Assembly: GCA_965208805.1 (NCBI GenBank) | Contig: OZ242355.1 | Coordinates: forward strand, 1,480,982 to 1,544,981 | DNA: 64,000 bases | DNA from: Acidimicrobiales bacterium | GTDB lineage: Bacteria; Actinomycetota; Acidimicrobiia; Acidimicrobiales; Bin134 | Direction of reading: 5' to 3' | Shown here: positions 1 to 64,000 of the stretch, in pieces | How positions within the stretch are numbered: the first letter of the stretch is position 1 | How the letters are laid out: each line of letters begins with the position of its first letter | Made by a program: the position numbers and the translations under genes | Notes under the pieces: generated by a model | What the model was told of the DNA's origin: nothing | The model's input: only the letters and a program-made list of their open reading frames with translations | The model's database searches: none

Positions 1-159
1 GCCCAGGGCACGGTGGACCTGGAGCTGCCCGGCCAGCCGCCGACACACCTTGTCGCCGGCGACTGTGTGATCCAGCGGGGCACCGAGCACGCCTGGCGCA
101 ACACCGGCGATGGCCCGTTCACCCTCTCGGCGGTGATGATCGGGGTTGGGGATGGCTGA
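1..159 (+). CDS. cupin-domain protein, C-terminal fragment (5' end lies outside the window)
   Basis: Frame 1 is open from the window edge to TGA 157-159. The translation ...LVAGDCVIQRGTEHAWRNTGDGPFTLSAVMIG... looks like the last beta-strands of a cupin_2 fold. The stop overlaps the next ATG (ATGGCTGA). Confidence 0.4.
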   Translation, partial: AQGTVDLELPGQPPTHLVAGDCVIQRGTEHAWRNTGDGPFTLSAVMIGVGDG

Positions 160-688
160 TCTCGACCCTCGGCTCCAAGCGCTGCTCGACAAGGACGAGA
201 TCACCGACACCATTCACCGGGTGGCCCGGGGCACTGATCGGCTCGACAAGGAGCTGATCGTCTCCGGCTATCACCCCGACGGCTTCGATGACCACAACAA
301 TTTCCGTGGCAGCCCGGTGGAGTTCGCCGACTGGGTGCTGGAGGTGCTGGCCCACTTCGACTACACCCAGCACCTGCTGGGCCAGTCCCGCATCGAACTC
401 GAGGGTGATGTGGCGTTTGTGGAGACCTACTGCAATGCCCACCACGTGGTGCATCCAACCCAGGAAGGGCCGGGGTCCGACATGCGCATGGGTCTGCGCT
501 ACGTGGACCGGTTCGAGCGCCGCGACGGCGGGCCCTGGCTGATCGCCACCCGGATATGCGCCTTTGAGTGGCGCTACACCCTCACGCTGAATTACTCGTT
601 CCCCTACGACGACGACTTCACCATCGGTTATCGGGACCGCTCCGACATCACCTACACCCGGAAGGGCCTGATGGGTGGCCCTCGATAA
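152..688 (+). CDS. SnoaL-like / NTF2-fold protein (SnoaL_4 type)
   Basis: ATG at 152 (the ORF track uses TTG 146). LQALLDKDEITDTIHRVARGTDRLD...GGPWLIATRICAFEW pattern is typical of SnoaL_4 proteins. Similar in style to 54382-55011. Confidence 0.7.
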   Translation: MADLDPRLQALLDKDEITDTIHRVARGTDRLDKELIVSGYHPDGFDDHNNFRGSPVEFADWVLEVLAHFDYTQHLLGQSRIELEGDVAFVETYCNAHHVVHPTQEGPGSDMRMGLRYVDRFERRDGGPWLIATRICAFEWRYTLTLNYSFPYDDDFTIGYRDRSDITYTRKGLMGGPR

Positions 689-1157
689 GCGGCACGTCCG
701 GTTTGAGCGGTTGGACCTGGAGGAAGTGCTCCACGAGATGCTGACCCTGGCTGCTCGGGGCGACGGCAAGGGGTGGATGAACGTGCAGCCGCTGGTGGCT
801 GATGAGAACCGGCCTCCCGAGTCACCCATCTTCAAGCTGTTCACCGCCAAAGGACCGGCCATCCCGCTGGGCACTTGGGTGCCGGGCCACCACCATCGGG
901 ACAAGTGGCAGCCCGCTTCGGTGGGGTTGCAGCACGCCGGAGGCCGATACGCCGCAAAGCTGCTGGAGGAGCGGGGGGTTACCGAGCCCGACGGGTGGAA
1001 CCGGCGCCAAGACCACATCAAGCGGGGCTTGGTCTACGAGCTGCCCGAGGGCCAAGACCCAAGAGTGGCCGTGGAGTTCCTGCTAGACGCCATGGCTCAG
1101 CTCGCTGCGTTGCCCCTCAGCGGGCGCTGGCTGGCGATCGTAATGACCCAGCGTTAG
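675..1157 (+). CDS. hypothetical protein
   Basis: 160-codon ORF with a GTG start that overlaps the previous gene by 14 nt. It fills the gap between two confident genes. No motif recognised. Confidence 0.4.
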   Translation: MALDKRHVRFERLDLEEVLHEMLTLAARGDGKGWMNVQPLVADENRPPESPIFKLFTAKGPAIPLGTWVPGHHHRDKWQPASVGLQHAGGRYAAKLLEERGVTEPDGWNRRQDHIKRGLVYELPEGQDPRVAVEFLLDAMAQLAALPLSGRWLAIVMTQR

Positions 1158-2836
1158 CTCGGTGTTGTCCCGATCCGGTCGGCGGCGTCCTTCTTGAGCT
1201 GCCCCTTGGCCACTTTGCCTCCTGATGACCGGGGCAGGGCATCAACCACAAACAGGTGCTCGGGCCACCATTCTCGGGACACGCCGCGTTGGGCTAGGTG
1301 CTCCCGGAGTCCACCTAAATCCAGGCTGGTGTCGGGAACCAGCTCCACGTAGGCGGCCACTCGCTCGCCGAACACCGGATCGGGGGCGGCCACGGCAGCC
1401 ACCATGGCCACCGCCGGGTGGGTCATCACCTCGTCTTCCACCGCGGGGGCGCTGATGTTCTTGCCCCCTCGGATGATGAAGTCCGAGGTGCGGCCCACCA
1501 CCCGCAAGTAGCCGTCGTCGTCGATCTCCACGATGTCGCCCATCAGCATCCGGCCGTCATCGGTCATCAGCTCGGTGTTGGCTTTGGCGTCGTCGTAGTA
1601 GCCCAAAGCGGTGGCCGGCCCCCGACAGGCGGGCTGGCCCCGGCCTCGCAGTTCGGGCAGCCGCTGCCCGTCGTCGGGGTCGTACAACGCGCAGTCCATT
1701 TCGGGTTCGCACTTGCCCCCAGTGCGCAGCCGGGCCGATCGTGGATCGCTCAAGCGGGTGCCGCTCAGCATCCCGGTCTCGTTGGAGCCGTAGAAGTTCA
1801 ACACGGTGCAGCCGGTGCGGTCCTCGAATTCTGCGGCCCGCTGATAGGGGATGGCCTCGCCCCCGGTGAACATCAGCCGCAGCGACGACAGATCGTGGTC
1901 GTCGAAGGCGGGGGAGTTGAGCATCATGATGAATTGGGTGGTGACCGCGCACAGCACGGTCACCCGCTCGGCCTCGATGAGCCGCAACAGTGCCGCGGCG
2001 TCGAAGTCGGCCATCACCACCGTGGGAACGCCCAAAATGGTGGGGGTGTAGTGGGCGGTCCACAGCCCGAAGCCGAACGGAGCGGGCACCGGCACGCAGA
2101 ACACCTCGTCGGTCCCCAGCCCGCTGTACTGCACCGCCTTCTGGTGGAAGTAGAACCAGCGATTGTGGGTCTGCATCACGCACTTGGGCAGCCCGGTGGT
2201 CCCCGATGTGGAGTTCAGCAGGCACAGCTCGGAGGCCCCGAGACGGCGGGCTTCAACGGTCTCGCCAAACTCGAGCGCCGACTCTGGCGCAGGGGCGGGC
2301 TCGCCATTCAGAAACAGGGCCGCATCCTGGCCGAGGCTGTCGATGGTGATGTGGTGGGCGAGGGCGGGCAGGCTTCGCCGTAGCTCGGCCACCACATCCG
2401 CGGCTGGGCGACCCTGGGTGGTGGCTCCTGTGATAACAGCGCGGGCCCCGGATTTCTCCACCAGATGGGCAATCTCTGCCGGCCCGGCTCGGTGTCCGAT
2501 TCCCATGACCACCACACCGGCCTTGTCGGCCCCAGTGAACGCAGCGTGGACCGCAGCACTGTCGGGCAAGATCACCGCTGCCCGGTCGCCCCGATCCAGC
2601 TCCGCGGCCAACAGCGCCGCCGCCACCCGATCCGACAACCGGTCATAGCCCGCCCAAGTGGTCCGGTCGATGTTCCCTGAGGAGTCCTCCTCAGCCCCGC
2701 GTCTCCATGTGATGTAGGCAACATCGTCGGGCCGTTCGACCGCGTTGCGGCGGATTAGGTCGGTAGGGGTGTCGCGCCCCCACCACCCCGCCGTCACATA
2801 GGCAGCGGCAATCTCGGGACTAGCAGCGATGCTCAC
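1154..2836 (-). CDS. AMP-dependent acyl-CoA synthetase/ligase (ANL superfamily)
   Basis: 560 aa. AMP-binding signature LNSTSGTTGLPKCV, GDIVEIDDDGYLRVVGR hinge region, C-terminal GGKVAKGQLKK lysine. Confidence 0.85.
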   Translation of the reverse strand: MSIAASPEIAAAYVTAGWWGRDTPTDLIRRNAVERPDDVAYITWRRGAEEDSSGNIDRTTWAGYDRLSDRVAAALLAAELDRGDRAAVILPDSAAVHAAFTGADKAGVVVMGIGHRAGPAEIAHLVEKSGARAVITGATTQGRPAADVVAELRRSLPALAHHITIDSLGQDAALFLNGEPAPAPESALEFGETVEARRLGASELCLLNSTSGTTGLPKCVMQTHNRWFYFHQKAVQYSGLGTDEVFCVPVPAPFGFGLWTAHYTPTILGVPTVVMADFDAAALLRLIEAERVTVLCAVTTQFIMMLNSPAFDDHDLSSLRLMFTGGEAIPYQRAAEFEDRTGCTVLNFYGSNETGMLSGTRLSDPRSARLRTGGKCEPEMDCALYDPDDGQRLPELRGRGQPACRGPATALGYYDDAKANTELMTDDGRMLMGDIVEIDDDGYLRVVGRTSDFIIRGGKNISAPAVEDEVMTHPAVAMVAAVAAPDPVFGERVAAYVELVPDTSLDLGGLREHLAQRGVSREWWPEHLFVVDALPRSSGGKVAKGQLKKDAADRIGTTPS

Positions 2837-2851
2837 CAGGGAGATACTTCC

Positions 2852-4171
2852 CTACTGGGAAGCAATCGTGAGAGTGTAGGTGCCTAGGTCGAATCCTTCG
2901 ACGGCGACAAAGTAGGTGCCCGAGCTCGGCGCCTCCCAGTAGATACGGGGGGCTAGGCCGTCGTAGTCGTCGCTGTATTCCAGCTCTTCGAAGTCGTCAT
3001 ACAGAGTCATGTATGGATCTGACATCGTTACCGGCTCTACATCAATCTGATAGGTCACGCCTGACTCGCCCTCGAACGCAAAGAAATCTATGTCCCAAAT
3101 GTGCTCAATCTCGCCCCCGATGGGCTCATCAACTGTGACGAACGTGGCGTCCTCAGCCCAGTCGGCGTGATCGTCGGGACCCGCACTAGTGGTCTCGCCG
3201 CCCTGGTCATTAAAATCTTGGGCGAGGCCCGAGACCAAGAGTTCGGGTACGCATTCAAACATGCCGAGGCCGGCCTCGACGGCTGCGGGGTCATCCGCAT
3301 TTGCCAGCAGTGCAGCGGAGTCGATGTCGCGGGCCCAGTCTCGCAGGCACGCCCTCTCTTCATCGCTTAACTCGTCGAGCTCCACACCCAACCCCTGAGC
3401 CGCAAAGGCGATGAGCAGGTCGGGCAGGCAGGCGAACATACCGAAGCTGACTTCGAGAAAAGCGAGGCCGTCGTCATCAGCGAAGACCGCGGAGTCGATG
3501 TCGCGGGCCCAGTTTTGCAAGCACAATCTTTCATCGTCGCCCAGTTCGTCGGGTGCCACATCTAGTCCCTGAGCCTCGAGCTCTTGAATCGCGAAGCCGA
3601 TGAGCAGGTCGGGTACGCAGGCAATCATGCCAAAACTGGCCGCGAATGCCGCGGCGTCGTCTTCATCGGCGGCGAGGGCGGCGGGGTCGATGTCGCTTAC
3701 CCAGTCTTGCAGGCACGACTTCTCTTCATCGCCAAGCTCCAATTCAAACCCCACACCCAGTTCACCTTGGGATGCTTCTGTTTCGAATGTTGCAATCGTC
3801 GTTGAGAGAAGCAGACCGCGGGCAGTTTCAACGTCAAGACACCCAAGCGTCGCAGCATCCCACTCTTCCGAGCTTGTATATCCCAAGACTGTCTGTTCCA
3901 TCGCTGATTCGAACTGGCTGCTATCGAGCTCGCTGCGGATGCATTCTTGCTCCGAGGCTGAAAAGGTGTTGAACACTTCCTGCCAGGTGGTGCTTCTTTC
4001 GATTTCGAATTCTTCTGCGGTTGGCGATGAGCCTCCCTGAGTACCAGGCGATGAGCCTCCTAGAGCAGCCGGCGATGAGCTTCCCCCGCAGGCGGCAAGC
4101 ACGATGAGGGAGGCGGCGCCTAGCAGGGCAGTCGCTCCGTGGAGTCGCATACGTCGGAGGGTATTCATCAA
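2852..4171 (-). CDS. secreted lipoprotein with 3-4 Cys-pair repeats and a PPC-like (pre-peptidase C-terminal type) beta-sandwich tail
   Basis: Signal peptide plus lipobox (LIVLAAC-GGSS). Three clear ~60-aa repeats of form E(E/K)xxCLxxWxxDIDxA...FGMxxCxPxLL. C-terminal ...IWDIDFFAFEGESGVTYQIDV...GTYFVAVEGFDLGTYTLTI resembles PPC domains. Confidence 0.7.
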   Translation of the reverse strand: MMNTLRRMRLHGATALLGAASLIVLAACGGSSSPAALGGSSPGTQGGSSPTAEEFEIERSTTWQEVFNTFSASEQECIRSELDSSQFESAMEQTVLGYTSSEEWDAATLGCLDVETARGLLLSTTIATFETEASQGELGVGFELELGDEEKSCLQDWVSDIDPAALAADEDDAAAFAASFGMIACVPDLLIGFAIQELEAQGLDVAPDELGDDERLCLQNWARDIDSAVFADDDGLAFLEVSFGMFACLPDLLIAFAAQGLGVELDELSDEERACLRDWARDIDSAALLANADDPAAVEAGLGMFECVPELLVSGLAQDFNDQGGETTSAGPDDHADWAEDATFVTVDEPIGGEIEHIWDIDFFAFEGESGVTYQIDVEPVTMSDPYMTLYDDFEELEYSDDYDGLAPRIYWEAPSSGTYFVAVEGFDLGTYTLTIASQ

Positions 4172-4184
4172 CTTGGCACAACAA

Positions 4185-5441
4185 TTAGTAGCTGTTGGGG
4201 TCGGCGATAACCGAGTCGGGGACGGGGTGGCGGAAGAGGTCGCTGGCGTTGGCCCAGCAGATGCGGGCCACTTCGTCGGCAGGGATGCCGTTGAGTTGTT
4301 GGCGGAGCAGCTCCTGGGTGTTGGGCCAGGTGGAGTCGGCGTGGGGGTAGTCGGACTCCACCATCAGGTTCTCCAGGCCCATGTAGTGGCGGTGGTCGAA
4401 GGCCGAAGGGTCGTCGATGGCGCAGAACCAGAAGTTGCGGCGCAGCGTGTCGGCGGGGGAGAGCTCCACGTCATTCCAGGTGCCGTACATGGAGTCGTAC
4501 TTGCGGACGTGCTCCAAGCGGTCCAATAGCCCGGCCACCCAGCCGAGGCCCCCCTCGCTGAGGGCGATCTTGATGTTGGGAAAGCGCACCGGGATCTTGG
4601 AGTACAGCCAATCCACCGCGGCGAACATGGCGTAGCCGAAGAACAGCACCCCCACGGTGTCGGAGGGGGCGTCGGGGGCGGTGGCCGGCGAGGTGCCCGA
4701 GGAGCCGACATGCAGGCACACCACCGTCTCGGTCTCCTCGCAGGCGGCCATGATCGGGTCCCAGTGGCCGGAGTGCAGCGAAGGGAACCCCAAAGAATGA
4801 GGAGCCTCGGAGAAGCTGATGGCCTTGTAGCCCCGTTCGGCGTTGCGGTACACCTCGGCCGCGCCTACCTCAGGGTCGAGGAAGTAGGTGATCTGGCACG
4901 GGATCATGCGATCGGGATAGGCCCCCGACCACTCCTCGATGTTCCAGTCGTTCCAGGCCCGCACCGCGGCCAGGGCCAGGTCGGGATCGTCGGTCAGCTG
5001 CTGGAACCGTTGGCCGCAGAAGCCGGGCAGAAACGACGGGAAGCACAGCGAGGCGTAAACCCCGTTGAGGTCCATGTCGGCGATTCGGGCGTCGATGTCC
5101 CATGAGCCCCGGCGCATGTCCTCGAAGCGGGTGGGTTCGAAGCTGTACTCGCTGACCGGCCGGCCCACCACCGCGTTGAACCCCACGTTGGGCAGCGAGT
5201 GCCCGGCATACAGCCAGGTCTCCGATCCGTCGTCGAGGGTGGCCACCTGGGGAGCGTCGTCGGCATATTTGGCTGGGAATCGGTCGACAAAGGCCTCGGG
5301 GGGCTCCACGATGTGGTCGTCCACTGAGATCATCGGCGTCCACCGGTCGGCTCGCTCAGGCTCGGGCAAGAAGGTGACCTGGCCCTTGACGTGCTGGGTG
5401 AAAGAGGTGTCAGCAGTGAGATCGTCGAGCGAAATGGCCAT
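4185..5441 (-). CDS. amidohydrolase family protein (amidohydrolase_2 / ACMSD-like)
   Basis: 418 aa. ISVDDHIVEP near the N-terminus and ESDYPHADSTWP near the C-terminus match the metal-ligand layout of amidohydrolase_2 enzymes. Confidence 0.75.
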   Translation of the reverse strand: MAISLDDLTADTSFTQHVKGQVTFLPEPERADRWTPMISVDDHIVEPPEAFVDRFPAKYADDAPQVATLDDGSETWLYAGHSLPNVGFNAVVGRPVSEYSFEPTRFEDMRRGSWDIDARIADMDLNGVYASLCFPSFLPGFCGQRFQQLTDDPDLALAAVRAWNDWNIEEWSGAYPDRMIPCQITYFLDPEVGAAEVYRNAERGYKAISFSEAPHSLGFPSLHSGHWDPIMAACEETETVVCLHVGSSGTSPATAPDAPSDTVGVLFFGYAMFAAVDWLYSKIPVRFPNIKIALSEGGLGWVAGLLDRLEHVRKYDSMYGTWNDVELSPADTLRRNFWFCAIDDPSAFDHRHYMGLENLMVESDYPHADSTWPNTQELLRQQLNGIPADEVARICWANASDLFRHPVPDSVIADPNSY

Positions 5442-5459
5442 GTCTAAGCTTGCCGCGAA

Positions 5460-5918
5460 TCAGCCCGGCTGAGCCACTGAAAGGTGGATTTGCAGATCGG
5501 TGAAGCTGGGCGGGCCGAGGCCGTCGCTACAGTGCAGGGCCAAGTGCCGCTCATCGGTTTCCACGATCATTCCGGCATTGCCCAGCCACGCCGTTTCCAG
5601 TCCGCCCAGATCCCACGCGTTCCACACCTCCAAGCGCCGGACCTGGGCCCCGAGCACGGTTAGCTCCACCTCTGCCGGACTGGTGTCGGACCACAGCGAA
5701 ATGATCTCGGAGACAGCCTCATTGGCCTCGAGGAGACCGTTTACTGCGGCCAGCTTGAGGGCTTGGCGGCGGTCGGGGCGGGCGGCGATCCGCTCTATCC
5801 GCACCCTGGTGCCCTCCGACACCGCCAACCGCAGCAGCGGCCGGACGTCTCGCCCCCGGTGCACCACGGTCTCGGCCCCGTCAGCAAATTGATCGCTGAG
5901 CGTGGGGGTGGCACTCAT
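5460..5918 (-). CDS. hypothetical protein (small, soluble)
   Basis: 152-codon ORF whose ATG overlaps the stop of the upstream membrane protein gene (4-nt overlap 5915-5918). No motif recognised. Confidence 0.5.
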   Translation of the reverse strand: MSATPTLSDQFADGAETVVHRGRDVRPLLRLAVSEGTRVRIERIAARPDRRQALKLAAVNGLLEANEAVSEIISLWSDTSPAEVELTVLGAQVRRLEVWNAWDLGGLETAWLGNAGMIVETDERHLALHCSDGLGPPSFTDLQIHLSVAQPG

Positions 5919-6550
5919 GGTTGGGCGAAGGGGTCGAGCCCCCTGTCTCCCCAGGTGGGGGTGGGCTTGCGCTTGGTGGCCCAGCAGTACCGCAGCATGG
6001 ACTCGGGGAGGTCTAGCTCCTCAATAGTGCCGGTTCGGGGATTGAAGCGCTGGGGGGCTTGGCCGACGGCCATCAGAGTCCGATTGTCCTCGCCGAACAC
6101 CGCTGAGGATCGACGCTCGGACAGGTTCTTCCAGTAGCGACGGCGCACCGCGGTGATCGACGGCGGGGTACCCCGAGGGGTGAGCTTGAAGATGGATTCA
6201 CCCGCCTGCCAAGGTCCCGACGACGTTGGCTCCTCTGGCTGTGGGGCAGGGTCGGGAGCGGGATACTCGGTGTGCTGCTCTGCGAAAGGCCCAAGTGGAA
6301 CCTCCGGCTGTTGGACGGTGGTGGATTCGGCGGGGAGCGCCGGTAGATCACTGCGAGCACTCGGCGCTGAAGTGGTGTCGGGAACCTCTGGAGGCATGGG
6401 GGCGTCAATCATCAGCCAGGCCGGCGTGCCGGTGGTACGGGGTCGAAAGGAGCGGCGGATGGGCTTGCCCATCCAATCCAAGATGATGGCCAAGGTGGCC
6501 AGCGCCAGCATGATCAGAAGAAAGACGAAGAAGGCGGCAACTGTGGACAT
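5915..6550 (-). CDS. hypothetical membrane-anchored protein (N-terminal TM, Pro-rich linker, basic C-terminal domain)
   Basis: 211 aa. N-terminal hydrophobic helix AAFFVFLLIMLALATLAIIL, then a P/T/E-rich linker. The C-terminal ~90 aa have no recognisable family. Confidence 0.55.
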   Translation of the reverse strand: MSTVAAFFVFLLIMLALATLAIILDWMGKPIRRSFRPRTTGTPAWLMIDAPMPPEVPDTTSAPSARSDLPALPAESTTVQQPEVPLGPFAEQHTEYPAPDPAPQPEEPTSSGPWQAGESIFKLTPRGTPPSITAVRRRYWKNLSERRSSAVFGEDNRTLMAVGQAPQRFNPRTGTIEELDLPESMLRYCWATKRKPTPTWGDRGLDPFAQP

Positions 6551-6574
6551 AGCTCTAGTGGTTGGATTTTACGC

Positions 6575-7372
6575 TCAACGCCCCTGAAAACGGGGGTCGC
6601 GGTGCTCGGCGAAAGCGGCCCGTCCCTCGGCAAAATCCTCGCTGGCCCAACAGTCGGCGATGGCATTCAGGGCTTCTTGGCGATCGCCCCGGCCAGTGGC
6701 TGCGGCGATGGACAGCTTTACCGCCCGCAGGGTAAGCGGGGCATTGGCCACCAGGCGGGAGCAGAGCTTGCCGACTTCGTGGTCGAACTCGTCGGCGGCC
6801 ACCACCGAGTGGGCGAGGCCCATGCGGGCTGCCTCCTCAGCGCTGATCCGGTCCCCGGTCATCAAGATGCGCGCCGCGTTGGCATCGCCCACCCGGCCCA
6901 CAAGCTGCTCGACGCCCTCGATGGGATAACCCACTCCCAGACGGGCCGCGGGGATGCCGAACTGCGAGCGGTCGGTGGCCACAAGCAGATCGGCGTGGAG
7001 GGCCACCAGCAGCCCCCCTCCGAGGCAGTACCCGTTTACCGCGGCAATCAGTGGCTTGGTCAGTCGACCCAGCGCGGCCGGTCCCCGGCTGGTGCGGGCA
7101 TCGTCGGGTGAGGGGTCGCTGCTCGGTCCCCGAGCGGAGTCCAGGCTTCCGATGTCGGCGCCAGAGGCGAACGCCCGGTCTCCCGCACCGGAGATGACCA
7201 CCACCCGGATTTCCGGGTCTTGCTCGTAGGCGTCGACAACGGCGGCCAGCGCCGCGAACATGTCGGTGGTGATGGCGTTGTGCCGCTCAGGATTGTTGAA
7301 CACAATGCGGCCGACCGCGCCCTCGATATCGGCGATCAGCTTGTCGGTTCCGGTGTCCACAGTCTGGCCCAT
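6575..7372 (-). CDS. enoyl-CoA hydratase/isomerase (crotonase fold)
   Basis: 265 aa. VVISGAGDRAFASGADI and NGYCLGGGLLVALHADL oxyanion-hole motifs. Confidence 0.85.
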   Translation of the reverse strand: MGQTVDTGTDKLIADIEGAVGRIVFNNPERHNAITTDMFAALAAVVDAYEQDPEIRVVVISGAGDRAFASGADIGSLDSARGPSSDPSPDDARTSRGPAALGRLTKPLIAAVNGYCLGGGLLVALHADLLVATDRSQFGIPAARLGVGYPIEGVEQLVGRVGDANAARILMTGDRISAEEAARMGLAHSVVAADEFDHEVGKLCSRLVANAPLTLRAVKLSIAAATGRGDRQEALNAIADCWASEDFAEGRAAFAEHRDPRFQGR

Positions 7373-7389
7373 GGGGTAGTAGTAGCACG

Positions 7390-8562
7390 ATGGCCCTATA
7401 CGACCGAGCCGAAGCCGGAAATGGGCCGCTGGCCGGCCTTCAGGTGGTCGATCTCACCAGGGCCCGAGCCGGCCCGACATGCACCCGACAGCTGGCCGAC
7501 ATGGGGGCTGAGGTGATCCGCGTCGTCGAGCCCAGTCCCTATTCCCTGGGCGGATCCGACACCTACAACCTTCAGCGCAACAAGAGGTCGATGGGTCTGG
7601 ACTTGACCGACGACCGGGCCCGGGAGGCGTTTTTCCGGCTGACTGATCGGGCTGACGTGGTGGTAGAGAACTATCGGCCAGCGGTGAAAGACCGCCTGGG
7701 CATTGGATACGAGGTGTTGTCGGCCCGCAACCCTCGGTTGGTTTACGCCAGCCTTTCGGGGTTCGGACAAGAAGGGCCGTATGCCAACCGTCCTGGGGTA
7801 GACCAGATCGCCCAAGGGCTGAGCGGGCTGATGAGCGTGACCGGTCCACCGGGGAGCGGGCCCTGGCGGGTGGGGATTGCCATCTCCGACACGGCGGCAG
7901 GAACGTTCCTCACCCAGGGGGTGCTGGCCGCGCTGTTGGCGCGGGAGCGCACTGGGAGGGGCCAGTGGGTCCACACGTCGCTGCTGGAAGCGGCCATCAA
8001 CTTCATGGACTTCCAGGCGGTGCGCTGGCTGACCGACGGCGAGGTCCCGCCCCAAGAGGGCAACAACCATCCCACCATCGTTCCGATGGGCATGTTCGCC
8101 ACCGCCGATGGGCACGTCAACGTGGCCCCAATGTCCCGGTGGGAGACCTTCGCCGAGGCGCTGGGCGCTCCGGAGCTGGTGGCCGATCCCCGATTCGCCG
8201 ACCGCAACGCCCGCACGGCCCACCGCATCGAACTGGATGAGATCATCGAGCAGCGCTTGGCCACCGCCACCACCGCCGAATGGGTGGAGCGGCTCAACGC
8301 CGCGGGGTGCCCTTGCGGACCGGTGCTGGCGGTTGACGAGACGTTTGCCGACCCTCAAGTGGAGCACCTGAACATCTTCTCGATGGTTCCCGACCCCGAT
8401 GGCGGCGAGCTGGCGGTGCTGCGACTTCCCCTCACATTCTCTGCCACCCCGGCTGCGGTGGGCGCCGGTCCCGTCCACCCTGGTCACCACACGCAGGAGA
8501 TTCTCGTCGAGCTGGGCTACGACGACGCCGAGATCGAAGCGCTGACAATCAGCACCGACTGA
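7390..8562 (+). CDS. family III CoA-transferase (CaiB/BaiF type)
   Basis: 390 aa. GLQVVDLTRARAGPTCTRQLADMGAEVIRV N-terminus and ...YASLSGFGQEGPY... are typical of this family. Confidence 0.85.
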   Translation: MALYDRAEAGNGPLAGLQVVDLTRARAGPTCTRQLADMGAEVIRVVEPSPYSLGGSDTYNLQRNKRSMGLDLTDDRAREAFFRLTDRADVVVENYRPAVKDRLGIGYEVLSARNPRLVYASLSGFGQEGPYANRPGVDQIAQGLSGLMSVTGPPGSGPWRVGIAISDTAAGTFLTQGVLAALLARERTGRGQWVHTSLLEAAINFMDFQAVRWLTDGEVPPQEGNNHPTIVPMGMFATADGHVNVAPMSRWETFAEALGAPELVADPRFADRNARTAHRIELDEIIEQRLATATTAEWVERLNAAGCPCGPVLAVDETFADPQVEHLNIFSMVPDPDGGELAVLRLPLTFSATPAAVGAGPVHPGHHTQEILVELGYDDAEIEALTISTD

Positions 8563-8574
8563 CCCTGTCCGCGG

Positions 8575-9531
8575 CTATGGAAGGCGGGCGAGGAGGTCCA
8601 AGAGCAGGGCGTAGAAGCCGTCAGAGTCCACTTCGGTGATGAACTGGCAGTTGGACGGCCGATCGGTGACGTCCCACCAATCCACCACGGTCATGCCCAT
8701 AGTGAGAGGGGATTGGGTCTCCACCTCCACGTTGCAGTGGCGCCCGCCGTAGAGGTGCGGGCGCAGTAGGTAGGCGATCACGTTGGGATCGTGCAGAGGA
8801 CCGCCGAAGGTGCCGTATTTGTCCACGTCGAAGCGCTCGTAGAAATCCAGCATTCCCGCGGCGGCTGCCCCGGTACGGGTGCCCAGGGCCCGCACTTGGT
8901 TTATCCAGGCGTCGGTCATCAGCGCCTTGTGGGTTACGTCAAGGGGGAGCATGGTGACCGGGGCACCGCAGTGGAGGACGATCTGAGCGGCGTCGGGGTC
9001 TACGAACACGTTGAACTCCGCGGTAGGGGTGGTGTTGCCCCCGCCGAAGAACCCGCCACCCATACACACGATCTCCCGAATGTGCTTGGCCGCCTCCGGG
9101 GCGGTCTCCAGCACAGTGGCCACATTGGTCATCGGCCCCACCGGGCAAATGGTGATCTCCCGCTCCCCAACGGCCAGGAGCGTCTCGATCATCCAGTCCA
9201 CCGCGTGCTGAGGTTGCAGTGGAGTAACGGGATCGGGCAGGTCAGCACCGTCGATGCCGGTTTTGCCGTGGACGTGCTCAGCGGTCACCAGATCCCGGCG
9301 CAGCGGGCGATCGCAGCCGGCGAACACGGGGACGTCGGGGCGACCGGCCAGCTCCACCAGGATGAGGGCGTTGCGGGCGGTCAGGTCCAAAGGCACGTTT
9401 CCGGCCACCGCGGTGATGCCCAGCACCTCGAGTTCGGGGGAGGCCAATGCGGCCAGGATGGCGATGGCGTCGTCTTGGCCAGGGTCTGTGTCGACGATGA
9501 CCGGGCGGGGAATAGTGGAGTGGTCGCTCAT
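8575..9531 (-). CDS. nucleoside hydrolase (inosine/uridine-preferring type)
   Basis: 318 aa. N-terminal aspartate cluster VIVDTDPGQDDAIAIL. The ATG overlaps the gatD stop (ATGA). Confidence 0.85.
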   Translation of the reverse strand: MSDHSTIPRPVIVDTDPGQDDAIAILAALASPELEVLGITAVAGNVPLDLTARNALILVELAGRPDVPVFAGCDRPLRRDLVTAEHVHGKTGIDGADLPDPVTPLQPQHAVDWMIETLLAVGEREITICPVGPMTNVATVLETAPEAAKHIREIVCMGGGFFGGGNTTPTAEFNVFVDPDAAQIVLHCGAPVTMLPLDVTHKALMTDAWINQVRALGTRTGAAAAGMLDFYERFDVDKYGTFGGPLHDPNVIAYLLRPHLYGGRHCNVEVETQSPLTMGMTVVDWWDVTDRPSNCQFITEVDSDGFYALLLDLLARLP

Positions 9532-10274
9532 CGCTTTCGTCCTGCTCTGGTGGCGGCCGCCCCGTGGGCTGCCGATTCAAGTCCGTCGTCCAAAGGCTCC
9601 AAGTCCACCCCAAAGCCGGCGTGCTCCAGAGCCCAGCCCAGCAGAGTATCGGCCATCCAGGGGTTCTTGGGCAGGAGCGGTCCGTGCAAGTACGTGCCGA
9701 GGCACCGACCGGCCACCGCCCCCTCACAGCCGTCGTCCCCGTTGTTGCCGTGCCCCCGGCGCACGTGGCCAAGAGGCGTACACCCCCCGCCCAGATAGGT
9801 GCGTCCGGCATGGTTCTCGTAGCCGACCACCGTGCGGGTCTGACCGCCCAGGGTCACGTCCAGCACGACGTCACCGATGAGGCGGCTGCTTCCCGCAGTG
9901 GTCTCCAAGTCCAACAGCCCGATGCCGGGCATTGACCGGCCGTCGGCGCCGGAATAGCCGTGTCCCAAGAGCTGGTAGCCGCCGCACACTCCCAACACGA
10001 CGGCGCCGTCGTGGGCAGCGTGGCGCAGTGGATTGGCCTTCTGGACCAGGTCATCGGCCACCAGCATCTGGTCGCGGTCTTGGCCACCGCCCAGGTAGTA
10101 GAGATGGCAATCGCTGGGGATGGGATCACCAAGCCCGACTTCGACCACCTCCAGGGACAGCGCCCGCCATTCCAGGCGGCGTTGGAACACAGCGATGTTC
10201 CCCCGGTCGGCATAGATATTCAGGTGTTCCGGGTACAGGTGGCAGAGCCTGACGGTGGGCTGGCCGATGCTCAT
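9528..10274 (-). CDS. gatD: lipid II isoglutaminyl synthase, glutaminase subunit GatD (CobQ-type amidotransferase)
   Basis: Start MSIGQPTVRLCHLYPEHLNIYADRGN chosen at 10274 (ATGA overlap with the murT stop). The 95-codon upstream extension in the ORF track is Arg/Pro-rich junk. Nucleophile motif LGVCGGYQLLG. Confidence 0.85.
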   Translation of the reverse strand: MSIGQPTVRLCHLYPEHLNIYADRGNIAVFQRRLEWRALSLEVVEVGLGDPIPSDCHLYYLGGGQDRDQMLVADDLVQKANPLRHAAHDGAVVLGVCGGYQLLGHGYSGADGRSMPGIGLLDLETTAGSSRLIGDVVLDVTLGGQTRTVVGYENHAGRTYLGGGCTPLGHVRRGHGNNGDDGCEGAVAGRCLGTYLHGPLLPKNPWMADTLLGWALEHAGFGVDLEPLDDGLESAAHGAAATRAGRKR

Positions 10275-11656
10275 CGATCCTCCCAGAAGGAGGGGACGAG
10301 CCCTCGGTCGGCCAGCACGGCCTGGAACTCGAGCAGGGCGGTGTAGGTGGGGAGCACGTAGAGATCGCCAGTGGAACTGCTGGACTGCAAAGCGGCGTTT
10401 AGAGCGGCGGGTACCGAGGGAAGCACCGACAACCGGTCGGGTTCGAATCCGGCGTAGCGGAATCGCAGCGCCATGTCGTAGGCCCGGTCGCCGCTCACGG
10501 TAAGCGACGCCAGCTGGTCGCTGTCCAGCAGCATCTCGTAGTCCACGTCCCAGATCCACGAAATGTCTTGCCCGTCGGCGGTGCGATCGTTGAGCAGTAC
10601 CAACAGGTGCAGGGGGTGGTCTTCCAGCAACATGGTGCGAATGTTCTCGTTGGCCCCGGCCGGGTTCTTGGCCAGCAGCGTGGTCACTTTGACCTTGCCG
10701 ATCTGGGTGCGCTCGGCCCGTCCGAACGCAGCCTCCCGCTTGGCCAGCGCGGGGCCGATGGTTTCTGGGGTCAGGCTGAGGGCGACCGCGGTGGCGGTGG
10801 CGGCGAGGGCGTTGTAGGAGTTGTGCATGCCCGGCAATCGCAGCGACAGCTCAATCGGGCCCTGAGGGGTGGCGATGGCCAGCCGCTGGCCGTCCAACCC
10901 GTGCAACTCCACCCGGGTGGCTCTTACATCAGGCTGGACTCGGGCCAAACCGCACTCCGAACAGGACCAACGGCCGAGGTGGGCGATGGTGACCATTTCG
11001 TAGTGCAGTGAAGCGCCGCAGTGGCGGCATTCGGTGGTATCGGCCGCGTGAGGCAGGCGGTCACGGCCCACTCGGGGGTCTTCGATGCCGTATGACACGG
11101 AGTTGGGGTGCCGGGCGGCAATTTCAGCCACCGCAGGATCGTCGGCGTTGTAGATCACGGTTGCGGCTGGGTCGAGTTCGGCCACTGCGTCCCGCCAGCG
11201 GTCCACCAGGTGTTCGAGTTCGCCGTAGCGGTCGAGCTGGTCCCGGAACAGGTTCATCAGGGTGACTATTCGCGGCCTGGTCTGGGCAATCAGTCCCGGC
11301 AGAGCGGCTTCGTCCACTTCGAACAGGGCTACTTCGGCCCCTTCGGCGTTGAGCAGTGCGGTGGCCACCCCCCGCTCCAGATTGGAGCCGGCGGTGTTGG
11401 CCACCACTCGAGTTCCCGAAGCGTCGAGGGCGGCCCGAACCAGTCGGGCGGTGGTGGTCTTGCCGTTGGTTCCCGAAAGGAGGATCACGCCGCCGGGGAC
11501 GGCCAGGGCCATCTCTGCGGTGGCCTCCGGTCGCAATCGATTGAGCAGTAGACCGGGAATGGTGGTGCCTCCGCCCCGTCCGAGCTTCTGGGACAGCCGT
11601 CCTGCACCTCGGGCCGCACCGGCAGCCAATCCCTGAGGCAGCGACGGCATCCTCAT
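10271..11656 (-). CDS. murT: lipid II isoglutaminyl synthase, Mur-ligase-like subunit MurT
   Basis: 461 aa. P-loop LSGTNGKTTT, Cys4 ribbon CRHCG...CSECG, DUF1727-like C-terminus. Immediately upstream of gatD. Confidence 0.85.
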   Translation of the reverse strand: MRMPSLPQGLAAGAARGAGRLSQKLGRGGGTTIPGLLLNRLRPEATAEMALAVPGGVILLSGTNGKTTTARLVRAALDASGTRVVANTAGSNLERGVATALLNAEGAEVALFEVDEAALPGLIAQTRPRIVTLMNLFRDQLDRYGELEHLVDRWRDAVAELDPAATVIYNADDPAVAEIAARHPNSVSYGIEDPRVGRDRLPHAADTTECRHCGASLHYEMVTIAHLGRWSCSECGLARVQPDVRATRVELHGLDGQRLAIATPQGPIELSLRLPGMHNSYNALAATATAVALSLTPETIGPALAKREAAFGRAERTQIGKVKVTTLLAKNPAGANENIRTMLLEDHPLHLLVLLNDRTADGQDISWIWDVDYEMLLDSDQLASLTVSGDRAYDMALRFRYAGFEPDRLSVLPSVPAALNAALQSSSSTGDLYVLPTYTALLEFQAVLADRGLVPSFWEDR

Positions 11657-11668
11657 AGTTATGTATTA

Positions 11669-12799
11669 CTACCGAAAGCGTCGGAAGAACTCGCGGATGT
11701 CTTGCGCCAGCGCTTCGGGTTCCTCCATGGCGGCGAAGTGCCCTCCCTCGGCCATGTCGGACCAGTGGACGATGTTGTAGTTGTCCTCCAACCAGCGCCG
11801 GGGGGCCTGCATGATCTCCATGGGAAAGCTGGCCATCCCCAGAGGGGTGCTGAGAGGGCCGCCCAATCCGGCTGCACCAGGGCGCAACGTCTCGTAGTAC
11901 ATGCGGGCCGACGATCCTCCGGTGGCTGTGAACCAGTACAGGGAGATGTTGGTGAGGAGTCGATCCCGGCTCACCGCCGATTCGATGGTGCCGTCGTTGT
12001 CGGTCCAGGCCAGGAATTTCTCGGCTATCCAGGCCAGCTGCCCGACGGCGGAGTCGGTCAGGCCATAGGCCAGAGTCTGGGGCTTGGTGCTCTGGATCTG
12101 CATATAGCCCGCGCCCTCGGTGAAATAGAGGTTGGCACGGCCCAACCCGGCCTGCTCGGCCTCGGTGAGCTCGCCGGGCCCATCCTCTGGTGCCGTGGCG
12201 AACAAGAAGTTCACATGGACGGCCTCGCAGTGTTCGGGGTCACAGCGCCCAATGTTCTGGGAGACCATCGAGCCCCAATCACCCCCCTGGGCCCCGTAGC
12301 GGTCGTATCCCAAACGTCCCATCAGCTCGGAAAATGCCTTGGCAGTGCGGACGGTGTCCCATCCCCGGTCGGCGGTTGGCCCCGAAAAGCCGTAGCCAGG
12401 AAGCGACGGGGCGATCACATGGAAGGCATCGGCGGGGTCATCGGGCTCGGTGAGCAGTCCGATTATGTCGAGGAATTCCACGACCGTTCCGGGCCATCCG
12501 TGGCTGATGATCAGCGGATAGGCGTCGGGATGAGAGGAGCGTTGGTGGATGAAGTGGATGTTCTGGCCGTCGATGGTGGTGGTGAAGTGGTCGAGCTCGT
12601 TCAACTCCGCTTCCGCGGCCCGCCAGTCGTACTCGTCGGCCCAGTAGCGGGCCAGTTCCTGGATGTAGCCCATCTCTGCGCCGTAGTCCCAGCCGGCGTC
12701 GGGGAGCTGATCGGGCCAACGGGCATCCTTCAAGCGGCGTTGAAGGTCTTCCAGCGCAGCATCGGAAATTTCGACGGTGAACGGGGTGATCTCGGACAT
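11669..12799 (-). CDS. epoxide hydrolase (alpha/beta fold with EH N-terminal domain)
   Basis: 376 aa. PFTVEISDAALEDLQRRLKDARWPD N-terminal domain and HGWPGTVVEF motif. Confidence 0.8.
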   Translation of the reverse strand: MSEITPFTVEISDAALEDLQRRLKDARWPDQLPDAGWDYGAEMGYIQELARYWADEYDWRAAEAELNELDHFTTTIDGQNIHFIHQRSSHPDAYPLIISHGWPGTVVEFLDIIGLLTEPDDPADAFHVIAPSLPGYGFSGPTADRGWDTVRTAKAFSELMGRLGYDRYGAQGGDWGSMVSQNIGRCDPEHCEAVHVNFLFATAPEDGPGELTEAEQAGLGRANLYFTEGAGYMQIQSTKPQTLAYGLTDSAVGQLAWIAEKFLAWTDNDGTIESAVSRDRLLTNISLYWFTATGGSSARMYYETLRPGAAGLGGPLSTPLGMASFPMEIMQAPRRWLEDNYNIVHWSDMAEGGHFAAMEEPEALAQDIREFFRRFR

Positions 12800-12825
12800 G
12801 GGACTCCTCGGGTCGGTGCTTGGCT

Positions 12826-13821
12826 TTAGGCGGGGGAGCGGGGGATCAGGCCTGCGTTGGTTCTGGCTCGCTCCAAGGTGGCCGCTGCCACTGTGCGGGC
12901 CTTGTCGGCGCCGGTGGCCAGCACTCGGGCGATCTCACCCGGGTCGGACGACAGCTCGGCGAATCGATCCCGGATGGGGTTGAGCATTTCGTTCACCGCG
13001 TCGGCGGTATCGGACTTCAGAGGTCCGTATTGGGCGTATTCGTCGGCCACCGACACCGGGTTCTGCCCGGTGGCTGCGGCCAGGATGCCGAGCAGGTTGG
13101 ACACCCCCGGCTTGGTCACTGGGTCGTAGCGCACCTCGTTTTCGCTGTCGGTCACCGCCCGCTTGAACTTGCGGACCACGCTCTCAGGATCCTCCAGCAC
13201 CCCGACGGTGCCGGCCGATTCCAGCGACTTCGACATCTTGTCGTCCGGGTTCTGGAGGTCCATGACCCGGGCGCCTGTGTCGGGGATGACGTGGGCGGGC
13301 ACGGTGAAGGTGTCGCCGTAGCGACGGTTGAACCGCTCGGCTATGTCCCTGCACAGCTCGATGTGCTGGCGCTGATCGTCTCCCACCGGCACCAAGTCGG
13401 TGTCGTAAAGCAAGATGTCGGACGCTTGGAGGGCGGGGTAGGTGAACAGGCCGGCCGACACGAATTCAGTCCGGTCGGACTTGTCCTTGAACTGGGTCAT
13501 GCGGCGCAGTTCCCCGAAGCCCACGGTGCACTCCATCATCCAGGCCAGCTCGGCGTGCTCGCTTACCGAGCTCTGCACAAACAGCGTGGACCGCTCGGGG
13601 TCGATGCCTACCGACATGAGCATGGTGGCCGCGGCCACGGTGTTGTTCCGCAACTCGGCCGGATCGGGAGCGGTGGTAAGGGCGTGGAGATCCACTACGC
13701 AATACACGGCGTCGTGTTCGTGCTGGTAGGCCACCCAGTTGCGCAGCGCGCCCAAAAGGTTGCCCAAGTGCATGCCGCCGGACGGCTGAATTCCTGAGAA
13801 CACACGAGCCACGCCGGTCAA
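12826..13821 (-). CDS. trpS: tryptophan--tRNA ligase
   Basis: FSGIQPSGGMHLGN (HIGH-type) and DDKMSKSL (KMSKS). The real start is TTG 13821 or GTG 13812. The 540-aa track ORF is an upstream extension. Confidence 0.9.
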   Translation of the reverse strand: MTGVARVFSGIQPSGGMHLGNLLGALRNWVAYQHEHDAVYCVVDLHALTTAPDPAELRNNTVAAATMLMSVGIDPERSTLFVQSSVSEHAELAWMMECTVGFGELRRMTQFKDKSDRTEFVSAGLFTYPALQASDILLYDTDLVPVGDDQRQHIELCRDIAERFNRRYGDTFTVPAHVIPDTGARVMDLQNPDDKMSKSLESAGTVGVLEDPESVVRKFKRAVTDSENEVRYDPVTKPGVSNLLGILAAATGQNPVSVADEYAQYGPLKSDTADAVNEMLNPIRDRFAELSSDPGEIARVLATGADKARTVAAATLERARTNAGLIPRSPA

Positions 13822-13908
13822 ACTACCCGCCCCGATCCCGAAATCCCTAGGTGCCAGCCTTGATCCCAAAACCCCGAACCAGCAGAAGGCGAGTCCTACA
13901 CTTGGCGG

Positions 13909-14718
13909 GTGACCGCAGGGGCGAGAACAGAGGTGCTCAAGGCGCCGTTCGAGGTGCGAACGGAAGTATTTGAAGGCCCGCTCGATCTGCTGCTGCACCT
14001 CATTCTGCGCGACGAGGTTGACCTCTACGAGGTGATGGTGGGCGACATCGTGGACGCCTATCTGGCTGAGCTCGACCGCATGGAGCAGCTCAATCTGGAA
14101 GTGGCCACCGAGTTTCTGCTTATCGCTGCCACGCTGATTCAGCTGAAGAGCAGCCGTCTTCTGCCCGACAGCGAGTCGTTGGACCTGGACGAGGAATTGG
14201 CCCTGTGGTCGGAGCGCGATCTGTTGCTGGCTCGCCTGCTGGAGTGCCAGACCTTCAAGGCGGCGGCTCAGGCTCTGGAGCAGTTGGCTGCGGTTGCCGG
14301 TCGGAGCTATCCCCGCCGTGCCGGTCCCGACGAGCGCTATCTCGACCTGGTGCCCGACTTCTTGGAAGGGATGAGCCCCGACGATCTCCGGGCTGCGTTC
14401 TTGCGGGCCACCACCTCCCGACCTGCGCCTCAGGTAGACATCGCTCACATCACCGACATCCCCATCAGCGTGGATGAAGTGACCAATGGCCTGATGGCTC
14501 GGCTACCCGACGTCGGCACCGTGGGCTTTCGGGAGCTGACCGAGGACTTGGAGACCGGTATCGAAGTGGTGGTGTATTTCCTCGCCGTGCTTGAGCTCTT
14601 CAAGCGCGGTCTGGTGGATGTATCGCAGGCCAGCACGTTTGGCCGCATTGCCATTACATGGAGCGGCGGGACTGAGTTGGCCGAGCCGCTCGTGGGAGTT
14701 GACGCCTATGAGGGATGA
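13909..14718 (+). CDS. scpA: segregation and condensation protein A
   Basis: 269 aa with the hallmark VFEGPLDLLLHLI motif, followed by scpB. Confidence 0.85.
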   Translation: MTAGARTEVLKAPFEVRTEVFEGPLDLLLHLILRDEVDLYEVMVGDIVDAYLAELDRMEQLNLEVATEFLLIAATLIQLKSSRLLPDSESLDLDEELALWSERDLLLARLLECQTFKAAAQALEQLAAVAGRSYPRRAGPDERYLDLVPDFLEGMSPDDLRAAFLRATTSRPAPQVDIAHITDIPISVDEVTNGLMARLPDVGTVGFRELTEDLETGIEVVVYFLAVLELFKRGLVDVSQASTFGRIAITWSGGTELAEPLVGVDAYEG

Positions 14719-14844
14719 GAACCGAGCTGTTGGTGGGAGTGAATGCCCGTGAGGGATGAGAACCGAGCCGCTCGTGGGAGTTGACGCCTATGAGGGATGA
14801 GAACCGAGCTGTTGGTGGGAGTGAATGCCAGTGAGGGATGAGAA
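14681..14844 (+). repeat. tandem repeat at the scpA/scpB junction: 2 x 82 nt, each made of two related 41-nt subunits (A-B-A-B)
   Basis: 14681-14762 and 14763-14844 are identical except for one base (c/a at 14748/14830). GAGGGATGAGAACCGAG recurs at 14710, 14751, 14792 and 14833. Three 14-codon mini-ORFs (14715-14759, 14756-14800, 14797-14841) are chained by ATGA overlaps. Confidence 0.95.
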
Positions 14845-15451
14845 CCGAGAAGCCCGCCGGGCGGTTGAGGCCATCGTGATGGTGGCCGAGGAGCCGGTCG
14901 CTCCGGGGCTCATGGCTCAGCTCATCGAGATCCCCGTCGAGCAGGTGGAGGCCATCTGCACCCAGCTGGCCGACGAATACCGAGTTGACGGCCGGGGTTT
15001 CGAGTTGGTCCGGGCGGCCGGCGGCTACCGCTTCCGCAGCCATCCCGACGCCGAGTCGTATGTCAAGAGGTTTGTGGTCAGCGGCCAGAGCGCTCGGTTG
15101 TCGGCGGCCGCGCTGGAGACTCTGGCCATCGTGGCCTACAAACAGCCATTGTCACGAGCCCAGGTCTCGGCCATTCGGGGGGTGAATGCCGAAGGGGCGA
15201 TGCGCACGCTCCAGCAGCGAGGACTCGTGGAAGAGGTGGGTCGGGACCCCGGTCCCGGCCAGGCCCGGCTGTTTGCCACCACCCCGGCATTCCTGGAGCG
15301 GCTGGGTCTGGACTCCATCGACGAGCTCCCTCCGCTGGTGGATTTCGTGCCCGGTGCCGAGGTCATCGAGGCTTTGGAGACCAGTCTCATGGCCGACAGC
15401 CGCCCCAGCCTGGAGCCGGGTTCTGAAAACGGCGATGCCCCGCCGGTGTGA
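14825..15451 (+). CDS. scpB: segregation and condensation protein B
   Basis: AVEAIVMVAEEP... and SAAALETLAIVAYKQPLSRAQVSAIRGV motifs. Start is ATG 14825 or GTG 14831, both inside the last repeat copy. Confidence 0.85.
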   Translation: MPVRDENREARRAVEAIVMVAEEPVAPGLMAQLIEIPVEQVEAICTQLADEYRVDGRGFELVRAAGGYRFRSHPDAESYVKRFVVSGQSARLSAAALETLAIVAYKQPLSRAQVSAIRGVNAEGAMRTLQQRGLVEEVGRDPGPGQARLFATTPAFLERLGLDSIDELPPLVDFVPGAEVIEALETSLMADSRPSLEPGSENGDAPPV

Positions 15452-16266
15452 GCGAGGCTGAGCGGATCCAAAAGGTCTTGGCCGCAGCCGGCGTGGCCAG
15501 CCGCCGGGCGATAGAGGAAATGGTGACCGAGGGCCGCATCACGGTCAATGGGCAGCCCGCCCGGCTGGGCCAGCGGATCGACCCTGAGCACGACACGGTG
15601 GAGGTGGACGGCAACCCGGTGGGGCTACGAGCAGATCTGGTGTACTACCTGCTGAACAAGCCGCCGGGTGTGGTCGCCACCGCATCCGACCCCCAGGGGC
15701 GGCCCACTGTAGTGGCCATGGTGCCCGACAACCCCCGGGTCTATCCGGTGGGTCGCCTGGATGCGGACAGCGAGGGACTGCTGCTCCTTACCAACGATGG
15801 GGGGCTGACCCACCGCTTGACACACCCGTCTTTCGGGGTTGACAAGGAGTATCTCGCCCATGTGCAGGGCCGTCCCAGCCGCGGCGCGCTGAGGCAACTG
15901 CGGGAAGGAGTGAGTCTGGAGGACGGTGAGGCCCGGGCAGTGGCGGTGTCGCGGCCCGAGCCGTCGGTCATTCGCCTCGTGGTCCATGAAGGCCGCAATC
16001 GGTTGGTCCGGCGAATGTGCGAGGCGGTCGGCCACCCTGTGATCCGTCTGGTCCGCATCCGGATCGGCCCGCTGGTCGATCGCAAGCTTCCACCAGGCCA
16101 GTGGCGAGAGCTGTCCCAGGGCGAGGTCAGAGAACTGGAACGCAGCGGGACTGAACCGTCGACTGGGTTTGGGGGCGGGAGCGGGACTGAACCGTCGACT
16201 GAGTTCGGGGACGGGAGCGGGACTGAACCGTCAACTGAGTTCGGGGGCGGGAGCGGGGGTCGGTAA
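15448..16266 (+). CDS. rluB: 23S rRNA pseudouridine synthase (RluB/RsuA family) with repeat-containing C-terminal tail
   Basis: S4 domain (RIQKVLAAAGVASRR) and catalytic GRLDADSEGLLLLTNDG. The tail is SGTEPSTxFGxG x3. Confidence 0.85.
   Translation: MSEAERIQKVLAAAGVASRRAIEEMVTEGRITVNGQPARLGQRIDPEHDTVEVDGNPVGLRADLVYYLLNKPPGVVATASDPQGRPTVVAMVPDNPRVYPVGRLDADSEGLLLLTNDGGLTHRLTHPSFGVDKEYLAHVQGRPSRGALRQLREGVSLEDGEARAVAVSRPEPSVIRLVVHEGRNRLVRRMCEAVGHPVIRLVRIRIGPLVDRKLPPGQWRELSQGEVRELERSGTEPSTGFGGGSGTEPSTEFGDGSGTEPSTEFGGGSGGR
16144..16257 (+). repeat. in-frame 36-nt tandem repeat x3.2 in the rluB 3' end
   Basis: agcgggactgaaccgtcgactg(g/a)gtt(t/c)ggg(g/a)(g/a)cggg at 16144, 16180 and 16216, plus a partial fourth copy. 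A few substitutions between copies. Confidence 0.9.
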
Positions 16267-16276
16267 AATCCTGGCC

Positions 16277-16645
16277 GTGAGCAATGCTGTGCGCGCCCTG
16301 CGGGGTGCCACCACGATTGATGTCGATCTCCCCGAGCGCATCGAGGAGCGGATCATCGCGCTGTTGACCGAGCTGTTCGATCGAAACGACATCCATCACG
16401 ATGACTTGATCAGCATCATCTTCACTGCCACCTCTGACATCAACTCGGCCTTTCCCGCGGCCGCAGCTCGAAAATTCGGTCTCGGCGATGTGCCGCTGCT
16501 CTGTGCCCAGGAGCTGGACATCGTTGACGGGACGCCGCTGTGTCTGCGCGTGCTGGTCCATCTGACCACGGAGCGGGGGCGCGACGAATTGCACCACATC
16601 TACCTGGAAGGCGCACAAGGTCTGCGCGACGACCTTCCCGAGTGA
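16277..16645 (+). CDS. aroH: chorismate mutase, AroH class
   Basis: VRALRGATTIDVDLPERIEE...IIFTATSDINSAFPAAAAR...HIYLEGAQGLRDDL is collinear with Bacillus AroH as I recall it. Start is GTG 16277 or GTG 16289. The upstream part of the track ORF overlaps rluB. Confidence 0.8.
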   Translation: MSNAVRALRGATTIDVDLPERIEERIIALLTELFDRNDIHHDDLISIIFTATSDINSAFPAAAARKFGLGDVPLLCAQELDIVDGTPLCLRVLVHLTTERGRDELHHIYLEGAQGLRDDLPE

Positions 16646-17718
16646 TGGCTGCTGGCGAGGCCCCTCAGCGGGCAGCCATCGTCGGTACCGGGCTCATCGG
16701 GGGCTCCATAGGCTTGGCCTTGAGGGAGCGGGGCTGGTGGGTCACCGGCACTGACCAAAACGAGGCGGTGGCCGCCGAGGCGCTGCGCCGAGGTGCCCTT
16801 GACGCGGTAGGACCGCCCTCCGATGCCGACATCACGTTCGTGGCCACCCCGGTGGGGTCGGCAGCGGCCGAGGCCCGCAAGGCTTTGGCCGCAGGGAATG
16901 GGCTGGTCACCGACGTGGGCAGCGTGAAGGCCCCCATTGTGGCCGCCGTGGCCGACCGCCGCTTTGTGGGCGGTCACCCCATGGCCGGCAGTGAGCAGGA
17001 GGGAGTGGCCGGAGCCCGGGCCGACCTGTTCCAGAATGCGGTGTGGGTGCTCACCCCGAACGATGAGACCGATGACGATTCGCTGGTCCAGATTCGCTCA
17101 ACAGTGGCCTCGCTCGGGGCCGACGTGGTGTCGCTGGCCCCCGAACGGCACGACGCGCTGGTGGCGGTTGTATCGCACGTTCCCCATCTAACCGCGGCCA
17201 CCCTGATGGCGCTGGCCAACGAGCGCTCTGAAGAGCACCGGGCAATGCTTCGGCTGGCCGCGGGCGGATTTCGAGACATGACCCGCATCGCCTCCGGGCA
17301 CCCCGGCATATGGCCGGATATCTGCCAGGAGAACTCCGATGCCATCTGCTCGGTGCTGGACCGGTTCATCGCCGCACTGGGCGACGTGCGTGCCCTGGTG
17401 GCCGATGGGAATCGGAGCGGATTGTTGGAGCTGTTGGAGGAGGCTCGAAATGCCCGGGCCCACTTGCCGTATGGCTTGGATCGAGAGGTGTCGCTGGCGG
17501 AGGTCAGGGTGCCGGTGTTCGATCGTCCTGGCGAGCTGGCCCGGATAACCAGCTTGACCACCGACATCGGGGTGAACATCTACGACTTGGAGATCGCCCA
17601 CTCAGTGGAGGGAGGCCAGGGCGTGGCTATCTTGGTGGTGGACGACGAGGCGATGGCGAGTCTGTTGGGGGCCCTGAGGGAGCAGGGCTACGCCCCGTCT
17701 TCGAGACCCCTGTCGTGA
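16645..17718 (+). CDS. tyrA: prephenate dehydrogenase
   Basis: ATG at 16645 overlaps the aroH TGA by 1 nt (GTGATGG). Rossmann motif AIVGTGLIGGSIG, GGHPMAGSE, C-terminal ACT-like segment. Confidence 0.85.
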   Translation: MAAGEAPQRAAIVGTGLIGGSIGLALRERGWWVTGTDQNEAVAAEALRRGALDAVGPPSDADITFVATPVGSAAAEARKALAAGNGLVTDVGSVKAPIVAAVADRRFVGGHPMAGSEQEGVAGARADLFQNAVWVLTPNDETDDDSLVQIRSTVASLGADVVSLAPERHDALVAVVSHVPHLTAATLMALANERSEEHRAMLRLAAGGFRDMTRIASGHPGIWPDICQENSDAICSVLDRFIAALGDVRALVADGNRSGLLELLEEARNARAHLPYGLDREVSLAEVRVPVFDRPGELARITSLTTDIGVNIYDLEIAHSVEGGQGVAILVVDDEAMASLLGALREQGYAPSSRPLS

Positions 17719-17749
17719 GTGCGCCGCGGGGCAGCCAAGAAACAGGGGA

Positions 17750-19021
17750 GTGGCCGTGAGCGCCATCACTGTCGAGGGGTCGCAGCATTTCACCGGGCGG
17801 CTGAGAGTGCCGGGCGACAAGTCGATTTCCCACCGGGCGCTGATGATTGCCGCGCTTGCCCATCGTCCGTCTGCTATCCGAGGTCTGTCCGACGGCGAGG
17901 ATGTCGCCCACACCCGTCGGGCGGTCGAGGCTCTGGGGGCACAGGTCGAAGTCCATAGCGCAGAGGATGCAACGGTCACCGGCGGGCTGGTTGGGGCTAC
18001 CGGTCCCATTTATCTCGGGAACTCAGGCACTGGCATCCGGTTGCTCGCCGGTTTGACAGCTGGCTTCGACTTCACCACCACGCTGGACGGGGATACCTCC
18101 ATTCGCCGTCGCCCGATGGACAGGATCATCGAGCCGCTCTCGGCCATGGGAGCATCGGTTCGGGGCAGCGGGGACAGCGGTTCGCTGGCCCCCCTGATCG
18201 TGGAGGGCCGCCCTCTGATAGGCATCGAATACACCCTGCCTGTGGCCTCAGCCCAAGTGAAGAGCGCGGTGCTGCTAGCGGCCCTGCAAGCTGAAGGGCC
18301 GACCACGGTCCACGAGCCTGCGATCACCCGAGCCCACACCGAGGAGATGCTGGCCGACGCCGGAGTGAGGGTTGAGCAGCAGGGCCGCTCGACAACGGTG
18401 TGGCCAGGCGAGGTTGAGGCGCTCGACATCGATGTTCCCGGCGACCCCTCACAGGCCGCGTTCTGGCTGGTGGGAGCCTGTGTGGCCCCCGAGAGCGACC
18501 TCACGGTGGAAAACGTCTACCTCGGCCCAGCCCGGGGCGGCTTCGTCGACGTACTGGGTCGCATGGGGGCGGATATCTCGGTCGACTCGGAATCTGGCGA
18601 CATCCGGGCTCGCACCAGCCAGCTGCGAGCTACCCGGGTGACCTCCCAAGAGCTGCCGGGCTGCATTGATGAGGTGCCTATCTTGGCGGTGGCCGCAGCG
18701 TTGGCCGAAGGGGTCACGGTGTTCGAGGGGATCGCCGAGCTGCGGGTCAAAGAAAGCGACCGAGTTGCAGCCATCGTCGAGATGCTCGACGTGCTTGGGG
18801 CCGAGAGCGAGATCGACGGTGAAGTCTTGGCCGTGGGGGGAGTCGAACGGCTGAAGGGCGGTACCGTGGATTCCCATGGGGATCATCGGATGGCCATGGC
18901 CGCGGCCATCGCCGGGGCCGCGGGTTCCAGCTCGATGAACGTCGAAGGCTTCGATGCGGTGGCCACCAGCTACCCGGGCTTTGCCCGAGATCTGAGCGAC
19001 AGCACAGGATGGACCCCGTGA
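17750..19021 (+). CDS. aroA: 3-phosphoshikimate 1-carboxyvinyltransferase (EPSP synthase)
   Basis: 423 aa. LRVPGDKSISHRALM, LGNSGTGIRLL, DHRMAMA motifs. Confidence 0.9.
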   Translation: MAVSAITVEGSQHFTGRLRVPGDKSISHRALMIAALAHRPSAIRGLSDGEDVAHTRRAVEALGAQVEVHSAEDATVTGGLVGATGPIYLGNSGTGIRLLAGLTAGFDFTTTLDGDTSIRRRPMDRIIEPLSAMGASVRGSGDSGSLAPLIVEGRPLIGIEYTLPVASAQVKSAVLLAALQAEGPTTVHEPAITRAHTEEMLADAGVRVEQQGRSTTVWPGEVEALDIDVPGDPSQAAFWLVGACVAPESDLTVENVYLGPARGGFVDVLGRMGADISVDSESGDIRARTSQLRATRVTSQELPGCIDEVPILAVAAALAEGVTVFEGIAELRVKESDRVAAIVEMLDVLGAESEIDGEVLAVGGVERLKGGTVDSHGDHRMAMAAAIAGAAGSSSMNVEGFDAVATSYPGFARDLSDSTGWTP

Positions 19022-19095
19022 GCACCGCCGCCGGAGAGATGGGGGAGGCAGACGCTATGAGCACCGACGCCGGGCAAATGGGCGAGGCGGCCGAG
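19018..19095 (+). repeat. diverged 39-nt tandem duplication of the cmk start region (about 74% identity, hand-aligned)
   Basis: Unit 1 (19018-19056) starts GTGAGCACCG and overlaps the aroA TGA. Unit 2 (19057-19095) starts ATGAGCACCG. They encode STAAGEMGEA / STDAGQMGEA. Confidence 0.7.
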
Positions 19096-19731
19096 CATCT
19101 GAGGGTTGTGGCAATCGACGGACCGGCCGGGTCGGGCAAGTCCACGGTGGCCCGGCGGCTGGCCGAGCGACTGGGGCTGGAGTATTTGGACACTGGGGCG
19201 ATGTACCGCTCGGTGGCTTTCGCCGCGATGGCTCGGGAGGTGGACTTGGCCGACAGCGACGCCATCGTCGAGGTGGCGCGAACCAGCGACATTCACATAG
19301 ACGACACCTCGGTCATCGTCGACGGAGTGGACGCCACCACTCAGATCAGAGGCCCAGAAGTGACCCGATCGGTGAGCACGGTGGCGGCTATCTCGGGGGT
19401 GAGGGAGGTGCTGCGGGTGCGCCAGCAGGCCTGGGTGGTGGAACGGGGCGGAGGGGTTTTGGAGGGTCGGGACATCGGCACCGTGGTTTTTCCCAACGCC
19501 GAGCTCAAGGTGTATCTGAGCGCGTTGGCCGCGGTCAGGGCCGAGCGGAGGGCGGGCGAGGTGAGCGCGCTCGACTACGAGACGGTGGCTGCCGACTTGG
19601 CGGCTCGGGATGCGGCCGACACGACCCGCCAACACGACCCGCTGACCCAGGCGCCCGACGCAGTGCACATTGACACCACCGACCTCACCGTTGACGAAGT
19701 TGTGGACGAGCTGATTGCCCGACTGGGATGA
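19018..19731 (+). CDS. cmk: cytidylate kinase
   Basis: VVAIDGPAGSGKSTVARRLA P-loop. Possible starts are ATG 19009, GTG 19018 (GTGA overlap with aroA) and ATG 19057. Confidence 0.85.
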   Translation: MSTAAGEMGEADAMSTDAGQMGEAAEHLRVVAIDGPAGSGKSTVARRLAERLGLEYLDTGAMYRSVAFAAMAREVDLADSDAIVEVARTSDIHIDDTSVIVDGVDATTQIRGPEVTRSVSTVAAISGVREVLRVRQQAWVVERGGGVLEGRDIGTVVFPNAELKVYLSALAAVRAERRAGEVSALDYETVAADLAARDAADTTRQHDPLTQAPDAVHIDTTDLTVDEVVDELIARLG

Positions 19732-20488
19732 GACAAGTCGAGTTTCATTCCGAGGAGTTGTAGGTCACGTGAACCCGCCCGAGTTGCATCCCGAGGAGCT
19801 GGAGGTCAAAGGGCGATTGGCAGGGGTGGTGTTCCACTTCTTTGTGCAGCGACTGGCCCGAGCGGTTTTCGGCGCATATTTCCGCTGCTACACCCGGGGA
19901 CGACGCAACTTGCCTTCAAAAGGCGGGGTGATCATCGCCCCAACCCACCGCTCCAATCTGGACACTCCGATGATCGGGGCATCGGCTGGGCGTCCACTGC
20001 GCTATTTCGCCAAGAGCGGCTTGTTCCGAGGACCGATTACCACATGGATATTGGTGAGTATGGGGGCCTTTCCTGTTCGAAGGGACATGGTCGACCGCAG
20101 CGCCTTGAAGGCCGCTTTGTCGGTGCTGGAGGCCGGACAGCCGCTGGTGGTGTTCCCCGAGGGTGAGCGCAAGTCGGGCCCCCGCATCCATCCTCTGTTG
20201 GATGGGGCGGCCTGGTTGGCAGCCAAGTCGCAGGTACCGGTGGTGCCGGTGGCCATTGGGGGCACCGAGCGGGCCATGGGCATCGGCGTCCGCATGCCCC
20301 GCCCCCGTGCCGTCCGCCTTGTGTGGGGTGATCCTCTGGACCCGCCCCAAGTGGACGAACGGGGACGGTTGAGCCGGGAGGCCCTGGCCCAGTACTCCAC
20401 AGAGCTGCGGGAGACCCTTCAGAGCATGTTCAACGAGGTGCAGCAGGAGCTGGGCATCCCCGCCTGGGATCCTGACGATTCAGAGTAA
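19715..20488 (+). CDS. plsC: 1-acyl-sn-glycerol-3-phosphate acyltransferase
   Basis: HRSNLD (HX4D) and VFPEGERK motifs. Start is uncertain (TTG 19715 or GTG 19769). Confidence 0.8.
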   Translation: MPDWDETSRVSFRGVVGHVNPPELHPEELEVKGRLAGVVFHFFVQRLARAVFGAYFRCYTRGRRNLPSKGGVIIAPTHRSNLDTPMIGASAGRPLRYFAKSGLFRGPITTWILVSMGAFPVRRDMVDRSALKAALSVLEAGQPLVVFPEGERKSGPRIHPLLDGAAWLAAKSQVPVVPVAIGGTERAMGIGVRMPRPRAVRLVWGDPLDPPQVDERGRLSREALAQYSTELRETLQSMFNEVQQELGIPAWDPDDSE

Positions 20489-20496
20489 AGCTGCTC

Positions 20497-21534
20497 TCAG
20501 CGGCCGGCGATCAGCCCGTCGAGCACGTCGCTGGCTGCCACCTTGCGATCCACCATCGGGGTGGGCGACGGTGGGCCGCCCAGGCTGAAAGAAGCCAGGG
20601 CTCCAGAGGCCTCGATCAGGTCGCGAAGATTGCGGGGCGGAGGGAAGTACTCGTCTTCGTCGGTGATCGAAACCTCCTCGATGCCTTCGGCTGGGTTGAG
20701 TCGGTCCAACACCTCGTTGATCAGCTCTTCAGGAGCGGAGGCTCCGGCGGTTAATCCCACGACGCCGGAGATGTCGTCGGGCAGCTCTGACGCCCGGTTG
20801 ACTCGGAAAACACGCTGGCAGCCCAGCTCTCCGGCTAGCTTCTCCAGCGCCCGGGTATTGGAGGAGTTGGCCGAGCCCACGATGACGACGGTGTCGCATT
20901 GCTCGGCGATGGCGGTCAGTGCAGCCTGGCGATTGGTGGTGGCGAAGCACAGATCGCTGCGCCCTGGCGTCCACATGTCGGGGAACCGGTCTTGGGCCGC
21001 GTGCAGCACCCCCTCCCAGTCTCGGTGCGACAAGGTGGTCTGGGCCAGAAGTGCTACTGGCTCTTCGAAGTCGGCCAGTGCCTCCACGCCGGCAATGTCC
21101 TCTACGGGATGGATTGCTTTGGGGGCTACTGCCATGGTGCCCACGGCCTCCTCGTGGTCCTCGTGGCCCACGTAGATGATGCGGTAGCCCTTGTTGGCCC
21201 GCACTTTGACCTCATGGTGGACCTTGGTTACCAGCGGACATACTGCATCCACCATGTAACTGGCCTGGTCGGTGGCCGCAGCCACAACTTCGGGCGCCGA
21301 ACCGTGGGCGGAGAGCATGATCGGATATCCGGGGGGAACCTCGGAGATGTCGTCTACGAACACCACGCCGAGCTTTTCGAATCGGCGCACCACCAGCTTG
21401 TTGTGGACGATCTCGTGGTAGCAGTACACCGGTCCCTCGAACGTTCGGACCAGCCAGGCCAGCGCCTTGATGGCCATCTCCACTCCGGCACAGAACCCCC
21501 GGGGAGCGGCCAGGATCACCTTCTCGACGTTCAC
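20497..21534 (-). CDS. ispH: 4-hydroxy-3-methylbut-2-enyl diphosphate reductase
   Basis: 345 aa. ILAAPRGFCAGVEMAI N-terminus, conserved Cys residues, actinobacterial-type C-terminal extension. Confidence 0.9.
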   Translation of the reverse strand: MNVEKVILAAPRGFCAGVEMAIKALAWLVRTFEGPVYCYHEIVHNKLVVRRFEKLGVVFVDDISEVPPGYPIMLSAHGSAPEVVAAATDQASYMVDAVCPLVTKVHHEVKVRANKGYRIIYVGHEDHEEAVGTMAVAPKAIHPVEDIAGVEALADFEEPVALLAQTTLSHRDWEGVLHAAQDRFPDMWTPGRSDLCFATTNRQAALTAIAEQCDTVVIVGSANSSNTRALEKLAGELGCQRVFRVNRASELPDDISGVVGLTAGASAPEELINEVLDRLNPAEGIEEVSITDEDEYFPPPRNLRDLIEASGALASFSLGGPPSPTPMVDRKVAASDVLDGLIAGR

Positions 21535-21623
21535 AGAGCCAATTTAGCGGATGATGTTCTCAGCCTTAACTAGGTGGATTTAGTGGTCTGCTCTGGCATT
21601 GCGGGCCTCGTATCATTTCAGGT

Positions 21624-22985
21624 ATGTCCGCGCCTCGGGTCACCGCAGTGGCCGATGGGTCGGTGGCTCAGCGATTCGGTTTGAGGCCTGGCGACGAGCT
21701 GCTGGCCGTCAACGGCTGCGTCCCCAAGGACGTGATCGAGTACCAGCAGTTGGTGGACGAGCCTGAGCTGAGCCTGGACGTCCGCCGCGATGGCGTGGTG
21801 CTGGAGTTGGAGGTGCTCAAGCGGGCCGGGGAGCCGCTGGGCGCCCAGGTAGATTCGGCGCTGTTCGACCGGGTGCAGACTTGCGACAATCACTGCGAGT
21901 TCTGCTTCATCTACCAACTGCCGCCGGGCCTGCGGTCCAGCCTGTATCTGAAGGACGACGACTACCGCCTCTCATTCCTCTACGGGAACTTCACCACTCT
22001 GACCCGATTCACCGAAGCCGACCTGGAGCGGGTGGTAACCGAGCGGCTGTCGCCGCTGAACGTGAGCATCCACGCCACCGATCCCGATGTGCGGGCCGCC
22101 ATGCTCCGAAACCGCCGGGGGGCAACAAGCCTGCGCTGGCTGCGGGCGCTGCTCGACCACGGCATCGAAATACACGGGCAAGTGGTGGTGTGCCCCGACG
22201 TCAACGACGGGGAGGTACTGGAAGACACTCTGGCTGGCGTCACCGACGAGTACCCCGAGTTGGCCAGTGTATGTGTGGTGCCGTTAGGGGTGTCTCGCCA
22301 CACCTCCGAGCCCCGGCTGAGGCCCCACACGAAGGCCGAGGCGATTGCAGTGGTAGAGGCAGTGCACGAGTGGCAGAGAATCAACCGACAGATGCTGGGC
22401 CGCCGCTTGGTGTTTGCCGCCGACGAGTACTACCTGCTGGCCGGGGTCGAATTTCCCGATCCAGAGGCCTACGAGGGGTTTCCCATGCACGAGGATGGGG
22501 TGGGCATGGCAGCCACGCTGAAGATGGAGTTCGCGGGCCAGGCGAAGAGCGCAACCGGGACTCGGCCCGGATTTTTCGCGTGGGTGGAGGGAGCTCCGGC
22601 CGATGGCTACCGGGCCCCTCGGTCCGACGGATCGGTGCCGATAAACATGCGACCGCGTAAGAGCGCTTCGGTGGGGGTGGTCACGGGGGAGTACGGGGCG
22701 GCGGTGCTGGCCCCGCTGCTGAAGTCTCTGGGCCGCGACGATGTGAGGGTAGTGCCGGTGGAAAACCGGTTCTTCGGCGGGACCACCGCGGTGGCTGGGC
22801 TGCTGGTGGGCGAAGACATCGCCCACACGTTGTCCAACCAGCCGGAGGGCCACCGCTATCTCTTGCCCGACGTGTGCCTGTCGCAGGGGATGTTCTTGGA
22901 CGGCACCCGGCCTGACGACCTGCCCCGCCCTGTGGAGGTGGTTCCCTCCGACGGGATCGCGCTGCGAAGGGCGCTCGGTGGCTAG
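21624..22985 (+). CDS. DUF512-type protein with N-terminal PDZ and a radical-SAM-like CX3CX2C cluster
   Basis: 453 aa. GLRPGDELLAVNG (PDZ) and CDNHCEFCFIYQ. Overlaps the der start by 8 nt. Confidence 0.75.
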   Translation: MSAPRVTAVADGSVAQRFGLRPGDELLAVNGCVPKDVIEYQQLVDEPELSLDVRRDGVVLELEVLKRAGEPLGAQVDSALFDRVQTCDNHCEFCFIYQLPPGLRSSLYLKDDDYRLSFLYGNFTTLTRFTEADLERVVTERLSPLNVSIHATDPDVRAAMLRNRRGATSLRWLRALLDHGIEIHGQVVVCPDVNDGEVLEDTLAGVTDEYPELASVCVVPLGVSRHTSEPRLRPHTKAEAIAVVEAVHEWQRINRQMLGRRLVFAADEYYLLAGVEFPDPEAYEGFPMHEDGVGMAATLKMEFAGQAKSATGTRPGFFAWVEGAPADGYRAPRSDGSVPINMRPRKSASVGVVTGEYGAAVLAPLLKSLGRDDVRVVPVENRFFGGTTAVAGLLVGEDIAHTLSNQPEGHRYLLPDVCLSQGMFLDGTRPDDLPRPVEVVPSDGIALRRALGG

Positions 22986-24429
22986 CTCCCTGCCCACGGT
23001 GGCGATCGTCGGACGGCCCAACGTGGGCAAGTCCACGCTCATGAACCGGGTCCTTGGACGCCGAGAGGCCATTGTGGCCGAGCAGCCCGGCGTGACAAGG
23101 GACCGCAAGGAGATGCCGGCCAGCTGGCAAGGGCGGGACTTCACGGTGGTGGACACCGGCGGCTGGCTACCGCAGGGTTCGGGCGACAACGCCTCGATGG
23201 ACGCCAAAGTGTCGGCCCAGAGCGAGAAGTCCATGGAAGGTGCCGACGTCGTGGTGATGGTGGTGGACTCGCATGCCGGCATCACTGGTGACGACGAAGG
23301 AGTGGCGGGACGGCTGCGGGGCCGGGCCGGGCCGGTGCTGGTGGCGGTCAACAAGGTGGACGACGAGGCCCACGAGGACCTCATCTGGGAGTTCATCCGC
23401 CTGGGTTTGGGCGACCCCTTCCCGGTGAGCGCGCTTCACGGACGGGGAGTGGGCGATCTGCTGGACGCGGTGATGGCTGTGTTGCCCGATGAGCCAGCCA
23501 CGGCCACCGACTCCGATACCGACTCCGAGGCTGGTGCCGACATGGTCTCGGTGTCTGGCCAGCCAGGGGCCGATCACCCCATGGTCTCGGTGTCTGGCCA
23601 GCCAGGGGCCGATCACCCCATGGTCTCGGTGTCTGGCCAGCCAGGGGCCGATCACCCCATGGTCTCGGTGTCCATCGTGGGTCGGCCCAATGCGGGCAAG
23701 TCCACCTTGTTCAACCGCCTCATTGGCGATGACCGATCGGTGGTCCACGATCAGCCGGGCACGACGCGCGACGCCATCGACACCGTGGTGGAAACCGAGT
23801 TGGGGCCGATTCGGTTTGTGGACACCGCGGGCATGCGGCGTCGAGCCCGCATCGACCAGGCCACCGAGTACTACTCCCTGCTGCGAGCCTTGGCCGCGGT
23901 TGACCGATCCGACATCGCCCTGTTGGTGATCGACGCCACCGTGGGGGTAACGCACCAGGATCAGCGCCTTGCCGAGCGCGTAGACGGCGCGGGTTGCCCC
24001 ATCGTGGTACTGCTCAACAAATGGGACTTGCTTGATACCGAGGCCCGGGAGGCGATTGCCCTCGACATCGACCACCGTCTGCACTTTTTAGGCGACGCGG
24101 CCGTCCTTCGGGTCAGCGCCTTGTCGGGGAAGGGACTGAATCGGCTCTTGCCCGAGCTTCGGGGCGTGATCGCCGAGTACCGGCGTCGCATTCCCACCCA
24201 GGCGGTGAACCGGGTGCTGCGTGACGCCCAGGCTGCCCATCCTGCCCCCGACGGGGCTCGGGTGCTGTACGCCACCCAGGGGGCGGCCGATCCTCCCACC
24301 TTCACCCTGTTTGCCAACCGGACTCTGCCCCGCACCTATCTTCGCTATCTGGAGCGCAGTCTGCGAGAGGCATTCGACCTCGGATCAGTTCCGGTCAAGC
24401 TGCGGGTGCGCCGCCGCTCCGGGGAGTAA
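22978..24429 (+). CDS. der: ribosome-associated GTPase Der/EngA (two G domains) with a repeat insertion in the inter-domain linker
   Basis: GRPNVGKST...DTGG...NKVD, then GRPNAGKST...DTAG...NKWD, then a KH-like C-terminus. Confidence 0.9.
   Translation: MASSLPTVAIVGRPNVGKSTLMNRVLGRREAIVAEQPGVTRDRKEMPASWQGRDFTVVDTGGWLPQGSGDNASMDAKVSAQSEKSMEGADVVVMVVDSHAGITGDDEGVAGRLRGRAGPVLVAVNKVDDEAHEDLIWEFIRLGLGDPFPVSALHGRGVGDLLDAVMAVLPDEPATATDSDTDSEAGADMVSVSGQPGADHPMVSVSGQPGADHPMVSVSGQPGADHPMVSVSIVGRPNAGKSTLFNRLIGDDRSVVHDQPGTTRDAIDTVVETELGPIRFVDTAGMRRRARIDQATEYYSLLRALAAVDRSDIALLVIDATVGVTHQDQRLAERVDGAGCPIVVLLNKWDLLDTEAREAIALDIDHRLHFLGDAAVLRVSALSGKGLNRLLPELRGVIAEYRRRIPTQAVNRVLRDAQAAHPAPDGARVLYATQGAADPPTFTLFANRTLPRTYLRYLERSLREAFDLGSVPVKLRVRRRSGE
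23542..23673 (+). repeat. perfect in-frame 39-nt tandem repeat x3.4 inside der
   Basis: atggtctcggtgtctggccagccaggggccgatcacccc at 23542, 23581 and 23620, plus a partial copy. It encodes MVSVSGQPGADHP x3 immediately before the second G domain (MVSVSIVGRPNAGKST). Confidence 0.95.
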
Positions 24430-24480
24430 TTGCCAAGAAAGCGCTAAGAACTCCGCCATCTTGCGGGGTAACCTTCGGCA

Positions 24481-25590
24481 ATGGAGAACCTTCTCCTCGT
24501 GCTGACCGCGGGGGTCTGCGCGGTGGCTGCGGGCGTGTTCACCCGAGCGGCCCGGCATCGCTACCGGTTCCTGCTCCGCATTGAGGGAACCCACGCGGGC
24601 GAGGGGTATGACGAAGAGGGCGAATACGCCTACGAGGCGGCCCGCACGCTGGCCCAGTCCAGCTTCCGCCGGGACGCCCATTCTGCCTTGCTGTACGCGG
24701 CTCTGACTGTGGTGGCGGCAATGACCGCAGCCTTGGAGTCCCGCGCGGTGGCCGCCATCCTGGCCCTAGTGGTAGTACCCGCCCTGTTCCCGCTGTGGTG
24801 GGGAAGGCGATCGGTGGCCGAGGCCCGACTCACTCAGGAGCGGTTCGAGATGGAGCGTCGAGCCGAGGAGACGCTGAGCCAGGGCGATCTCGCCCCCCGG
24901 GCCTGGGCCGGGCGACTGGCCCCCGACGATTTGCCCGATTTCGCGGGCTACGAGATGGGTCGGGTGTACCAAGCGGGCGAAGGCGTGATGGCCGGGGACT
25001 TCTTCGACGTGTTCCGAGTAGGCCCGACCCGGGTGGCCGCGGTAATCGGCGATGTGGCCGGTCGGGGCATTGAGTCGTCGATCACCGCATTCCAGGCCAA
25101 GTACCTGCTCCGGGTGTTCTTGCGCCAGTTCCGCGATCCGGCCCAAGCCCTGGAGGAGCTGAACGCCCAGATGTCGTCCATCGAGAGGGCCGAGGAGTTC
25201 ATCTCTGTGGTGGTCGTGTTGTTCGACACCGAGGCCCAGACCATGCGGTACGCCTCTGCCGGACACCCGGCGGCCTGGCTGTGGCATGAGCGAGAGGTGC
25301 AGCCGCTGCGGGCCACCGGGGCGCTGTTGATGCTCGACCCCGACAGCACCTACTTCAGCCGGGAGATTCCGCTGGATCAAGGGGACATGGTGCTCATGTA
25401 CACCGACGGGCTGGCCGAGGTGCGATACGGCGACGCCCAATTCGGCGAGGACCGCATCGCCCAGCACCTACGCCGCGACCCCACCGTTTCCCCCGATGTG
25501 CTGTGCAAGACGCTGTTGGAGGCCGCCCGAGACTTCGCCGATGGCACCATCACCGACGACGTGGCCATCCTGGCCGTCCGCCGGGCCTAG
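24481..25590 (+). CDS. membrane-anchored PP2C/SpoIIE-family serine phosphatase
   Basis: 369 aa. Hydrophobic N-terminal segments, then GDVAGRGIESS and LMYTDGLAEV motifs. Confidence 0.75.
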   Translation: MENLLLVLTAGVCAVAAGVFTRAARHRYRFLLRIEGTHAGEGYDEEGEYAYEAARTLAQSSFRRDAHSALLYAALTVVAAMTAALESRAVAAILALVVVPALFPLWWGRRSVAEARLTQERFEMERRAEETLSQGDLAPRAWAGRLAPDDLPDFAGYEMGRVYQAGEGVMAGDFFDVFRVGPTRVAAVIGDVAGRGIESSITAFQAKYLLRVFLRQFRDPAQALEELNAQMSSIERAEEFISVVVVLFDTEAQTMRYASAGHPAAWLWHEREVQPLRATGALLMLDPDSTYFSREIPLDQGDMVLMYTDGLAEVRYGDAQFGEDRIAQHLRRDPTVSPDVLCKTLLEAARDFADGTITDDVAILAVRRA

Positions 25591-25649
25591 TCCAAGAAGC
25601 TAGGCTGACCGTTCGCAGGACTGCCGCGCGGAACATTTGGGGGGACTAG

Positions 25650-26834
25650 ATGGCTGATGTCGTTCTCGAGGACATCAACAAGGAATACAGCAACGGCTTT
25701 GTGGCGGTCTCCGACCTGAACCTGGAGATCAACGAGGGCGAGTTTCTGGTGATGGTGGGTCCGTCGGGGTGCGGAAAGTCGACCACCCTGCGGATGATTG
25801 CCGGTTTGGAGGACATCACCTCGGGGACGCTCAAGATCGGAGACCGGGTGGTCAACACCCTCGCCCCCAAAGACCGCGACATCGCCATGGTGTTCCAGAA
25901 CTATGCGCTGTATCCCCATATGAACGTGTTTGACAACATCGCCTTCTCGCTGAAGCTGGCGCAGCGACCCAAGGCGGAGATCAGAGAAAGGGTTGGCGAG
26001 GCGGCACGCATTCTTGAGTTGGAGAATCAGCTCGACAAGCGACCGGCCCAGTTGTCGGGTGGCCAGCGCCAGCGGGTGGCCATGGGCCGGGCCATCGTGC
26101 GCCGCCCCCGGGTGTTCCTCCTCGACGAGCCGCTGTCGAATCTCGACGCCAAGCTCCGGGTGCAGATGCGAGCCGAGATCACCGAGCTGCAACGCGAGGT
26201 GGGGGTCACAACCTTCTATGTCACCCACGACCAGGTGGAGGCCATGACCATGGCCGACCGCGTTGCGGTGATCAACCGGGGGATCCTGCAACAGGTGGAC
26301 AGTCCGATGAAGCTGTTCAACGAGCCCGACAACATCTTCGTTGCCGCCTTCATCGGCTCTCCCTCGATGAACCTGATGGAGGCGGTTTTGCAACGGCATG
26401 ACTCTGGACTGTCGATGGAGCTGGGCAGCCAGACGTTGGCGGTGCCTGAATCGGTGCTCGGACAACGACCGGCCCTGGAACGCTACTTGGGCTCGACAGT
26501 GGCTGTCGGCCTGCGGCCCAAGGACTTTGAGGACGCCGCCCTCATGAGCGATCACCCTTCTGATCAGAGGGTGAGGGCTCATGTCTCGCACATCGAGGCT
26601 CTGGGGTACGAGGTGATCGCGTACTTTGAAATGGACGCCAAGCCGATCATCTCCCAAGAGGCGTTGGAGCTGACCGAGGATCAGATGGCTGACGCGGCCC
26701 AAGACTCCACCCGGGTCCACGCCCGCTTCCACCCCACCACATCGGTACAGCCCAACGACGCGATCGAAGTGGCCGTGTCAGTGGAGAACGCGCACTTCTT
26801 CGATCTGGATACCGGGCTGGCTATCCGCCGCTGA
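25650..26834 (+). CDS. sugar ABC transporter ATP-binding protein (MalK/MsiK/UgpC type)
   Basis: GPSGCGKSTTLRMIAGLE, LSGGQRQRVAMGRA, LLDEPLSNLD, C-terminal regulatory domain. GGGGGGA RBS-like tract upstream. Confidence 0.9.
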   Translation: MADVVLEDINKEYSNGFVAVSDLNLEINEGEFLVMVGPSGCGKSTTLRMIAGLEDITSGTLKIGDRVVNTLAPKDRDIAMVFQNYALYPHMNVFDNIAFSLKLAQRPKAEIRERVGEAARILELENQLDKRPAQLSGGQRQRVAMGRAIVRRPRVFLLDEPLSNLDAKLRVQMRAEITELQREVGVTTFYVTHDQVEAMTMADRVAVINRGILQQVDSPMKLFNEPDNIFVAAFIGSPSMNLMEAVLQRHDSGLSMELGSQTLAVPESVLGQRPALERYLGSTVAVGLRPKDFEDAALMSDHPSDQRVRAHVSHIEALGYEVIAYFEMDAKPIISQEALELTEDQMADAAQDSTRVHARFHPTTSVQPNDAIEVAVSVENAHFFDLDTGLAIRR

Positions 26835-26841
26835 GTTCAGG

Positions 26842-27915
26842 TCAGTTCCAGACCAGCGGCCCGTGGTCGAGGTTGGGCAGCACCATTTGGCCGACCCGGT
26901 CGCACTCGGGCAGATGCGGGTATCCCGAGAGGATGAATGCGTCGATGCCTGCCTGCCGGTAAGCGTTCAGCTTGGCCAGCACTTCGTCGGGCGATCCCAC
27001 GATGGCCGCGCCCGCCCCGGACCGCGCCCGACCGATTCCGGTCCACAAATTGTCTTCCACAAAGCCGTCGGCATCGCTGAGGTCCCGAAGTTCGGTTTGA
27101 CGGCGGACGCCTGCTGAAGCGGCGTCCAGTGATCGCTGCCGAATAGCCTTGCCCGTCTCGTCGTCGAGCTGGCTGATGAGCCGAGCAGCCGCGGCTCGGG
27201 CTTCTGCCGATGTGGGACGCACGATGACATGGCTCCGCAGTCCGAACCGCAGGGTGCGGCCCTGTCGTTCGACGCGAGTCCTCATATCGGCCACAGTGTC
27301 GGCGACGCCGCCTACCGTGTCCGGCCAGGTGAGGAACACATCGGCTGCGGCCGCCGCGGTTTCCTTGGCCGCATCCGAGAAGCCGCCGAAGTATAACGGG
27401 GGACAGCGGCCCGACACCGTGGTGGCTCGAGGAGGGTCGAGGGCCAGATCGACGAACTCCCCGTGGAAGTCCACTGGACGGCCGTCGAGCAGCGTCCGCA
27501 GCACCTGCATCCACTCCAGCGTTCTCCGATAGCGAGGCTCGGATTCGAGTGTCTGGCCGGGAATGTCGCTGGAGATGATGTTGATGGTGAGGCGGCCGTC
27601 AAGGATTCGATCGATGGTGGCTAGTTGGCGAGCGAGCTGGGGAAGCCACATCTCGCCCATCCGCACCGCCAGCAGTAGTTGGATTTGGCTGGTGTGCGGG
27701 GCCACCGCGGCGGCGAACGCGGTGGAATCGATGCCCAGCGTGTAGCCCGAGGGCAGGAGGATGTTGTCGAAGCCGTGTCGATCAGCGGCCAGCGTGATGT
27801 CGCGGCAGTGCTCCCAGCTACTGGCCAGCGCGGGATCGGCCACGCCCAAGAACTCGTAGTCGTCGTCGCACAGGGCGGCGAACCAGGCCACTTCGACCGG
27901 TGCCGGCCCACTCAC
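26842..27915 (-). CDS. LLM-class flavin-dependent oxidoreductase
   Basis: 357 aa with luciferase-like layout (...FDNILLPSGY...LLAVRMGEMWLPQLARQ...). Confidence 0.75.
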   Translation of the reverse strand: MSGPAPVEVAWFAALCDDDYEFLGVADPALASSWEHCRDITLAADRHGFDNILLPSGYTLGIDSTAFAAAVAPHTSQIQLLLAVRMGEMWLPQLARQLATIDRILDGRLTINIISSDIPGQTLESEPRYRRTLEWMQVLRTLLDGRPVDFHGEFVDLALDPPRATTVSGRCPPLYFGGFSDAAKETAAAAADVFLTWPDTVGGVADTVADMRTRVERQGRTLRFGLRSHVIVRPTSAEARAAAARLISQLDDETGKAIRQRSLDAASAGVRRQTELRDLSDADGFVEDNLWTGIGRARSGAGAAIVGSPDEVLAKLNAYRQAGIDAFILSGYPHLPECDRVGQMVLPNLDHGPLVWN

Positions 27916-28817
27916 GGCAGCGGCACGCCCTCGGAGGCCTCGATGATGGTGTAGACGTCGGCTCGGTCGAGGGGAACATTGGTGGCCTGGGCGGCTTCAG
28001 CCAACCGCTCGGAGTTCTGGGTGCCGAGCAATGCCACCGGGCGGGACGGATGGGCGAGGACAAAGGCCAGCGCCACCGCGGTTCGGCTAGAGCCGTGGCG
28101 CTCGGCCAGTTGGTCCAGCACGGCGATCAGCTCGGGACGCACACCGGCGCCGGTGGCCAGCCCTCCGCCCGCGAGCGGGCTCCAGGCCAACGGGACTACG
28201 CCGTCGCGCATGCACAGATCCAGCGTGCCGTCCCGAAGCGCACCCAGCTCTGCGGCGGAGTACTCGGGCTGGGTGGAGGCCAGCGGGAACGGCAGATGGG
28301 CGGCGAGAGACTCATGCTGCTGGGGAGTGAAATTAGAGATGCCCACCTCGCGGATCTTGCCCTGATCACGGAGCGCGGCCAGCGCCTCAGCCAACTCCGC
28401 GGGATGGGTGAACAGGTCGGGACGATGAATCTGGTACAGGTCGATGACATCGATGCCGAGGCGGGTGAGCGACGCCTCGCAGGCCGCAGTAATGGCCGAG
28501 GCGCCCGAGTTGTAGGGCGTGGGCGGAGTGATCCCTCCCTTGGTGGCCAGCACCATGCGGTTGCGCAGTTCAGGGGCTGCGGCCAGAACCCGGCCAAGGT
28601 TGGCCTCGGCTTGGCCGAAGGCGGTTCCGCCCCAGTCGAGCCCGTACACATCGGCAGTGTCCACCAAGTTCATGCCGAGCCCTAGAGCGGTCTCCAATAG
28701 CTCCTGGTATTGGGAATCGGAGCGCCCGACAAGGCGCCAGCATCCGAACCCCAGGCGTCCGACCCGGAAGTCGGCACCGAGAGTGACAGAACCAGAGTCG
28801 ACAAGGCTCTTTGGCAC
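27912..28817 (-). CDS. aldo/keto reductase
   Basis: 301 aa. LVDTADVYG, IDLYQIHRPD and GISNF motifs. Confidence 0.85.
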   Translation of the reverse strand: MPKSLVDSGSVTLGADFRVGRLGFGCWRLVGRSDSQYQELLETALGLGMNLVDTADVYGLDWGGTAFGQAEANLGRVLAAAPELRNRMVLATKGGITPPTPYNSGASAITAACEASLTRLGIDVIDLYQIHRPDLFTHPAELAEALAALRDQGKIREVGISNFTPQQHESLAAHLPFPLASTQPEYSAAELGALRDGTLDLCMRDGVVPLAWSPLAGGGLATGAGVRPELIAVLDQLAERHGSSRTAVALAFVLAHPSRPVALLGTQNSERLAEAAQATNVPLDRADVYTIIEASEGVPLP

Positions 28818-28865
28818 CGGATCAAGCTATCGTGTGAACCCGCCGCCAGCGTCGTTCAAGGGGAA

Positions 28866-29945
28866 ATGGTGATCCGTTACGGGGTGATTGGGACCGGCAT
28901 GATGGGCCGGGAGCACATTGCCAATATCGCCCACCTTCCCGGAGCAGAGGTGACTGCACTGGCCGATCCCCACCCTGCGTCTTTGGACACCGCGGAGGGA
29001 ATGGCGCCGGGAGCAGCTCGGTTTGCGGACCATCGCCGTCTGCTGGATGCAGAGATCTGCGATGCCGTGGTCATCGCCACCCCCAACATGACCCATGCCG
29101 ATGTGCTCGGCGACGCATTGGGGGGCGACCTGCACGTGCTGGTCGAAAAGCCGCTGTGTACCACGGTGGCCGACTGCCGCGGGGTGATCGACGCAGCCGC
29201 AGACCACCGCGGGGTGATACGAGTGGGGTTGGAGTACCGGTATATGGCGCCGTTCGCCCGACTTATCGAAGAGGTGGCGGGAGGCGCAGTGGGGCGGGTG
29301 CGAATGGTTTCGATGCGCGAGCACCGCTTCCCGTTCCTCTCCAAGGTGGACGACTGGAACCGGTTTTCTGAGAACACCGGCGGCACACTGGTGGAGAAGT
29401 GCTGCCATTTCTTCGACTTGATGAACCTGGTAATGCCCGGGCGGCCCGTGCGGGTCTTCGCGTCGGGAGGCCAGGCGGTGAACCACCGGGATGAGCGCTA
29501 TGGAGGCCGCACCCCCGACATCGACGACAATGCCTATGTGGTGGTGGAGTACGATGACGGTGCCCGGGCCATGCTCGACTTGTGCATGTTCGCCGAGGCC
29601 ACCCACAACCAGCAGGAATTAGCGGTGATGGGCGACGCCGGGAAAGTGGAAGCGCTCGTGCCAGAGCACATCGTGCGGATCGGGCGCCGAGGCGAGCATT
29701 CGATCGGCGCGGTCCAGGTGGTGGCGACGCCGGTTGAGGCCTCGTTTGCAGGGCTCCATCACGGGTCGAGCTTCGTGGAGCACCAGCGATTTCTGGAGGC
29801 GATCAGCACCGACGATCACCCTGATTCAAGGTCTCAATCGCTACAGGCGCTTGAATCCGCCATGCTGTGTGTGGCCATGGGGGTTGCCGGACAGGAGTCC
29901 ATGGCGACCGGGCTGCCGGTTGCTCTCGCCGATATCAGCCCTTGA
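28866..29945 (+). CDS. Gfo/Idh/MocA family oxidoreductase
   Basis: Start MVIRYGVIGTGMMGREHI chosen at 28866 (Rossmann motif). EKPL motif (LVEKPLCTT). The upstream part of the track ORF overlaps the divergent gene. Confidence 0.8.
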   Translation: MVIRYGVIGTGMMGREHIANIAHLPGAEVTALADPHPASLDTAEGMAPGAARFADHRRLLDAEICDAVVIATPNMTHADVLGDALGGDLHVLVEKPLCTTVADCRGVIDAAADHRGVIRVGLEYRYMAPFARLIEEVAGGAVGRVRMVSMREHRFPFLSKVDDWNRFSENTGGTLVEKCCHFFDLMNLVMPGRPVRVFASGGQAVNHRDERYGGRTPDIDDNAYVVVEYDDGARAMLDLCMFAEATHNQQELAVMGDAGKVEALVPEHIVRIGRRGEHSIGAVQVVATPVEASFAGLHHGSSFVEHQRFLEAISTDDHPDSRSQSLQALESAMLCVAMGVAGQESMATGLPVALADISP

Positions 29946-30870
29946 CCGAGCCGGCCAGCAGTCCCCGGACGAAGTGGCGCTGAAGGCTGAAGAACACGAT
30001 CAGCGGCACGATCATGATCACGAACGCGGAGGCGAAGCGAAGCTGGAAGTTGGAGCCCCGCTCGCCCACCAGATTGACCAATGCCACCGTCATCGGCTCG
30101 TTGTCGGTGAGGAACACCGCGGCGATCAGGTAGTCGTTCCAGGTCCATAGGAACTGGAAAACGGCGAAGGCGGCCAGCGCCGGTCGGGCCAGGGGCACCA
30201 CCAGCTGCCAGAAGATGGTGAAATGGCTGGCGCCGTCGATCCGGGCCGCCTCGAACACCTCGCGGGGGAGCTGGCTGATGAAGTTGTGCAGCAACAGCAC
30301 AGCCAATGGCAGGCCGAACGCGGTGTGGGTCAGCCACACCGCGGCTGCGGTGTTGGCCACCCCGACATCGGGAATCAGCACGAAGGTCCAGTCCAATCCG
30401 GGGATGGTGAGCCGGGCGCCGTTGTTGAACAACTGGAGCAGCGGCACGAAAGCCATCTGATTGGGCAGGGCGATCATCGAGACCAGGGCGATGAAGAGCC
30501 AGTTGCGGCCTCGGAAGTCGATCCACGCAAACCCGTAGGCGGCGAAGGCAGCGATGGCGATGGGGATGATGGTGGCCGGGACCACGATGGCGATGGAGTT
30601 TAGGGCGAACTCCCACATGGACGGCTGCGCCGCGCTTTCCTGGAAGATGTCGCGGTAGTTCTGGAGGGTCAGGTTGTTCAGGTCGTTCCAGGAGGTCCAC
30701 CAGCCAGAGCTGTTGATGTCGGGCACTTTGCGGAACGACGATATGAACAACCCGAACGTAGGCACGGTCCACACCACCACGATCAGCCACATCACCCAGC
30801 TTGGTGTGGTGGCCGCCAGTCGGCGCAGCCGCTGGCCGGTGGGCATGAGCGCAGTATCGACGTTGCTCAC
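29935..30870 (-). CDS. carbohydrate ABC transporter permease (MalG-like)
   Basis: 311 aa, multiple TM segments, EAA loop FEAARIDGASHFTIFWQLVVP. Confidence 0.85.
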   Translation of the reverse strand: MSNVDTALMPTGQRLRRLAATTPSWVMWLIVVVWTVPTFGLFISSFRKVPDINSSGWWTSWNDLNNLTLQNYRDIFQESAAQPSMWEFALNSIAIVVPATIIPIAIAAFAAYGFAWIDFRGRNWLFIALVSMIALPNQMAFVPLLQLFNNGARLTIPGLDWTFVLIPDVGVANTAAAVWLTHTAFGLPLAVLLLHNFISQLPREVFEAARIDGASHFTIFWQLVVPLARPALAAFAVFQFLWTWNDYLIAAVFLTDNEPMTVALVNLVGERGSNFQLRFASAFVIMIVPLIVFFSLQRHFVRGLLAGSVKG

Positions 30871-30904
30871 TTCAACACCTCTCGCCCCTGCCCATGCTGG
30901 CCGA

Positions 30905-32530
30905 TCACGACTTCAGCTCCGATTGGAGTCGGCGGATGTTGTAGATCATCACCGGCAGCACCAGGGCCAGCAGCACGACTGCGAACGCGCTGCTGGAGGT
31001 GAAGTTGCGGTCGCGGAGCTGGTCGAACATCTCGTTGGCCAGCACGTTGGTGCGGTTCGCCCCGTTGGTGGTGGCCTTCACCAGGTCGAAGACTTTGGTC
31101 ACGATCACCATCAGCGTGGTGACCACGACGATGATGGTGGGGCGGATCTGGGGAACGATTACCCGCCAGAAGACCTGAACCTCATTGGCCCCGTCCACCC
31201 GGGCCGCTTCGGTGAGCTCCTCAGGAACCGCTCGGATGGCGGCCGACAAAACGACCATGGCGAACCCGGTCTGGATCCACACCATGATGAACATGATCCA
31301 GAAGTTGTTCCACGGGATCATCGACGAGTTGATGAAGAAGCCGCGGGGTTGGAATCCGATGCCTTGGAGGATGGCGTTGAGCAGACCGGTCTGGTTGCCG
31401 GTGGGCTGGACCTCGTAGATGAAGTCCCAGATCACCGCGGCGCCCACCATGGAGATGGCCATCGGCATGAAGATCAGGGTCTTGGCCACCCGTTCGCCTC
31501 GGGCTCGTTCGGCCAAGATGGCCAGCAGCAGCCCCAGCACGGTGGACAGTCCGGCCACGGTGACCACCCACCAGATGTTGTTCCACACCACGCCTTGCAG
31601 GGTGGACAGCGCGCCGAATATGCCCACGCCGATGGCGAGGACCAACATCATGGAGGAGGTCGGCGATCCCCAGTCCATCTCTATGTCGCCGTTGCGCAGC
31701 CGAGCCAAGAACCAGCCTCCCACGAGAACAGCAGCCACCGCAGCGACAACCACCAGGGTGATCCGGCTCGACACCACCACAGTGAGCACATCCACAATCT
31801 CAGACCGGTTTGGCTCGCGGATCAGCGACTCCACAAAGCCGGCCAAGGTGGCGATCCCAACGATTGCGGCTACCAGGCCCAGTGTTCTCATGGTTCGTTG
31901 GGCGAGCTTGGCCCGCAACGGTCCGCCGACGATTCGGGAAGCGCTGGCCCATGCGGCCACCACGGCCACCGCGGCGGCGGCCAAGGCGACGATGAAGAGG
32001 CGACTAGTGAAAATCGAGCTCCATCCATGGACGGAGAAGAAGGTCCGGTCGGTGAAGATCTCCTCATAGTGCTGAATGGTGAAGCCCGGCTCCCGGCCCC
32101 TCGACCCGTTCTTGAACGACAGCCACATGGTGCGAAAGCCGGGGATGATCAACCCGCCGGTGACGAACAGCAGAGCTGGGCCCACAAACACCCACGGTCT
32201 CAGCCGGGCCTCTAGGCGGATACGCCGATTCAGCTCCGGGATCAATCCTCGTCCTGCGGCCATTCCCAGGGCCCCTCCGATCAAGCCGCCGATGACAATG
32301 GCCAGCCACCCCTCGTGGAACGGTCCGCCGATGGCGGGACCTTGGGGAACCCATCCGTTGTGCTGGAGCACTGCCCCCGCGATCAAGCCCAACACGGCCC
32401 CGATGCTGGCCGTGAAGGCTGGCCACCGGTTTAGGGCCGAGTCAACGGTTCGGTCGGCACCGATGAACAACACCGCGGTGACGGCCAGCGCCCCGGCGAC
32501 GCTGACGAGCATGGTGACGATCTGACCCAT
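30905..32530 (-). CDS. carbohydrate ABC transporter permease (MalF-like, long N-terminal TM extension)
   Basis: 541 aa. EAA loop TEAARVDGANEVQVFWRVIVP. The start ATG lies in the first copy of the 45-nt repeat. Confidence 0.8.
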   Translation of the reverse strand: MGQIVTMLVSVAGALAVTAVLFIGADRTVDSALNRWPAFTASIGAVLGLIAGAVLQHNGWVPQGPAIGGPFHEGWLAIVIGGLIGGALGMAAGRGLIPELNRRIRLEARLRPWVFVGPALLFVTGGLIIPGFRTMWLSFKNGSRGREPGFTIQHYEEIFTDRTFFSVHGWSSIFTSRLFIVALAAAAVAVVAAWASASRIVGGPLRAKLAQRTMRTLGLVAAIVGIATLAGFVESLIREPNRSEIVDVLTVVVSSRITLVVVAAVAAVLVGGWFLARLRNGDIEMDWGSPTSSMMLVLAIGVGIFGALSTLQGVVWNNIWWVVTVAGLSTVLGLLLAILAERARGERVAKTLIFMPMAISMVGAAVIWDFIYEVQPTGNQTGLLNAILQGIGFQPRGFFINSSMIPWNNFWIMFIMVWIQTGFAMVVLSAAIRAVPEELTEAARVDGANEVQVFWRVIVPQIRPTIIVVVTTLMVIVTKVFDLVKATTNGANRTNVLANEMFDQLRDRNFTSSSAFAVVLLALVLPVMIYNIRRLQSELKS

Positions 32531-32638
32531 GGCGCTCTTACCCTAGGTGACGAGCATGGTGACGATCTGACCCATGGCGCTCTTACCCTAGGTGACGAGC
32601 ATGGTGACGATCTGACCCATGGCGCTCTTACCCTAGGC
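32504..32638 (-). repeat. 3 x 45-nt tandem repeat copying the RBS, start codon and first 9 codons of the permease gene
   Basis: Units 32504-32548, 32549-32593 and 32594-32638 are identical except for the last base. The two upstream copies give 10-codon uORFs MGQIVTMLVT* at 32588-32620 and 32543-32575 (minus strand). Confidence 0.95.
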
Positions 32639-32666
32639 GGTAGCTCCTCATTGGCGCGTGAACGCG

Positions 32667-32703
32667 ACGGGGCCGGGAGCGGAATTGCCGCCCCCGGCCC
32701 CGT
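32667..32703 (-). other. strong intercistronic stem-loop between the SBP and permease genes
   Basis: Minus-strand RNA is ACGGGGCCGGG-G-GCGG / CAAUU / CCGC-U-CCCGGCCCCGU, giving 11+4 bp plus a G.U pair that exists only on the mRNA strand. No U-tract follows. Confidence 0.6.
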
Positions 32704-32745
32704 TCAGAGTTGTTCAGTCGCGAGCGACTGAGCTGTTGGCTTCGC

Positions 32746-34137
32746 CTACGGCCAGGCGTTCTCGGTGTCGTCGGCGAACTCCTGAGCGGTCTTTGAGCCC
32801 GACACGTAGTCGGTGCCGGAGCGCCAGAACTCGCCGGCGCCAACCTCACCAGGCATCAGGTCGGAAGCGTCGAACCTGAACGGATCGGCGCTCACCAGGA
32901 TGTCGGCCAGGCCTCGATCGAAGTCGGAGCTGTACAGCGATGTGTCATGCTCACGGTTGGGCGACAGGAATCCGCCCTTGTCGGCCATAATCCGGGCGTT
33001 GGCGTATTCGGCGGTGCCGATGTACTCCATCACGGCCAGGGTCTCGGGCTTGTCGGTGAAGGCCACCGCGTGGGTTCCCGCGCCGAGCACGACGGTGCCG
33101 AACTCATCGCTGACGGTCGGCAGGTAGAACACGTTGACGTCACCGTTGGGGCCCAGTGAAGCGCCGACCTCGGTGTAGAAGGCTCCGGCGAAGCTGGCCT
33201 GGCGGTGCAGCACGCAGTCGCCGTCGACGATTGGCAAGGAGGCCTCTTTGAAGCCGGTGGCCGCGATCAAGTCGCGTCCGCCGAGCACGTTGCCCTCTTC
33301 GAACCAGATGTCGCCCACGAACTCAGCCACTTCGACCACTCGCGGATCGTTGAACGGAATGTCATGGGACACCCACTGGTCATACACGTCGGGGCCCTGG
33401 AGGCGGAGCATCATGTCTTCCATCCAGTCGGTGAACACCCAGCCGGTGGCGTCGCCCGAACCAATGCCGATGCACCAGGGGGCGAGACCGTCAGCCTTGA
33501 TCTGGTCGGTCAGCGCATCAAGCTCGGCCCAGGTGCTGGGAACCTCGTAGCCATTCTCGGCAAACAGCGGCGGGCTGTACCACACCAGGCTCTTCACGTC
33601 GCCCTTGTTGGGCACGCCGTACACCTGTCCGCCGGTGGTGGCCAGGTCGAACCAGAACGGGTCATACGCTCCGCTGATGTTGTCGAGCAGCGACTGCGGC
33701 AGGGCCACGGCATCGCCGGACTCACCGAACTGAATGATGCGTCCCGGCTGGGGGATGATCACGATGTCAGGCGGGTTGCCGCCTTCCAGAGCCAAGTTCA
33801 GTTCGGTGGTGGCGTCCCGGGTGCCGGAATACTGCACTTCGATGCCGGTGCGAGCCTCGAACGGCTCGAAGCCTGCCAAGAAGCCCTCGGCTTCCGGGCC
33901 GGTTTCTGGGCCGAGGATATTGACCACAGTCCCGGCCAGGGGCATGTCGTCTTCTTCCTCCATCGGCTCCTCAGGGGCCATAGGCTCTTCTGTGGCCATG
34001 GGCTCTTCAGTAGCCGCCGCTGGGGCAGGCGTGGAAGCTGCCGGTGCGTCATCGTCGTCGTTGCCGCAAGCGGCGGCCACGAGGGCCATAGCAAACAACA
34101 CGGCGATGAGCGCGAACAGCCTTGACTTGATTCTCAT
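32746..34137 (-). CDS. sugar ABC transporter substrate-binding lipoprotein (family 1 SBP)
   Basis: Start MRIKSRLFALIAVLFAMALVAAAC-GNDDDD at 34137 is preceded by GGAGGGAA. Acidic/Pro linker, then an SBP_bac_1-like body. Confidence 0.85.
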   Translation of the reverse strand: MRIKSRLFALIAVLFAMALVAAACGNDDDDAPAASTPAPAAATEEPMATEEPMAPEEPMEEEDDMPLAGTVVNILGPETGPEAEGFLAGFEPFEARTGIEVQYSGTRDATTELNLALEGGNPPDIVIIPQPGRIIQFGESGDAVALPQSLLDNISGAYDPFWFDLATTGGQVYGVPNKGDVKSLVWYSPPLFAENGYEVPSTWAELDALTDQIKADGLAPWCIGIGSGDATGWVFTDWMEDMMLRLQGPDVYDQWVSHDIPFNDPRVVEVAEFVGDIWFEEGNVLGGRDLIAATGFKEASLPIVDGDCVLHRQASFAGAFYTEVGASLGPNGDVNVFYLPTVSDEFGTVVLGAGTHAVAFTDKPETLAVMEYIGTAEYANARIMADKGGFLSPNREHDTSLYSSDFDRGLADILVSADPFRFDASDLMPGEVGAGEFWRSGTDYVSGSKTAQEFADDTENAWP

Positions 34138-34271
34138 TTCTGGGATTCCCTCCGGATTAGCAAGGATTTTGCTGGAAAACAGCACGCTACCGCCGAGAAT
34201 CTGTTCGGTGCAACGTGCCAGGCAGATGGGCCGGATCGGGCGCCGAAGTCCAGTGGTGGCAAGCTATAACC

Positions 34272-34496
34272 GTGCCCTGGTGCGAGCCCTGCGACCGGTT
34301 CTGGAACCCCGCCTCGGTGACCGAGGCGGGGGAGTGCCCCACCTGCGGCACCCCGGTGGACACGCCGGTTGAGATCCCGCCCAACATAGATTCCGCCGCT
34401 CGCCAAAAGGTCCCCTGGCACTTCTGGGTCGCCATCACCGCCGCCGGCATCTACCTGGCCTGGCGCGCCATCCAAGGCATCGGCCTTCTGTTCTGA
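34272..34496 (+). CDS. small zinc-ribbon membrane protein (CxxC...CxxC plus C-terminal TM)
   Basis: VPWCEPCDRFWNP...GECPTCGTPV... then WHFWVAITAAGIYLAWRAI. Start is uncertain (GTG 34272 or GTG 34215). Confidence 0.5.
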   Translation: MPWCEPCDRFWNPASVTEAGECPTCGTPVDTPVEIPPNIDSAARQKVPWHFWVAITAAGIYLAWRAIQGIGLLF

Positions 34497-34518
34497 GGGG
34501 GATCTTCTGAAATCCCAG

Positions 34519-34596
34519 TGGTCGGGCTGCCGGGATTTGAACCCGGGACCTTCGGTCCCCCAGACCGACGCGCTAACCAAGCTGCGCCACAGCCCG
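34519..34596 (-). tRNA. tRNA-Pro (anticodon GGG), CCA encoded
   Basis: Minus strand reads CGGGCTG TG GCGC AGCTTGGTTA GCGC G TCGGT CTGGGGG ACCGA AGGTC CCGGG TTCAAAT CCCGG CAGCCCG A CCA. All four stems pair and the T-loop is TTCAAAT. Confidence 0.9.
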
Positions 34597-34659
34597 TAAC
34601 GGGGGGAGCATAGTGGGGCGGGGTGGGGGGACCCCATACGGATAAGTAGGATTGGGGCC

Positions 34660-36381
34660 GTGTTGGACCTGGTAGTCCGCGGGGGCACGATTATCGACGG
34701 CTCGGGAAGCGTGGGTTTCTCCGGCGATATCGGAATCAGGGACGGGCGGATTGTCGCTATCGGTAAGGTCCCCGACCCCGGGCGCGCGGGGATCGATGCC
34801 TCTGGCCTGGTTGTTTGCCCCGGTTTCGTGGATCCCCACACCCACTACGACGCCCAACTGTTCTGGGACCCGGCCGCCTCCCCATCCAACCTGCACGGGG
34901 TGACCACCGTGATCGGCGGCAACTGCGGATTCACCCTGGCGCCCCTCAACCCCGGCGACGCCCCCTACCTCCAGCGCATGATGGCCAAGGTGGAGGGCAT
35001 GCCGCTTTCTGCTCTGGAGACCGGGTTGGACTGGTCGTGGCGCACGTTTTCCGACTACCTGGCCCGATTGGACGGCACTCTCGGTGTGAACGCCGGGTTC
35101 TTGGTAGGCCACTGCGCTATCCGCCGGGCGGTCATGGGGGCCGACGCCACCGGCAACGAGGCTGATCCCAGCCAGCTCGAGGCGATGAAGTCCCTCTTGG
35201 CCGAGGGCATCGAGGCAGGCGGCCTGGGGTTCTCCACCTCGCTTTCCTACACCCACAACGACGGCGATGGCGCTCCGGTGGCCTCCCGCTACGCCAGCGA
35301 CGAAGAGGTGATCGCGCTGTGCTCGGTGGTGTCAGAGCACGAGGGGACCACCCTGGAATACGTGACCGACGGGTGCATGCAGGGCTTCACCGATGAAGAA
35401 CTGGATCTCATGGTGGCCATGTCCCGATCGGCCCGCCGCCCGCTCAATTGGAACGTGCTTACCATCGACTCCGCCGATCCCGACCGCTACCGGGCTCAAC
35501 TGGGTGCCTCAGTGCGTGCCGCCGAGCACGGCGCTCGGGTGGTGGCGCTGACCATGCCGGTGCTGGTGGGCATGAATATGAGCTTTCTCAGCTACTGCGC
35601 CCTCAACATGCTCCCCGACTGGGGGGAGGTGCTCGGCCTGCCGGTGTCCGAGCGAATGGCCAAACTTGCCGATCCCCAAACCCGGGCCCATCTAGCCGAG
35701 CGGGCTGCCTCGCCCGACGCCGGGGTGTTCACCCGCCTCACCGGCTGGGGCGGCTACCGAATCGGCGACACGTTCAGCTCGGCCAACCAGGGGCTAACCG
35801 GGCGCACTGTGGCTGACATTGCCGCTGAACGGGGATCCGAGCCCTTCAACACCCTGCTGGACATCGTGCTCGCCGACGAGCTGCGCACCGTGCTGTGGCC
35901 GGCCCCCACCGACGACGATGACGAGAGTTGGCGGCTTCGGGGCGAGGCCTGGCGGAGCGAGCACACCCTGCTGGGGGGCTCCGATGCCGGCGCCCACCTT
36001 GATCGGATGTGCGGCGCCCCCTATACCACCGCATTTTTGGGCGACTGCCTGCGGGGCCGAGGTCTGGCTTCACTGGAGACGGCCATTCACATGCTGACCG
36101 ACGCCCCGGCCCGCTTGTTCGGCCTGCGGGAGCGGGGCCGCATCGAGCGGGGCTGGCACGCCGACCTTGTGGTATTCGACCCCGACACGATCGACTCCGG
36201 CGCCATGCGCATGGTGCACGATTTGCCGGGCGGTTCGGCCCGGCTGTTCGCCGACGCAGTGGGAGTACACCACGTGTTGGTGAACGGCCAGCCCATCGTG
36301 AGCGGCGGTCAGGCCACCGATGCCCGATCCGGCACCCTGCTGCGATCGGGGCGCGATACCGAGACCGTACTGGTCGGGTAG
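34660..36381 (+). CDS. N-acyl-D-amino-acid deacylase family amidohydrolase
   Basis: 573 aa. DLVVRGGTIIDGSG, PGFVDPHTHYD, and a C-terminal beta-domain (ADLVVFDPDTI). Confidence 0.8.
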   Translation: MLDLVVRGGTIIDGSGSVGFSGDIGIRDGRIVAIGKVPDPGRAGIDASGLVVCPGFVDPHTHYDAQLFWDPAASPSNLHGVTTVIGGNCGFTLAPLNPGDAPYLQRMMAKVEGMPLSALETGLDWSWRTFSDYLARLDGTLGVNAGFLVGHCAIRRAVMGADATGNEADPSQLEAMKSLLAEGIEAGGLGFSTSLSYTHNDGDGAPVASRYASDEEVIALCSVVSEHEGTTLEYVTDGCMQGFTDEELDLMVAMSRSARRPLNWNVLTIDSADPDRYRAQLGASVRAAEHGARVVALTMPVLVGMNMSFLSYCALNMLPDWGEVLGLPVSERMAKLADPQTRAHLAERAASPDAGVFTRLTGWGGYRIGDTFSSANQGLTGRTVADIAAERGSEPFNTLLDIVLADELRTVLWPAPTDDDDESWRLRGEAWRSEHTLLGGSDAGAHLDRMCGAPYTTAFLGDCLRGRGLASLETAIHMLTDAPARLFGLRERGRIERGWHADLVVFDPDTIDSGAMRMVHDLPGGSARLFADAVGVHHVLVNGQPIVSGGQATDARSGTLLRSGRDTETVLVG

Positions 36382-37910
36382 TGGATTTCGAGCAGACCAA
36401 GGTGTCGCTGGCCCAGTTCCGGCGGCGGCTGGAAATCTTCTCGCTGCGTTGGCAGGCTCGTCTCGACACCAGGCAATTCGACCAGGCCGTTCCGTGGATC
36501 ATCGCCGTGTTCTTGGGCGCGGCGCTCGCCGGTCTGGCCTTGACCCGGGCCTACCAACTAGACGCTGGGGCCGACCTGTCGGCCCACCTCCAGGGGCTAT
36601 GGCTCATCGGGGAGGGCTACGAGCCGCGCTCTAGCGTGGCCGGCCACAACCTGCTGTGGGAGCAGGCTGCTTTCATCCTCTACCCGGTGGCGGGGCTGAC
36701 CGCCCTGTTCCCCGACCAGCCCACGCTGCTCTGTCTGCAAGCCGCGGCCTTGGGCTTGGCAGTAGTACCACTGTGGCGGATTGCCCGCGATGTGGGCGGC
36801 CTCAAGTCGGGGGCGGCCTTTGCCGTGGTCTTCGCCTATTGCGCTTATCCGGCGGTCCACACGATCAACCTGTCCGACTTCCACCCCGAGGCACTGGCAG
36901 TGCCCGCGCTGTTCGCGGCCGTACTCGCTGCTTTGACCGGCCGGTGGAATTGGTTTGCCGTGTTCGCCTTGCTGGTGGTGACCTGCCGATCGGATTTGGC
37001 CTTTGCCCTCTCCGGGCTGGGACTGCTGGTGCTCTTGGAGGGTCGGCGCCGCCCCGGAACGTACATTTCTCTTGGGGGCCTGGCCTACGGGCTGGTGGCC
37101 ATGACCGCAATTCAGCCTCGCTTCAACGGAGGGCGATTCCCCCACATCGAGGCGTTCTCCGACTTTGGCAGTGGACACCCGGGGTCGGTTCTCTGGGGCT
37201 TCATCTCCGGCCCACATCAGGTGGTGGCCGATGCGGTTTCGCAGGTCAACTTCCAGATGATCGTCTTCCTGCTGGCCCCGGTGATGCTGCTGCCGTTGGT
37301 GGCGCCCCGCTATGTACTGCCGGTTCTGCCCCTGTTTGCGGTGTACTTGGTAGCCGATGTGCCCACCGGCCAATTGGCCGAGGCTTCTCAGACGGTGCCG
37401 ATGATTCCGTTTGTATTCGCGGCCACGGTGTTCGCCCTGGCCCGCTCCGGTCGGGTGCTGGTGGAGCGGGTGAATGTGGACCGTCGTTGGCTCACCGCCC
37501 TTGTGCTCACTGCCGGTCTGTTCTTCGTGCGCGATGCTCCCAGCTCCTTGTACGAGAGGCCGTGGAACTGGGGCCAACGCGACACGATAGACATCGCCCG
37601 GCAAGAGGCGGCCGATCTGATCCCGTCGGATGCATCGGTGCGAGCCTCGGAGCAGGTCCTTCCCCTGCTGTCGGACCGCACTCGGCTGTATCAACTCCAC
37701 ACCGGAGAAGACCCTTCCAGCGCTGCGGTGGCCGCCACTCCCAAAGTGGAGTGGATTGTGTTCGACCCCGCATCCGCTCCCGGCTGGACCCCCCTCGACA
37801 TCGAGGGCTTCGACTTGGACGTGCGACGAACCGGTTTTGAACGGCTCGAGCTGGAAGAGGGAGGGCGCACCCTGTGGGTCTACCGACTCCGCAACGTGAT
37901 CCAGAGCTAA
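36381..37910 (+). CDS. polytopic membrane protein, DUF2079-like
   Basis: GTG 36381 overlaps the upstream TAG by 1 nt. About 12 hydrophobic segments and an INLSDFHPEALAVPALF motif. The first 124 codons of the track ORF overlap the deacylase gene and are Arg/Pro-rich. Confidence 0.6.
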   Translation: MDFEQTKVSLAQFRRRLEIFSLRWQARLDTRQFDQAVPWIIAVFLGAALAGLALTRAYQLDAGADLSAHLQGLWLIGEGYEPRSSVAGHNLLWEQAAFILYPVAGLTALFPDQPTLLCLQAAALGLAVVPLWRIARDVGGLKSGAAFAVVFAYCAYPAVHTINLSDFHPEALAVPALFAAVLAALTGRWNWFAVFALLVVTCRSDLAFALSGLGLLVLLEGRRRPGTYISLGGLAYGLVAMTAIQPRFNGGRFPHIEAFSDFGSGHPGSVLWGFISGPHQVVADAVSQVNFQMIVFLLAPVMLLPLVAPRYVLPVLPLFAVYLVADVPTGQLAEASQTVPMIPFVFAATVFALARSGRVLVERVNVDRRWLTALVLTAGLFFVRDAPSSLYERPWNWGQRDTIDIARQEAADLIPSDASVRASEQVLPLLSDRTRLYQLHTGEDPSSAAVAATPKVEWIVFDPASAPGWTPLDIEGFDLDVRRTGFERLELEEGGRTLWVYRLRNVIQS

Positions 37911-38305
37911 GCGGGGAGGTGCGAGCGCAGGGTCTCAGCGGTATGGGCCAGCTCCTCGGGGGGGACTGAGGCCTTGGCGTTGGCGAAGTTCAAGTCGCTC
38001 ATGCCGGACATGGGGATCACATGCAAATGGGTGTGGGGAACCTCGAGGCCCGCGATTATGAGGCCCACACGGGACGGCTCGAATGCGGCCATCTGAGCGG
38101 TGCCCACCGTATGGGCCACCACCATGAGATGGGCGGCCAGTTCCGGCGGGACGTCCAGCCAATGGTCGATCTCGGCCCGGGGTACGACCAGCGTATGCCC
38201 AGCCTGGATGGGGTTGATGGACAGGATGGCCACGCAGTCATCGTCTTCCCACACAAAGTTTCCGGGGAGTTCTCCGTTCATGATCATGGTGAAAACGCTG
38301 GCCAT
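37907..38305 (-). CDS. HIT family protein
   Basis: Start MASVFTMIMNGELPG at 38305. Histidine triad HTHLHVIP. Confidence 0.85.
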   Translation of the reverse strand: MASVFTMIMNGELPGNFVWEDDDCVAILSINPIQAGHTLVVPRAEIDHWLDVPPELAAHLMVVAHTVGTAQMAAFEPSRVGLIIAGLEVPHTHLHVIPMSGMSDLNFANAKASVPPEELAHTAETLRSHLPA

Positions 38306-38381
38306 CTGCCCATTGTAAGTCCGGGCCACCCCCCGGCCTGCCTCTGTTGTCGGCCTCCTCCAAGTCGTAGCATGGACATTT

Positions 38382-38972
38382 GTGCGTTTTGGAAATGCTG
38401 AGTGGCGGGTTTGGACGGTTCCCAATGTCATCTCGGTGCTTCGGCTGGGGTGTGTGCCGGTGTTCTGCGTGTTGTTGCTGGGCATGGGGAATCGGGCCGG
38501 GGCCGCCATCCTGCTCGGCGTTCTGGGGGCCACCGACTGGGTAGACGGCTATATTGCCCGGCGGTTCAACCAGGTCTCGGAGCTGGGGAAGATCCTGGAC
38601 CCAACCGCCGACCGGCTGATGTTTCTGGCTGCGGTGGTGGCGATGATGGTGGACGGCTCTCTCCATGCGGCATTCGGGGTGACCATGCTGGTCAGAGAGG
38701 CGGTGGTGTCGCTGGCCACAGTGGTGCTGGGCGCAATGGGGGCTCGCCGGATTGACGTGACCTGGACCGGCAAAACAGCCACGTTCGGGCTCATGTTCGC
38801 CCTGCCGTTCCTGCTGCTGGGAGATTCGAGCGTGGGTGGGGGAGCAGCCCTGCGGGGTGTCGGGTGGGGATTGGGCATTCCGTCGTTGGCGCTCAGCTAC
38901 TACGCGGCTATTGAATACATACCTCGTGCTCGCCGGGCTCTTGCCGAAGGGAGAGCCGGAGCCTCAAGCTGA
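38382..38972 (+). CDS. pgsA: CDP-alcohol phosphatidyltransferase (PgsA-like)
   Basis: DWVDGYIARRFNQVSELGKILDPTADR matches the DG(x)2AR...G(x)3D(x)3D signature. Multiple TM segments. Confidence 0.85.
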   Translation: MRFGNAEWRVWTVPNVISVLRLGCVPVFCVLLLGMGNRAGAAILLGVLGATDWVDGYIARRFNQVSELGKILDPTADRLMFLAAVVAMMVDGSLHAAFGVTMLVREAVVSLATVVLGAMGARRIDVTWTGKTATFGLMFALPFLLLGDSSVGGGAALRGVGWGLGIPSLALSYYAAIEYIPRARRALAEGRAGASS

Positions 38973-39010
38973 GGTTGAGAGTTTGGGCGAGAGCCGGTAC
39001 GGTGTCTCCA

Positions 39011-39397
39011 ATGAACGTACCGGTTGAACTGCGCTACTCCGAAGATCACGAATGGACGAGGACAGAAGGCAACCGGGTCTGTCTGGGCATCACCGACTAC
39101 GCCCAGGACGCCCTTGGCGATGTGGTCTATATCGACCTCCCCCCGGTGGGAACGGAGGTGGCTAGTGGCGAGCCGTTCAGCGAGGTCGAGTCCACCAAAT
39201 CGGTCTCAGAGATCTATTCGCCGATCACCGGCACCGTGGTCGAGGTGAACACCGACCTGATCGACCACCCCGAGCGGCTGAATGAAGACCCCTACGGCGA
39301 AGGGTGGATCTGCATCATCGAAGCCTCCGACCCGTCAGAGCTGGACAATCTCCTGGATGCGGCGGCTTACACCGATCTGACCGAGAGCATCGATTGA
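39011..39397 (+). CDS. gcvH: glycine cleavage system H protein
   Basis: YSEDHEWTR..., lipoyl-lysine motif EVESTKSVSEIYSP. Confidence 0.9.
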   Translation: MNVPVELRYSEDHEWTRTEGNRVCLGITDYAQDALGDVVYIDLPPVGTEVASGEPFSEVESTKSVSEIYSPITGTVVEVNTDLIDHPERLNEDPYGEGWICIIEASDPSELDNLLDAAAYTDLTESID

Positions 39398-39882
39398 CCT
39401 CCTGGCCCGATGACGGAGAGGCCCAAGGGGTCATCTGCCCGCAATGCGGTCATGTCAGCGGGATTGACGACAACTTCTGCGCCTCGTGCGGGTATCGCCT
39501 CAAACCACTTGGCGACTCCGAAGGAGTTGGCTCCGTGGACGAGCCGACCACTGAGTTGGATATCGAGGCCGGTCTGGTCCGGCAGCTGGCGGTGTTGGTG
39601 GTCACCCAGGGGCCGGCCGCGGGCAGTCGATTCGAGCTGGCCCAGCCTCGGGTGGTGGTGGGCCGCCATCCCGACTCCGACATTTTCTTGGACGACATCA
39701 CCGTCTCCCGGCGCCATGCCGAGGTTTATCGGGATGGCTTGGTGCAGCACGTCAAAGACATGGGCTCGCTGAACGGAACCTATCTGAATAGCCGTAGGGT
39801 GGAGGATGCCGGATTGAAGAACGGCGACGAGCTTCAAGTAGGGCGATTCAAGCTGGTGTTCTACGACGGGACCGGCGGATGA
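39394..39882 (+). CDS. FHA-domain protein with N-terminal zinc ribbon (GarA/OdhI-like position)
   Basis: The only in-frame start after gcvH is TTG 39394 (TTGA overlap). CPQCG...CASCG, then FHA core VGRHPDSDIFLDDITVSRRHAEV...SLNGTYLN. Confidence 0.8.
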   Translation: MTSWPDDGEAQGVICPQCGHVSGIDDNFCASCGYRLKPLGDSEGVGSVDEPTTELDIEAGLVRQLAVLVVTQGPAAGSRFELAQPRVVVGRHPDSDIFLDDITVSRRHAEVYRDGLVQHVKDMGSLNGTYLNSRRVEDAGLKNGDELQVGRFKLVFYDGTGG

Positions 39883-40598
39883 GCACCCAGTATTGGTCTA
39901 TCGGGCAGGTGCTGGATCTGCTGAAAGAGGAGTTCTCCGATATCAGCATCTCCAAGATCCGTTTTCTGGAGAGCCAGGGTCTCATCGATCCCGAGCGAAA
40001 CCAATCTGGGTACCGGAAGTTCACCGACATCGACATCAGCCGGCTGCGCTGGATTCTTGAGCAGCAGCGGGATCACTTCCTGCCCCTCAAGGTCATCAAA
40101 GAGCGCATCGACCACCAAGACTTCGGCGGGTGCGAAGGAGGCAGCGAATCCAACAGCGACGGGGCCAGCTCCCGAGGGGCGCGCCGGCCCAACCCGCTGG
40201 ATCCGGGATCGGTGTCTGTGTCTCTGACCCTGGACGAGCTGGCCTCAGCGAGCGGGCTGAGCCAATCCAAGGTCATGGAGCTTCAGAAGTTTGGCCTCAT
40301 CGAGCCCCTTGACGACGGTGCGCTGCGGCACTATGGCAGCGAAGCAGTGATTGTGGCCAAAGTGGCAGCCGGCTTCTTGGCCCATGGGGTGGAGCCTCGC
40401 CACCTGCGGGCATACAAGTCGGCGGCAGAGCGAGAGGCGGGACTGATGGAGCAGCGGATTATGCCCATGGTGATGCAGCGCACGGCCCAGTCCCGCAAGC
40501 AATCCCAGGACACGCTGGTAGAGCTGATCAATCTCGGTTCGGAGTTGCGGCTTTCGCTGCTCCGATGCGCCTTGGCCGGCCACACTCGGAATCGTTAG
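39879..40598 (+). CDS. MerR-family transcriptional regulator
   Basis: WSIGQVLDLLKEEF...ISKIRFLESQGLIDPERNQSGYRKF HTH motif. ATGA overlap with the FHA gene. Same position as the MerR gene after garA in mycobacteria. Confidence 0.8.
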   Translation: MSTQYWSIGQVLDLLKEEFSDISISKIRFLESQGLIDPERNQSGYRKFTDIDISRLRWILEQQRDHFLPLKVIKERIDHQDFGGCEGGSESNSDGASSRGARRPNPLDPGSVSVSLTLDELASASGLSQSKVMELQKFGLIEPLDDGALRHYGSEAVIVAKVAAGFLAHGVEPRHLRAYKSAAEREAGLMEQRIMPMVMQRTAQSRKQSQDTLVELINLGSELRLSLLRCALAGHTRNR

Positions 40599-40602
40599 CA
40601 GC

Positions 40603-41160
40603 GTGGGCCGTAAGGCGCCCGTGCTGTTCGCAAGCCCGGAGGCCATAGAGCAGGCCGTCGGACGGGTGGCTTCGGAGATCTCCCAGCAGTACTCCGATGG
40701 GGTTGTGCTGGTGTCGGTACTGAAGGGAAGCCTGCCGTTTCTGGCCGATCTGGTCCGAGCGGTGGACATAACAGTGGAGGTGGACTTCTTGGCGTTGTCC
40801 CGGTTCGCCGCTGATTCCGGACGGGTCCGATTGGTCAAGGATTTGGACTGCGACGTGACCGGGCGCCAAGTCGTGCTGGTGGAGGACATCGTGGATACCG
40901 GGCTGAGCCTCGCGTACCTGATGGGAGAATTGCACCGGCGGTCGGCGGCATCGGTGGCGGTAGCTGCGCTGCTCAACCGAAGTGCCCGCCGCATCTTGCC
41001 GCTCGAGCCCGACCACGTCGGTTTCGAGGCGCCGGACGAATTCTTTTTGGGCTACGGCCTGGACTGGGCCGGCCGCTACCGCAATCTCGACCGATTGGTG
41101 ATCGGAGATCCCGACTTGCTGGCCGACGATCCTGATGCCTATGTCACTGCGCTCTACTGA
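40603..41160 (+). CDS. hpt: hypoxanthine phosphoribosyltransferase
   Basis: 185 aa. PRPP motif VVLVEDIVDTGLSLAYL and FLGYGLDWAGRYRNL. Confidence 0.85.
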   Translation: MGRKAPVLFASPEAIEQAVGRVASEISQQYSDGVVLVSVLKGSLPFLADLVRAVDITVEVDFLALSRFAADSGRVRLVKDLDCDVTGRQVVLVEDIVDTGLSLAYLMGELHRRSAASVAVAALLNRSARRILPLEPDHVGFEAPDEFFLGYGLDWAGRYRNLDRLVIGDPDLLADDPDAYVTALY

Positions 41161-41238
41161 GAATCCCGAAGCTTGGGTCCAGAAACCCTTGCGACGATCC
41201 CGACGCTTACGTCTCTATGCTCTACTAACGTGGGTGCG

Positions 41239-41739
41239 ATGAAGGAAATGGAGCTGATCGGGGTGCGGATCGAACTTCCGTCCAACGCCCCCATCGTGCT
41301 GCTGCGGGAGACCGACGGTGAGGGTCGGCTCCTGCCCATTTTCATCGGAGCGGCAGAGGCTCAAGCCATCGCATTGGCCATGGAGGAGGTGGAGACGCCC
41401 CGCCCCATGACCCATGATCTGTTCAAGAACGTGCTGGACGACTTGGGCGTGCAACTCGACCGCATTGTGGTGACCGAGTTGCGGGATCGGACCTTTTACG
41501 CCGAGTTGGAGTTGAAGGGGGGCAACGGCGCCCGTCGCATCTCCAGTCGTCCCTCAGATGCGGTGGCTCTGGCGATTCGCGCGGGGGCGCCGATCTTCGC
41601 CGATGAGTCGGTACTGGATGCCGCCGGGCATGCGGTGGAACCTGGCGAGCCCGAAGGCGATGAGCCTCCCACTGAAGAAGTTCTGGACCAATTTCGGGAG
41701 TTTTTGGATCAAGTCACCCCGGAAGACTTCAACGGCTGA
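41239..41739 (+). CDS. bifunctional nuclease family protein (DUF151)
   Basis: MKEMELIGVRIELPSNAPIVLLRE...LPIFIGAAEAQAIALA...THDLF is typical of DUF151. Confidence 0.8.
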   Translation: MKEMELIGVRIELPSNAPIVLLRETDGEGRLLPIFIGAAEAQAIALAMEEVETPRPMTHDLFKNVLDDLGVQLDRIVVTELRDRTFYAELELKGGNGARRISSRPSDAVALAIRAGAPIFADESVLDAAGHAVEPGEPEGDEPPTEEVLDQFREFLDQVTPEDFNG

Positions 41740-41764
41740 CTTCTTTTTCCGGCCAGATCGCTCC

Positions 41765-41798
41765 TTGACAATCCACAGGGAGAGGTTTACCCTGTGGA
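41765..41798 (+). promoter_or_regulatory. candidate promoter with an embedded 9-bp inverted repeat (operator) upstream of the second MerR gene
   Basis: TTGACA (41765-41770), 17-nt spacer, TACCCT (41788-41793, TAnnnT). The dyad TCCACAGGG-N9-CCCTGTGGA (41772-41780 / 41790-41798) fills the spacer and the -10. Confidence 0.4.
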
Positions 41799-41867
41799 AA
41801 TCCATTGGCGTAGTTTCCCCGATGTAAGCAGCAACATCTGGGGCGCGCCCCAGCACCGGAGAGTCAA

Positions 41868-42365
41868 ATGAGCGATCGCGCACAGATAGCCAAAGACTTC
41901 AGTTCTCCTCAGACCATCGAGATTGTCGGCATCACCTACCGCCAGCTGGACTACTGGACCCGGACTGGCTTGGTTGTTTCCACTGCTCAGGAGGCGGAGG
42001 GAAGCGGCAGCCGCCGCCGGTACTCCTACAACGATTTGCTGGAGTTAAAGCTGATCAAGCGTCTGTTGGATGAGGGAATCGCTCTCCAGCGGGTGCGCGA
42101 GGTGTTCGACTACCTGCGCGACGAACTCGGCGAAGAGGTGGCCAGCGCCGATTTGGTGATCAACGGCAACAAGTCGCTGCTGGTTCGCACCGATGAGCAG
42201 ATTCTGGATGCGCTGCGCCAGGGCCAAGGCGCGCTCTACCTCCGCATGGAGGGTTTGATCGAAGAGGTGGATGCCGCGGTTAGGGAGTTGCCCATCGAGG
42301 AGGCTCTGCCTGTGGATACATCTGAGCCGCAATCCGGGATCGGTGCCGCCCGAACTGGGTCCTAG
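41868..42365 (+). CDS. MerR-family transcriptional regulator
   Basis: ITYRQLDYWTRTGLV...RRRYSYNDLLELKLIKRLL HTH pattern. Confidence 0.8.
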   Translation: MSDRAQIAKDFSSPQTIEIVGITYRQLDYWTRTGLVVSTAQEAEGSGSRRRYSYNDLLELKLIKRLLDEGIALQRVREVFDYLRDELGEEVASADLVINGNKSLLVRTDEQILDALRQGQGALYLRMEGLIEEVDAAVRELPIEEALPVDTSEPQSGIGAARTGS

Positions 42366-42382
42366 AGGAGGCCGGCAAGCGC

Positions 42383-42748
42383 GTGTTCGCCCATGATTCG
42401 GAGCGACAGTTCGCTGAATTGCTCGATTTCTACGGCATCGAGTGGCGCTACGAGCCCGACACATTTGTGCTCTCCCGCAATGAGACTGGCGAAGTCACCG
42501 AGGCGTTCAGCCCAGACTTCTATTTGCCTCAGTTTGATCGCTACGTGGAGATCACTACAGCACGCCAGAAGTACATCACCCGCAAGAACGGCAAAGTCCG
42601 CCGCTTGCGGGAGTGCTTTCCCGACATCGACATCGTCGTGCTCTGCCAGCGGGACTATCGCAACCTTCTGAGCAAATACGGCTTTGACGACGCCTCCGGG
42701 CTGGACGGCGACCTGACCCACACTGGGGCAGGGGCCGAATCTCACTAG
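42383..42748 (+). CDS. hypothetical protein with a PD-(D/E)xK-like motif
   Basis: 121 aa with a GTG start. ...FSPDFYLPQFDRYVEITTARQKY... resembles a PD...(D/E)xK nuclease-fold core. Weak, motif-level only. Confidence 0.5.
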   Translation: MFAHDSERQFAELLDFYGIEWRYEPDTFVLSRNETGEVTEAFSPDFYLPQFDRYVEITTARQKYITRKNGKVRRLRECFPDIDIVVLCQRDYRNLLSKYGFDDASGLDGDLTHTGAGAESH

Positions 42749-42764
42749 CCGAACGAGGCCAGAC

Positions 42765-43826
42765 GTGCGTTCTTCTCCGCTGGAGGCTTCCCACCGGGCG
42801 CTGGGGGCCAAGATGGTTCCCTTTGGCGGCTGGGAAATGCCGCTGTCCTATCCGTCGGGCACGCTGGCTGAGCATCGAGCATGTCGAACCGAAGCAGTGA
42901 TTTTCGACGTGAGCCATTTGGGAACCCTTCGGGTATCCGGCACCGACGCCTACGAGCGGCTTCAGCAGGCCTTTACCAATGATCTGGCTCGAATAGGTCC
43001 TGGTCGCACCCAGTACACCCACTTGCTCGACGCCGACGGCTCGGTGTTGGACGACATCATCGTGTGGTGGACCGATGACCAGAGCTTCGACGTGATGCCC
43101 AACGCATCCAACACCGACCGGGTGCGCGACGCGCTGAGCACCTCGGGTGACGATGATGGTTTCCAGGCTGTCGATGTGACCGGAAGCCGAGCAGTGTTGG
43201 CGGTGCAGGGTCCCGAGGCCCGCAACCGGTTAGGCGCGGTGTCGCCGGGGGCGTCAGAGGTGGCCCGCAACTGCGTTGGCTCGGTGGAGTGGGAGGGCGT
43301 TTCGCTGACCGTGGCCGGCACCGGCTACACCGGAGAAGACGGCGTGGAGATCGCCGTGCCTGCGGCGGCGGCTGAGCGGCTCTGGGATGCGGTGACCGCC
43401 GTGGGGATCACCCCCGCTGGGCTGGGGGCCCGCGACACGCTGCGCTTGGAAGCAGGTTTGCCGCTGCACGGACATGAGCTCGGCCCCGGCATCACCCCGC
43501 TGCAAGCCGGGTTGGGCTGGGTGGTGCGGTGGGATAAGACATCGTTTCAGGGCCGTGAGGCACTGGCCGTCGAAAGGGAGAAGGGCGTTCACCGACGGCT
43601 GCGGGGGCTGCGAGTCGAGGGCCGACGCCCGCCCCGGGAGGGCCAAGCGGTGCTTCGGGATGGCGAAGTTGTTGGGGAGGTCACGTCGGGCAACTTCTCG
43701 CCCATGTTGGAGACGGGCATCGCCTTGGCCTTTGTGCCTCCCGATGCCGATATCGGAGATGTGCTGGCTGTGGATATGCGGGGCACCCCCACACCGGCCA
43801 CGGTGGTCAAGCTGCCGTTCGTCTAG
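42765..43826 (+). CDS. gcvT: glycine cleavage system aminomethyltransferase T
   Basis: 353 aa. SPLEASHRALGAKMVPFGGWEMPLSY N-terminus and GYTGEDGVEI. Confidence 0.9.
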   Translation: MRSSPLEASHRALGAKMVPFGGWEMPLSYPSGTLAEHRACRTEAVIFDVSHLGTLRVSGTDAYERLQQAFTNDLARIGPGRTQYTHLLDADGSVLDDIIVWWTDDQSFDVMPNASNTDRVRDALSTSGDDDGFQAVDVTGSRAVLAVQGPEARNRLGAVSPGASEVARNCVGSVEWEGVSLTVAGTGYTGEDGVEIAVPAAAAERLWDAVTAVGITPAGLGARDTLRLEAGLPLHGHELGPGITPLQAGLGWVVRWDKTSFQGREALAVEREKGVHRRLRGLRVEGRRPPREGQAVLRDGEVVGEVTSGNFSPMLETGIALAFVPPDADIGDVLAVDMRGTPTPATVVKLPFV

Positions 43827-43830
43827 CGGG

Positions 43831-44421
43831 TCACAACGCGCTGACAGCCTCAAGCACCCGGCTTTGGGGGATGTCGCCCCGCCATGAAGTCAGGATCGTG
43901 CCGTTGCCGTCCAGCAGCATTCCCGAAGGCTGGCTGGAGATACCCAGCTGGCTCCATGATTCAAAAGTCGGATCCCAGAGCATGGTGAAGGTGGTTCCGG
44001 TGGATTGGACGAAGCTCTGAGCCAGTTCGAGGTTGTCTTGGGTGCCAACTCCGATGACGTTAATCGTGTCGGCGTTGTTTCGAGCGAACTGCTCGACGCC
44101 GGGGGCTTCCCGGCGGCAGGTGGGTCAATGGGGGGCCCAGAACCACAGCACAATGGGCCGGTCAGAGGGGGCGAAGCTGTCCAGGTTCACAGTGGCCCCG
44201 GTGGCCACGTCCACCAACTCGACTGAGGGCAGATCCGATGCTGGAACCGGGGCGGCGGTCTCTGTCGCCGGTTCGGGTGCAGGCGCCTGGGTTGCCGGCG
44301 CCTCGGTTGAGACCGGCGCCCCAGTGGGAGCAGTCTCGGGGCTGTCTCCGCCGTCTCCGCAGGCGGCTGCGATTAGGGCCAAGAAGATGGCAAGGGCAAG
44401 AACCCTGATCGTCGACTTCAT
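43831..44421 (-). CDS. TlpA/ResA-like thioredoxin-fold lipoprotein with an in-frame UGA at the first CxxC position (candidate selenoprotein, motif WAPH-U-PTC)
   Basis: Lipobox LALIAAAC-GDGG and a P/T/A linker, then ...DRPIVLWFWAPH [TGA 44125-44127] PTCRREAPGVEQFARNNADTINVIGVGTQDN...LLDGNGTIL... The same frame stays open for 98 more codons to TGA 43831. Alternative start at 44448. Confidence 0.6.
44097..44127 (-). other. in-frame UGA plus downstream hairpin (candidate bacterial SECIS), copy 1
   Basis: Minus-strand RNA is UGA-CCCACCUGC-[CGCCGGG AAGCC CCCGGCG]. The stem is 7 bp and the apical loop begins about 17 nt after the UGA. Confidence 0.45.
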
Positions 44422-44434
44422 GGTTGTACTCACG

Positions 44435-45454
44435 TCAGGCTGTTCCAATGCTCGCCACCTTGTCCAAGATCCAGCTGTGCGACGGGCTGGCCCGCTTGTC
44501 GATTTCCTGGCCGAACCGGTTGAGGACGATCACACGGTGTTGACTGGTGATTCCGAGCCCGTTCCAGGAGGCGCCGGACGAATCCCACAGCATCTGGAGT
44601 GAATTCCCGGTTCCAGTGACTCGAACGAAGTGCTCGGCCTGACTCAGATTGTCTCGGGCGCCCACCCCGATCATGGTGAACTTGTCGGTGTTGTCTCGAG
44701 CCAACTGCTCGAGGCCGGGAGCTTCCCGGCGGCAGGTGGGTCAATGGGGGGCCCAGAACCACAGCACGATGGGCCGGTCAGAGGGGGCGAAGCTGGCCAG
44801 GTTGACGGAAGCCCCGGTGGCCACGTTCACCATCTCTACCGACGGCAAGTCTGAATCGGGAACCGGTGTCGGCTCCGGTGTTGGCGGTGGCGGCGGAGGT
44901 TGTGTCGGCTCCGGTGTTGACTCTGGAGGAGGCGTGGGCCTGACGGTGGACTGGGGTGTGGACACTGTCGCTGGTGTAGATGCCGGAGTCGGCTGGGAAG
45001 TGGAGGTTGCCGGTGGCACTGAAGTCGAAGTTGCTGCTGGCGCTGTGGTGGCGGGCGCTTCCGCGGTGGGCGCTGAGGTTGCCGCTGGCTCCTCGGGTGC
45101 GCTGGTTGCCTCAGTCTCAGTGGGTTCGGGAGCGGGAGCATCATCGGGCTCGGGCAGTCCGGGATCCGGACTTGGCTCAAGCTGGTCAGAGGGTTCAGTG
45201 GATGCCGCGGTCGGGTCGGCCGCGATGTCTGTTGGTGCCGCGGTCGGGTCGGCCGCGATGTCTGTTGGTGCCGCGGTCGGGTCGGCCGCGATGTCTGTTG
45301 GTGCCGCGGTCGGATCGGCCGCGATCTCGCCGCTGCCCTCTTCCGATGTCTCCGTACCCCCGCAGGCAGCAGCGGCCAGGGATAGAACCAGGGCTATGCC
45401 CGCGGCGGCGAACACTCTGGTTCGCCGCCCACGGCACAATGCCCGAATGCTCAC
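44435..45454 (-). CDS. TlpA/ResA-like thioredoxin-fold lipoprotein paralog with an in-frame UGA at the first CxxC position (candidate selenoprotein) and a long P/T/A-rich linker
   Basis: Lipobox LSLAAAAC-GG and a ~190-aa low-complexity linker, then ...DRPIVLWFWAPH [TGA 44741-44743] PTCRREAPGLEQLARDNTDKFTMIGVGARDN... The frame stays open to TGA 44435. Confidence 0.6.
44714..44743 (-). other. in-frame UGA plus downstream hairpin (candidate bacterial SECIS), copy 2
   Basis: Minus-strand RNA is UGA-CCCACCUGCC-[GCCGGG AAGCU CCCGGC]. Geometry matches copy 1; the internal difference from copy 1 lies in the loop (C to U). Confidence 0.45.
45204..45328 (-). repeat. in-frame 33-nt tandem repeat x3.8 in the linker of the second TlpA-like gene
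   Basis: gccgcggtcgggtcggccgcgatgtctgttggt at 45204, 45237 and 45270 (perfect), plus a diverged partial copy. It encodes DPTAAPTDIAA repeats. Confidence 0.95.
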
Positions 45455-45484
45455 CCTTCCAATGCTATCGGGCAGGCTCTGAAA

Positions 45485-47188
45485 TCACTCTCCGAGGCTG
45501 CGATAGGGAGCGGTCTGCTGGACGCAGGTGGGAATGTCGGGATCGCCGGGACATGGGAAATTGAACACCAACTCGGTCACCACATCAGGGGCGCCGAACT
45601 TGTTGGGGCCGAAGGTGGCGGGAAGCTGATGCTGGATGTCCACCGAACCCAGGTTCTGGAAGGCTGTGTAGATGTCCTGGCGAGTGGGGTTGGGCCCGGC
45701 GTCGTAGATGGCCCGGGCCACCATGCGCATTTCGGTACACACCGTTGAGGTCATGCCGTAGGCGCTGTCGTAGCTCCCGTAGATCTCCCGGGTGTGGCTA
45801 GCGCCGATGGCACTGTTAGCCGCATAAGTCTCGTTGCACATGATGTTCAGCGGTGCGTTGAAGCTGAGCACCGGGTCGTCGGAGCGGAAGTTCCCAGTGG
45901 GAGCATCGTCGATGATGATGGTGCCGTTGTACATCTCCGCGGCGGCGTCTCCGCCGAACTGAGCCACCTTGCCCGACACTAGGTCACCGGCCTGGCTGTT
46001 GAAGTCAGAGTTGTAGAACTGCACGTCGCCAGGGGCGTAACCCTGGTTGACCATCTCATTGATGAACTGGGGCAAGCTGAGCACGTTGAGGCCTGGGAAG
46101 ACCACGTCGACGCCCTCTTCCAGCATCCGCTCCACCGCGATGTCGTTGCCCTCACGGCAGGTGGTGGCCCCGCCGCAGCCGATCTGCTCGGCCACGGCGA
46201 TGTCGTAGCCAGCGGCCTCTATGACATCGATGATCCCGGCTTGCACGGTCTCGGGTTGCCCGGGGGTGTCGGGCCAGATCACCGCAATGGTCTTGCCGTC
46301 CAAGGCGCCGGTGTCGATGATCGCCTGGGTCATGTTGACCACTGAATCCTCGGCCACGGGGCTAAGCGAGTACAGCAGGCCGTTGGCTTGCTCATGGAAC
46401 TCGCGGGGGTTCCCCTGAGTGGTGAGGAACAGGGTGTCGTGGTCGGCCGCGATGCACAGGATTGCGCTGCCCTGGAAGCCGGTGGTATTGGTCACGATCA
46501 CCGCGTTGTGATCCTCGGTGGCTTCGATACAGGCTTGGTTGCGCAGCGTGTCGATGTCCTCGCCACCGCCGCCGAGCGCGGATACCTCTACGAGACGGAG
46601 ATCGATCTGGCGACCCCAGATCCCGTTGCAGTCTTCGTTGATCGCCTTGGTGAACGCCTCGAACATGTCAATGGGGTCGCCTACCGGAACGGCGAAGCCG
46701 ATGCCCTCCAGCTCCTCCAGCTTGGTGCGGAGGTGGACGATGGTGATGGAGTCCTCGGTGATGCCCACGTCGGTGGCCTGGGGTGGCGAATCCGGATCGG
46801 GCGTGGCCGTGCAGAACACGTCCAGCGACTGGAATGGGTGGGAGCGGTCGAAGGTCCTGTGAAAATCGATGAACAAGTCGCCCCGGGGCTCGTCGAAACC
46901 GATGTCCACCGGCTCTTCGGTTGCTGGTTCGGATGGCTCGCCTGAATCGTCGGATGGCTCAGAAGGCTCTTCTTCGTCGGTGGCCGGAGCCTCGGTGTCC
47001 TCTGCCGGTGCTGGCTCGTCTTCACCGTCGGTATCTACTGGGGCATCCGGTTCGTCGGTGGCCGGCGCCGCGGTTTCCTCTGCCGGGGCTGGTTGTGCAC
47101 CGTCGTCATCATCGTCGCCTCCGCATGCCGCGGCGATGAGCGTCAATGCCAGCAGTATCCCCAGAATCTTGAGCATCTTGTGAGTCAC
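45485..47188 (-). CDS. ABC transporter substrate-binding lipoprotein (Liv/type-1 periplasmic binding fold) with an acidic N-terminal linker
   Basis: Lipobox LTLIAAAC-GGDDDDD and a D/E/P/A-rich linker containing a diverged ~78-nt repeat. The body resembles branched-chain amino acid type SBPs. Divergent from the Liv-type transporter genes. Confidence 0.7.
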   Translation of the reverse strand: MTHKMLKILGILLALTLIAAACGGDDDDDGAQPAPAEETAAPATDEPDAPVDTDGEDEPAPAEDTEAPATDEEEPSEPSDDSGEPSEPATEEPVDIGFDEPRGDLFIDFHRTFDRSHPFQSLDVFCTATPDPDSPPQATDVGITEDSITIVHLRTKLEELEGIGFAVPVGDPIDMFEAFTKAINEDCNGIWGRQIDLRLVEVSALGGGGEDIDTLRNQACIEATEDHNAVIVTNTTGFQGSAILCIAADHDTLFLTTQGNPREFHEQANGLLYSLSPVAEDSVVNMTQAIIDTGALDGKTIAVIWPDTPGQPETVQAGIIDVIEAAGYDIAVAEQIGCGGATTCREGNDIAVERMLEEGVDVVFPGLNVLSLPQFINEMVNQGYAPGDVQFYNSDFNSQAGDLVSGKVAQFGGDAAAEMYNGTIIIDDAPTGNFRSDDPVLSFNAPLNIMCNETYAANSAIGASHTREIYGSYDSAYGMTSTVCTEMRMVARAIYDAGPNPTRQDIYTAFQNLGSVDIQHQLPATFGPNKFGAPDVVTELVFNFPCPGDPDIPTCVQQTAPYRSLGE

Positions 47189-47297
47189 GGTTACCCCTCT
47201 CCGTCGTATGGCGACGAACAGTAGCCGATGGTGATTGAGGGTGTATAGAGACCGAGTGATGCGCTGCCCCCGTGCAATGGCCTAGTCTCGCGGCCCG

Positions 47298-49643
47298 ATG
47301 GGGGACCAAATGGACGACTCGGTGGAACCGGACGTCGACGGCTCGCAGTTGGACGATCCAGCTCTGAACCACCCAGACAAGTTGGACGATCCAGCTCTGA
47401 ACCACCCAGACAAGTTGGACGATCCAGCTCTGAACCACCCAGACAAGTTGGACGATCCAGCCAATTTGGCCTCGGCGGTTTTCGAGGAGGAGTCCAAGCG
47501 CCTCGCCGAGCAGGCGGCCAAGTCGGAAGTGGTGGTGCTTCCCGACGATCTGCTGCCCGGTGTGGGCGAAGCGCCCATGACGTTGCGGCAGGGAATCCAG
47601 GCTGGCGGGGCAAGCATGCTCGTGGTGCTCTTCTTGCTCAACGTGATCGACGAGTTCGACCGGGTGGCAATCGCCGTGCTCCTGCCCGATCTCCAAGACG
47701 CCTTCGGCGTGTCGGACACGGTGATTCTGGGCATCTCCTCGTTTGGCGGTGTGGCCCTGGTGCTGGGGGCGGTGCCGCTGGCCTGGCTGGCCGACCGGGT
47801 GAAACGCACCCTCATCGTGCCAGTGGCCACTGCGGGGTGGGCGGTGAGTGTGTTTCTCACTGGTTTGGTGAAGAACCCATTCCAGTATTTCTGGACCCGG
47901 GTTCTCACCGGGGCGGGCCAGGCCAACCGCTTGCCGGTACACTCATCGCTGCTCACCGATACCTATCCCATACCGGCTCGGGCTCGGATTTTTGCCTTCG
48001 AGGGCATGGGTCGGCCCATTGGTCTGCTGATCGGACCGGTGCTGGCCGGCGCCATCGCCTCGATTGCCGGTGGGGATGACGGGTGGCGCTGGGCCTTCTA
48101 CATCTTCGCCATCCCGCCGGTTGTCCTGGCGCTGGTGTCTCTGATTTTGAAGGAACCCCCTCGAGCTGGCAACGAGCAGCAGGCCATCTTGGGCGAGCAG
48201 TACGAGATGCCCCCCATCGGGTCGGATCTTCCGGTTTCCATGTCCACGGCTTTCGCCCGACTCAAGAAGGTCAAGACCTTCTACTTTCTGGCCGTGGGGG
48301 TGGGCACCCTCGGCTTCGCGCTGGTCACGCTGCCCAGCCAGCTCAACCTGATGCTGGAAGACGAATACGGCTACGAGGCGTTCCAGCGGGGCTGGGTGAC
48401 GTCGCTGGTGTGGCTGGCCAGCCTGGTGGCCATCCCCATCTCGGGCTTCAAGTTCGACGGTATGTTCCGGGAGGATCCGGCCAAGATGGTGCGGACGGCG
48501 GGCACGCTCATCATTATGTCGGGCGTGCTGGTGCTCATCGCCATGCGATTCCACCAGCCTGCCATCATGATCTTCGGCATCAGTCTGGCCAACGCCTGCA
48601 CATCGGCCTCCTTCGTGGCCGCCGCCCCCACCATTGGCGCGGTAGCCCCTTACCGGATGAGGGCTCAGGCGTTCGCGCTGTTGCCGGTGTTCATCTTCTT
48701 GATGGGCGGGTTCATGGGCAGCATCATCGCCGGTTCCATCAGCGACGCCCACGGAGAGCGCCTGGCCATCAGCATCGTGGCCCCGCCGGCTTCGATAATC
48801 GGCGGTCTGCTGGTGGCTTACGGATCCCGCTACATCAAACGCGACATCTCGCTGGCGGTGAGTGAGCTGGTAGAGGAGCAGGAGGAGATGCGCCGCATGT
48901 CGGAGCATCCCGATGACATCCCGGTGCTCCAGGTTCGGGGACTGGACTACAGCTACGGCCCGGTGCAGGTGCTGTTCGACTGCGGGCTGGAGGTGCGCCG
49001 CGGCGAGACGCTGGCCCTGCTGGGCACCAACGGCGCAGGCAAGTCCACCCTGTTGCGGGCGGTCAGCGGTTTAGGCGTACCTGATCGGGGGGCCATCCGT
49101 CTCAACGGGCGCACCATCACCTACGCCGATGCTGAGCTGCGCTTCAAGCAGGGCATTGTGCAGGTGCGGGGAGGCGCCGGAGTGTTCCCCGGCCTGACGG
49201 TGGAGGAAAACCTCCTGGCCACCATGCTCAGCACGAAGGAGGAGAAGGCCGAGATCTCCCGGCGAGTCGAGCGAGTGTACGACGTATTTGGCGCGCTGCG
49301 GGAGAAGCGCAATCAAGCCGCGGGAGACCTCTCCGGTGGCCAGCAGCAGATGCTGGCCTTCGGGATGGGCTTGATGCACGAACCCGAGGTGCTGCTCATC
49401 GACGAGCTCTCGCTGGGCCTGGCCCCGGTGGTGGTGCAGGAGCTGTTGGAGGTTGTGGAACAACTGAAGGAGACCGGGCTCACCATGATCATCGTGGAGC
49501 AGTCGCTGAACGTGGCCCTGAGCGTGGCCGAGCGGGCGGTCTTCATGGAGAAGGGCCGGGTGCGCTTCGAGGGCCCGGCCCAGGAGCTGGCCGAGCGAGA
49601 CGACCTGGTGCGGGCGGTGTTCCTCGGTGCCGAGGGTGGTTGA
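47298..49643 (+). CDS. fusion protein: N-terminal 12-TM MFS-type domain plus C-terminal LivF-type ABC ATPase
   Basis: Single uninterrupted 781-codon ORF. Residues ~95-520 contain 12 hydrophobic segments and ...LADRVKRTL... (MFS loop 2-3 style). The C-terminus has GTNGAGKST, LSGGQQQMLAFG and LLIDELSLGLAP. Confidence 0.75.
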   Translation: MGDQMDDSVEPDVDGSQLDDPALNHPDKLDDPALNHPDKLDDPALNHPDKLDDPANLASAVFEEESKRLAEQAAKSEVVVLPDDLLPGVGEAPMTLRQGIQAGGASMLVVLFLLNVIDEFDRVAIAVLLPDLQDAFGVSDTVILGISSFGGVALVLGAVPLAWLADRVKRTLIVPVATAGWAVSVFLTGLVKNPFQYFWTRVLTGAGQANRLPVHSSLLTDTYPIPARARIFAFEGMGRPIGLLIGPVLAGAIASIAGGDDGWRWAFYIFAIPPVVLALVSLILKEPPRAGNEQQAILGEQYEMPPIGSDLPVSMSTAFARLKKVKTFYFLAVGVGTLGFALVTLPSQLNLMLEDEYGYEAFQRGWVTSLVWLASLVAIPISGFKFDGMFREDPAKMVRTAGTLIIMSGVLVLIAMRFHQPAIMIFGISLANACTSASFVAAAPTIGAVAPYRMRAQAFALLPVFIFLMGGFMGSIIAGSISDAHGERLAISIVAPPASIIGGLLVAYGSRYIKRDISLAVSELVEEQEEMRRMSEHPDDIPVLQVRGLDYSYGPVQVLFDCGLEVRRGETLALLGTNGAGKSTLLRAVSGLGVPDRGAIRLNGRTITYADAELRFKQGIVQVRGGAGVFPGLTVEENLLATMLSTKEEKAEISRRVERVYDVFGALREKRNQAAGDLSGGQQQMLAFGMGLMHEPEVLLIDELSLGLAPVVVQELLEVVEQLKETGLTMIIVEQSLNVALSVAERAVFMEKGRVRFEGPAQELAERDDLVRAVFLGAEGG
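47348..47461 (+). repeat. perfect in-frame 33-nt tandem repeat x3.5 at the 5' end of the MFS-LivF gene
   Basis: gttggacgatccagctctgaaccacccagacaa at 47348, 47381 and 47414, plus a partial copy. It encodes LDDPALNHPDK x3. Confidence 0.95.
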
Positions 49644-49687
49644 GCGGTGAGGCGAGCTGACGCAGGCCGAGACCGGATGGCCGTGCT

Positions 49688-52546
49688 GTGATCGACATCG
49701 GCTGGGAGATCTCCCAACAGGACTTGTTCTCGGGCAGCGTGCAGGGGCTCATAGTGGCCGCGCTGGCTGCGGGGTTCGTGCTCATCTACCGGTCCACCGG
49801 GGTGCTCAACTTCGCCCACGCCGAAATCGGCAGCTTTGGCGTGGCCCTGATGGCCATGCTCACGTTCCGCTACGACGTGCCCTACTGGCTGGCGTTTTTC
49901 TTGTCGGTTGGGGCGGCGGCTGGCTTTGCCATGGTCACTGAGCTGGTTGTGGTGCGGCGGCTCTTCAACTCGCCGCGCCTGGTGTTGTTCATCGCCACGC
50001 TGGGAGTGGCCCAGCTGGCCATCTTCGCGGCCATCCAGCTTCCCGACGTATCCCGGCCGGGGCCGTTTCCTCTGCCCCCTAAGCTCACTGCTCAAGAGTT
50101 TCGCTGGGAGGTCACCGACCACCTCCGCATCGGCGGGCGCGAGCTCATCGTGGTGATCATGGTGCCGCTGGTCATCGCCATACTGGCGCTGTTCTTGGGC
50201 CGAACCCGATTCGGGTTGGCCATCAGAGCCTCAGCGGAAAACTCCGACACCGGGAGGCTGTTCGGAATCAGCGTGCGACGGGTGTCCACCATGGTGTGGA
50301 CCATCGGCGGGGCCCTGGCCGGCGTCACGCTCATCTTGCTGGCGCCATTCCGGGTCAGCGCGGCCGACGCAGGCACCGCCAGCCTCGGGCCGGGGTTGCT
50401 TCTTCGCGTGCTGCTGGTGGCGTTGATCGCCCGAATGCGATCGCTGTGGGTCACTCTGATCGCCGGAATCTGTCTGGGTATCTTCCAGCGGCTGTTCCAA
50501 GGCAACGTCGACCGGGAGATCCGCGAGGCGGTGGATGTGATCTTCTTCATTGCCATCCTGGTGATCACGGTGATGTTCGCCCGCCGAGCCACCGAGGACG
50601 AGGGGGAATGGTCGCTCTCGCCCAAGGTGAAAGCCATTCCTGAGCGGCTAAGGGGCCTGTGGTACATCCGCAACCTCTCGAGGTTTGGATTCGTCGCCTT
50701 ATTCGGTGCTCTGGTGCTGCTCGGGCTGTTCCTCACCAAGAACTCCAATCTCTACACCTGGACCCGCATCCTGGGCTTCGCTTTGATCGCCTTGTCGGTG
50801 TCAATGCTCACCGGCTGGGCTGGGCAACTTTCATTGGGCCAATTCGCCTTCGCCGGGGTGGGTGGACTCACGGTGGTGGCGTTGACCGAGAACGGCGACA
50901 TCCCCATTCCATTCGACTGGTGGGATTGGTCGTTCGACCTTCCCTGGGGGGTGGCCATGGTGATTGCGGTGGCCGCGGGAATGATCACCGCATTCATCAT
51001 CGGCGTGCCCGCGCTGCGGGTGAAGGGGCTCATGCTGGCGGTGACCACGCTGGCGTTCGCCATCGCCGCCATGTCGTGGATCTTCGCGCAGGACGTGTTC
51101 ACTCAGGGAGCTACCAATACACCCAAAGTCATCCCTCCGGTTTGGGGTCCGTTCGACTTCACCGCCTCCCGGAAGTCGTACTTCTTCATGGTGCTTGCAT
51201 TGCTGGCTCTCGCGGTGTGGATGGTGGCCCACCTGCGCAAGACCGGAATTGGCCGGATGATGATCGCGGTGCGCGACAACGAGGACATGGCTGCCGCCTC
51301 CACCGTGTCGGGCAGCCGGATCAAGCTCATCTCGTTCACACTGGCCGGCGGGTTGGCCGCACTGGGAGGTGGGCTGATCATCACCGGCGAGCCCACCATC
51401 AACCCCCAAGTCCTGTTCAACTCCAATGAGTCGATCAATGTGATCGCCATCGCCATAATCGGCGGTCTGGGTTCGATCGCCGGACCCCTGCTGGGCGTGT
51501 TGTGGGTGAAGGGCATTCCCGCCATCTTCGGGGCCAGCGACGAGGTGCGGCTGCTCACCTCTGGTGTGGGTCTTCTTTTGCTGTTGATGTACTTCCCCGG
51601 CGGGATTATGCAGCTCCTCTACAAGCTGCGCGACTTCTTGTTGGGGATGGCCGATGAGCGCATGGCGGCCCGGGACATTCCCGAACCGGTGCCGGCGCTG
51701 GACAAGCCGGTGCCGATCACCAGCGAGCGCACTGTGTCGGTCGAGGAGGGTCTACCGTGGCTGGCGGTGCGGGACGTGCATGTCCACTTCGGCGGAAAGG
51801 TGGCGGTGGACGAGGTCTCCATAGACGTGTACAAGGGAGAGCTGGTTGGCCTGATCGGCTCCAATGGGGCGGGCAAATCAACCTTGATGAATGCCGTCAG
51901 CGGGTTCGTCCCGTTTAGGGGCGGAGTGGAAGTGCTGGGAAGGGACATCTCGCGCCTGCCGTCGTATCGCCGCCACCGGGGCGGCCTGGGCCGGGGATTC
52001 CAGCACGCCAAGATCTACCCGGATCTCACCGTAAGAGAAGCGTTGATGGTGGCGATGGAGGCCCGTGACCGTTCGTTGCTGGTTCCGTCGCTGCTGGGAG
52101 TGCCGCCTTCGCCGGGCCAAGAGCGGCGCAAGCGGGCAGACGTCGACAGCCTCATGGACTTTGTGGGGCTGGGGCGATACGCCGACCACTTCATCTCCAA
52201 CCTGTCCACCGGAACTCGCCGCATAGTGGAGTTGGCCAGCCTGCTGGCGGTGGACGCCAAGGTGCTGCTGCTGGACGAGCCCACCGGGGGGGTGGCCCAG
52301 CGGGAGAGCGAGGCGTTCGGTCCGCTCATCCGGCGCATCCAGGCCGAGCTGGGCGCAGCGGTGGTGGTGATCGAGCACGACATGCCGCTGGTCATGAGCA
52401 TCAGCGACCGGGTCTACTGCTTGGAGGCAGGGCGAGTGATCTCCGAGGGATCTCCGGAGGAGGTGCGGAACGATCCGCTGGTGATTGCCTCCTACCTGGG
52501 GACTGACGTGAGAGCTATTGAGCGCTCTGGGGAGCGTACGACCTAG
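49688..52546 (+). CDS. fusion protein: LivH-like permease plus LivM-like permease plus LivG-like ATPase
   Basis: Single 952-codon ORF. N-terminal LivH-style TM domain (FVLIYRSTGVLNFAHAEIGSFG), central LivM-style domain (LTGWAGQLSLGQFAFAGVGG), C-terminal GSNGAGKST...LSTGTRRIVELA...LLLDEPTGGVA. Confidence 0.8.
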   Translation: MIDIGWEISQQDLFSGSVQGLIVAALAAGFVLIYRSTGVLNFAHAEIGSFGVALMAMLTFRYDVPYWLAFFLSVGAAAGFAMVTELVVVRRLFNSPRLVLFIATLGVAQLAIFAAIQLPDVSRPGPFPLPPKLTAQEFRWEVTDHLRIGGRELIVVIMVPLVIAILALFLGRTRFGLAIRASAENSDTGRLFGISVRRVSTMVWTIGGALAGVTLILLAPFRVSAADAGTASLGPGLLLRVLLVALIARMRSLWVTLIAGICLGIFQRLFQGNVDREIREAVDVIFFIAILVITVMFARRATEDEGEWSLSPKVKAIPERLRGLWYIRNLSRFGFVALFGALVLLGLFLTKNSNLYTWTRILGFALIALSVSMLTGWAGQLSLGQFAFAGVGGLTVVALTENGDIPIPFDWWDWSFDLPWGVAMVIAVAAGMITAFIIGVPALRVKGLMLAVTTLAFAIAAMSWIFAQDVFTQGATNTPKVIPPVWGPFDFTASRKSYFFMVLALLALAVWMVAHLRKTGIGRMMIAVRDNEDMAAASTVSGSRIKLISFTLAGGLAALGGGLIITGEPTINPQVLFNSNESINVIAIAIIGGLGSIAGPLLGVLWVKGIPAIFGASDEVRLLTSGVGLLLLLMYFPGGIMQLLYKLRDFLLGMADERMAARDIPEPVPALDKPVPITSERTVSVEEGLPWLAVRDVHVHFGGKVAVDEVSIDVYKGELVGLIGSNGAGKSTLMNAVSGFVPFRGGVEVLGRDISRLPSYRRHRGGLGRGFQHAKIYPDLTVREALMVAMEARDRSLLVPSLLGVPPSPGQERRKRADVDSLMDFVGLGRYADHFISNLSTGTRRIVELASLLAVDAKVLLLDEPTGGVAQRESEAFGPLIRRIQAELGAAVVVIEHDMPLVMSISDRVYCLEAGRVISEGSPEEVRNDPLVIASYLGTDVRAIERSGERTT

Positions 52547-53577
52547 AAGATCCTCCGAAGGGCGGGGTTGGAGACCGCTGGGGGCATGTAGAAGGCGTCG
52601 TCGGGGTTTAGGTCGGTTCCTGCGGGGACCAATTCGTCGATCCGGTCTAGGACATCGTCTGACAGGCGTAGGTCGGGGTCTTCTAAGGCGGCGTCGAGTT
52701 GTTGGGGGGTGCGGGGGCCAATGATGGTGGAGGTGACCGCGGGGTGGGCCAGGGTGAAGGCGTAGGCCAGGGTGGCCATTGAACAGCCCACATCGGCGGC
52801 CAGGGCATCGAGTTCTTCCACGAGGTCGAGCTTGTGGGCCACTACGGGGTTTTCTCGGTCCCAGCGCTTGGCGCTGACCAGGTTGCGGGTTGCTCTCGAG
52901 TTTTCTGGCCACTCGGCGTCTTTGCGGTACTTCCCGGCGAGCCAGCCGCCATTGAGCGGGCTCCACACGATCACGCCCATGTCATAGGCCAGGCAAGTGG
53001 GCAGCACGGCCCGCTCGATCTCCCGGGTGAAGATGGAGTAAGGGGGCTGCTCGCAGCGGACTCGTTCCAGGCCGCGGCGCTCGGAGGCCCATTGGCCCTC
53101 AACAATGAGCTCGGCGGGGAAGGTGGAGGTGCCGATCATGCGGATCTTGCCGGCCCGCACCAGGTCGGTGAGCGCGGCCAGGGTGTCGCCGAAGTCGGTG
53201 CGGGGGTCGGGGCGGTGCATCTGGTACAGGTCGATGTAGTCAGTGTCCAGGCGGCGCAGGCTGTCTTCCACCGCTTGGGTCACCCAGCGGCGGGAGCCGC
53301 CCTGCATGTTGATGTCGTCTCCCATCGGGCCGTAGAACTTGGTGGCCACCACCACGTTGTCGCGCCTGCCCTTGATGGCTCGCCCGACGATCTCCTCGGA
53401 GATGCCCATGCTGTAGCGGTCGGCGGTGTCGATGAAGTTGATCCCCGCGTCGAGCGCCTTGTGGGTCATGGCCGCGCACTCGGCCTCGTCGTTGTTGCCG
53501 GCTGGGCCGTACATCATGGCGCCTAGGCACAGCGTGCTGACCTGGACCCCGGATCCTCCTAGCGTGCGGTATTCCAT
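52543..53577 (-). CDS. aldo/keto reductase
   Basis: Start MEYRTLGGSGVQVSTLCLGAMMYG at 53577. FIDTADRYS and IDLYQMHRPD motifs. Confidence 0.85.
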   Translation of the reverse strand: MEYRTLGGSGVQVSTLCLGAMMYGPAGNNDEAECAAMTHKALDAGINFIDTADRYSMGISEEIVGRAIKGRRDNVVVATKFYGPMGDDINMQGGSRRWVTQAVEDSLRRLDTDYIDLYQMHRPDPRTDFGDTLAALTDLVRAGKIRMIGTSTFPAELIVEGQWASERRGLERVRCEQPPYSIFTREIERAVLPTCLAYDMGVIVWSPLNGGWLAGKYRKDAEWPENSRATRNLVSAKRWDRENPVVAHKLDLVEELDALAADVGCSMATLAYAFTLAHPAVTSTIIGPRTPQQLDAALEDPDLRLSDDVLDRIDELVPAGTDLNPDDAFYMPPAVSNPALRRIF

Positions 53578-53611
53578 GGGGACTCCTTTCGAGCGACTCG
53601 ATGAACTGGAG

Positions 53612-54310
53612 CTACTGGCCTGCGGCCTGGGCAATCACCGCGGCCACGGCCTCGGGCTGGGCCAGCATGGGGGAGTGGCTGCCCTCCATAACCACGGAGT
53701 TGCCGACCAGCCCCGCGCACGTCCGCTGGAACTCGGAGGTCAGAGTTCGGTCGTCGGCGCACACGATGTAGGTGGACTCCACATCCCGCCAGGCTGCCCG
53801 AGCGAAGCTGTACGGCGCTTGGCCCAGCGGCTGGGGGCGGAGCTGGGACTCGGCCCAGGCGACATCCTCCGGAGAGCAGTCGTGGTAGAAGAGGTCGCCT
53901 GCGGCCCCGGGCTTCACCGAGCTGTAGCCGTCTTCGCCGTGCTCAAGAGCAGGAAAGAAGTTCTCGGCGATTACCGCTTCGGCCACATCAGGCGGGTTCT
54001 CCTCGCCGCTCTTGTCGCCCGGGAGGATGGCGGCCAGGTACACCAGGTGGTCCACCGTGGCCGGGTCGAGCCCGGAGATAGACAATCCGCCGAGCGAATG
54101 GCCCACAGCCACCACTGGCCCTTCACCACCCAAATGCTCCCTCATGCCGTTTACATCGGCCTGGAATGTGGCGATGTCCTCTGCGGTGGTCGGACGGCAC
54201 AGTTCGGAAGCGTGGGCGGCGATGCCCATGTCCCTCAAGCACTCCTGCACCCGTTCCCAACACCACGGTCCGTGAAACGCCCCATGGGCCAAAACAACTC
54301 CTGCGGTCAT
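53612..54310 (-). CDS. alpha/beta hydrolase
   Basis: 232 aa with nucleophile elbow GHSLGG. Confidence 0.75.
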   Translation of the reverse strand: MTAGVVLAHGAFHGPWCWERVQECLRDMGIAAHASELCRPTTAEDIATFQADVNGMREHLGGEGPVVAVGHSLGGLSISGLDPATVDHLVYLAAILPGDKSGEENPPDVAEAVIAENFFPALEHGEDGYSSVKPGAAGDLFYHDCSPEDVAWAESQLRPQPLGQAPYSFARAAWRDVESTYIVCADDRTLTSEFQRTCAGLVGNSVVMEGSHSPMLAQPEAVAAVIAQAAGQ

Positions 54311-54381
54311 GGGGCCGCACTTTAGTTTCCCATTGATTCCCTATTCGAAGGTGGACGACCAGGGGCCGCTAAGTTGCCGCC

Positions 54382-55011
54382 ATGGAGTCCACAGAATCTC
54401 TGGAGGAGCGGCTGGAGCGGTTGGAGTCCATCGAGGAGATCCGGGGGTTGGCTGCCCGCTACTGCCTGGCATTGGATATGCGGGCCACCGATGCATGGGT
54501 CAGCCTGTTCCCCGCCGATGTGCAGGTGGGTCGGGGGCGTTCCGGGCGGGCCGCGCTGGCCGAGTGGTTCCGCGAGACGATGAGCAGCCAGTTCACCGGC
54601 ACGGCCCATGTGACGGGCAACCACATCATCGAGTTCGACGAGCCCGACTCGGCCCGAGGGGTGGTGTACTCCCGCAACGAGCATGAGACCGGCGACGAGT
54701 GGCTGATCATGACCATGATGTACTGGGACGACTACGAGCGCATCGACGGCCGGTGGTATTTCCGGCGGCGCCTGCCCCTGTACTGGTACGCCACCGATCT
54801 GAACGCCCCACCCATCGGAGACAACAAAATGCGCTGGCCTGATGAGGAGCCCTACGAAGGGGCGTGGCACGAATTCTGGCCCACCTATCAGGAGTTTTGG
54901 GAGACCCGCCTGGACGAGCCCGCCGATGTGGCCGAGCCGGCGCCGGTGGGAGAGTTCTTGACCTGGCTGCGCTACGGAGCAGAGGGACTTCCCAGCGTGC
55001 GGGTGCGCTGA
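54382..55011 (+). CDS. SnoaL-like / NTF2-fold protein (SnoaL_4 type)
   Basis: LERLESIEEIRGLAARYCLALDMRATDAWVSLF... and ...WDDYERIDGRWYFRRR. Confidence 0.7.
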   Translation: MESTESLEERLERLESIEEIRGLAARYCLALDMRATDAWVSLFPADVQVGRGRSGRAALAEWFRETMSSQFTGTAHVTGNHIIEFDEPDSARGVVYSRNEHETGDEWLIMTMMYWDDYERIDGRWYFRRRLPLYWYATDLNAPPIGDNKMRWPDEEPYEGAWHEFWPTYQEFWETRLDEPADVAEPAPVGEFLTWLRYGAEGLPSVRVR

Positions 55012-55012
55012 C

Positions 55013-55972
55013 GTGCGGGCCGCTTATCACGAGTCCCAGGGGGGCTTGGAGGTTCTGCGGGTGGGGGAGTTGCCCGATCCTGAGCCGGGCCCTCACGATG
55101 TGCTGATCCAGGTCAAGGCCACGTCGATGGATCGGGTGGACGTCTATTGGCGGGAGGGGTCGCATGGCATGAAATTGCGTTGGCCCCAGCACGTGGGCGG
55201 ACGGGATATCGCCGGGGTGGTGGAGGCGGTCGGCGGGCAGGTGACGGCGGTGGCGGCGGGCGACCGGGTGGTGGCATCAGGGGAGCGGACCCACGCCACG
55301 CTGGCGCTGGCGCCCGCGGAGCTGACGTTTCCGTTGCCCGACGGAATCAGCTTTGAGGCCGGAGGGGCCACTCCCACTGCGGGCCGCTCAGCCCATCAGG
55401 CTCTCATCGAGAAGGCTCAGATCCAGTCGGGTGAGGCCGTGCTGGTGATGGCCGCCGGATCAGGGGTGGGCAGCTTCGGAATCGAGATTGCCCGGGCCAC
55501 GGGCTGTCGGGTCATCGCCACCGCGGGTTCCGCCGACAAACGGGCTCAGGCGGTGGCATTGGGGGCCGAGCTGGCCATCGACCACTACAACGACGACATC
55601 GTTTCCGTGGCTCGGGAGGCCACTGACGGCAAAGGCGTGGACGTGGTGCTCGACCATGTGGGTACCCCGGTGTTTGCCGCCGCGGTGCGGTCGCTGGCGC
55701 CCGAGGGCCGATTTGTGACTTGTGGAGTCACTGCCGGGCACATGGGGGAGTTGCACTTGGGCCAGCTGTTCGTGAAGGGCATCACCCTCATGGGGGTAGG
55801 GCGCCCTGACAACCAGCGGATTGCCGCCACCATGAAGGGCTTGCTGGACATGATCGCCCAGGACCAGGTCTCGCCGGTGATCGCCGCCACGTTCGGATTG
55901 GATGAGATTGCCCAGGCCCACCGGCTCATGGAGAGTTCTGACTTCTTCGGCAAGATCGTTCTGGTTCCCTAG
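55013..55972 (+). CDS. zinc-type alcohol dehydrogenase / quinone oxidoreductase (MDR superfamily)
   Basis: 319 aa with a GTG start. VLVMAAGSGVGSFGIEIAR nucleotide-binding motif and C-terminal ...FFGKIVLVP. Confidence 0.85.
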   Translation: MRAAYHESQGGLEVLRVGELPDPEPGPHDVLIQVKATSMDRVDVYWREGSHGMKLRWPQHVGGRDIAGVVEAVGGQVTAVAAGDRVVASGERTHATLALAPAELTFPLPDGISFEAGGATPTAGRSAHQALIEKAQIQSGEAVLVMAAGSGVGSFGIEIARATGCRVIATAGSADKRAQAVALGAELAIDHYNDDIVSVAREATDGKGVDVVLDHVGTPVFAAAVRSLAPEGRFVTCGVTAGHMGELHLGQLFVKGITLMGVGRPDNQRIAATMKGLLDMIAQDQVSPVIAATFGLDEIAQAHRLMESSDFFGKIVLVP

Positions 55973-55986
55973 TCAGGGAGAGGCTT

Positions 55987-56409
55987 ATGCGCTCATTTGA
56001 GTTCCCCATCGAGGCGGGACACATTCAAGAGTTCAAGCGGGCGGTGGGCGACCGCGACGCGGCGTTCGAGCCCGACGCGGCAGCCCCGCCCACATTCATG
56101 GTTGCTGCCGACCGCCACGACCCCGACTACGACCGTCGACTGCGCTCCGACCGGGAATGGCCGCCCGTGTCCCCCGAGACGGGCTCCGGATTCCACGCCG
56201 GGATGGTGTTCGAATACCACCGCCACCCCCGGGCCGGCGAGGTACTCACCGCCACCGTGGCCGATGGCGAGGAGTGGACCAAGCAGGGTCGCCGGGGCGG
56301 CGACTTGCGGTTCCGGGAGATCGTCACCACCTTTGTCGACGCCGACGGGCTGCCCTGCGTGACCGCCCGATGGATCAACGTACGGGCGGCCAACGAGGTA
56401 CGGGAATGA
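55987..56409 (+). CDS. hot-dog fold protein, MaoC N-terminal-like / HadA-like subunit
   Basis: 140 aa. Collinear with the N-terminal half of two-subunit (R)-hydratases. Translationally coupled to the next gene. Confidence 0.65.
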   Translation: MRSFEFPIEAGHIQEFKRAVGDRDAAFEPDAAAPPTFMVAADRHDPDYDRRLRSDREWPPVSPETGSGFHAGMVFEYHRHPRAGEVLTATVADGEEWTKQGRRGGDLRFREIVTTFVDADGLPCVTARWINVRAANEVRE

Positions 56410-56804
56410 GGCCCGAAGTCGGGGCTGTGTATCGGCAGGTAGTGGTCGAGGGGCTGACCCGCACGCAACTGGTGGCCTACGCCGGAGCCTCTGGCGACTT
56501 CCACCCCTTCCACCACGACGAGACCTACGCCACCGCCCATGGATTCGACCGGATCTTCGCTCACGGGATGTTGACCATGGGCATTTCAGGACAGGCCCTG
56601 GTGGCGGTGTTCGGCCCGGAGGGTCTGGACCGCTATGCAGCCGACTTCCTCAAGCCGGTGTGGCCGGGGGACACCCTCACTGCCGAGCTTGAGATCACTG
56701 CGATCAACGCTGACGGCAGCGTGGAGGTGGACATCTCCACCACCGATCAGCACGGCACCCAGGTTTTGCGGGGAACTGCTGCTGGGAGGCTGGCCGGGGA
56801 GTAG
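56406..56804 (+). CDS. MaoC-family (R)-specific enoyl-CoA hydratase / dehydratase subunit
   Basis: ATG 56406 overlaps the upstream TGA (ATGA). YAGASGDFHPFHHDETYA hydratase motif. Confidence 0.8.
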   Translation: MRPEVGAVYRQVVVEGLTRTQLVAYAGASGDFHPFHHDETYATAHGFDRIFAHGMLTMGISGQALVAVFGPEGLDRYAADFLKPVWPGDTLTAELEITAINADGSVEVDISTTDQHGTQVLRGTAAGRLAGE

Positions 56805-56812
56805 GCCGACGA

Positions 56813-57523
56813 TCAGGCCAACAGCTCTTTGAGCCTCTCTACCGGGTTGCCGGAAGTCACCAGAGCCTCACCGATGAGCGCGGCGTCGTAGCCGGCGTCT
56901 CGCACCGCGGCCATTGTCGTGCCGCCGGGAACCGCGATGCCCGACTCGGCCACCTTCACCACGTGCTCGGGCAGCAGCGGTGCCAGTCGCTCGGCCCTCT
57001 GGTAGTCCATGGTGAACGCCGCACTCTTCGGCTTCTCCCTCTGGTTGACCCCGATGACGTCGGCCCCGGCTTCAAGGGCTACCTCCAGCTCGCTCTCCGA
57101 CTTCACCTCGGTGAGCACATCCATGCCCAGCGACAAGGCCAGCTCGTGAAGCTCGGCCAGCTGGGCACCGGTGAGGTCGGCCACGATGAGCAGCAGCGCA
57201 TCGGCCCCCATGTCATGGGACTCGTGCACGTCGTGGATGGTGGTGATGAAGTCTTTGCGCAGGACAGGCAGACCAGAGGCTTTGGTCGCGGCGGCCAAGT
57301 CGTCGCCGCTGCCGCCGAACATGGCTTCATTGGTGAGCACCGACAGGCAGGCCGCCCCACCGTCGCGATAGGCCGCGGCCATCTTGGCCGGATCGAGTTC
57401 GGCGTTGAGATCGCCCCGTGACGGAGAGCGCCGCTTGATCTCGGCGATGACGGCTACGTCGTCGCCAGCCAAAAGGGACTGCTTGAAGCGCCCCGCTCGG
57501 CCGGCCCGCTCATCGGATCCCAT
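56813..57523 (-). CDS. trpC: indole-3-glycerol phosphate synthase (short form)
   Basis: VIAEIKRRSPSRGDL, LSVLTNEAMFGGS, LPVLRKDF and GADALLLIVADL motifs. ATG 57523 gives 236 aa. The upstream track-ORF extension overlaps the next gene. Confidence 0.75.
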   Translation of the reverse strand: MGSDERAGRAGRFKQSLLAGDDVAVIAEIKRRSPSRGDLNAELDPAKMAAAYRDGGAACLSVLTNEAMFGGSGDDLAAATKASGLPVLRKDFITTIHDVHESHDMGADALLLIVADLTGAQLAELHELALSLGMDVLTEVKSESELEVALEAGADVIGVNQREKPKSAAFTMDYQRAERLAPLLPEHVVKVAESGIAVPGGTTMAAVRDAGYDAALIGEALVTSGNPVERLKELLA

Positions 57524-57575
57524 GCGTCGGATGATACGGGGGAGTTCCGTCGCCGGAGAAAGCAGAAATGGGCGG

Positions 57576-58460
57576 CTAGGTGACCGCGGGAATGACTTCG
57601 GCAGCAAAAAGCTCGATCGTCTCGGGGGCCGCGAAGTCGGAGAACTGGAGCACGAACTGCTCGGCACCCATCTCCCGGTCGGCTTGTAGGGCCTCTGCGA
57701 CCTCATCTGGGGTTCCCGCCACGAGAGCCCAATCGCCAAATCGGCGCTGGGCGGTGGCCACCGCTTCTTCGCGGGCCGCCGACGACGGGGCCAAGCCAAT
57801 GGCCCGCTGCACCGACAGGCGGGCGTTGCCGGCCATGGGGATCAATTCGTCGAGCTCGTGCATTCCATACACCGGGCAGTTCCACCAGTCGGCGAAATCC
57901 CGCACCAAAGGCATGGTGAGCTTGCGGCCCGCCCCGCCGATCAAGATCGGGATATGGCCGTTCACCGGGATGGGCTGCTGTTGGGCGTTCTCCATCCTGA
58001 AGAACCGCCCTTCGTGGTTCACCGGCTCACCGGTGAGCAGGGCCTGCACTACTTCCAAGGTCTCCCGCAGACGAGCAGCCCTAACCGCGGGCGGCTCATC
58101 GCCGAGCCCAAAACGCTCCATCTCGTCAGGCACCGATCCCCAGCCAATGCCCAGATCGAAGCGTCCCCCGCTGAAATGGTCCAGGCTCACGATCATCTTG
58201 GCCAACAGCGCCGGATGGCGGAACTGACCGCACAGCACCATGTGGCCGATGCGCACATGCCCGGTCCATGCGGCTACAGCAGTCGCCATCACAAAGGCGT
58301 CGTACATCGGGGCCGCGGGCAGCAGCGGCGGGTTGAGATGATCCATAAGGTCGATCTTGTGAAACCCACTGGCCTCCGCCGCCCGCACCCGCTCCTCGAT
58401 AGTGGCCATGTCCATCCGCATCTGGGGCATGAAAACGCTGAACTGCGGTGTGCTGGCCAT
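57576..58460 (-). CDS. LLM-class (probably F420-dependent) oxidoreductase
   Basis: Start MASTPQFSVFMPQ at 58460. Luciferase-like layout (...FDLGIGWGS...PILIGGAG...). Confidence 0.75.
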   Translation of the reverse strand: MASTPQFSVFMPQMRMDMATIEERVRAAEASGFHKIDLMDHLNPPLLPAAPMYDAFVMATAVAAWTGHVRIGHMVLCGQFRHPALLAKMIVSLDHFSGGRFDLGIGWGSVPDEMERFGLGDEPPAVRAARLRETLEVVQALLTGEPVNHEGRFFRMENAQQQPIPVNGHIPILIGGAGRKLTMPLVRDFADWWNCPVYGMHELDELIPMAGNARLSVQRAIGLAPSSAAREEAVATAQRRFGDWALVAGTPDEVAEALQADREMGAEQFVLQFSDFAAPETIELFAAEVIPAVT

Positions 58461-58461
58461 C

Positions 58462-59241
58462 TCAGGATCCTTTGCCCAGGCCGCGGCGCTGCATGTCGTC
58501 GGTGTCCACGGCCCAATTCCGCATAGCCTGTTCTTCAAGTTCTTTGGCTTCGGCGAAGCTCATACCATCGGTGTCGTCGTAGATCTGCATGGTGGCCGGG
58601 GTAGCGGGTGTGGTGGCGGCCACGATCTGGGCAGCCAGATCCCGGGCGTGGCCTAGCAGCTCGTCGTGGGAGACCACGTGGTTGACCAGTCCGATGCGCA
58701 GTGCCTCTTCGGCATAGACGAAACGGGCAGTGGCGGACATCTCCTTGGCCATGCGCTTGCCCACCGCTCTGGGCAATAGCGCGGTCATGCCCCAGGCGGC
58801 GATGACTCCGATTTTGGCGTGGGTGTCGGCGAATCGGGCTTGATCGGAGGCCACGATGAAGTCGCAGCTCAGGGCGATCTCCAAGCCTCCGGTGACGCAG
58901 GTTCCGTTCACCGCGCAGATCAGGGGTTTGGCGGTGTCCCGACAGGCCTGGGCCGGGTCCTCGGCCTGGCGTTTATTCCCGCCAGGGGATTCCGTGACGC
59001 CGTCGGCGGCCACCTCGCGCAGGTCCACACCGCCGGTGAACACTGGGTCGGCCCCGGTCAAGATGATGGCGTCGACCCCGTCGTCGGCGTCGCAGGACCG
59101 CAGCGCAGCGCACAAGTTGTTGCGCATCCGCTTGGTCATGGCATTGCGGGCCTCGGGCCGGTTCAAGGTGATGGTGGTGATGCGATCGCTGACTTCGATG
59201 AGCAGGCGCTGGTCTTCAGGGGTTATGGCTTTGTCGGCCAT
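58462..59241 (-). CDS. enoyl-CoA hydratase/isomerase (crotonase fold)
   Basis: 259 aa. AIILTGADPVFTGGVDL and NGTCVTGGLEIALSCD motifs. Confidence 0.85.
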   Translation of the reverse strand: MADKAITPEDQRLLIEVSDRITTITLNRPEARNAMTKRMRNNLCAALRSCDADDGVDAIILTGADPVFTGGVDLREVAADGVTESPGGNKRQAEDPAQACRDTAKPLICAVNGTCVTGGLEIALSCDFIVASDQARFADTHAKIGVIAAWGMTALLPRAVGKRMAKEMSATARFVYAEEALRIGLVNHVVSHDELLGHARDLAAQIVAATTPATPATMQIYDDTDGMSFAEAKELEEQAMRNWAVDTDDMQRRGLGKGS

Positions 59242-59252
59242 GTTTTCGACAG

Positions 59253-60350
59253 TCAGCCTTCGCAGTCGATCACGTCCACGGCCCGCTGGCGCAGCCAGTG
59301 GTCGGCCAGCACCAGCAACACCTGGGCCTCAACCATGGGTACCGCCCGGGGCAGAACGCAGGGGTCGTGGCGGCCCCTGGCCGCCAGCGTGACCGGGTTG
59401 TTATCCCGGTCCACGGTCTCCTGGGCCGAGGCGATGGTGGCGGTGGGCTTGAATCCCACTCGGATCACTATGTCCTCGCCGTTGCTGATGCCGCCCTGCA
59501 CGCCGCCGGATCGGTTGGTGGCGGTGCGGGGACGGCCGTCAGGACCAGGGGTGAACGGGTCGTTGTGCTCCCGGCCGGTCATGGTCACCCCGGCGAAGCC
59601 CGAGCCGATCTCGAACCCCTTGGCCGCGGGCAGCGACAAGGCGGCCTTGGCCAAATCGGCATCCAACTTGTCGAACACCGGTTCGCCCAGGCCGGGGGGC
59701 ACCCTTCGGGCCACGCATTCGACAATCCCGCCCAGGGAGTTGCCGTCGCGGCGAGCCGCCTCGATGGCCTCGGTCATGGCCTCCGCATGCTCAGGAGACG
59801 GGCAGCGAGTGGCGTCGGCCTCCACATCAGCCAAGGTCACCGTCGCGAGGTCGACATCAGCAGTGATGGTGCCCACCTGGTGGACCCAGGCCAACACTTC
59901 GATGTTGGCCGCAGTAGCCAAGAGTTGGCGGGCGATGGCGCCGGCTGCCACGCGGCCGATGGTCTCTCGGGCGCTGGCCCGCCCCCCGCCCTGCCAGTTG
60001 CGGATGCCGTACTTGGCCTCGGTGGTGTAGTCGGCGTGGGAGGGTCGGTACATGTCCTTGAAGTCTTCGTAGGCGTTGGGCCGGGCATCGGTGTTACCCA
60101 CCAGCATGGCGATGGGCGACCCCAGCGTTCGGCCCTCGAACAACCCCGAAAGGATCGTCACTTTGTCGGCCTCGTCCCGCAAGGTGGTGAGCCGGCTCTG
60201 TCCAGGGCGCCTCCGGTCGAGGTCGTGCTGGATCATCTCCTCGTCCAGCGGCAGCCGGGGCGGGCAGCCGTCCACCACCGCGCCAATGCCGCCGCCATGG
60301 GATTCCCCAAACGTCGTGACCCGGAACAACTGCCCCGTCGAACTGCTCAT
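59253..60350 (-). CDS. aroC: chorismate synthase
   Basis: 365 aa. [23 protein letters not shown] and GRHDPCV motifs. Confidence 0.9.
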
Positions 60351-60455
60351 TGCCCCTCAACACTACAGACCGGGATGTGCTGATCTGGGGGTCATATTGG
60401 CCCGCCGATAGTGGCGGTCATGCGTTGATCAGCGCTCCTGTGGCAGTGTCGGGAC

Positions 60456-61238
60456 ATGGATTTGGGACTATCGGGCAAGGTTGCACTGGTTACGGGGAGC
60501 TATCGGGGGACGGGGAGTGGGATTGCCCGGGTGTTGGCTGCTGAGGGTGCCGAGGTAGTGGTCCACGGGTTTGAGGAAGGACAGGCCGATTGGTTGGCCG
60601 ACGAGATGGGGTCGCCGGCTCGGGCGGTATGGGGGGATATCTGCACCGATGAAGGGGCTGAAGCGGTGGCCAGCCAGTGCGGCCCGGCGGACATCCTGGT
60701 CAACAACTACGGGGTGGCGGTGGGCGGCACGTGGGGGGACGACGGCACCGATGTGTGGGTTGACGCCTACAACCGCAACGTATTGAGCGCGGTGCGGATG
60801 ACCCGGCTCATGGTTCCCGCCATGATGGAGCGGGGCTGGGGCCGAATTGTGCTGGTGTCCACGGTGGGGGCGACCCGCCCTGGCGACCGCATTCCGGGCT
60901 ACTACGCGGCGAAAGGCGCCCTGCCCGCCATGACGGTGAGCCTGGCCCGAGAATTGGCCGGCACCGGGGTGACCGTGAACTGCGTGAGTCCAGGGGCCAT
61001 TGCCACTCCGGAGCTGGTGGAGATGTGGACCCGCCAGGCGGAGCGGGAGGGCCGCTCCACGGATTGGGACGATATCGAGCGCCACGTCACCACGGTGCAG
61101 ATGCCCACGCTCACCGGGCGCATCGCCACCGTGTCCGACGTGGGAGAGCTGGTGGCGTTTGTGTGCAGCGATCGGGCTCGTCAGATCCACGGTGCTCATC
61201 TGCGGATCGACGGGGGCGCGGCCGACGTCGTCACATAA
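60456..61238 (+). CDS. SDR-family oxidoreductase
   Basis: VTGSYRGTGSGIA cofactor motif and catalytic YYAAKGAL. Confidence 0.85.
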   Translation: MDLGLSGKVALVTGSYRGTGSGIARVLAAEGAEVVVHGFEEGQADWLADEMGSPARAVWGDICTDEGAEAVASQCGPADILVNNYGVAVGGTWGDDGTDVWVDAYNRNVLSAVRMTRLMVPAMMERGWGRIVLVSTVGATRPGDRIPGYYAAKGALPAMTVSLARELAGTGVTVNCVSPGAIATPELVEMWTRQAEREGRSTDWDDIERHVTTVQMPTLTGRIATVSDVGELVAFVCSDRARQIHGAHLRIDGGAADVVT

Positions 61239-61278
61239 CCGGGCGATCAGTCCATTCCGGTAGCTAGGCTGCCCGGCG

Positions 61279-62796
61279 ATGCCGACCCTGTATGACGTCG
61301 TCCGGGAATTCAGCCACACGTGGCCCGACAAGCTGGCCGTGCTCACCGAGCAGGACGGCCATCGTTCCTACCAGGAACTGGCCGCTCACGGTGGGGCGCT
61401 GGCTCACCAGTTCCAAACCCGCTTCGGATTGGGTCTAGGCGATCGGGCCTGCATCTGGATGCAGAACCGCCCCGAGTACATCGAATGCCAACTGGGTATG
61501 CAGGCCATCGGTTTGGCCGGGGTGCCCATAAACCCTGAGTGGACCGACCCGGAACTGGAGTTCGTGCTCAACCACTCCCGGTGCCGATTGGTGTTTGCCG
61601 AGGCCGAGCGGGCGGAAAGGGCGGTGGCCCTGGCCGCGGGAATCGACTCGGTGGAGGCGGTGGTGAGCGTGGACGAGCCAGTTGAAGGCGCCCTGCTGCT
61701 GGCCGACCTGATTGGCGAGTCGCCGGAAGGCGCCGGACTGGACCTTCCCCCGGTGGACGGGTTCGTAGAAGGCAACGTGCTCTACACCTCGGGCACCACC
61801 ACCGGGCGGCCCAAGGCGGTGCCGATGAGCCCCGAGCTGTTCGCCGGGGGAGCGGTGCCCTATGAGGAGATGTTCGGCCTGAGCCACACCGACCGCTCGC
61901 TGGTGGTGACCCCGCTTTTCCACGGCAACGCCATGGGCGGGGCCATGTCGGCGCTTAGCCGGGGGGCCAGCGTGGTCATGCCTCGCAAGTTCTCGGCGTC
62001 GCGCTTTTGGTCGATGGTCGATCTGTACCGGCCTACCTATTTCCTCACGCTGGTGCCCATCATCAACATCTTGATGGCCCAGCCCCCCGGTCCCCATGAG
62101 AAATCGCACTCGCTGCGGGTGATGATTCCGCTGGGCTGCGCGCCGATCATCGAGCAGATTGAGGAGCGCTACGGGGTGCCGTGCATGGACTGGTACGGCA
62201 TGACCGAGGCCGGTTCGGGCACCTATACCCGCCTGGACGAGCCCCGCCGGCCCGGTTCGGTGGGCAAGCCATTTGAGGGATCGGTGCTGCGGATCTTCTT
62301 GCCCGATGGTTCAGAGGCGCCAACGGGGGAAACGGGGGAGATCTGCTTCCTACGGTCCACCATCGGCTTCAACGGCTACATCGAAGACCAGGAGGCCACC
62401 AAGGCCGCTACGTCAGGCGACTGGTTCCGCACCGGCGACCTGGGCTACGTGGACGACGACGGCTACCTCTACTTCGTCGACCGCCAGAAGGACATCGTGC
62501 GCCGGGGCGGTGAGAACCTGTCCACCATCGAGGTGGAAACCGCGCTGCGCACCCACCCTGCAATAGGCGATATCGCCGTGGTGGCCCGCCCCGACCCGGT
62601 GCTGGGCGAGACGGTGGCCGCCTTCATCGTGGTGGCTGACGGCTGCGACCTCCCTTCTGAGGACGACCTGCGGACCCACACCGAAGGAACCCTGTCCCCC
62701 TACAAAGTGCCCACCACCATTCAGCCCATCGACGAGCTCCCCCGCACCGGCAACGGCAAAGTAGAGAAATTCCGCCTCCGCCAGCGCTTGGCTTGA
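61279..62796 (+). CDS. AMP-dependent acyl-CoA synthetase/ligase
   Basis: 505 aa. YTSGTTTGRPKAV, GDLGYVDDDGYLYFVDR, C-terminal GKVEKFRLR. Confidence 0.85.
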   Translation: MPTLYDVVREFSHTWPDKLAVLTEQDGHRSYQELAAHGGALAHQFQTRFGLGLGDRACIWMQNRPEYIECQLGMQAIGLAGVPINPEWTDPELEFVLNHSRCRLVFAEAERAERAVALAAGIDSVEAVVSVDEPVEGALLLADLIGESPEGAGLDLPPVDGFVEGNVLYTSGTTTGRPKAVPMSPELFAGGAVPYEEMFGLSHTDRSLVVTPLFHGNAMGGAMSALSRGASVVMPRKFSASRFWSMVDLYRPTYFLTLVPIINILMAQPPGPHEKSHSLRVMIPLGCAPIIEQIEERYGVPCMDWYGMTEAGSGTYTRLDEPRRPGSVGKPFEGSVLRIFLPDGSEAPTGETGEICFLRSTIGFNGYIEDQEATKAATSGDWFRTGDLGYVDDDGYLYFVDRQKDIVRRGGENLSTIEVETALRTHPAIGDIAVVARPDPVLGETVAAFIVVADGCDLPSEDDLRTHTEGTLSPYKVPTTIQPIDELPRTGNGKVEKFRLRQRLA

Positions 62797-62938
62797 GTAA
62801 TCCGTGTCTGCCTTCTGATCTCTTCCCAAGGCACGCCGCGCTTCTCAGGGGGAACTTCTACCGCACCGGCTAGGTCGGAAAAGTCACGCATATGGATGAC
62901 GGTAATGGCACATGGGCACCCCATTCGCCCTGGTTTTG

Positions 62939-64000
62939 CTAGGACTGGGCGAACTCGGCTCGGAGTTGGTCGCCGTGCTGGTTGAGGGAGGGTAGGGCGG
63001 GCGCGGTGCCGGCGGTGGCCTCGTCCCAGTCGGCTGTGGTGGCGGGGGCGGGGAGGTCGATGGTGCCGTCGGGGTGGGTGACGGTGATCCGGTTGAGCTG
63101 AGGGTGTGATGAGAGTCCGGCTACGTCGTTGACTGCGCCGAAGGCCATTCGGCTGTCGGTGAGCTTGCCGCGGAGATCATCAGTGCTCAGGCGGGCGAAC
63201 ACCTCGGCAACGGCTTCGTCGGTGTCAGCCCGGTTTTCCACTCGGGCCTTGTTGGTGGCGAAGCGGGGATCATGGGCCAACTCCGGCCGGTTCAGCACTG
63301 ATTCACACAGGGTGACCCACTCCCGGTCGGACTGCACGGCAATGAGCAGGGTAGTGCCGTCGGCGGTGGCGAATCCGCCGTAAGGGGCGATGGACGGGTG
63401 GGCCAAACCGACGCGTTCAGGGGCCTGGCCGAGGTAGTCGTGGTGGAGCAGGGGAACGGTCATCCACTCGGCCATGGTCGAGAACAGCGAGACCTCGATG
63501 GCGGCGCCTTCGCCGGTGCGGGCTTGGCGGACCAATGCTTGGCTGATGGCTCGGGCCGCGGCCTCGCCGGTGGCGATGTCGGCCACCGACACCCCTACGC
63601 GGCCGAGAGGCCCCGGTGCCCCCGACACCGACACCAGACCGCTCTCGGCCTGCACTAGCAGGTCATAGGCCTTCATCTGGGCATACGGTCCGGTCGGCCC
63701 GTAGCCCGAGATGTCACAGGTCACCAGTCGGGGATACTGCTCACGCAGGGACTCGGAGCCGAAGCCCAGCCGCTGGGCCGCGCCCACGGCCAGATTCTGG
63801 ATGTAGACATCGGCCTTTTCAATCATCCGGCCTAGAAGTGCTTGATCGCCATCGTCTTTGAGGTCGAGGACGATCGATTCCTTGCCCCGGTTCAGCCAGG
63901 CGAAGTAGCTGGACAGCCCGTCGGCGGGCGCGTCATAGCCCCGGGAGAAGTCGCCCTCGGCTCGCTCGATCTTGATCACCCTGGCTCCGGCGTCGGCCAG
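62939..64000 (-). CDS. family III CoA-transferase (CaiB/BaiF type), N-terminus outside the window
   Basis: The frame is open to the window edge. ...KIERAEGDFSRGYD...ISGYGPTGPY... are typical of the family. The M at 63979 is probably internal. Confidence 0.8.
   Translation of the reverse strand: MADAGARVIKIERAEGDFSRGYDAPADGLSSYFAWLNRGKESIVLDLKDDGDQALLGRMIEKADVYIQNLAVGAAQRLGFGSESLREQYPRLVTCDISGYGPTGPYAQMKAYDLLVQAESGLVSVSGAPGPLGRVGVSVADIATGEAAARAISQALVRQARTGEGAAIEVSLFSTMAEWMTVPLLHHDYLGQAPERVGLAHPSIAPYGGFATADGTTLLIAVQSDREWVTLCESVLNRPELAHDPRFATNKARVENRADTDEAVAEVFARLSTDDLRGKLTDSRMAFGAVNDVAGLSSHPQLNRITVTHPDGTIDLPAPATTADWDEATAGTAPALPSLNQHGDQLRAEFAQS

What the first reader, a model, noticed from the sequence alone, without database searches (positions are those of the whole stretch)
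43831..45454. Two tandem TlpA/ResA-like lipoprotein genes with TGA exactly at the first Cys of the CxxC motif: candidate selenocysteine (H-U-P-T-C) oxidoreductases
The six-frame track ends two ORFs at ...DRPIVLWFWAPH* (44125..44448 and 44741..45454). After that single TGA, both continue in the same frame into PTCRREAPG(V/L)EQ(F/L)AR... and about 100 further codons of thioredoxin-fold-like sequence (to 43831 and 44435). I checked the frames by hand: 44127-43831+1 = 297 nt, and 44740-44704 = 36 nt. TlpA/ResA/DsbE proteins have W-C-x-x-C at this spot. Here the TGA sits exactly on the redox-active N-terminal Cys, which is the classic Sec/Cys-exchangeable position (UxxC) in thioredoxin-fold selenoproteins. 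TGA is an ordinary stop elsewhere in the window (scpA, aroA, gatD, murT), so this is not a reassigned code. A stable hairpin follows each TGA at SECIS-like distance. Automated annotation would report four fragments or two pseudogenes. Caveat: the ~170 nt around the TGA are nearly identical between the paralogs, so the two TGAs may not be independent events (gene conversion).
Basis: partly seen in the sequence, partly recalled or inferred. Interest (0 to 1): 0.8.

Follow-up and report, generated by a model that had tools for sequence, protein, structure and literature searches.

The report
Two unannotated selenocysteine lipoprotein oxidoreductase genes
Two neighbouring genes for cell-surface thiol-disulfide enzymes are interrupted by a "stop" codon that is almost certainly read as the rare amino acid selenocysteine; about 80 related bacterial species share the feature, and public databases wrongly split these genes into fragments.

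Summary
Two tandem minus-strand genes (44421..43831 and 45454..44435) each carry an in-frame TGA exactly where TlpA/DsbE-type thioredoxin-fold proteins have the first Cys of CxxC. The read-through products are lipoproteins most similar to M. tuberculosis DsbF and DsbE. The TGA is not a lesion. It occurs at the same codon in 110 gene copies from the window, two further chromosomes and 77 of the 80 species-representative Acidimicrobiia genomes scanned (a 78th copy is seen at a contig edge), including cultured Ilumatobacter nonamiensis. The roughly 97 downstream codons are always open and under purifying selection (dN/dS 0.09-0.33). Full-length relatives have Cys at that position. Two adjacent hairpins follow the TGA. 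They are held in place by frozen synonymous sites and a few compensatory changes, and they are absent from the Cys forms. The second hairpin fits the published bacterial SECIS rules in 83 of 88 sequences. Ilumatobacter is reported to have SelA, SelB, SelD and 10-15 selenoproteins. I could not check the Sec machinery in the window's own lineage. One related sponge MAG is reported with SelD but no SelA or SelB. Verdict: real selenoprotein genes, new members of a known kind (UxxC TlpA-like selenoproteins), systematically mis-annotated as fragments.

The parts
43831..44421 (-). Gene A (downstream copy). Read-through ORF of 196 aa from ATG 44421 (alternative GTG 44433), with Sec at residue 99. Layout: lipoprotein signal peptide, Pro/Ala/Thr/Glu-rich linker, then a TlpA/DsbE-like thioredoxin-fold domain with H-U-P-T-C and an intact cis-Pro loop (SSQPSG).
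   Evidence: Pfam Redoxin/AhpC-TSA over residues 63-185. PDB best matches are Mtb DsbF 3IOS (E 3e-17) and DsbE/MPT53 1LU4. dN/dS downstream of the TGA is 0.11-0.30 against orthologs.
44125..44127 (-). In-frame TGA of gene A: candidate Sec codon, at the first Cys position of CxxC.
   Evidence: The same codon is TGA in 110 copies from 80 sources. It aligns to Cys in the Cys forms and in Mtb DsbF.
44097..44115 (-). Gene A hairpin 1 (nt 13-31 from the U of UGA): CGCCGGG-AAGCC-CCCGGCG.
   Evidence: Fold. Conserved across the family, with four pair types at pair 15-29 and a 3-nt shift of the 5' arm in Ilumatobacteraceae.
44080..44096 (-). Gene A hairpin 2 (nt 32-48): UCGAGC-AGUUC-GCUCGA. This is the best SECIS apical stem-loop candidate.
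   Evidence: Fold. 97.7% of cells paired in 88 distinct sequences. GCT and CGA codons are frozen. Meets the published bSECIS rules in 83/88 (rules from PMC13188914).
44359..44361 (-). Gene A lipobox cysteine (…LALIAAA-C-GDGG), the predicted lipid-attachment site.
   Evidence: Read directly from the sequence. No signal-peptide predictor was available.
44435..45454 (-). Gene B (upstream copy). Read-through ORF of 339 aa from GTG 45454, with Sec at residue 238. Layout: lipoprotein signal, about 170-aa Pro/Thr/Ala/Glu-rich linker, then a TlpA/DsbE-like domain with H-U-P-T-C. The cis-Pro is replaced by His (TSQHRVIVLN).
   Evidence: Pfam Redoxin over residues 203-321. B-type copies are conserved in many sponge-lineage genomes, with dN/dS 0.08-0.27.
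44741..44743 (-). In-frame TGA of gene B: candidate Sec codon.
44714..44730 (-). Gene B hairpin 1: GCCGGGA-AGC-UCCCGGC.
44695..44713 (-). Gene B hairpin 2: CUCGAGC-AGUUG-GCUCGAG.
45362..45364 (-). Gene B lipobox cysteine (…SLAAAA-C-GGTE).
   Evidence: Read directly from the sequence.
45203..45325 (-). 33-bp tandem repeat (3.7 copies, 98% matches) inside the gene B linker. It encodes AADPTAAPTDI repeats.
   Evidence: translation.

Best explanation
Both genes encode selenocysteine-containing, lipid-anchored, extracytoplasmic thiol-disulfide oxidoreductases of the TlpA/ResA/DsbE family. They are closest to mycobacterial DsbF and DsbE. The nucleophilic first Cys of the CxxC active site is replaced by Sec, giving H-U-P-T-C. 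During translation the UGA is recoded as Sec by Sec-tRNA(Sec) delivered by SelB. SelB is recruited by a coding-region SECIS made of two adjacent hairpins, 9-45 nt downstream of the UGA; hairpin 2 (loop AGUUC) is the likely SelB-binding apical stem-loop. The full-length product is exported, lipidated at the lipobox Cys and held on a long flexible linker outside the membrane. There the U-x-x-C pair cycles between selenol/thiol and selenenylsulfide to reduce or exchange disulfides in envelope proteins. In some relatives a neighbouring CcdA-type membrane protein probably supplies the electrons. Shown here: conserved UGA, selection on the downstream ORF, Sec/Cys homolog pairs, conserved RNA structure, and fold family. 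Inferred: Sec insertion itself, SelB binding, lipidation, direction of the redox reaction, and substrates.
For: (1) The TGA is at the identical codon in 110 gene copies from 80 sources: the window, two chromosomes fetched earlier, and 77 of the 80 GTDB species-representative loci. These span the sponge-associated Poriferisocius/Acidimicrobiales lineage, Ilumatobacteraceae and cultured I. nonamiensis. Amino-acid identity falls to about 50%, and the two residues between U and C vary freely (PT, TI, SI, PV, ST, PA and others). (2) The downstream ORF is always open, and dN/dS is 0.09-0.33 outside the hairpin region. (3) Protein databases hold only the two halves of these genes. (4) Full-length relatives at 45-53% identity have APH-C-PxC with the same lipoprotein layout. 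Mtb DsbF aligns WFWAPW-C-PTC to WFWAPH-U-PTC. (5) RNA element: hairpin 2 is paired in 97.7% of cells, with a CG-to-UA compensatory change. Hairpin 1 pair 15-29 shows CG, UA, GC and AU. Ala+14 is GCT in 102/103 and Arg+15 is CGA in 90/98, against 7% and 13% usage elsewhere in the same genes. The His codon before the UGA is CAT in 98/99, against CAC 51: CAT 12 elsewhere. The 48 nt after the UGA fold about 6 kcal/mol better than synonymous recodings (mean z -1.93; control regions -0.1). The four Cys forms show no such excess. Hairpin 2 meets the published bSECIS rules in 83/88. (6) TGA is otherwise a normal stop in this window. (7) Ilumatobacter coccineus and I. nonamiensis are listed as SelD+, SelA+, SelB+ with 15 and 10 selenoproteins (PMC5029168 Tables S1 and S2). 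UxxC TlpA-like and Redoxin selenoprotein families are already catalogued (PMC13188914 Table 1). (8) A DsbD_TM (CcdA-like) gene lies within 3 kb in 10 of 80 loci.
Against: No selA, selB, selD or tRNA-Sec is in the 64-kb window or in any fetched locus, and I could not search the rest of the genome. The sponge MAG bin134 carries the same tandem TGA pair (L012). It is tabulated with SelD = 1 but SelA = 0 and SelB = 0; it is 90% complete in 224 contigs (PMC5649159 Table S4 and Table 1). RNAalifold recovers only part of hairpin 2 and reports little covariation; most of the structural support is conservation, not covariation. No Rfam SECIS model matches. No curated NCBIfam selenoprotein family is met. 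Gene B lacks the cis-Pro that thioredoxin-fold enzymes normally need. One MAG (L036) has an approximately 85-nt deletion that removes the active site, the UGA and the hairpins. No experimental evidence exists.
Confidence: 0.85

Rival explanations
1. The UGA is read through or recoded without the canonical Sec pathway. A standard amino acid (Cys or Trp) would be inserted by a suppressor-like or near-cognate tRNA, with the conserved hairpins acting as a read-through stimulator rather than a SelB-binding SECIS.
For: Sec machinery could not be shown for the window's lineage. bin134, which carries this locus, is tabulated with SelD but no SelA or SelB. Hairpin 1 mostly fails the SECIS loop rule (13/88).
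Against: SelD is present in bin134. Orthologs with the same hairpin 2 sit in Ilumatobacter genomes reported to have SelA, SelB and SelD. The UGA lies exactly on the Sec/Cys-exchangeable catalytic residue. Hairpin 2 fits SECIS rules in 83/88. A MAG that is 10% incomplete can easily lack one selAB operon.
Confidence: 0.06
2. The genes are pseudogenes, or the TGA is a sequencing or assembly error. Only the truncated N-terminal lipoproteins, or nothing, would be made.
For: Annotation pipelines treat them this way. One MAG (L036) does show a deletion of the region.
Against: The same TGA occurs in 110 copies from 80 sources, including closed long-read chromosomes. There are no secondary stops or frameshifts downstream. 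dN/dS is 0.09-0.33 downstream. Synonymous sites are frozen in a structured element.
Confidence: 0.02
3. Split genes: the N-terminal and C-terminal parts are made as two separate polypeptides, with termination at TGA followed by re-initiation, and then assemble.
For: Gene callers find start codons a few to about 22 codons after the TGA in some genomes.
Against: There is no conserved start codon or ribosome-binding site after the TGA. Predicted starts differ between genomes: MCRRE from ATC in some, MIGVG about 22 codons later in others. The split would cut the CxxC motif after its first position, and the exported half would be separated from a C-terminal half with no signal peptide. Cys forms are single chains.
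Confidence: 0.02

Closest known systems
Mycobacterium tuberculosis DsbF (Rv1677, PDB 3IOS) and DsbE/MPT53 (Rv2878c, PDB 1LU4)
   Same: Best sequence matches among solved structures (E 3e-17 and 1e-14). The alignment runs through the active site: VLWFWAPWCPTCQGEAP against VLWFWAPH-U-PTCRREAP. Both are actinobacterial, exported TlpA-like thioredoxin-fold proteins. That DsbF is a lipoprotein is from my own knowledge, not tested here.
   Different: The mycobacterial proteins use Cys, not Sec. They have Trp rather than His before the active site, and no SECIS hairpins. M. tuberculosis has no Sec system (my knowledge).
[quoted passage not shown]
   Same: Same fold superfamily, same UxxC motif with Sec at the first position, same Pfam models.
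   Different: I could not fetch the representative accessions, so direct membership is not shown. The H-U-P-T-C / VEQFAR subfamily with lipoprotein anchor and tandem copies is not described in the texts I read. The curated NCBIfam selenoprotein models are not met.
ResA / CcmG (DsbE) / TlpA reductases working with CcdA/DsbD
   Same: Sub-threshold NCBIfam hits to DsbE, ResA and TlpA. PDB hits to CcmG and ResA. A DsbD_TM (CcdA-like) gene is adjacent in 10/80 loci.
   Different: No cytochrome c maturation genes (ResB/ResC, Ccm) or CcdA lie near the genes in the window or in the sponge-lineage loci. The substrate is unknown.
E. coli fdhF-type bacterial SECIS
   Same: A stem-loop inside the coding region just 3' of the UGA, with G-U in a small apical loop, within the 16-37 nt spacing rule.
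   Different: Two separate short hairpins rather than one long bulged stem. There is no Rfam match, and SelB binding is untested.

Membership tests
Bacterial selenoprotein gene (UGA decoded as Sec) | In-frame UGA conserved among orthologs, with a conserved open reading frame on both sides | tested here: met
   110 copies from 80 sources have TGA at the same codon. Downstream dN/dS is 0.09-0.33.
Bacterial selenoprotein gene (UGA decoded as Sec) | Homologs with Cys aligned to the UGA | tested here: met
   L003/P0018 has TGC. P0063-P0105 have APH-C-PxC. Mtb DsbF and DsbE align Cys to the site. Tandem Cys paralogs occur in L060, L076 and L078.
Bacterial selenoprotein gene (UGA decoded as Sec) | bSECIS: 4-16 bp stem, 3-9 nt loop with G in the first two loop positions, 16-37 nt from the UGA | tested here: met
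   Hairpin 2 meets the rules in 83/88 distinct sequences and hairpin 1 in 13/88 (rules quoted). Structure beyond coding constraint. RNAalifold support is weak.
Bacterial selenoprotein gene (UGA decoded as Sec) | selA, selB, selC (tRNA-Sec) and selD in the same genome | not testable with these tools
   None in the window or fetched loci. The literature lists Ilumatobacter spp. (which carry orthologs) as SelA/B/D+, and sponge MAG bin134 as SelD only.
Bacterial selenoprotein gene (UGA decoded as Sec) | Selenium shown in the protein (75Se labelling or mass spectrometry) | not testable with these tools
   No experimental data found.
TlpA/ResA/DsbE-like thioredoxin-fold oxidoreductases (Pfam Redoxin, AhpC-TSA; cd02966) | Domain match above the curated threshold, spanning the active site | tested here: met
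   Gene A: Redoxin 50.5 bits, AhpC-TSA 51.6 bits. Gene B: 38.5 and 34.4 bits. Cut-offs are about 26 bits. PDB DsbF E 3e-17.
TlpA/ResA/DsbE-like thioredoxin-fold oxidoreductases (Pfam Redoxin, AhpC-TSA; cd02966) | W-C-x-x-C-type active site at the start of helix 1 | tested here: met
   WFWAPH-U-PTC aligns with WFWAPW-C-PTC, with Sec in place of the first Cys.
TlpA/ResA/DsbE-like thioredoxin-fold oxidoreductases (Pfam Redoxin, AhpC-TSA; cd02966) | Conserved cis-Pro loop opposite the active site | tested here: inconclusive
   Present in gene A (SSQPSG aligns with QQPAY of DsbF). Replaced by His in gene B and all B-type copies (TSQHRVIVL).
TlpA/ResA/DsbE-like thioredoxin-fold oxidoreductases (Pfam Redoxin, AhpC-TSA; cd02966) | Extracytoplasmic location with a CcdA/DsbD electron donor | tested here: inconclusive
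   Signal peptide and lipobox are read from the sequence only. A DsbD_TM neighbour occurs in 10/80 loci, but none is in the window.
Curated NCBIfam selenoprotein families (e.g. NF047660 HUIPC-motif thioredoxin-like, NF041054 ResA-like WAxxUGC) | Score at or above the family's curated cut-off | tested here: not met
   NF041054 scores 30.9 bits against a cut-off of 300. NF047660 is not hit at all. The best hits (DsbE, ResA, TrxC) are all far below their cut-offs.

The most novel reading that the evidence does not exclude
The sponge-associated lineage really does lack SelA and SelB, as tabulated for MAG bin134, yet keeps SelD, the conserved UGA and the two-hairpin element. These genes would then be decoded by a non-canonical recoding route: a different Sec-delivery factor, or insertion of Cys or another residue at a structured UGA.
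Probability: 0.05. Interest if true: 0.85.

Novelty: new member of a known kind. Interest (0 to 1): 0.45.

Why it matters
The result recovers two complete redox enzymes, and a family found in about 80 species, that public annotation currently splits into a "hypothetical protein" plus a truncated "TlpA family protein". It adds lipid-anchored, extracytoplasmic selenoproteins to the repertoire of Acidimicrobiia, including abundant sponge symbionts. That fits the reported enrichment of Sec genes in sponge microbiomes. It also supplies a well-sampled SECIS variant (88 distinct sequences, two hairpins) that could train bacterial SECIS and selenoprotein predictors. Finally, cultured Ilumatobacter offers a system in which the element and the Sec-versus-Cys advantage of a DsbE/DsbF-type enzyme can be tested.

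Tried and rejected
- **Rfam.** Scans at gathering threshold and at E up to 10 found no SECIS or tRNA-Sec. This is uninformative, because bacterial SECIS elements are poorly modelled there.
- **RNAalifold.** On the 88-sequence alignment it returned only four pairs of hairpin 2 at -0.8 kcal/mol. I therefore relied on named-structure pair counts, synonymous-site statistics and synonymous-recoding controls.
- **sel genes in held sequence.** tblastn with E. coli SelA, SelB and SelD, written from memory (SelA later confirmed 100% correct), found nothing in the window or the loci then held, L001-L003. ARAGORN found no tRNA-Sec in the window or in the 60 loci L004-L063 it was run on.
- **Identifying the source genome.** An exact look-up of a window protein failed.
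- **Seeding a machinery search.** I fetched an actinobacterial sel cluster from a Tsukamurella plasmid. I decided not to spend the large protein searches on it: without an Acidimicrobiia seed, the lineage's SelA, SelB or SelD would rank far below thousands of closer Actinomycetes clusters.
- **Other selenoprotein candidates.** Scans of the window and all loci for other TGA-interrupted coding regions gave only antisense or adjacent-gene artefacts.
- **P0062.** The top hit of the representative search (5,697 aa, 25 stretches) is a Thr/Asp/Gly-rich repeat protein with no CxxC: a compositional false positive.
- **Reassigned genetic code.** Rejected. TGA ends 27 of 49 coding-like ORFs in the window, including both genes themselves.
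Full report
**Observation.** On the minus strand, two tandem ORFs end at ...DRPIVLWFWAPH followed by TGA (44127..44125 and 44743..44741). Both continue in the same frame as PTCRREAPG(V/L)EQ(F/L)AR... for 97 and 101 codons, to their own TGA stops at 43833..43831 and 44437..44435. With Cys substituted for the TGA, both products match Pfam Redoxin, AhpC-TSA and Thioredoxin_8 above gathering scores, and the matches span the TGA. Both begin with a signal peptide ending in a lipobox Cys (LIAAA-C, LAAAA-C), followed by a Pro/Ala/Thr/Glu-rich linker. In gene B this linker is about 170 aa and contains a 33-bp tandem repeat. TGA is the stop codon of 27 of 49 coding-like ORFs in the window, so the genetic code is not reassigned. 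Each TGA is followed by two adjacent hairpins. The coordinates and frame arithmetic in the finding are correct. The only correction is that gene A more likely starts at ATG 44421 or GTG 44433 than at TTG 44448.

**The TGA is conserved, not accidental.** A protein search returned about 60 relatives, and almost all are halves of the gene. The N-terminal fragments end ...LWFWAPH. The C-terminal fragments start MCRREAPG... or MIGVGTQD.... NCBI names them "hypothetical protein" and [quoted passage not shown]. Two closed chromosomes (L001 from OZ241977.1, 3.57 Mb; L002, 3.14 Mb) show the same tandem pair in the same synteny: a substrate-binding lipoprotein, gene B, gene A, then a convergent gcvT. 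Both copies carry the TGA.

I then scanned one genome per GTDB species using only the post-TGA domain as query, so the scan was neutral between Sec and Cys. It returned 80 loci, all Acidimicrobiia or Actinomycetota. They include sponge-associated Poriferisocius and Acidimicrobiales chromosomes, Slaby's Aplysina MAG bin134, many Ilumatobacteraceae MAGs and cultured Ilumatobacter nonamiensis YM16-303. The codon is TGA in 110 gene copies from 80 sources (the window, L001, L002 and 77 of the 80 scanned loci), and a further copy at a contig edge (L018) also shows it. Thirty sources carry two copies. The two residues between U and C vary freely, and identity to the window falls to about 50%. Of the two remaining loci, one is cut by a contig end (L031). 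The other (L036) has an approximately 85-nt deletion that removes the active site, the UGA and the hairpins.

**The downstream half is translated in this frame.** Nei-Gojobori dN/dS for the region after the hairpins is 0.09-0.33 in 17 ortholog pairs, for both A- and B-type copies. This is similar to the 36 codons upstream of the TGA. No start codon is conserved after the TGA. A separately made C-terminal piece would also have no signal peptide and would lack the first active-site residue.

**Sec/Cys pairs.** An exhaustive HMMER search of 1.84 billion representatives with the post-TGA domain found full-length lipoproteins at 45-53% identity. They carry APH-C-P(A/S/T/Y)C at the aligned position (P0063-P0105). 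L003/P0018 has TGC there. Three loci carry a tandem Cys paralog, WFWAPW-CVIC. The closest solved structures are M. tuberculosis DsbF (3IOS, E 3e-17) and DsbE/MPT53 (1LU4). They align VLWFWAPW-C-PTC to VLWFWAPH-U-PTC.

**RNA element.** I aligned 88 distinct 63-nt contexts without gaps.

- Hairpin 2 (nt 32-48 from the U of UGA: UCGAGC-AGUUC-GCUCGA) is paired in 97.7% of cells. One pair changes from CG to UA on both sides in five sequences.
- Hairpin 1 (nt 13-31 in the sponge lineage) shows four pair types at pair 15-29 (CG 43, UA 9, GC 4, AU 1).
- In Ilumatobacteraceae hairpin 1 keeps the same 3' arm, but its 5' arm is shifted by 3 nt. Pairing is therefore preserved even though the encoded residues change from RRE to R(A/S/T)E.

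Most of the support comes from frozen synonymous sites:

- Ala+14 is GCT in 102/103 and Arg+15 is CGA in 90/98. These codons are used 7% and 13% of the time elsewhere in the same genes.
- An equally invariant Ala at -3 uses all four codons.
- The His codon before the UGA is CAT in 98/99, against CAC 51: CAT 12 elsewhere.

The 48 nt after the UGA fold on average 6 kcal/mol better than recodings that keep the protein and the family's codon usage (mean z -1.93). Two control regions in the same genes give z of about -0.1. The four Cys forms give -0.7 to +1.0. Against the published bacterial SECIS rules (loop 3-9 nt, stem 4-16 bp, G in the first two loop positions, 16-37 nt from the UGA; PMC13188914), hairpin 2 passes in 83/88 and hairpin 1 in 13/88. 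RNAalifold alone gives a weak consensus, and Rfam has no match.

**Sec machinery.** The window and all fetched loci contain no selA, selB, selD or tRNA-Sec. I had no way to search the rest of the genome. The literature evidence is indirect:

- Peng et al. 2016 list Ilumatobacter coccineus and I. nonamiensis YM16-303 as SelD+, SelA+, SelB+, with 15 and 10 selenoproteins. L067 is the I. nonamiensis ortholog, with the same TGA and hairpin 2.
- A 2026 preprint reports universal Sec machinery in Actinomarinales, another Acidimicrobiia order.
- Slaby et al. 2017 found SelA and SelB COGs enriched in sponge symbionts.
- However, their table gives SelD = 1, SelA = 0 and SelB = 0 for bin134, the MAG that carries this tandem locus as L012. 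That MAG is 90% complete in 224 contigs.

This last point is the main piece of contrary evidence. It could reflect an unbinned selAB operon or a real absence.

**Function.** The domain belongs to the TlpA/ResA/DsbE group. In 10 of 80 loci, none of them from the sponge lineage, a DsbD_TM (CcdA-like) gene lies within 3 kb. This suggests a reductive, CcdA-fed role in at least some relatives. No cytochrome c maturation or copper-delivery genes are nearby in the window, so the substrate is unknown. Gene B and all B-type copies replace the cis-Pro with His but remain under purifying selection. That points to a diverged activity rather than decay.

**Comparison with what is known, and novelty.** UxxC thioredoxin-fold selenoproteins are the commonest class of predicted bacterial selenoproteins. 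TlpA-like (cd02966), Redoxin (PF08534) and Prx-like (PF00578) UxxC families are already catalogued. Ilumatobacter's selenoproteome has been counted. No curated NCBIfam selenoprotein model covers this subfamily, which explains the fragmented RefSeq and GenBank annotation. I therefore class it as a new member of a known kind, of moderate interest. The gene-conversion caveat is real: L024 and L002 show long identical stretches between copies. Conservation across species makes it irrelevant to the main conclusion. The residual uncertainty, about 10-15%, is almost entirely the unverified Sec machinery in this lineage.

Noticed in passing
window 45203-45325 (minus-strand gene B linker): A 33-bp tandem repeat (3.7 copies, 98% matches) encodes AADPTAAPTDI repeats in the lipoprotein linker. 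The orthologous linker in L001 has no such repeat, so linker length appears to be variable.
   Followed up: partly
window 44500-44560 (gene B, ...GITSQHRVIVLNRFGQEIDK...); B-type copies in L001, L004, L005, L008-L023: The upstream copy replaces the thioredoxin-fold cis-Pro with His (Leu in L021) and has a diverged C-terminus. It still keeps the UGA and hairpins, with dN/dS of 0.08-0.27. Other genomes (L002, L007, L012, L024, L028, L030) have an A-like upstream copy with the Pro intact.
   Followed up: partly
window 44128-44130 and 44744-44746; alignment of 103 copies: The His codon immediately 5' of the UGA is CAT in 98/99 copies, although CAC is preferred 51:12 elsewhere in these genes. This suggests a constraint on the nucleotide context just before the recoded UGA.
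   Followed up: partly
L049 3306-4268; L060 5349-6284; also L053, L054, L062, L065, L070, L077, L078, L080: A CcdA-like membrane protein gene (Pfam DsbD_TM, just above threshold) lies next to the Sec gene in 10 of 80 loci, all outside the sponge lineage. In L049 a DUF3179 gene with a CPLC motif is also adjacent; the 2026 review lists DUF3179 as a selenoprotein family.
   Followed up: partly
L060 ~3740, L076 ~4008, L078 ~1563: A Cys paralog (WFWAPW-CVIC/CVTC-RGEAP) sits about 740 nt downstream of the Sec gene in three Actinomycetota MAGs. This is a tandem Sec/Cys pair, and the Cys copy has no hairpins.
   Followed up: partly
L036 ~540-560 (Candidatus Poriferisocius aerobius MAG, 7.6-kb contig): About 85 nt covering the active site, the UGA and both hairpins are missing, which joins ...NLAGFAPS to LTVIGVGTQD out of frame. 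This is either a real deletion pseudogene or a short-read mis-assembly across the near-identical tandem copies.
   Followed up: no
L069 3001-3675; P0083, P0084: Some orthologs carry a C-terminal extension of about 125 aa after the TlpA-like domain (…FCRY(A/V)DR…). I did not identify what it is.
   Followed up: no
PMC5649159 Table S4 (bin134 = L012, MPNQ01000016.1): The sponge MAG that carries this tandem TGA locus is tabulated with SelD (COG0709) = 1 but SelA (COG1921) = 0 and SelB (COG3276) = 0. A second sponge Acidimicrobiia bin (bin76) has all three.
   Followed up: partly
L055 ~2777-3000: Two partial copies are separated by a run of masked N bases, so the tandem pair could not be read in this MAG.
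   Followed up: no
window 45485-47188 (minus strand) and 47298-52546 (plus strand): Immediately upstream of gene B, on the same strand with a 30-nt gap, is a 567-aa lipoprotein that matches Peripla_BP_6 in the syntenic L001. Next to it are divergently oriented ABC-transporter genes for fused permease/ATPase proteins. I did not examine whether this is co-transcribed with the Sec genes.
   Followed up: no
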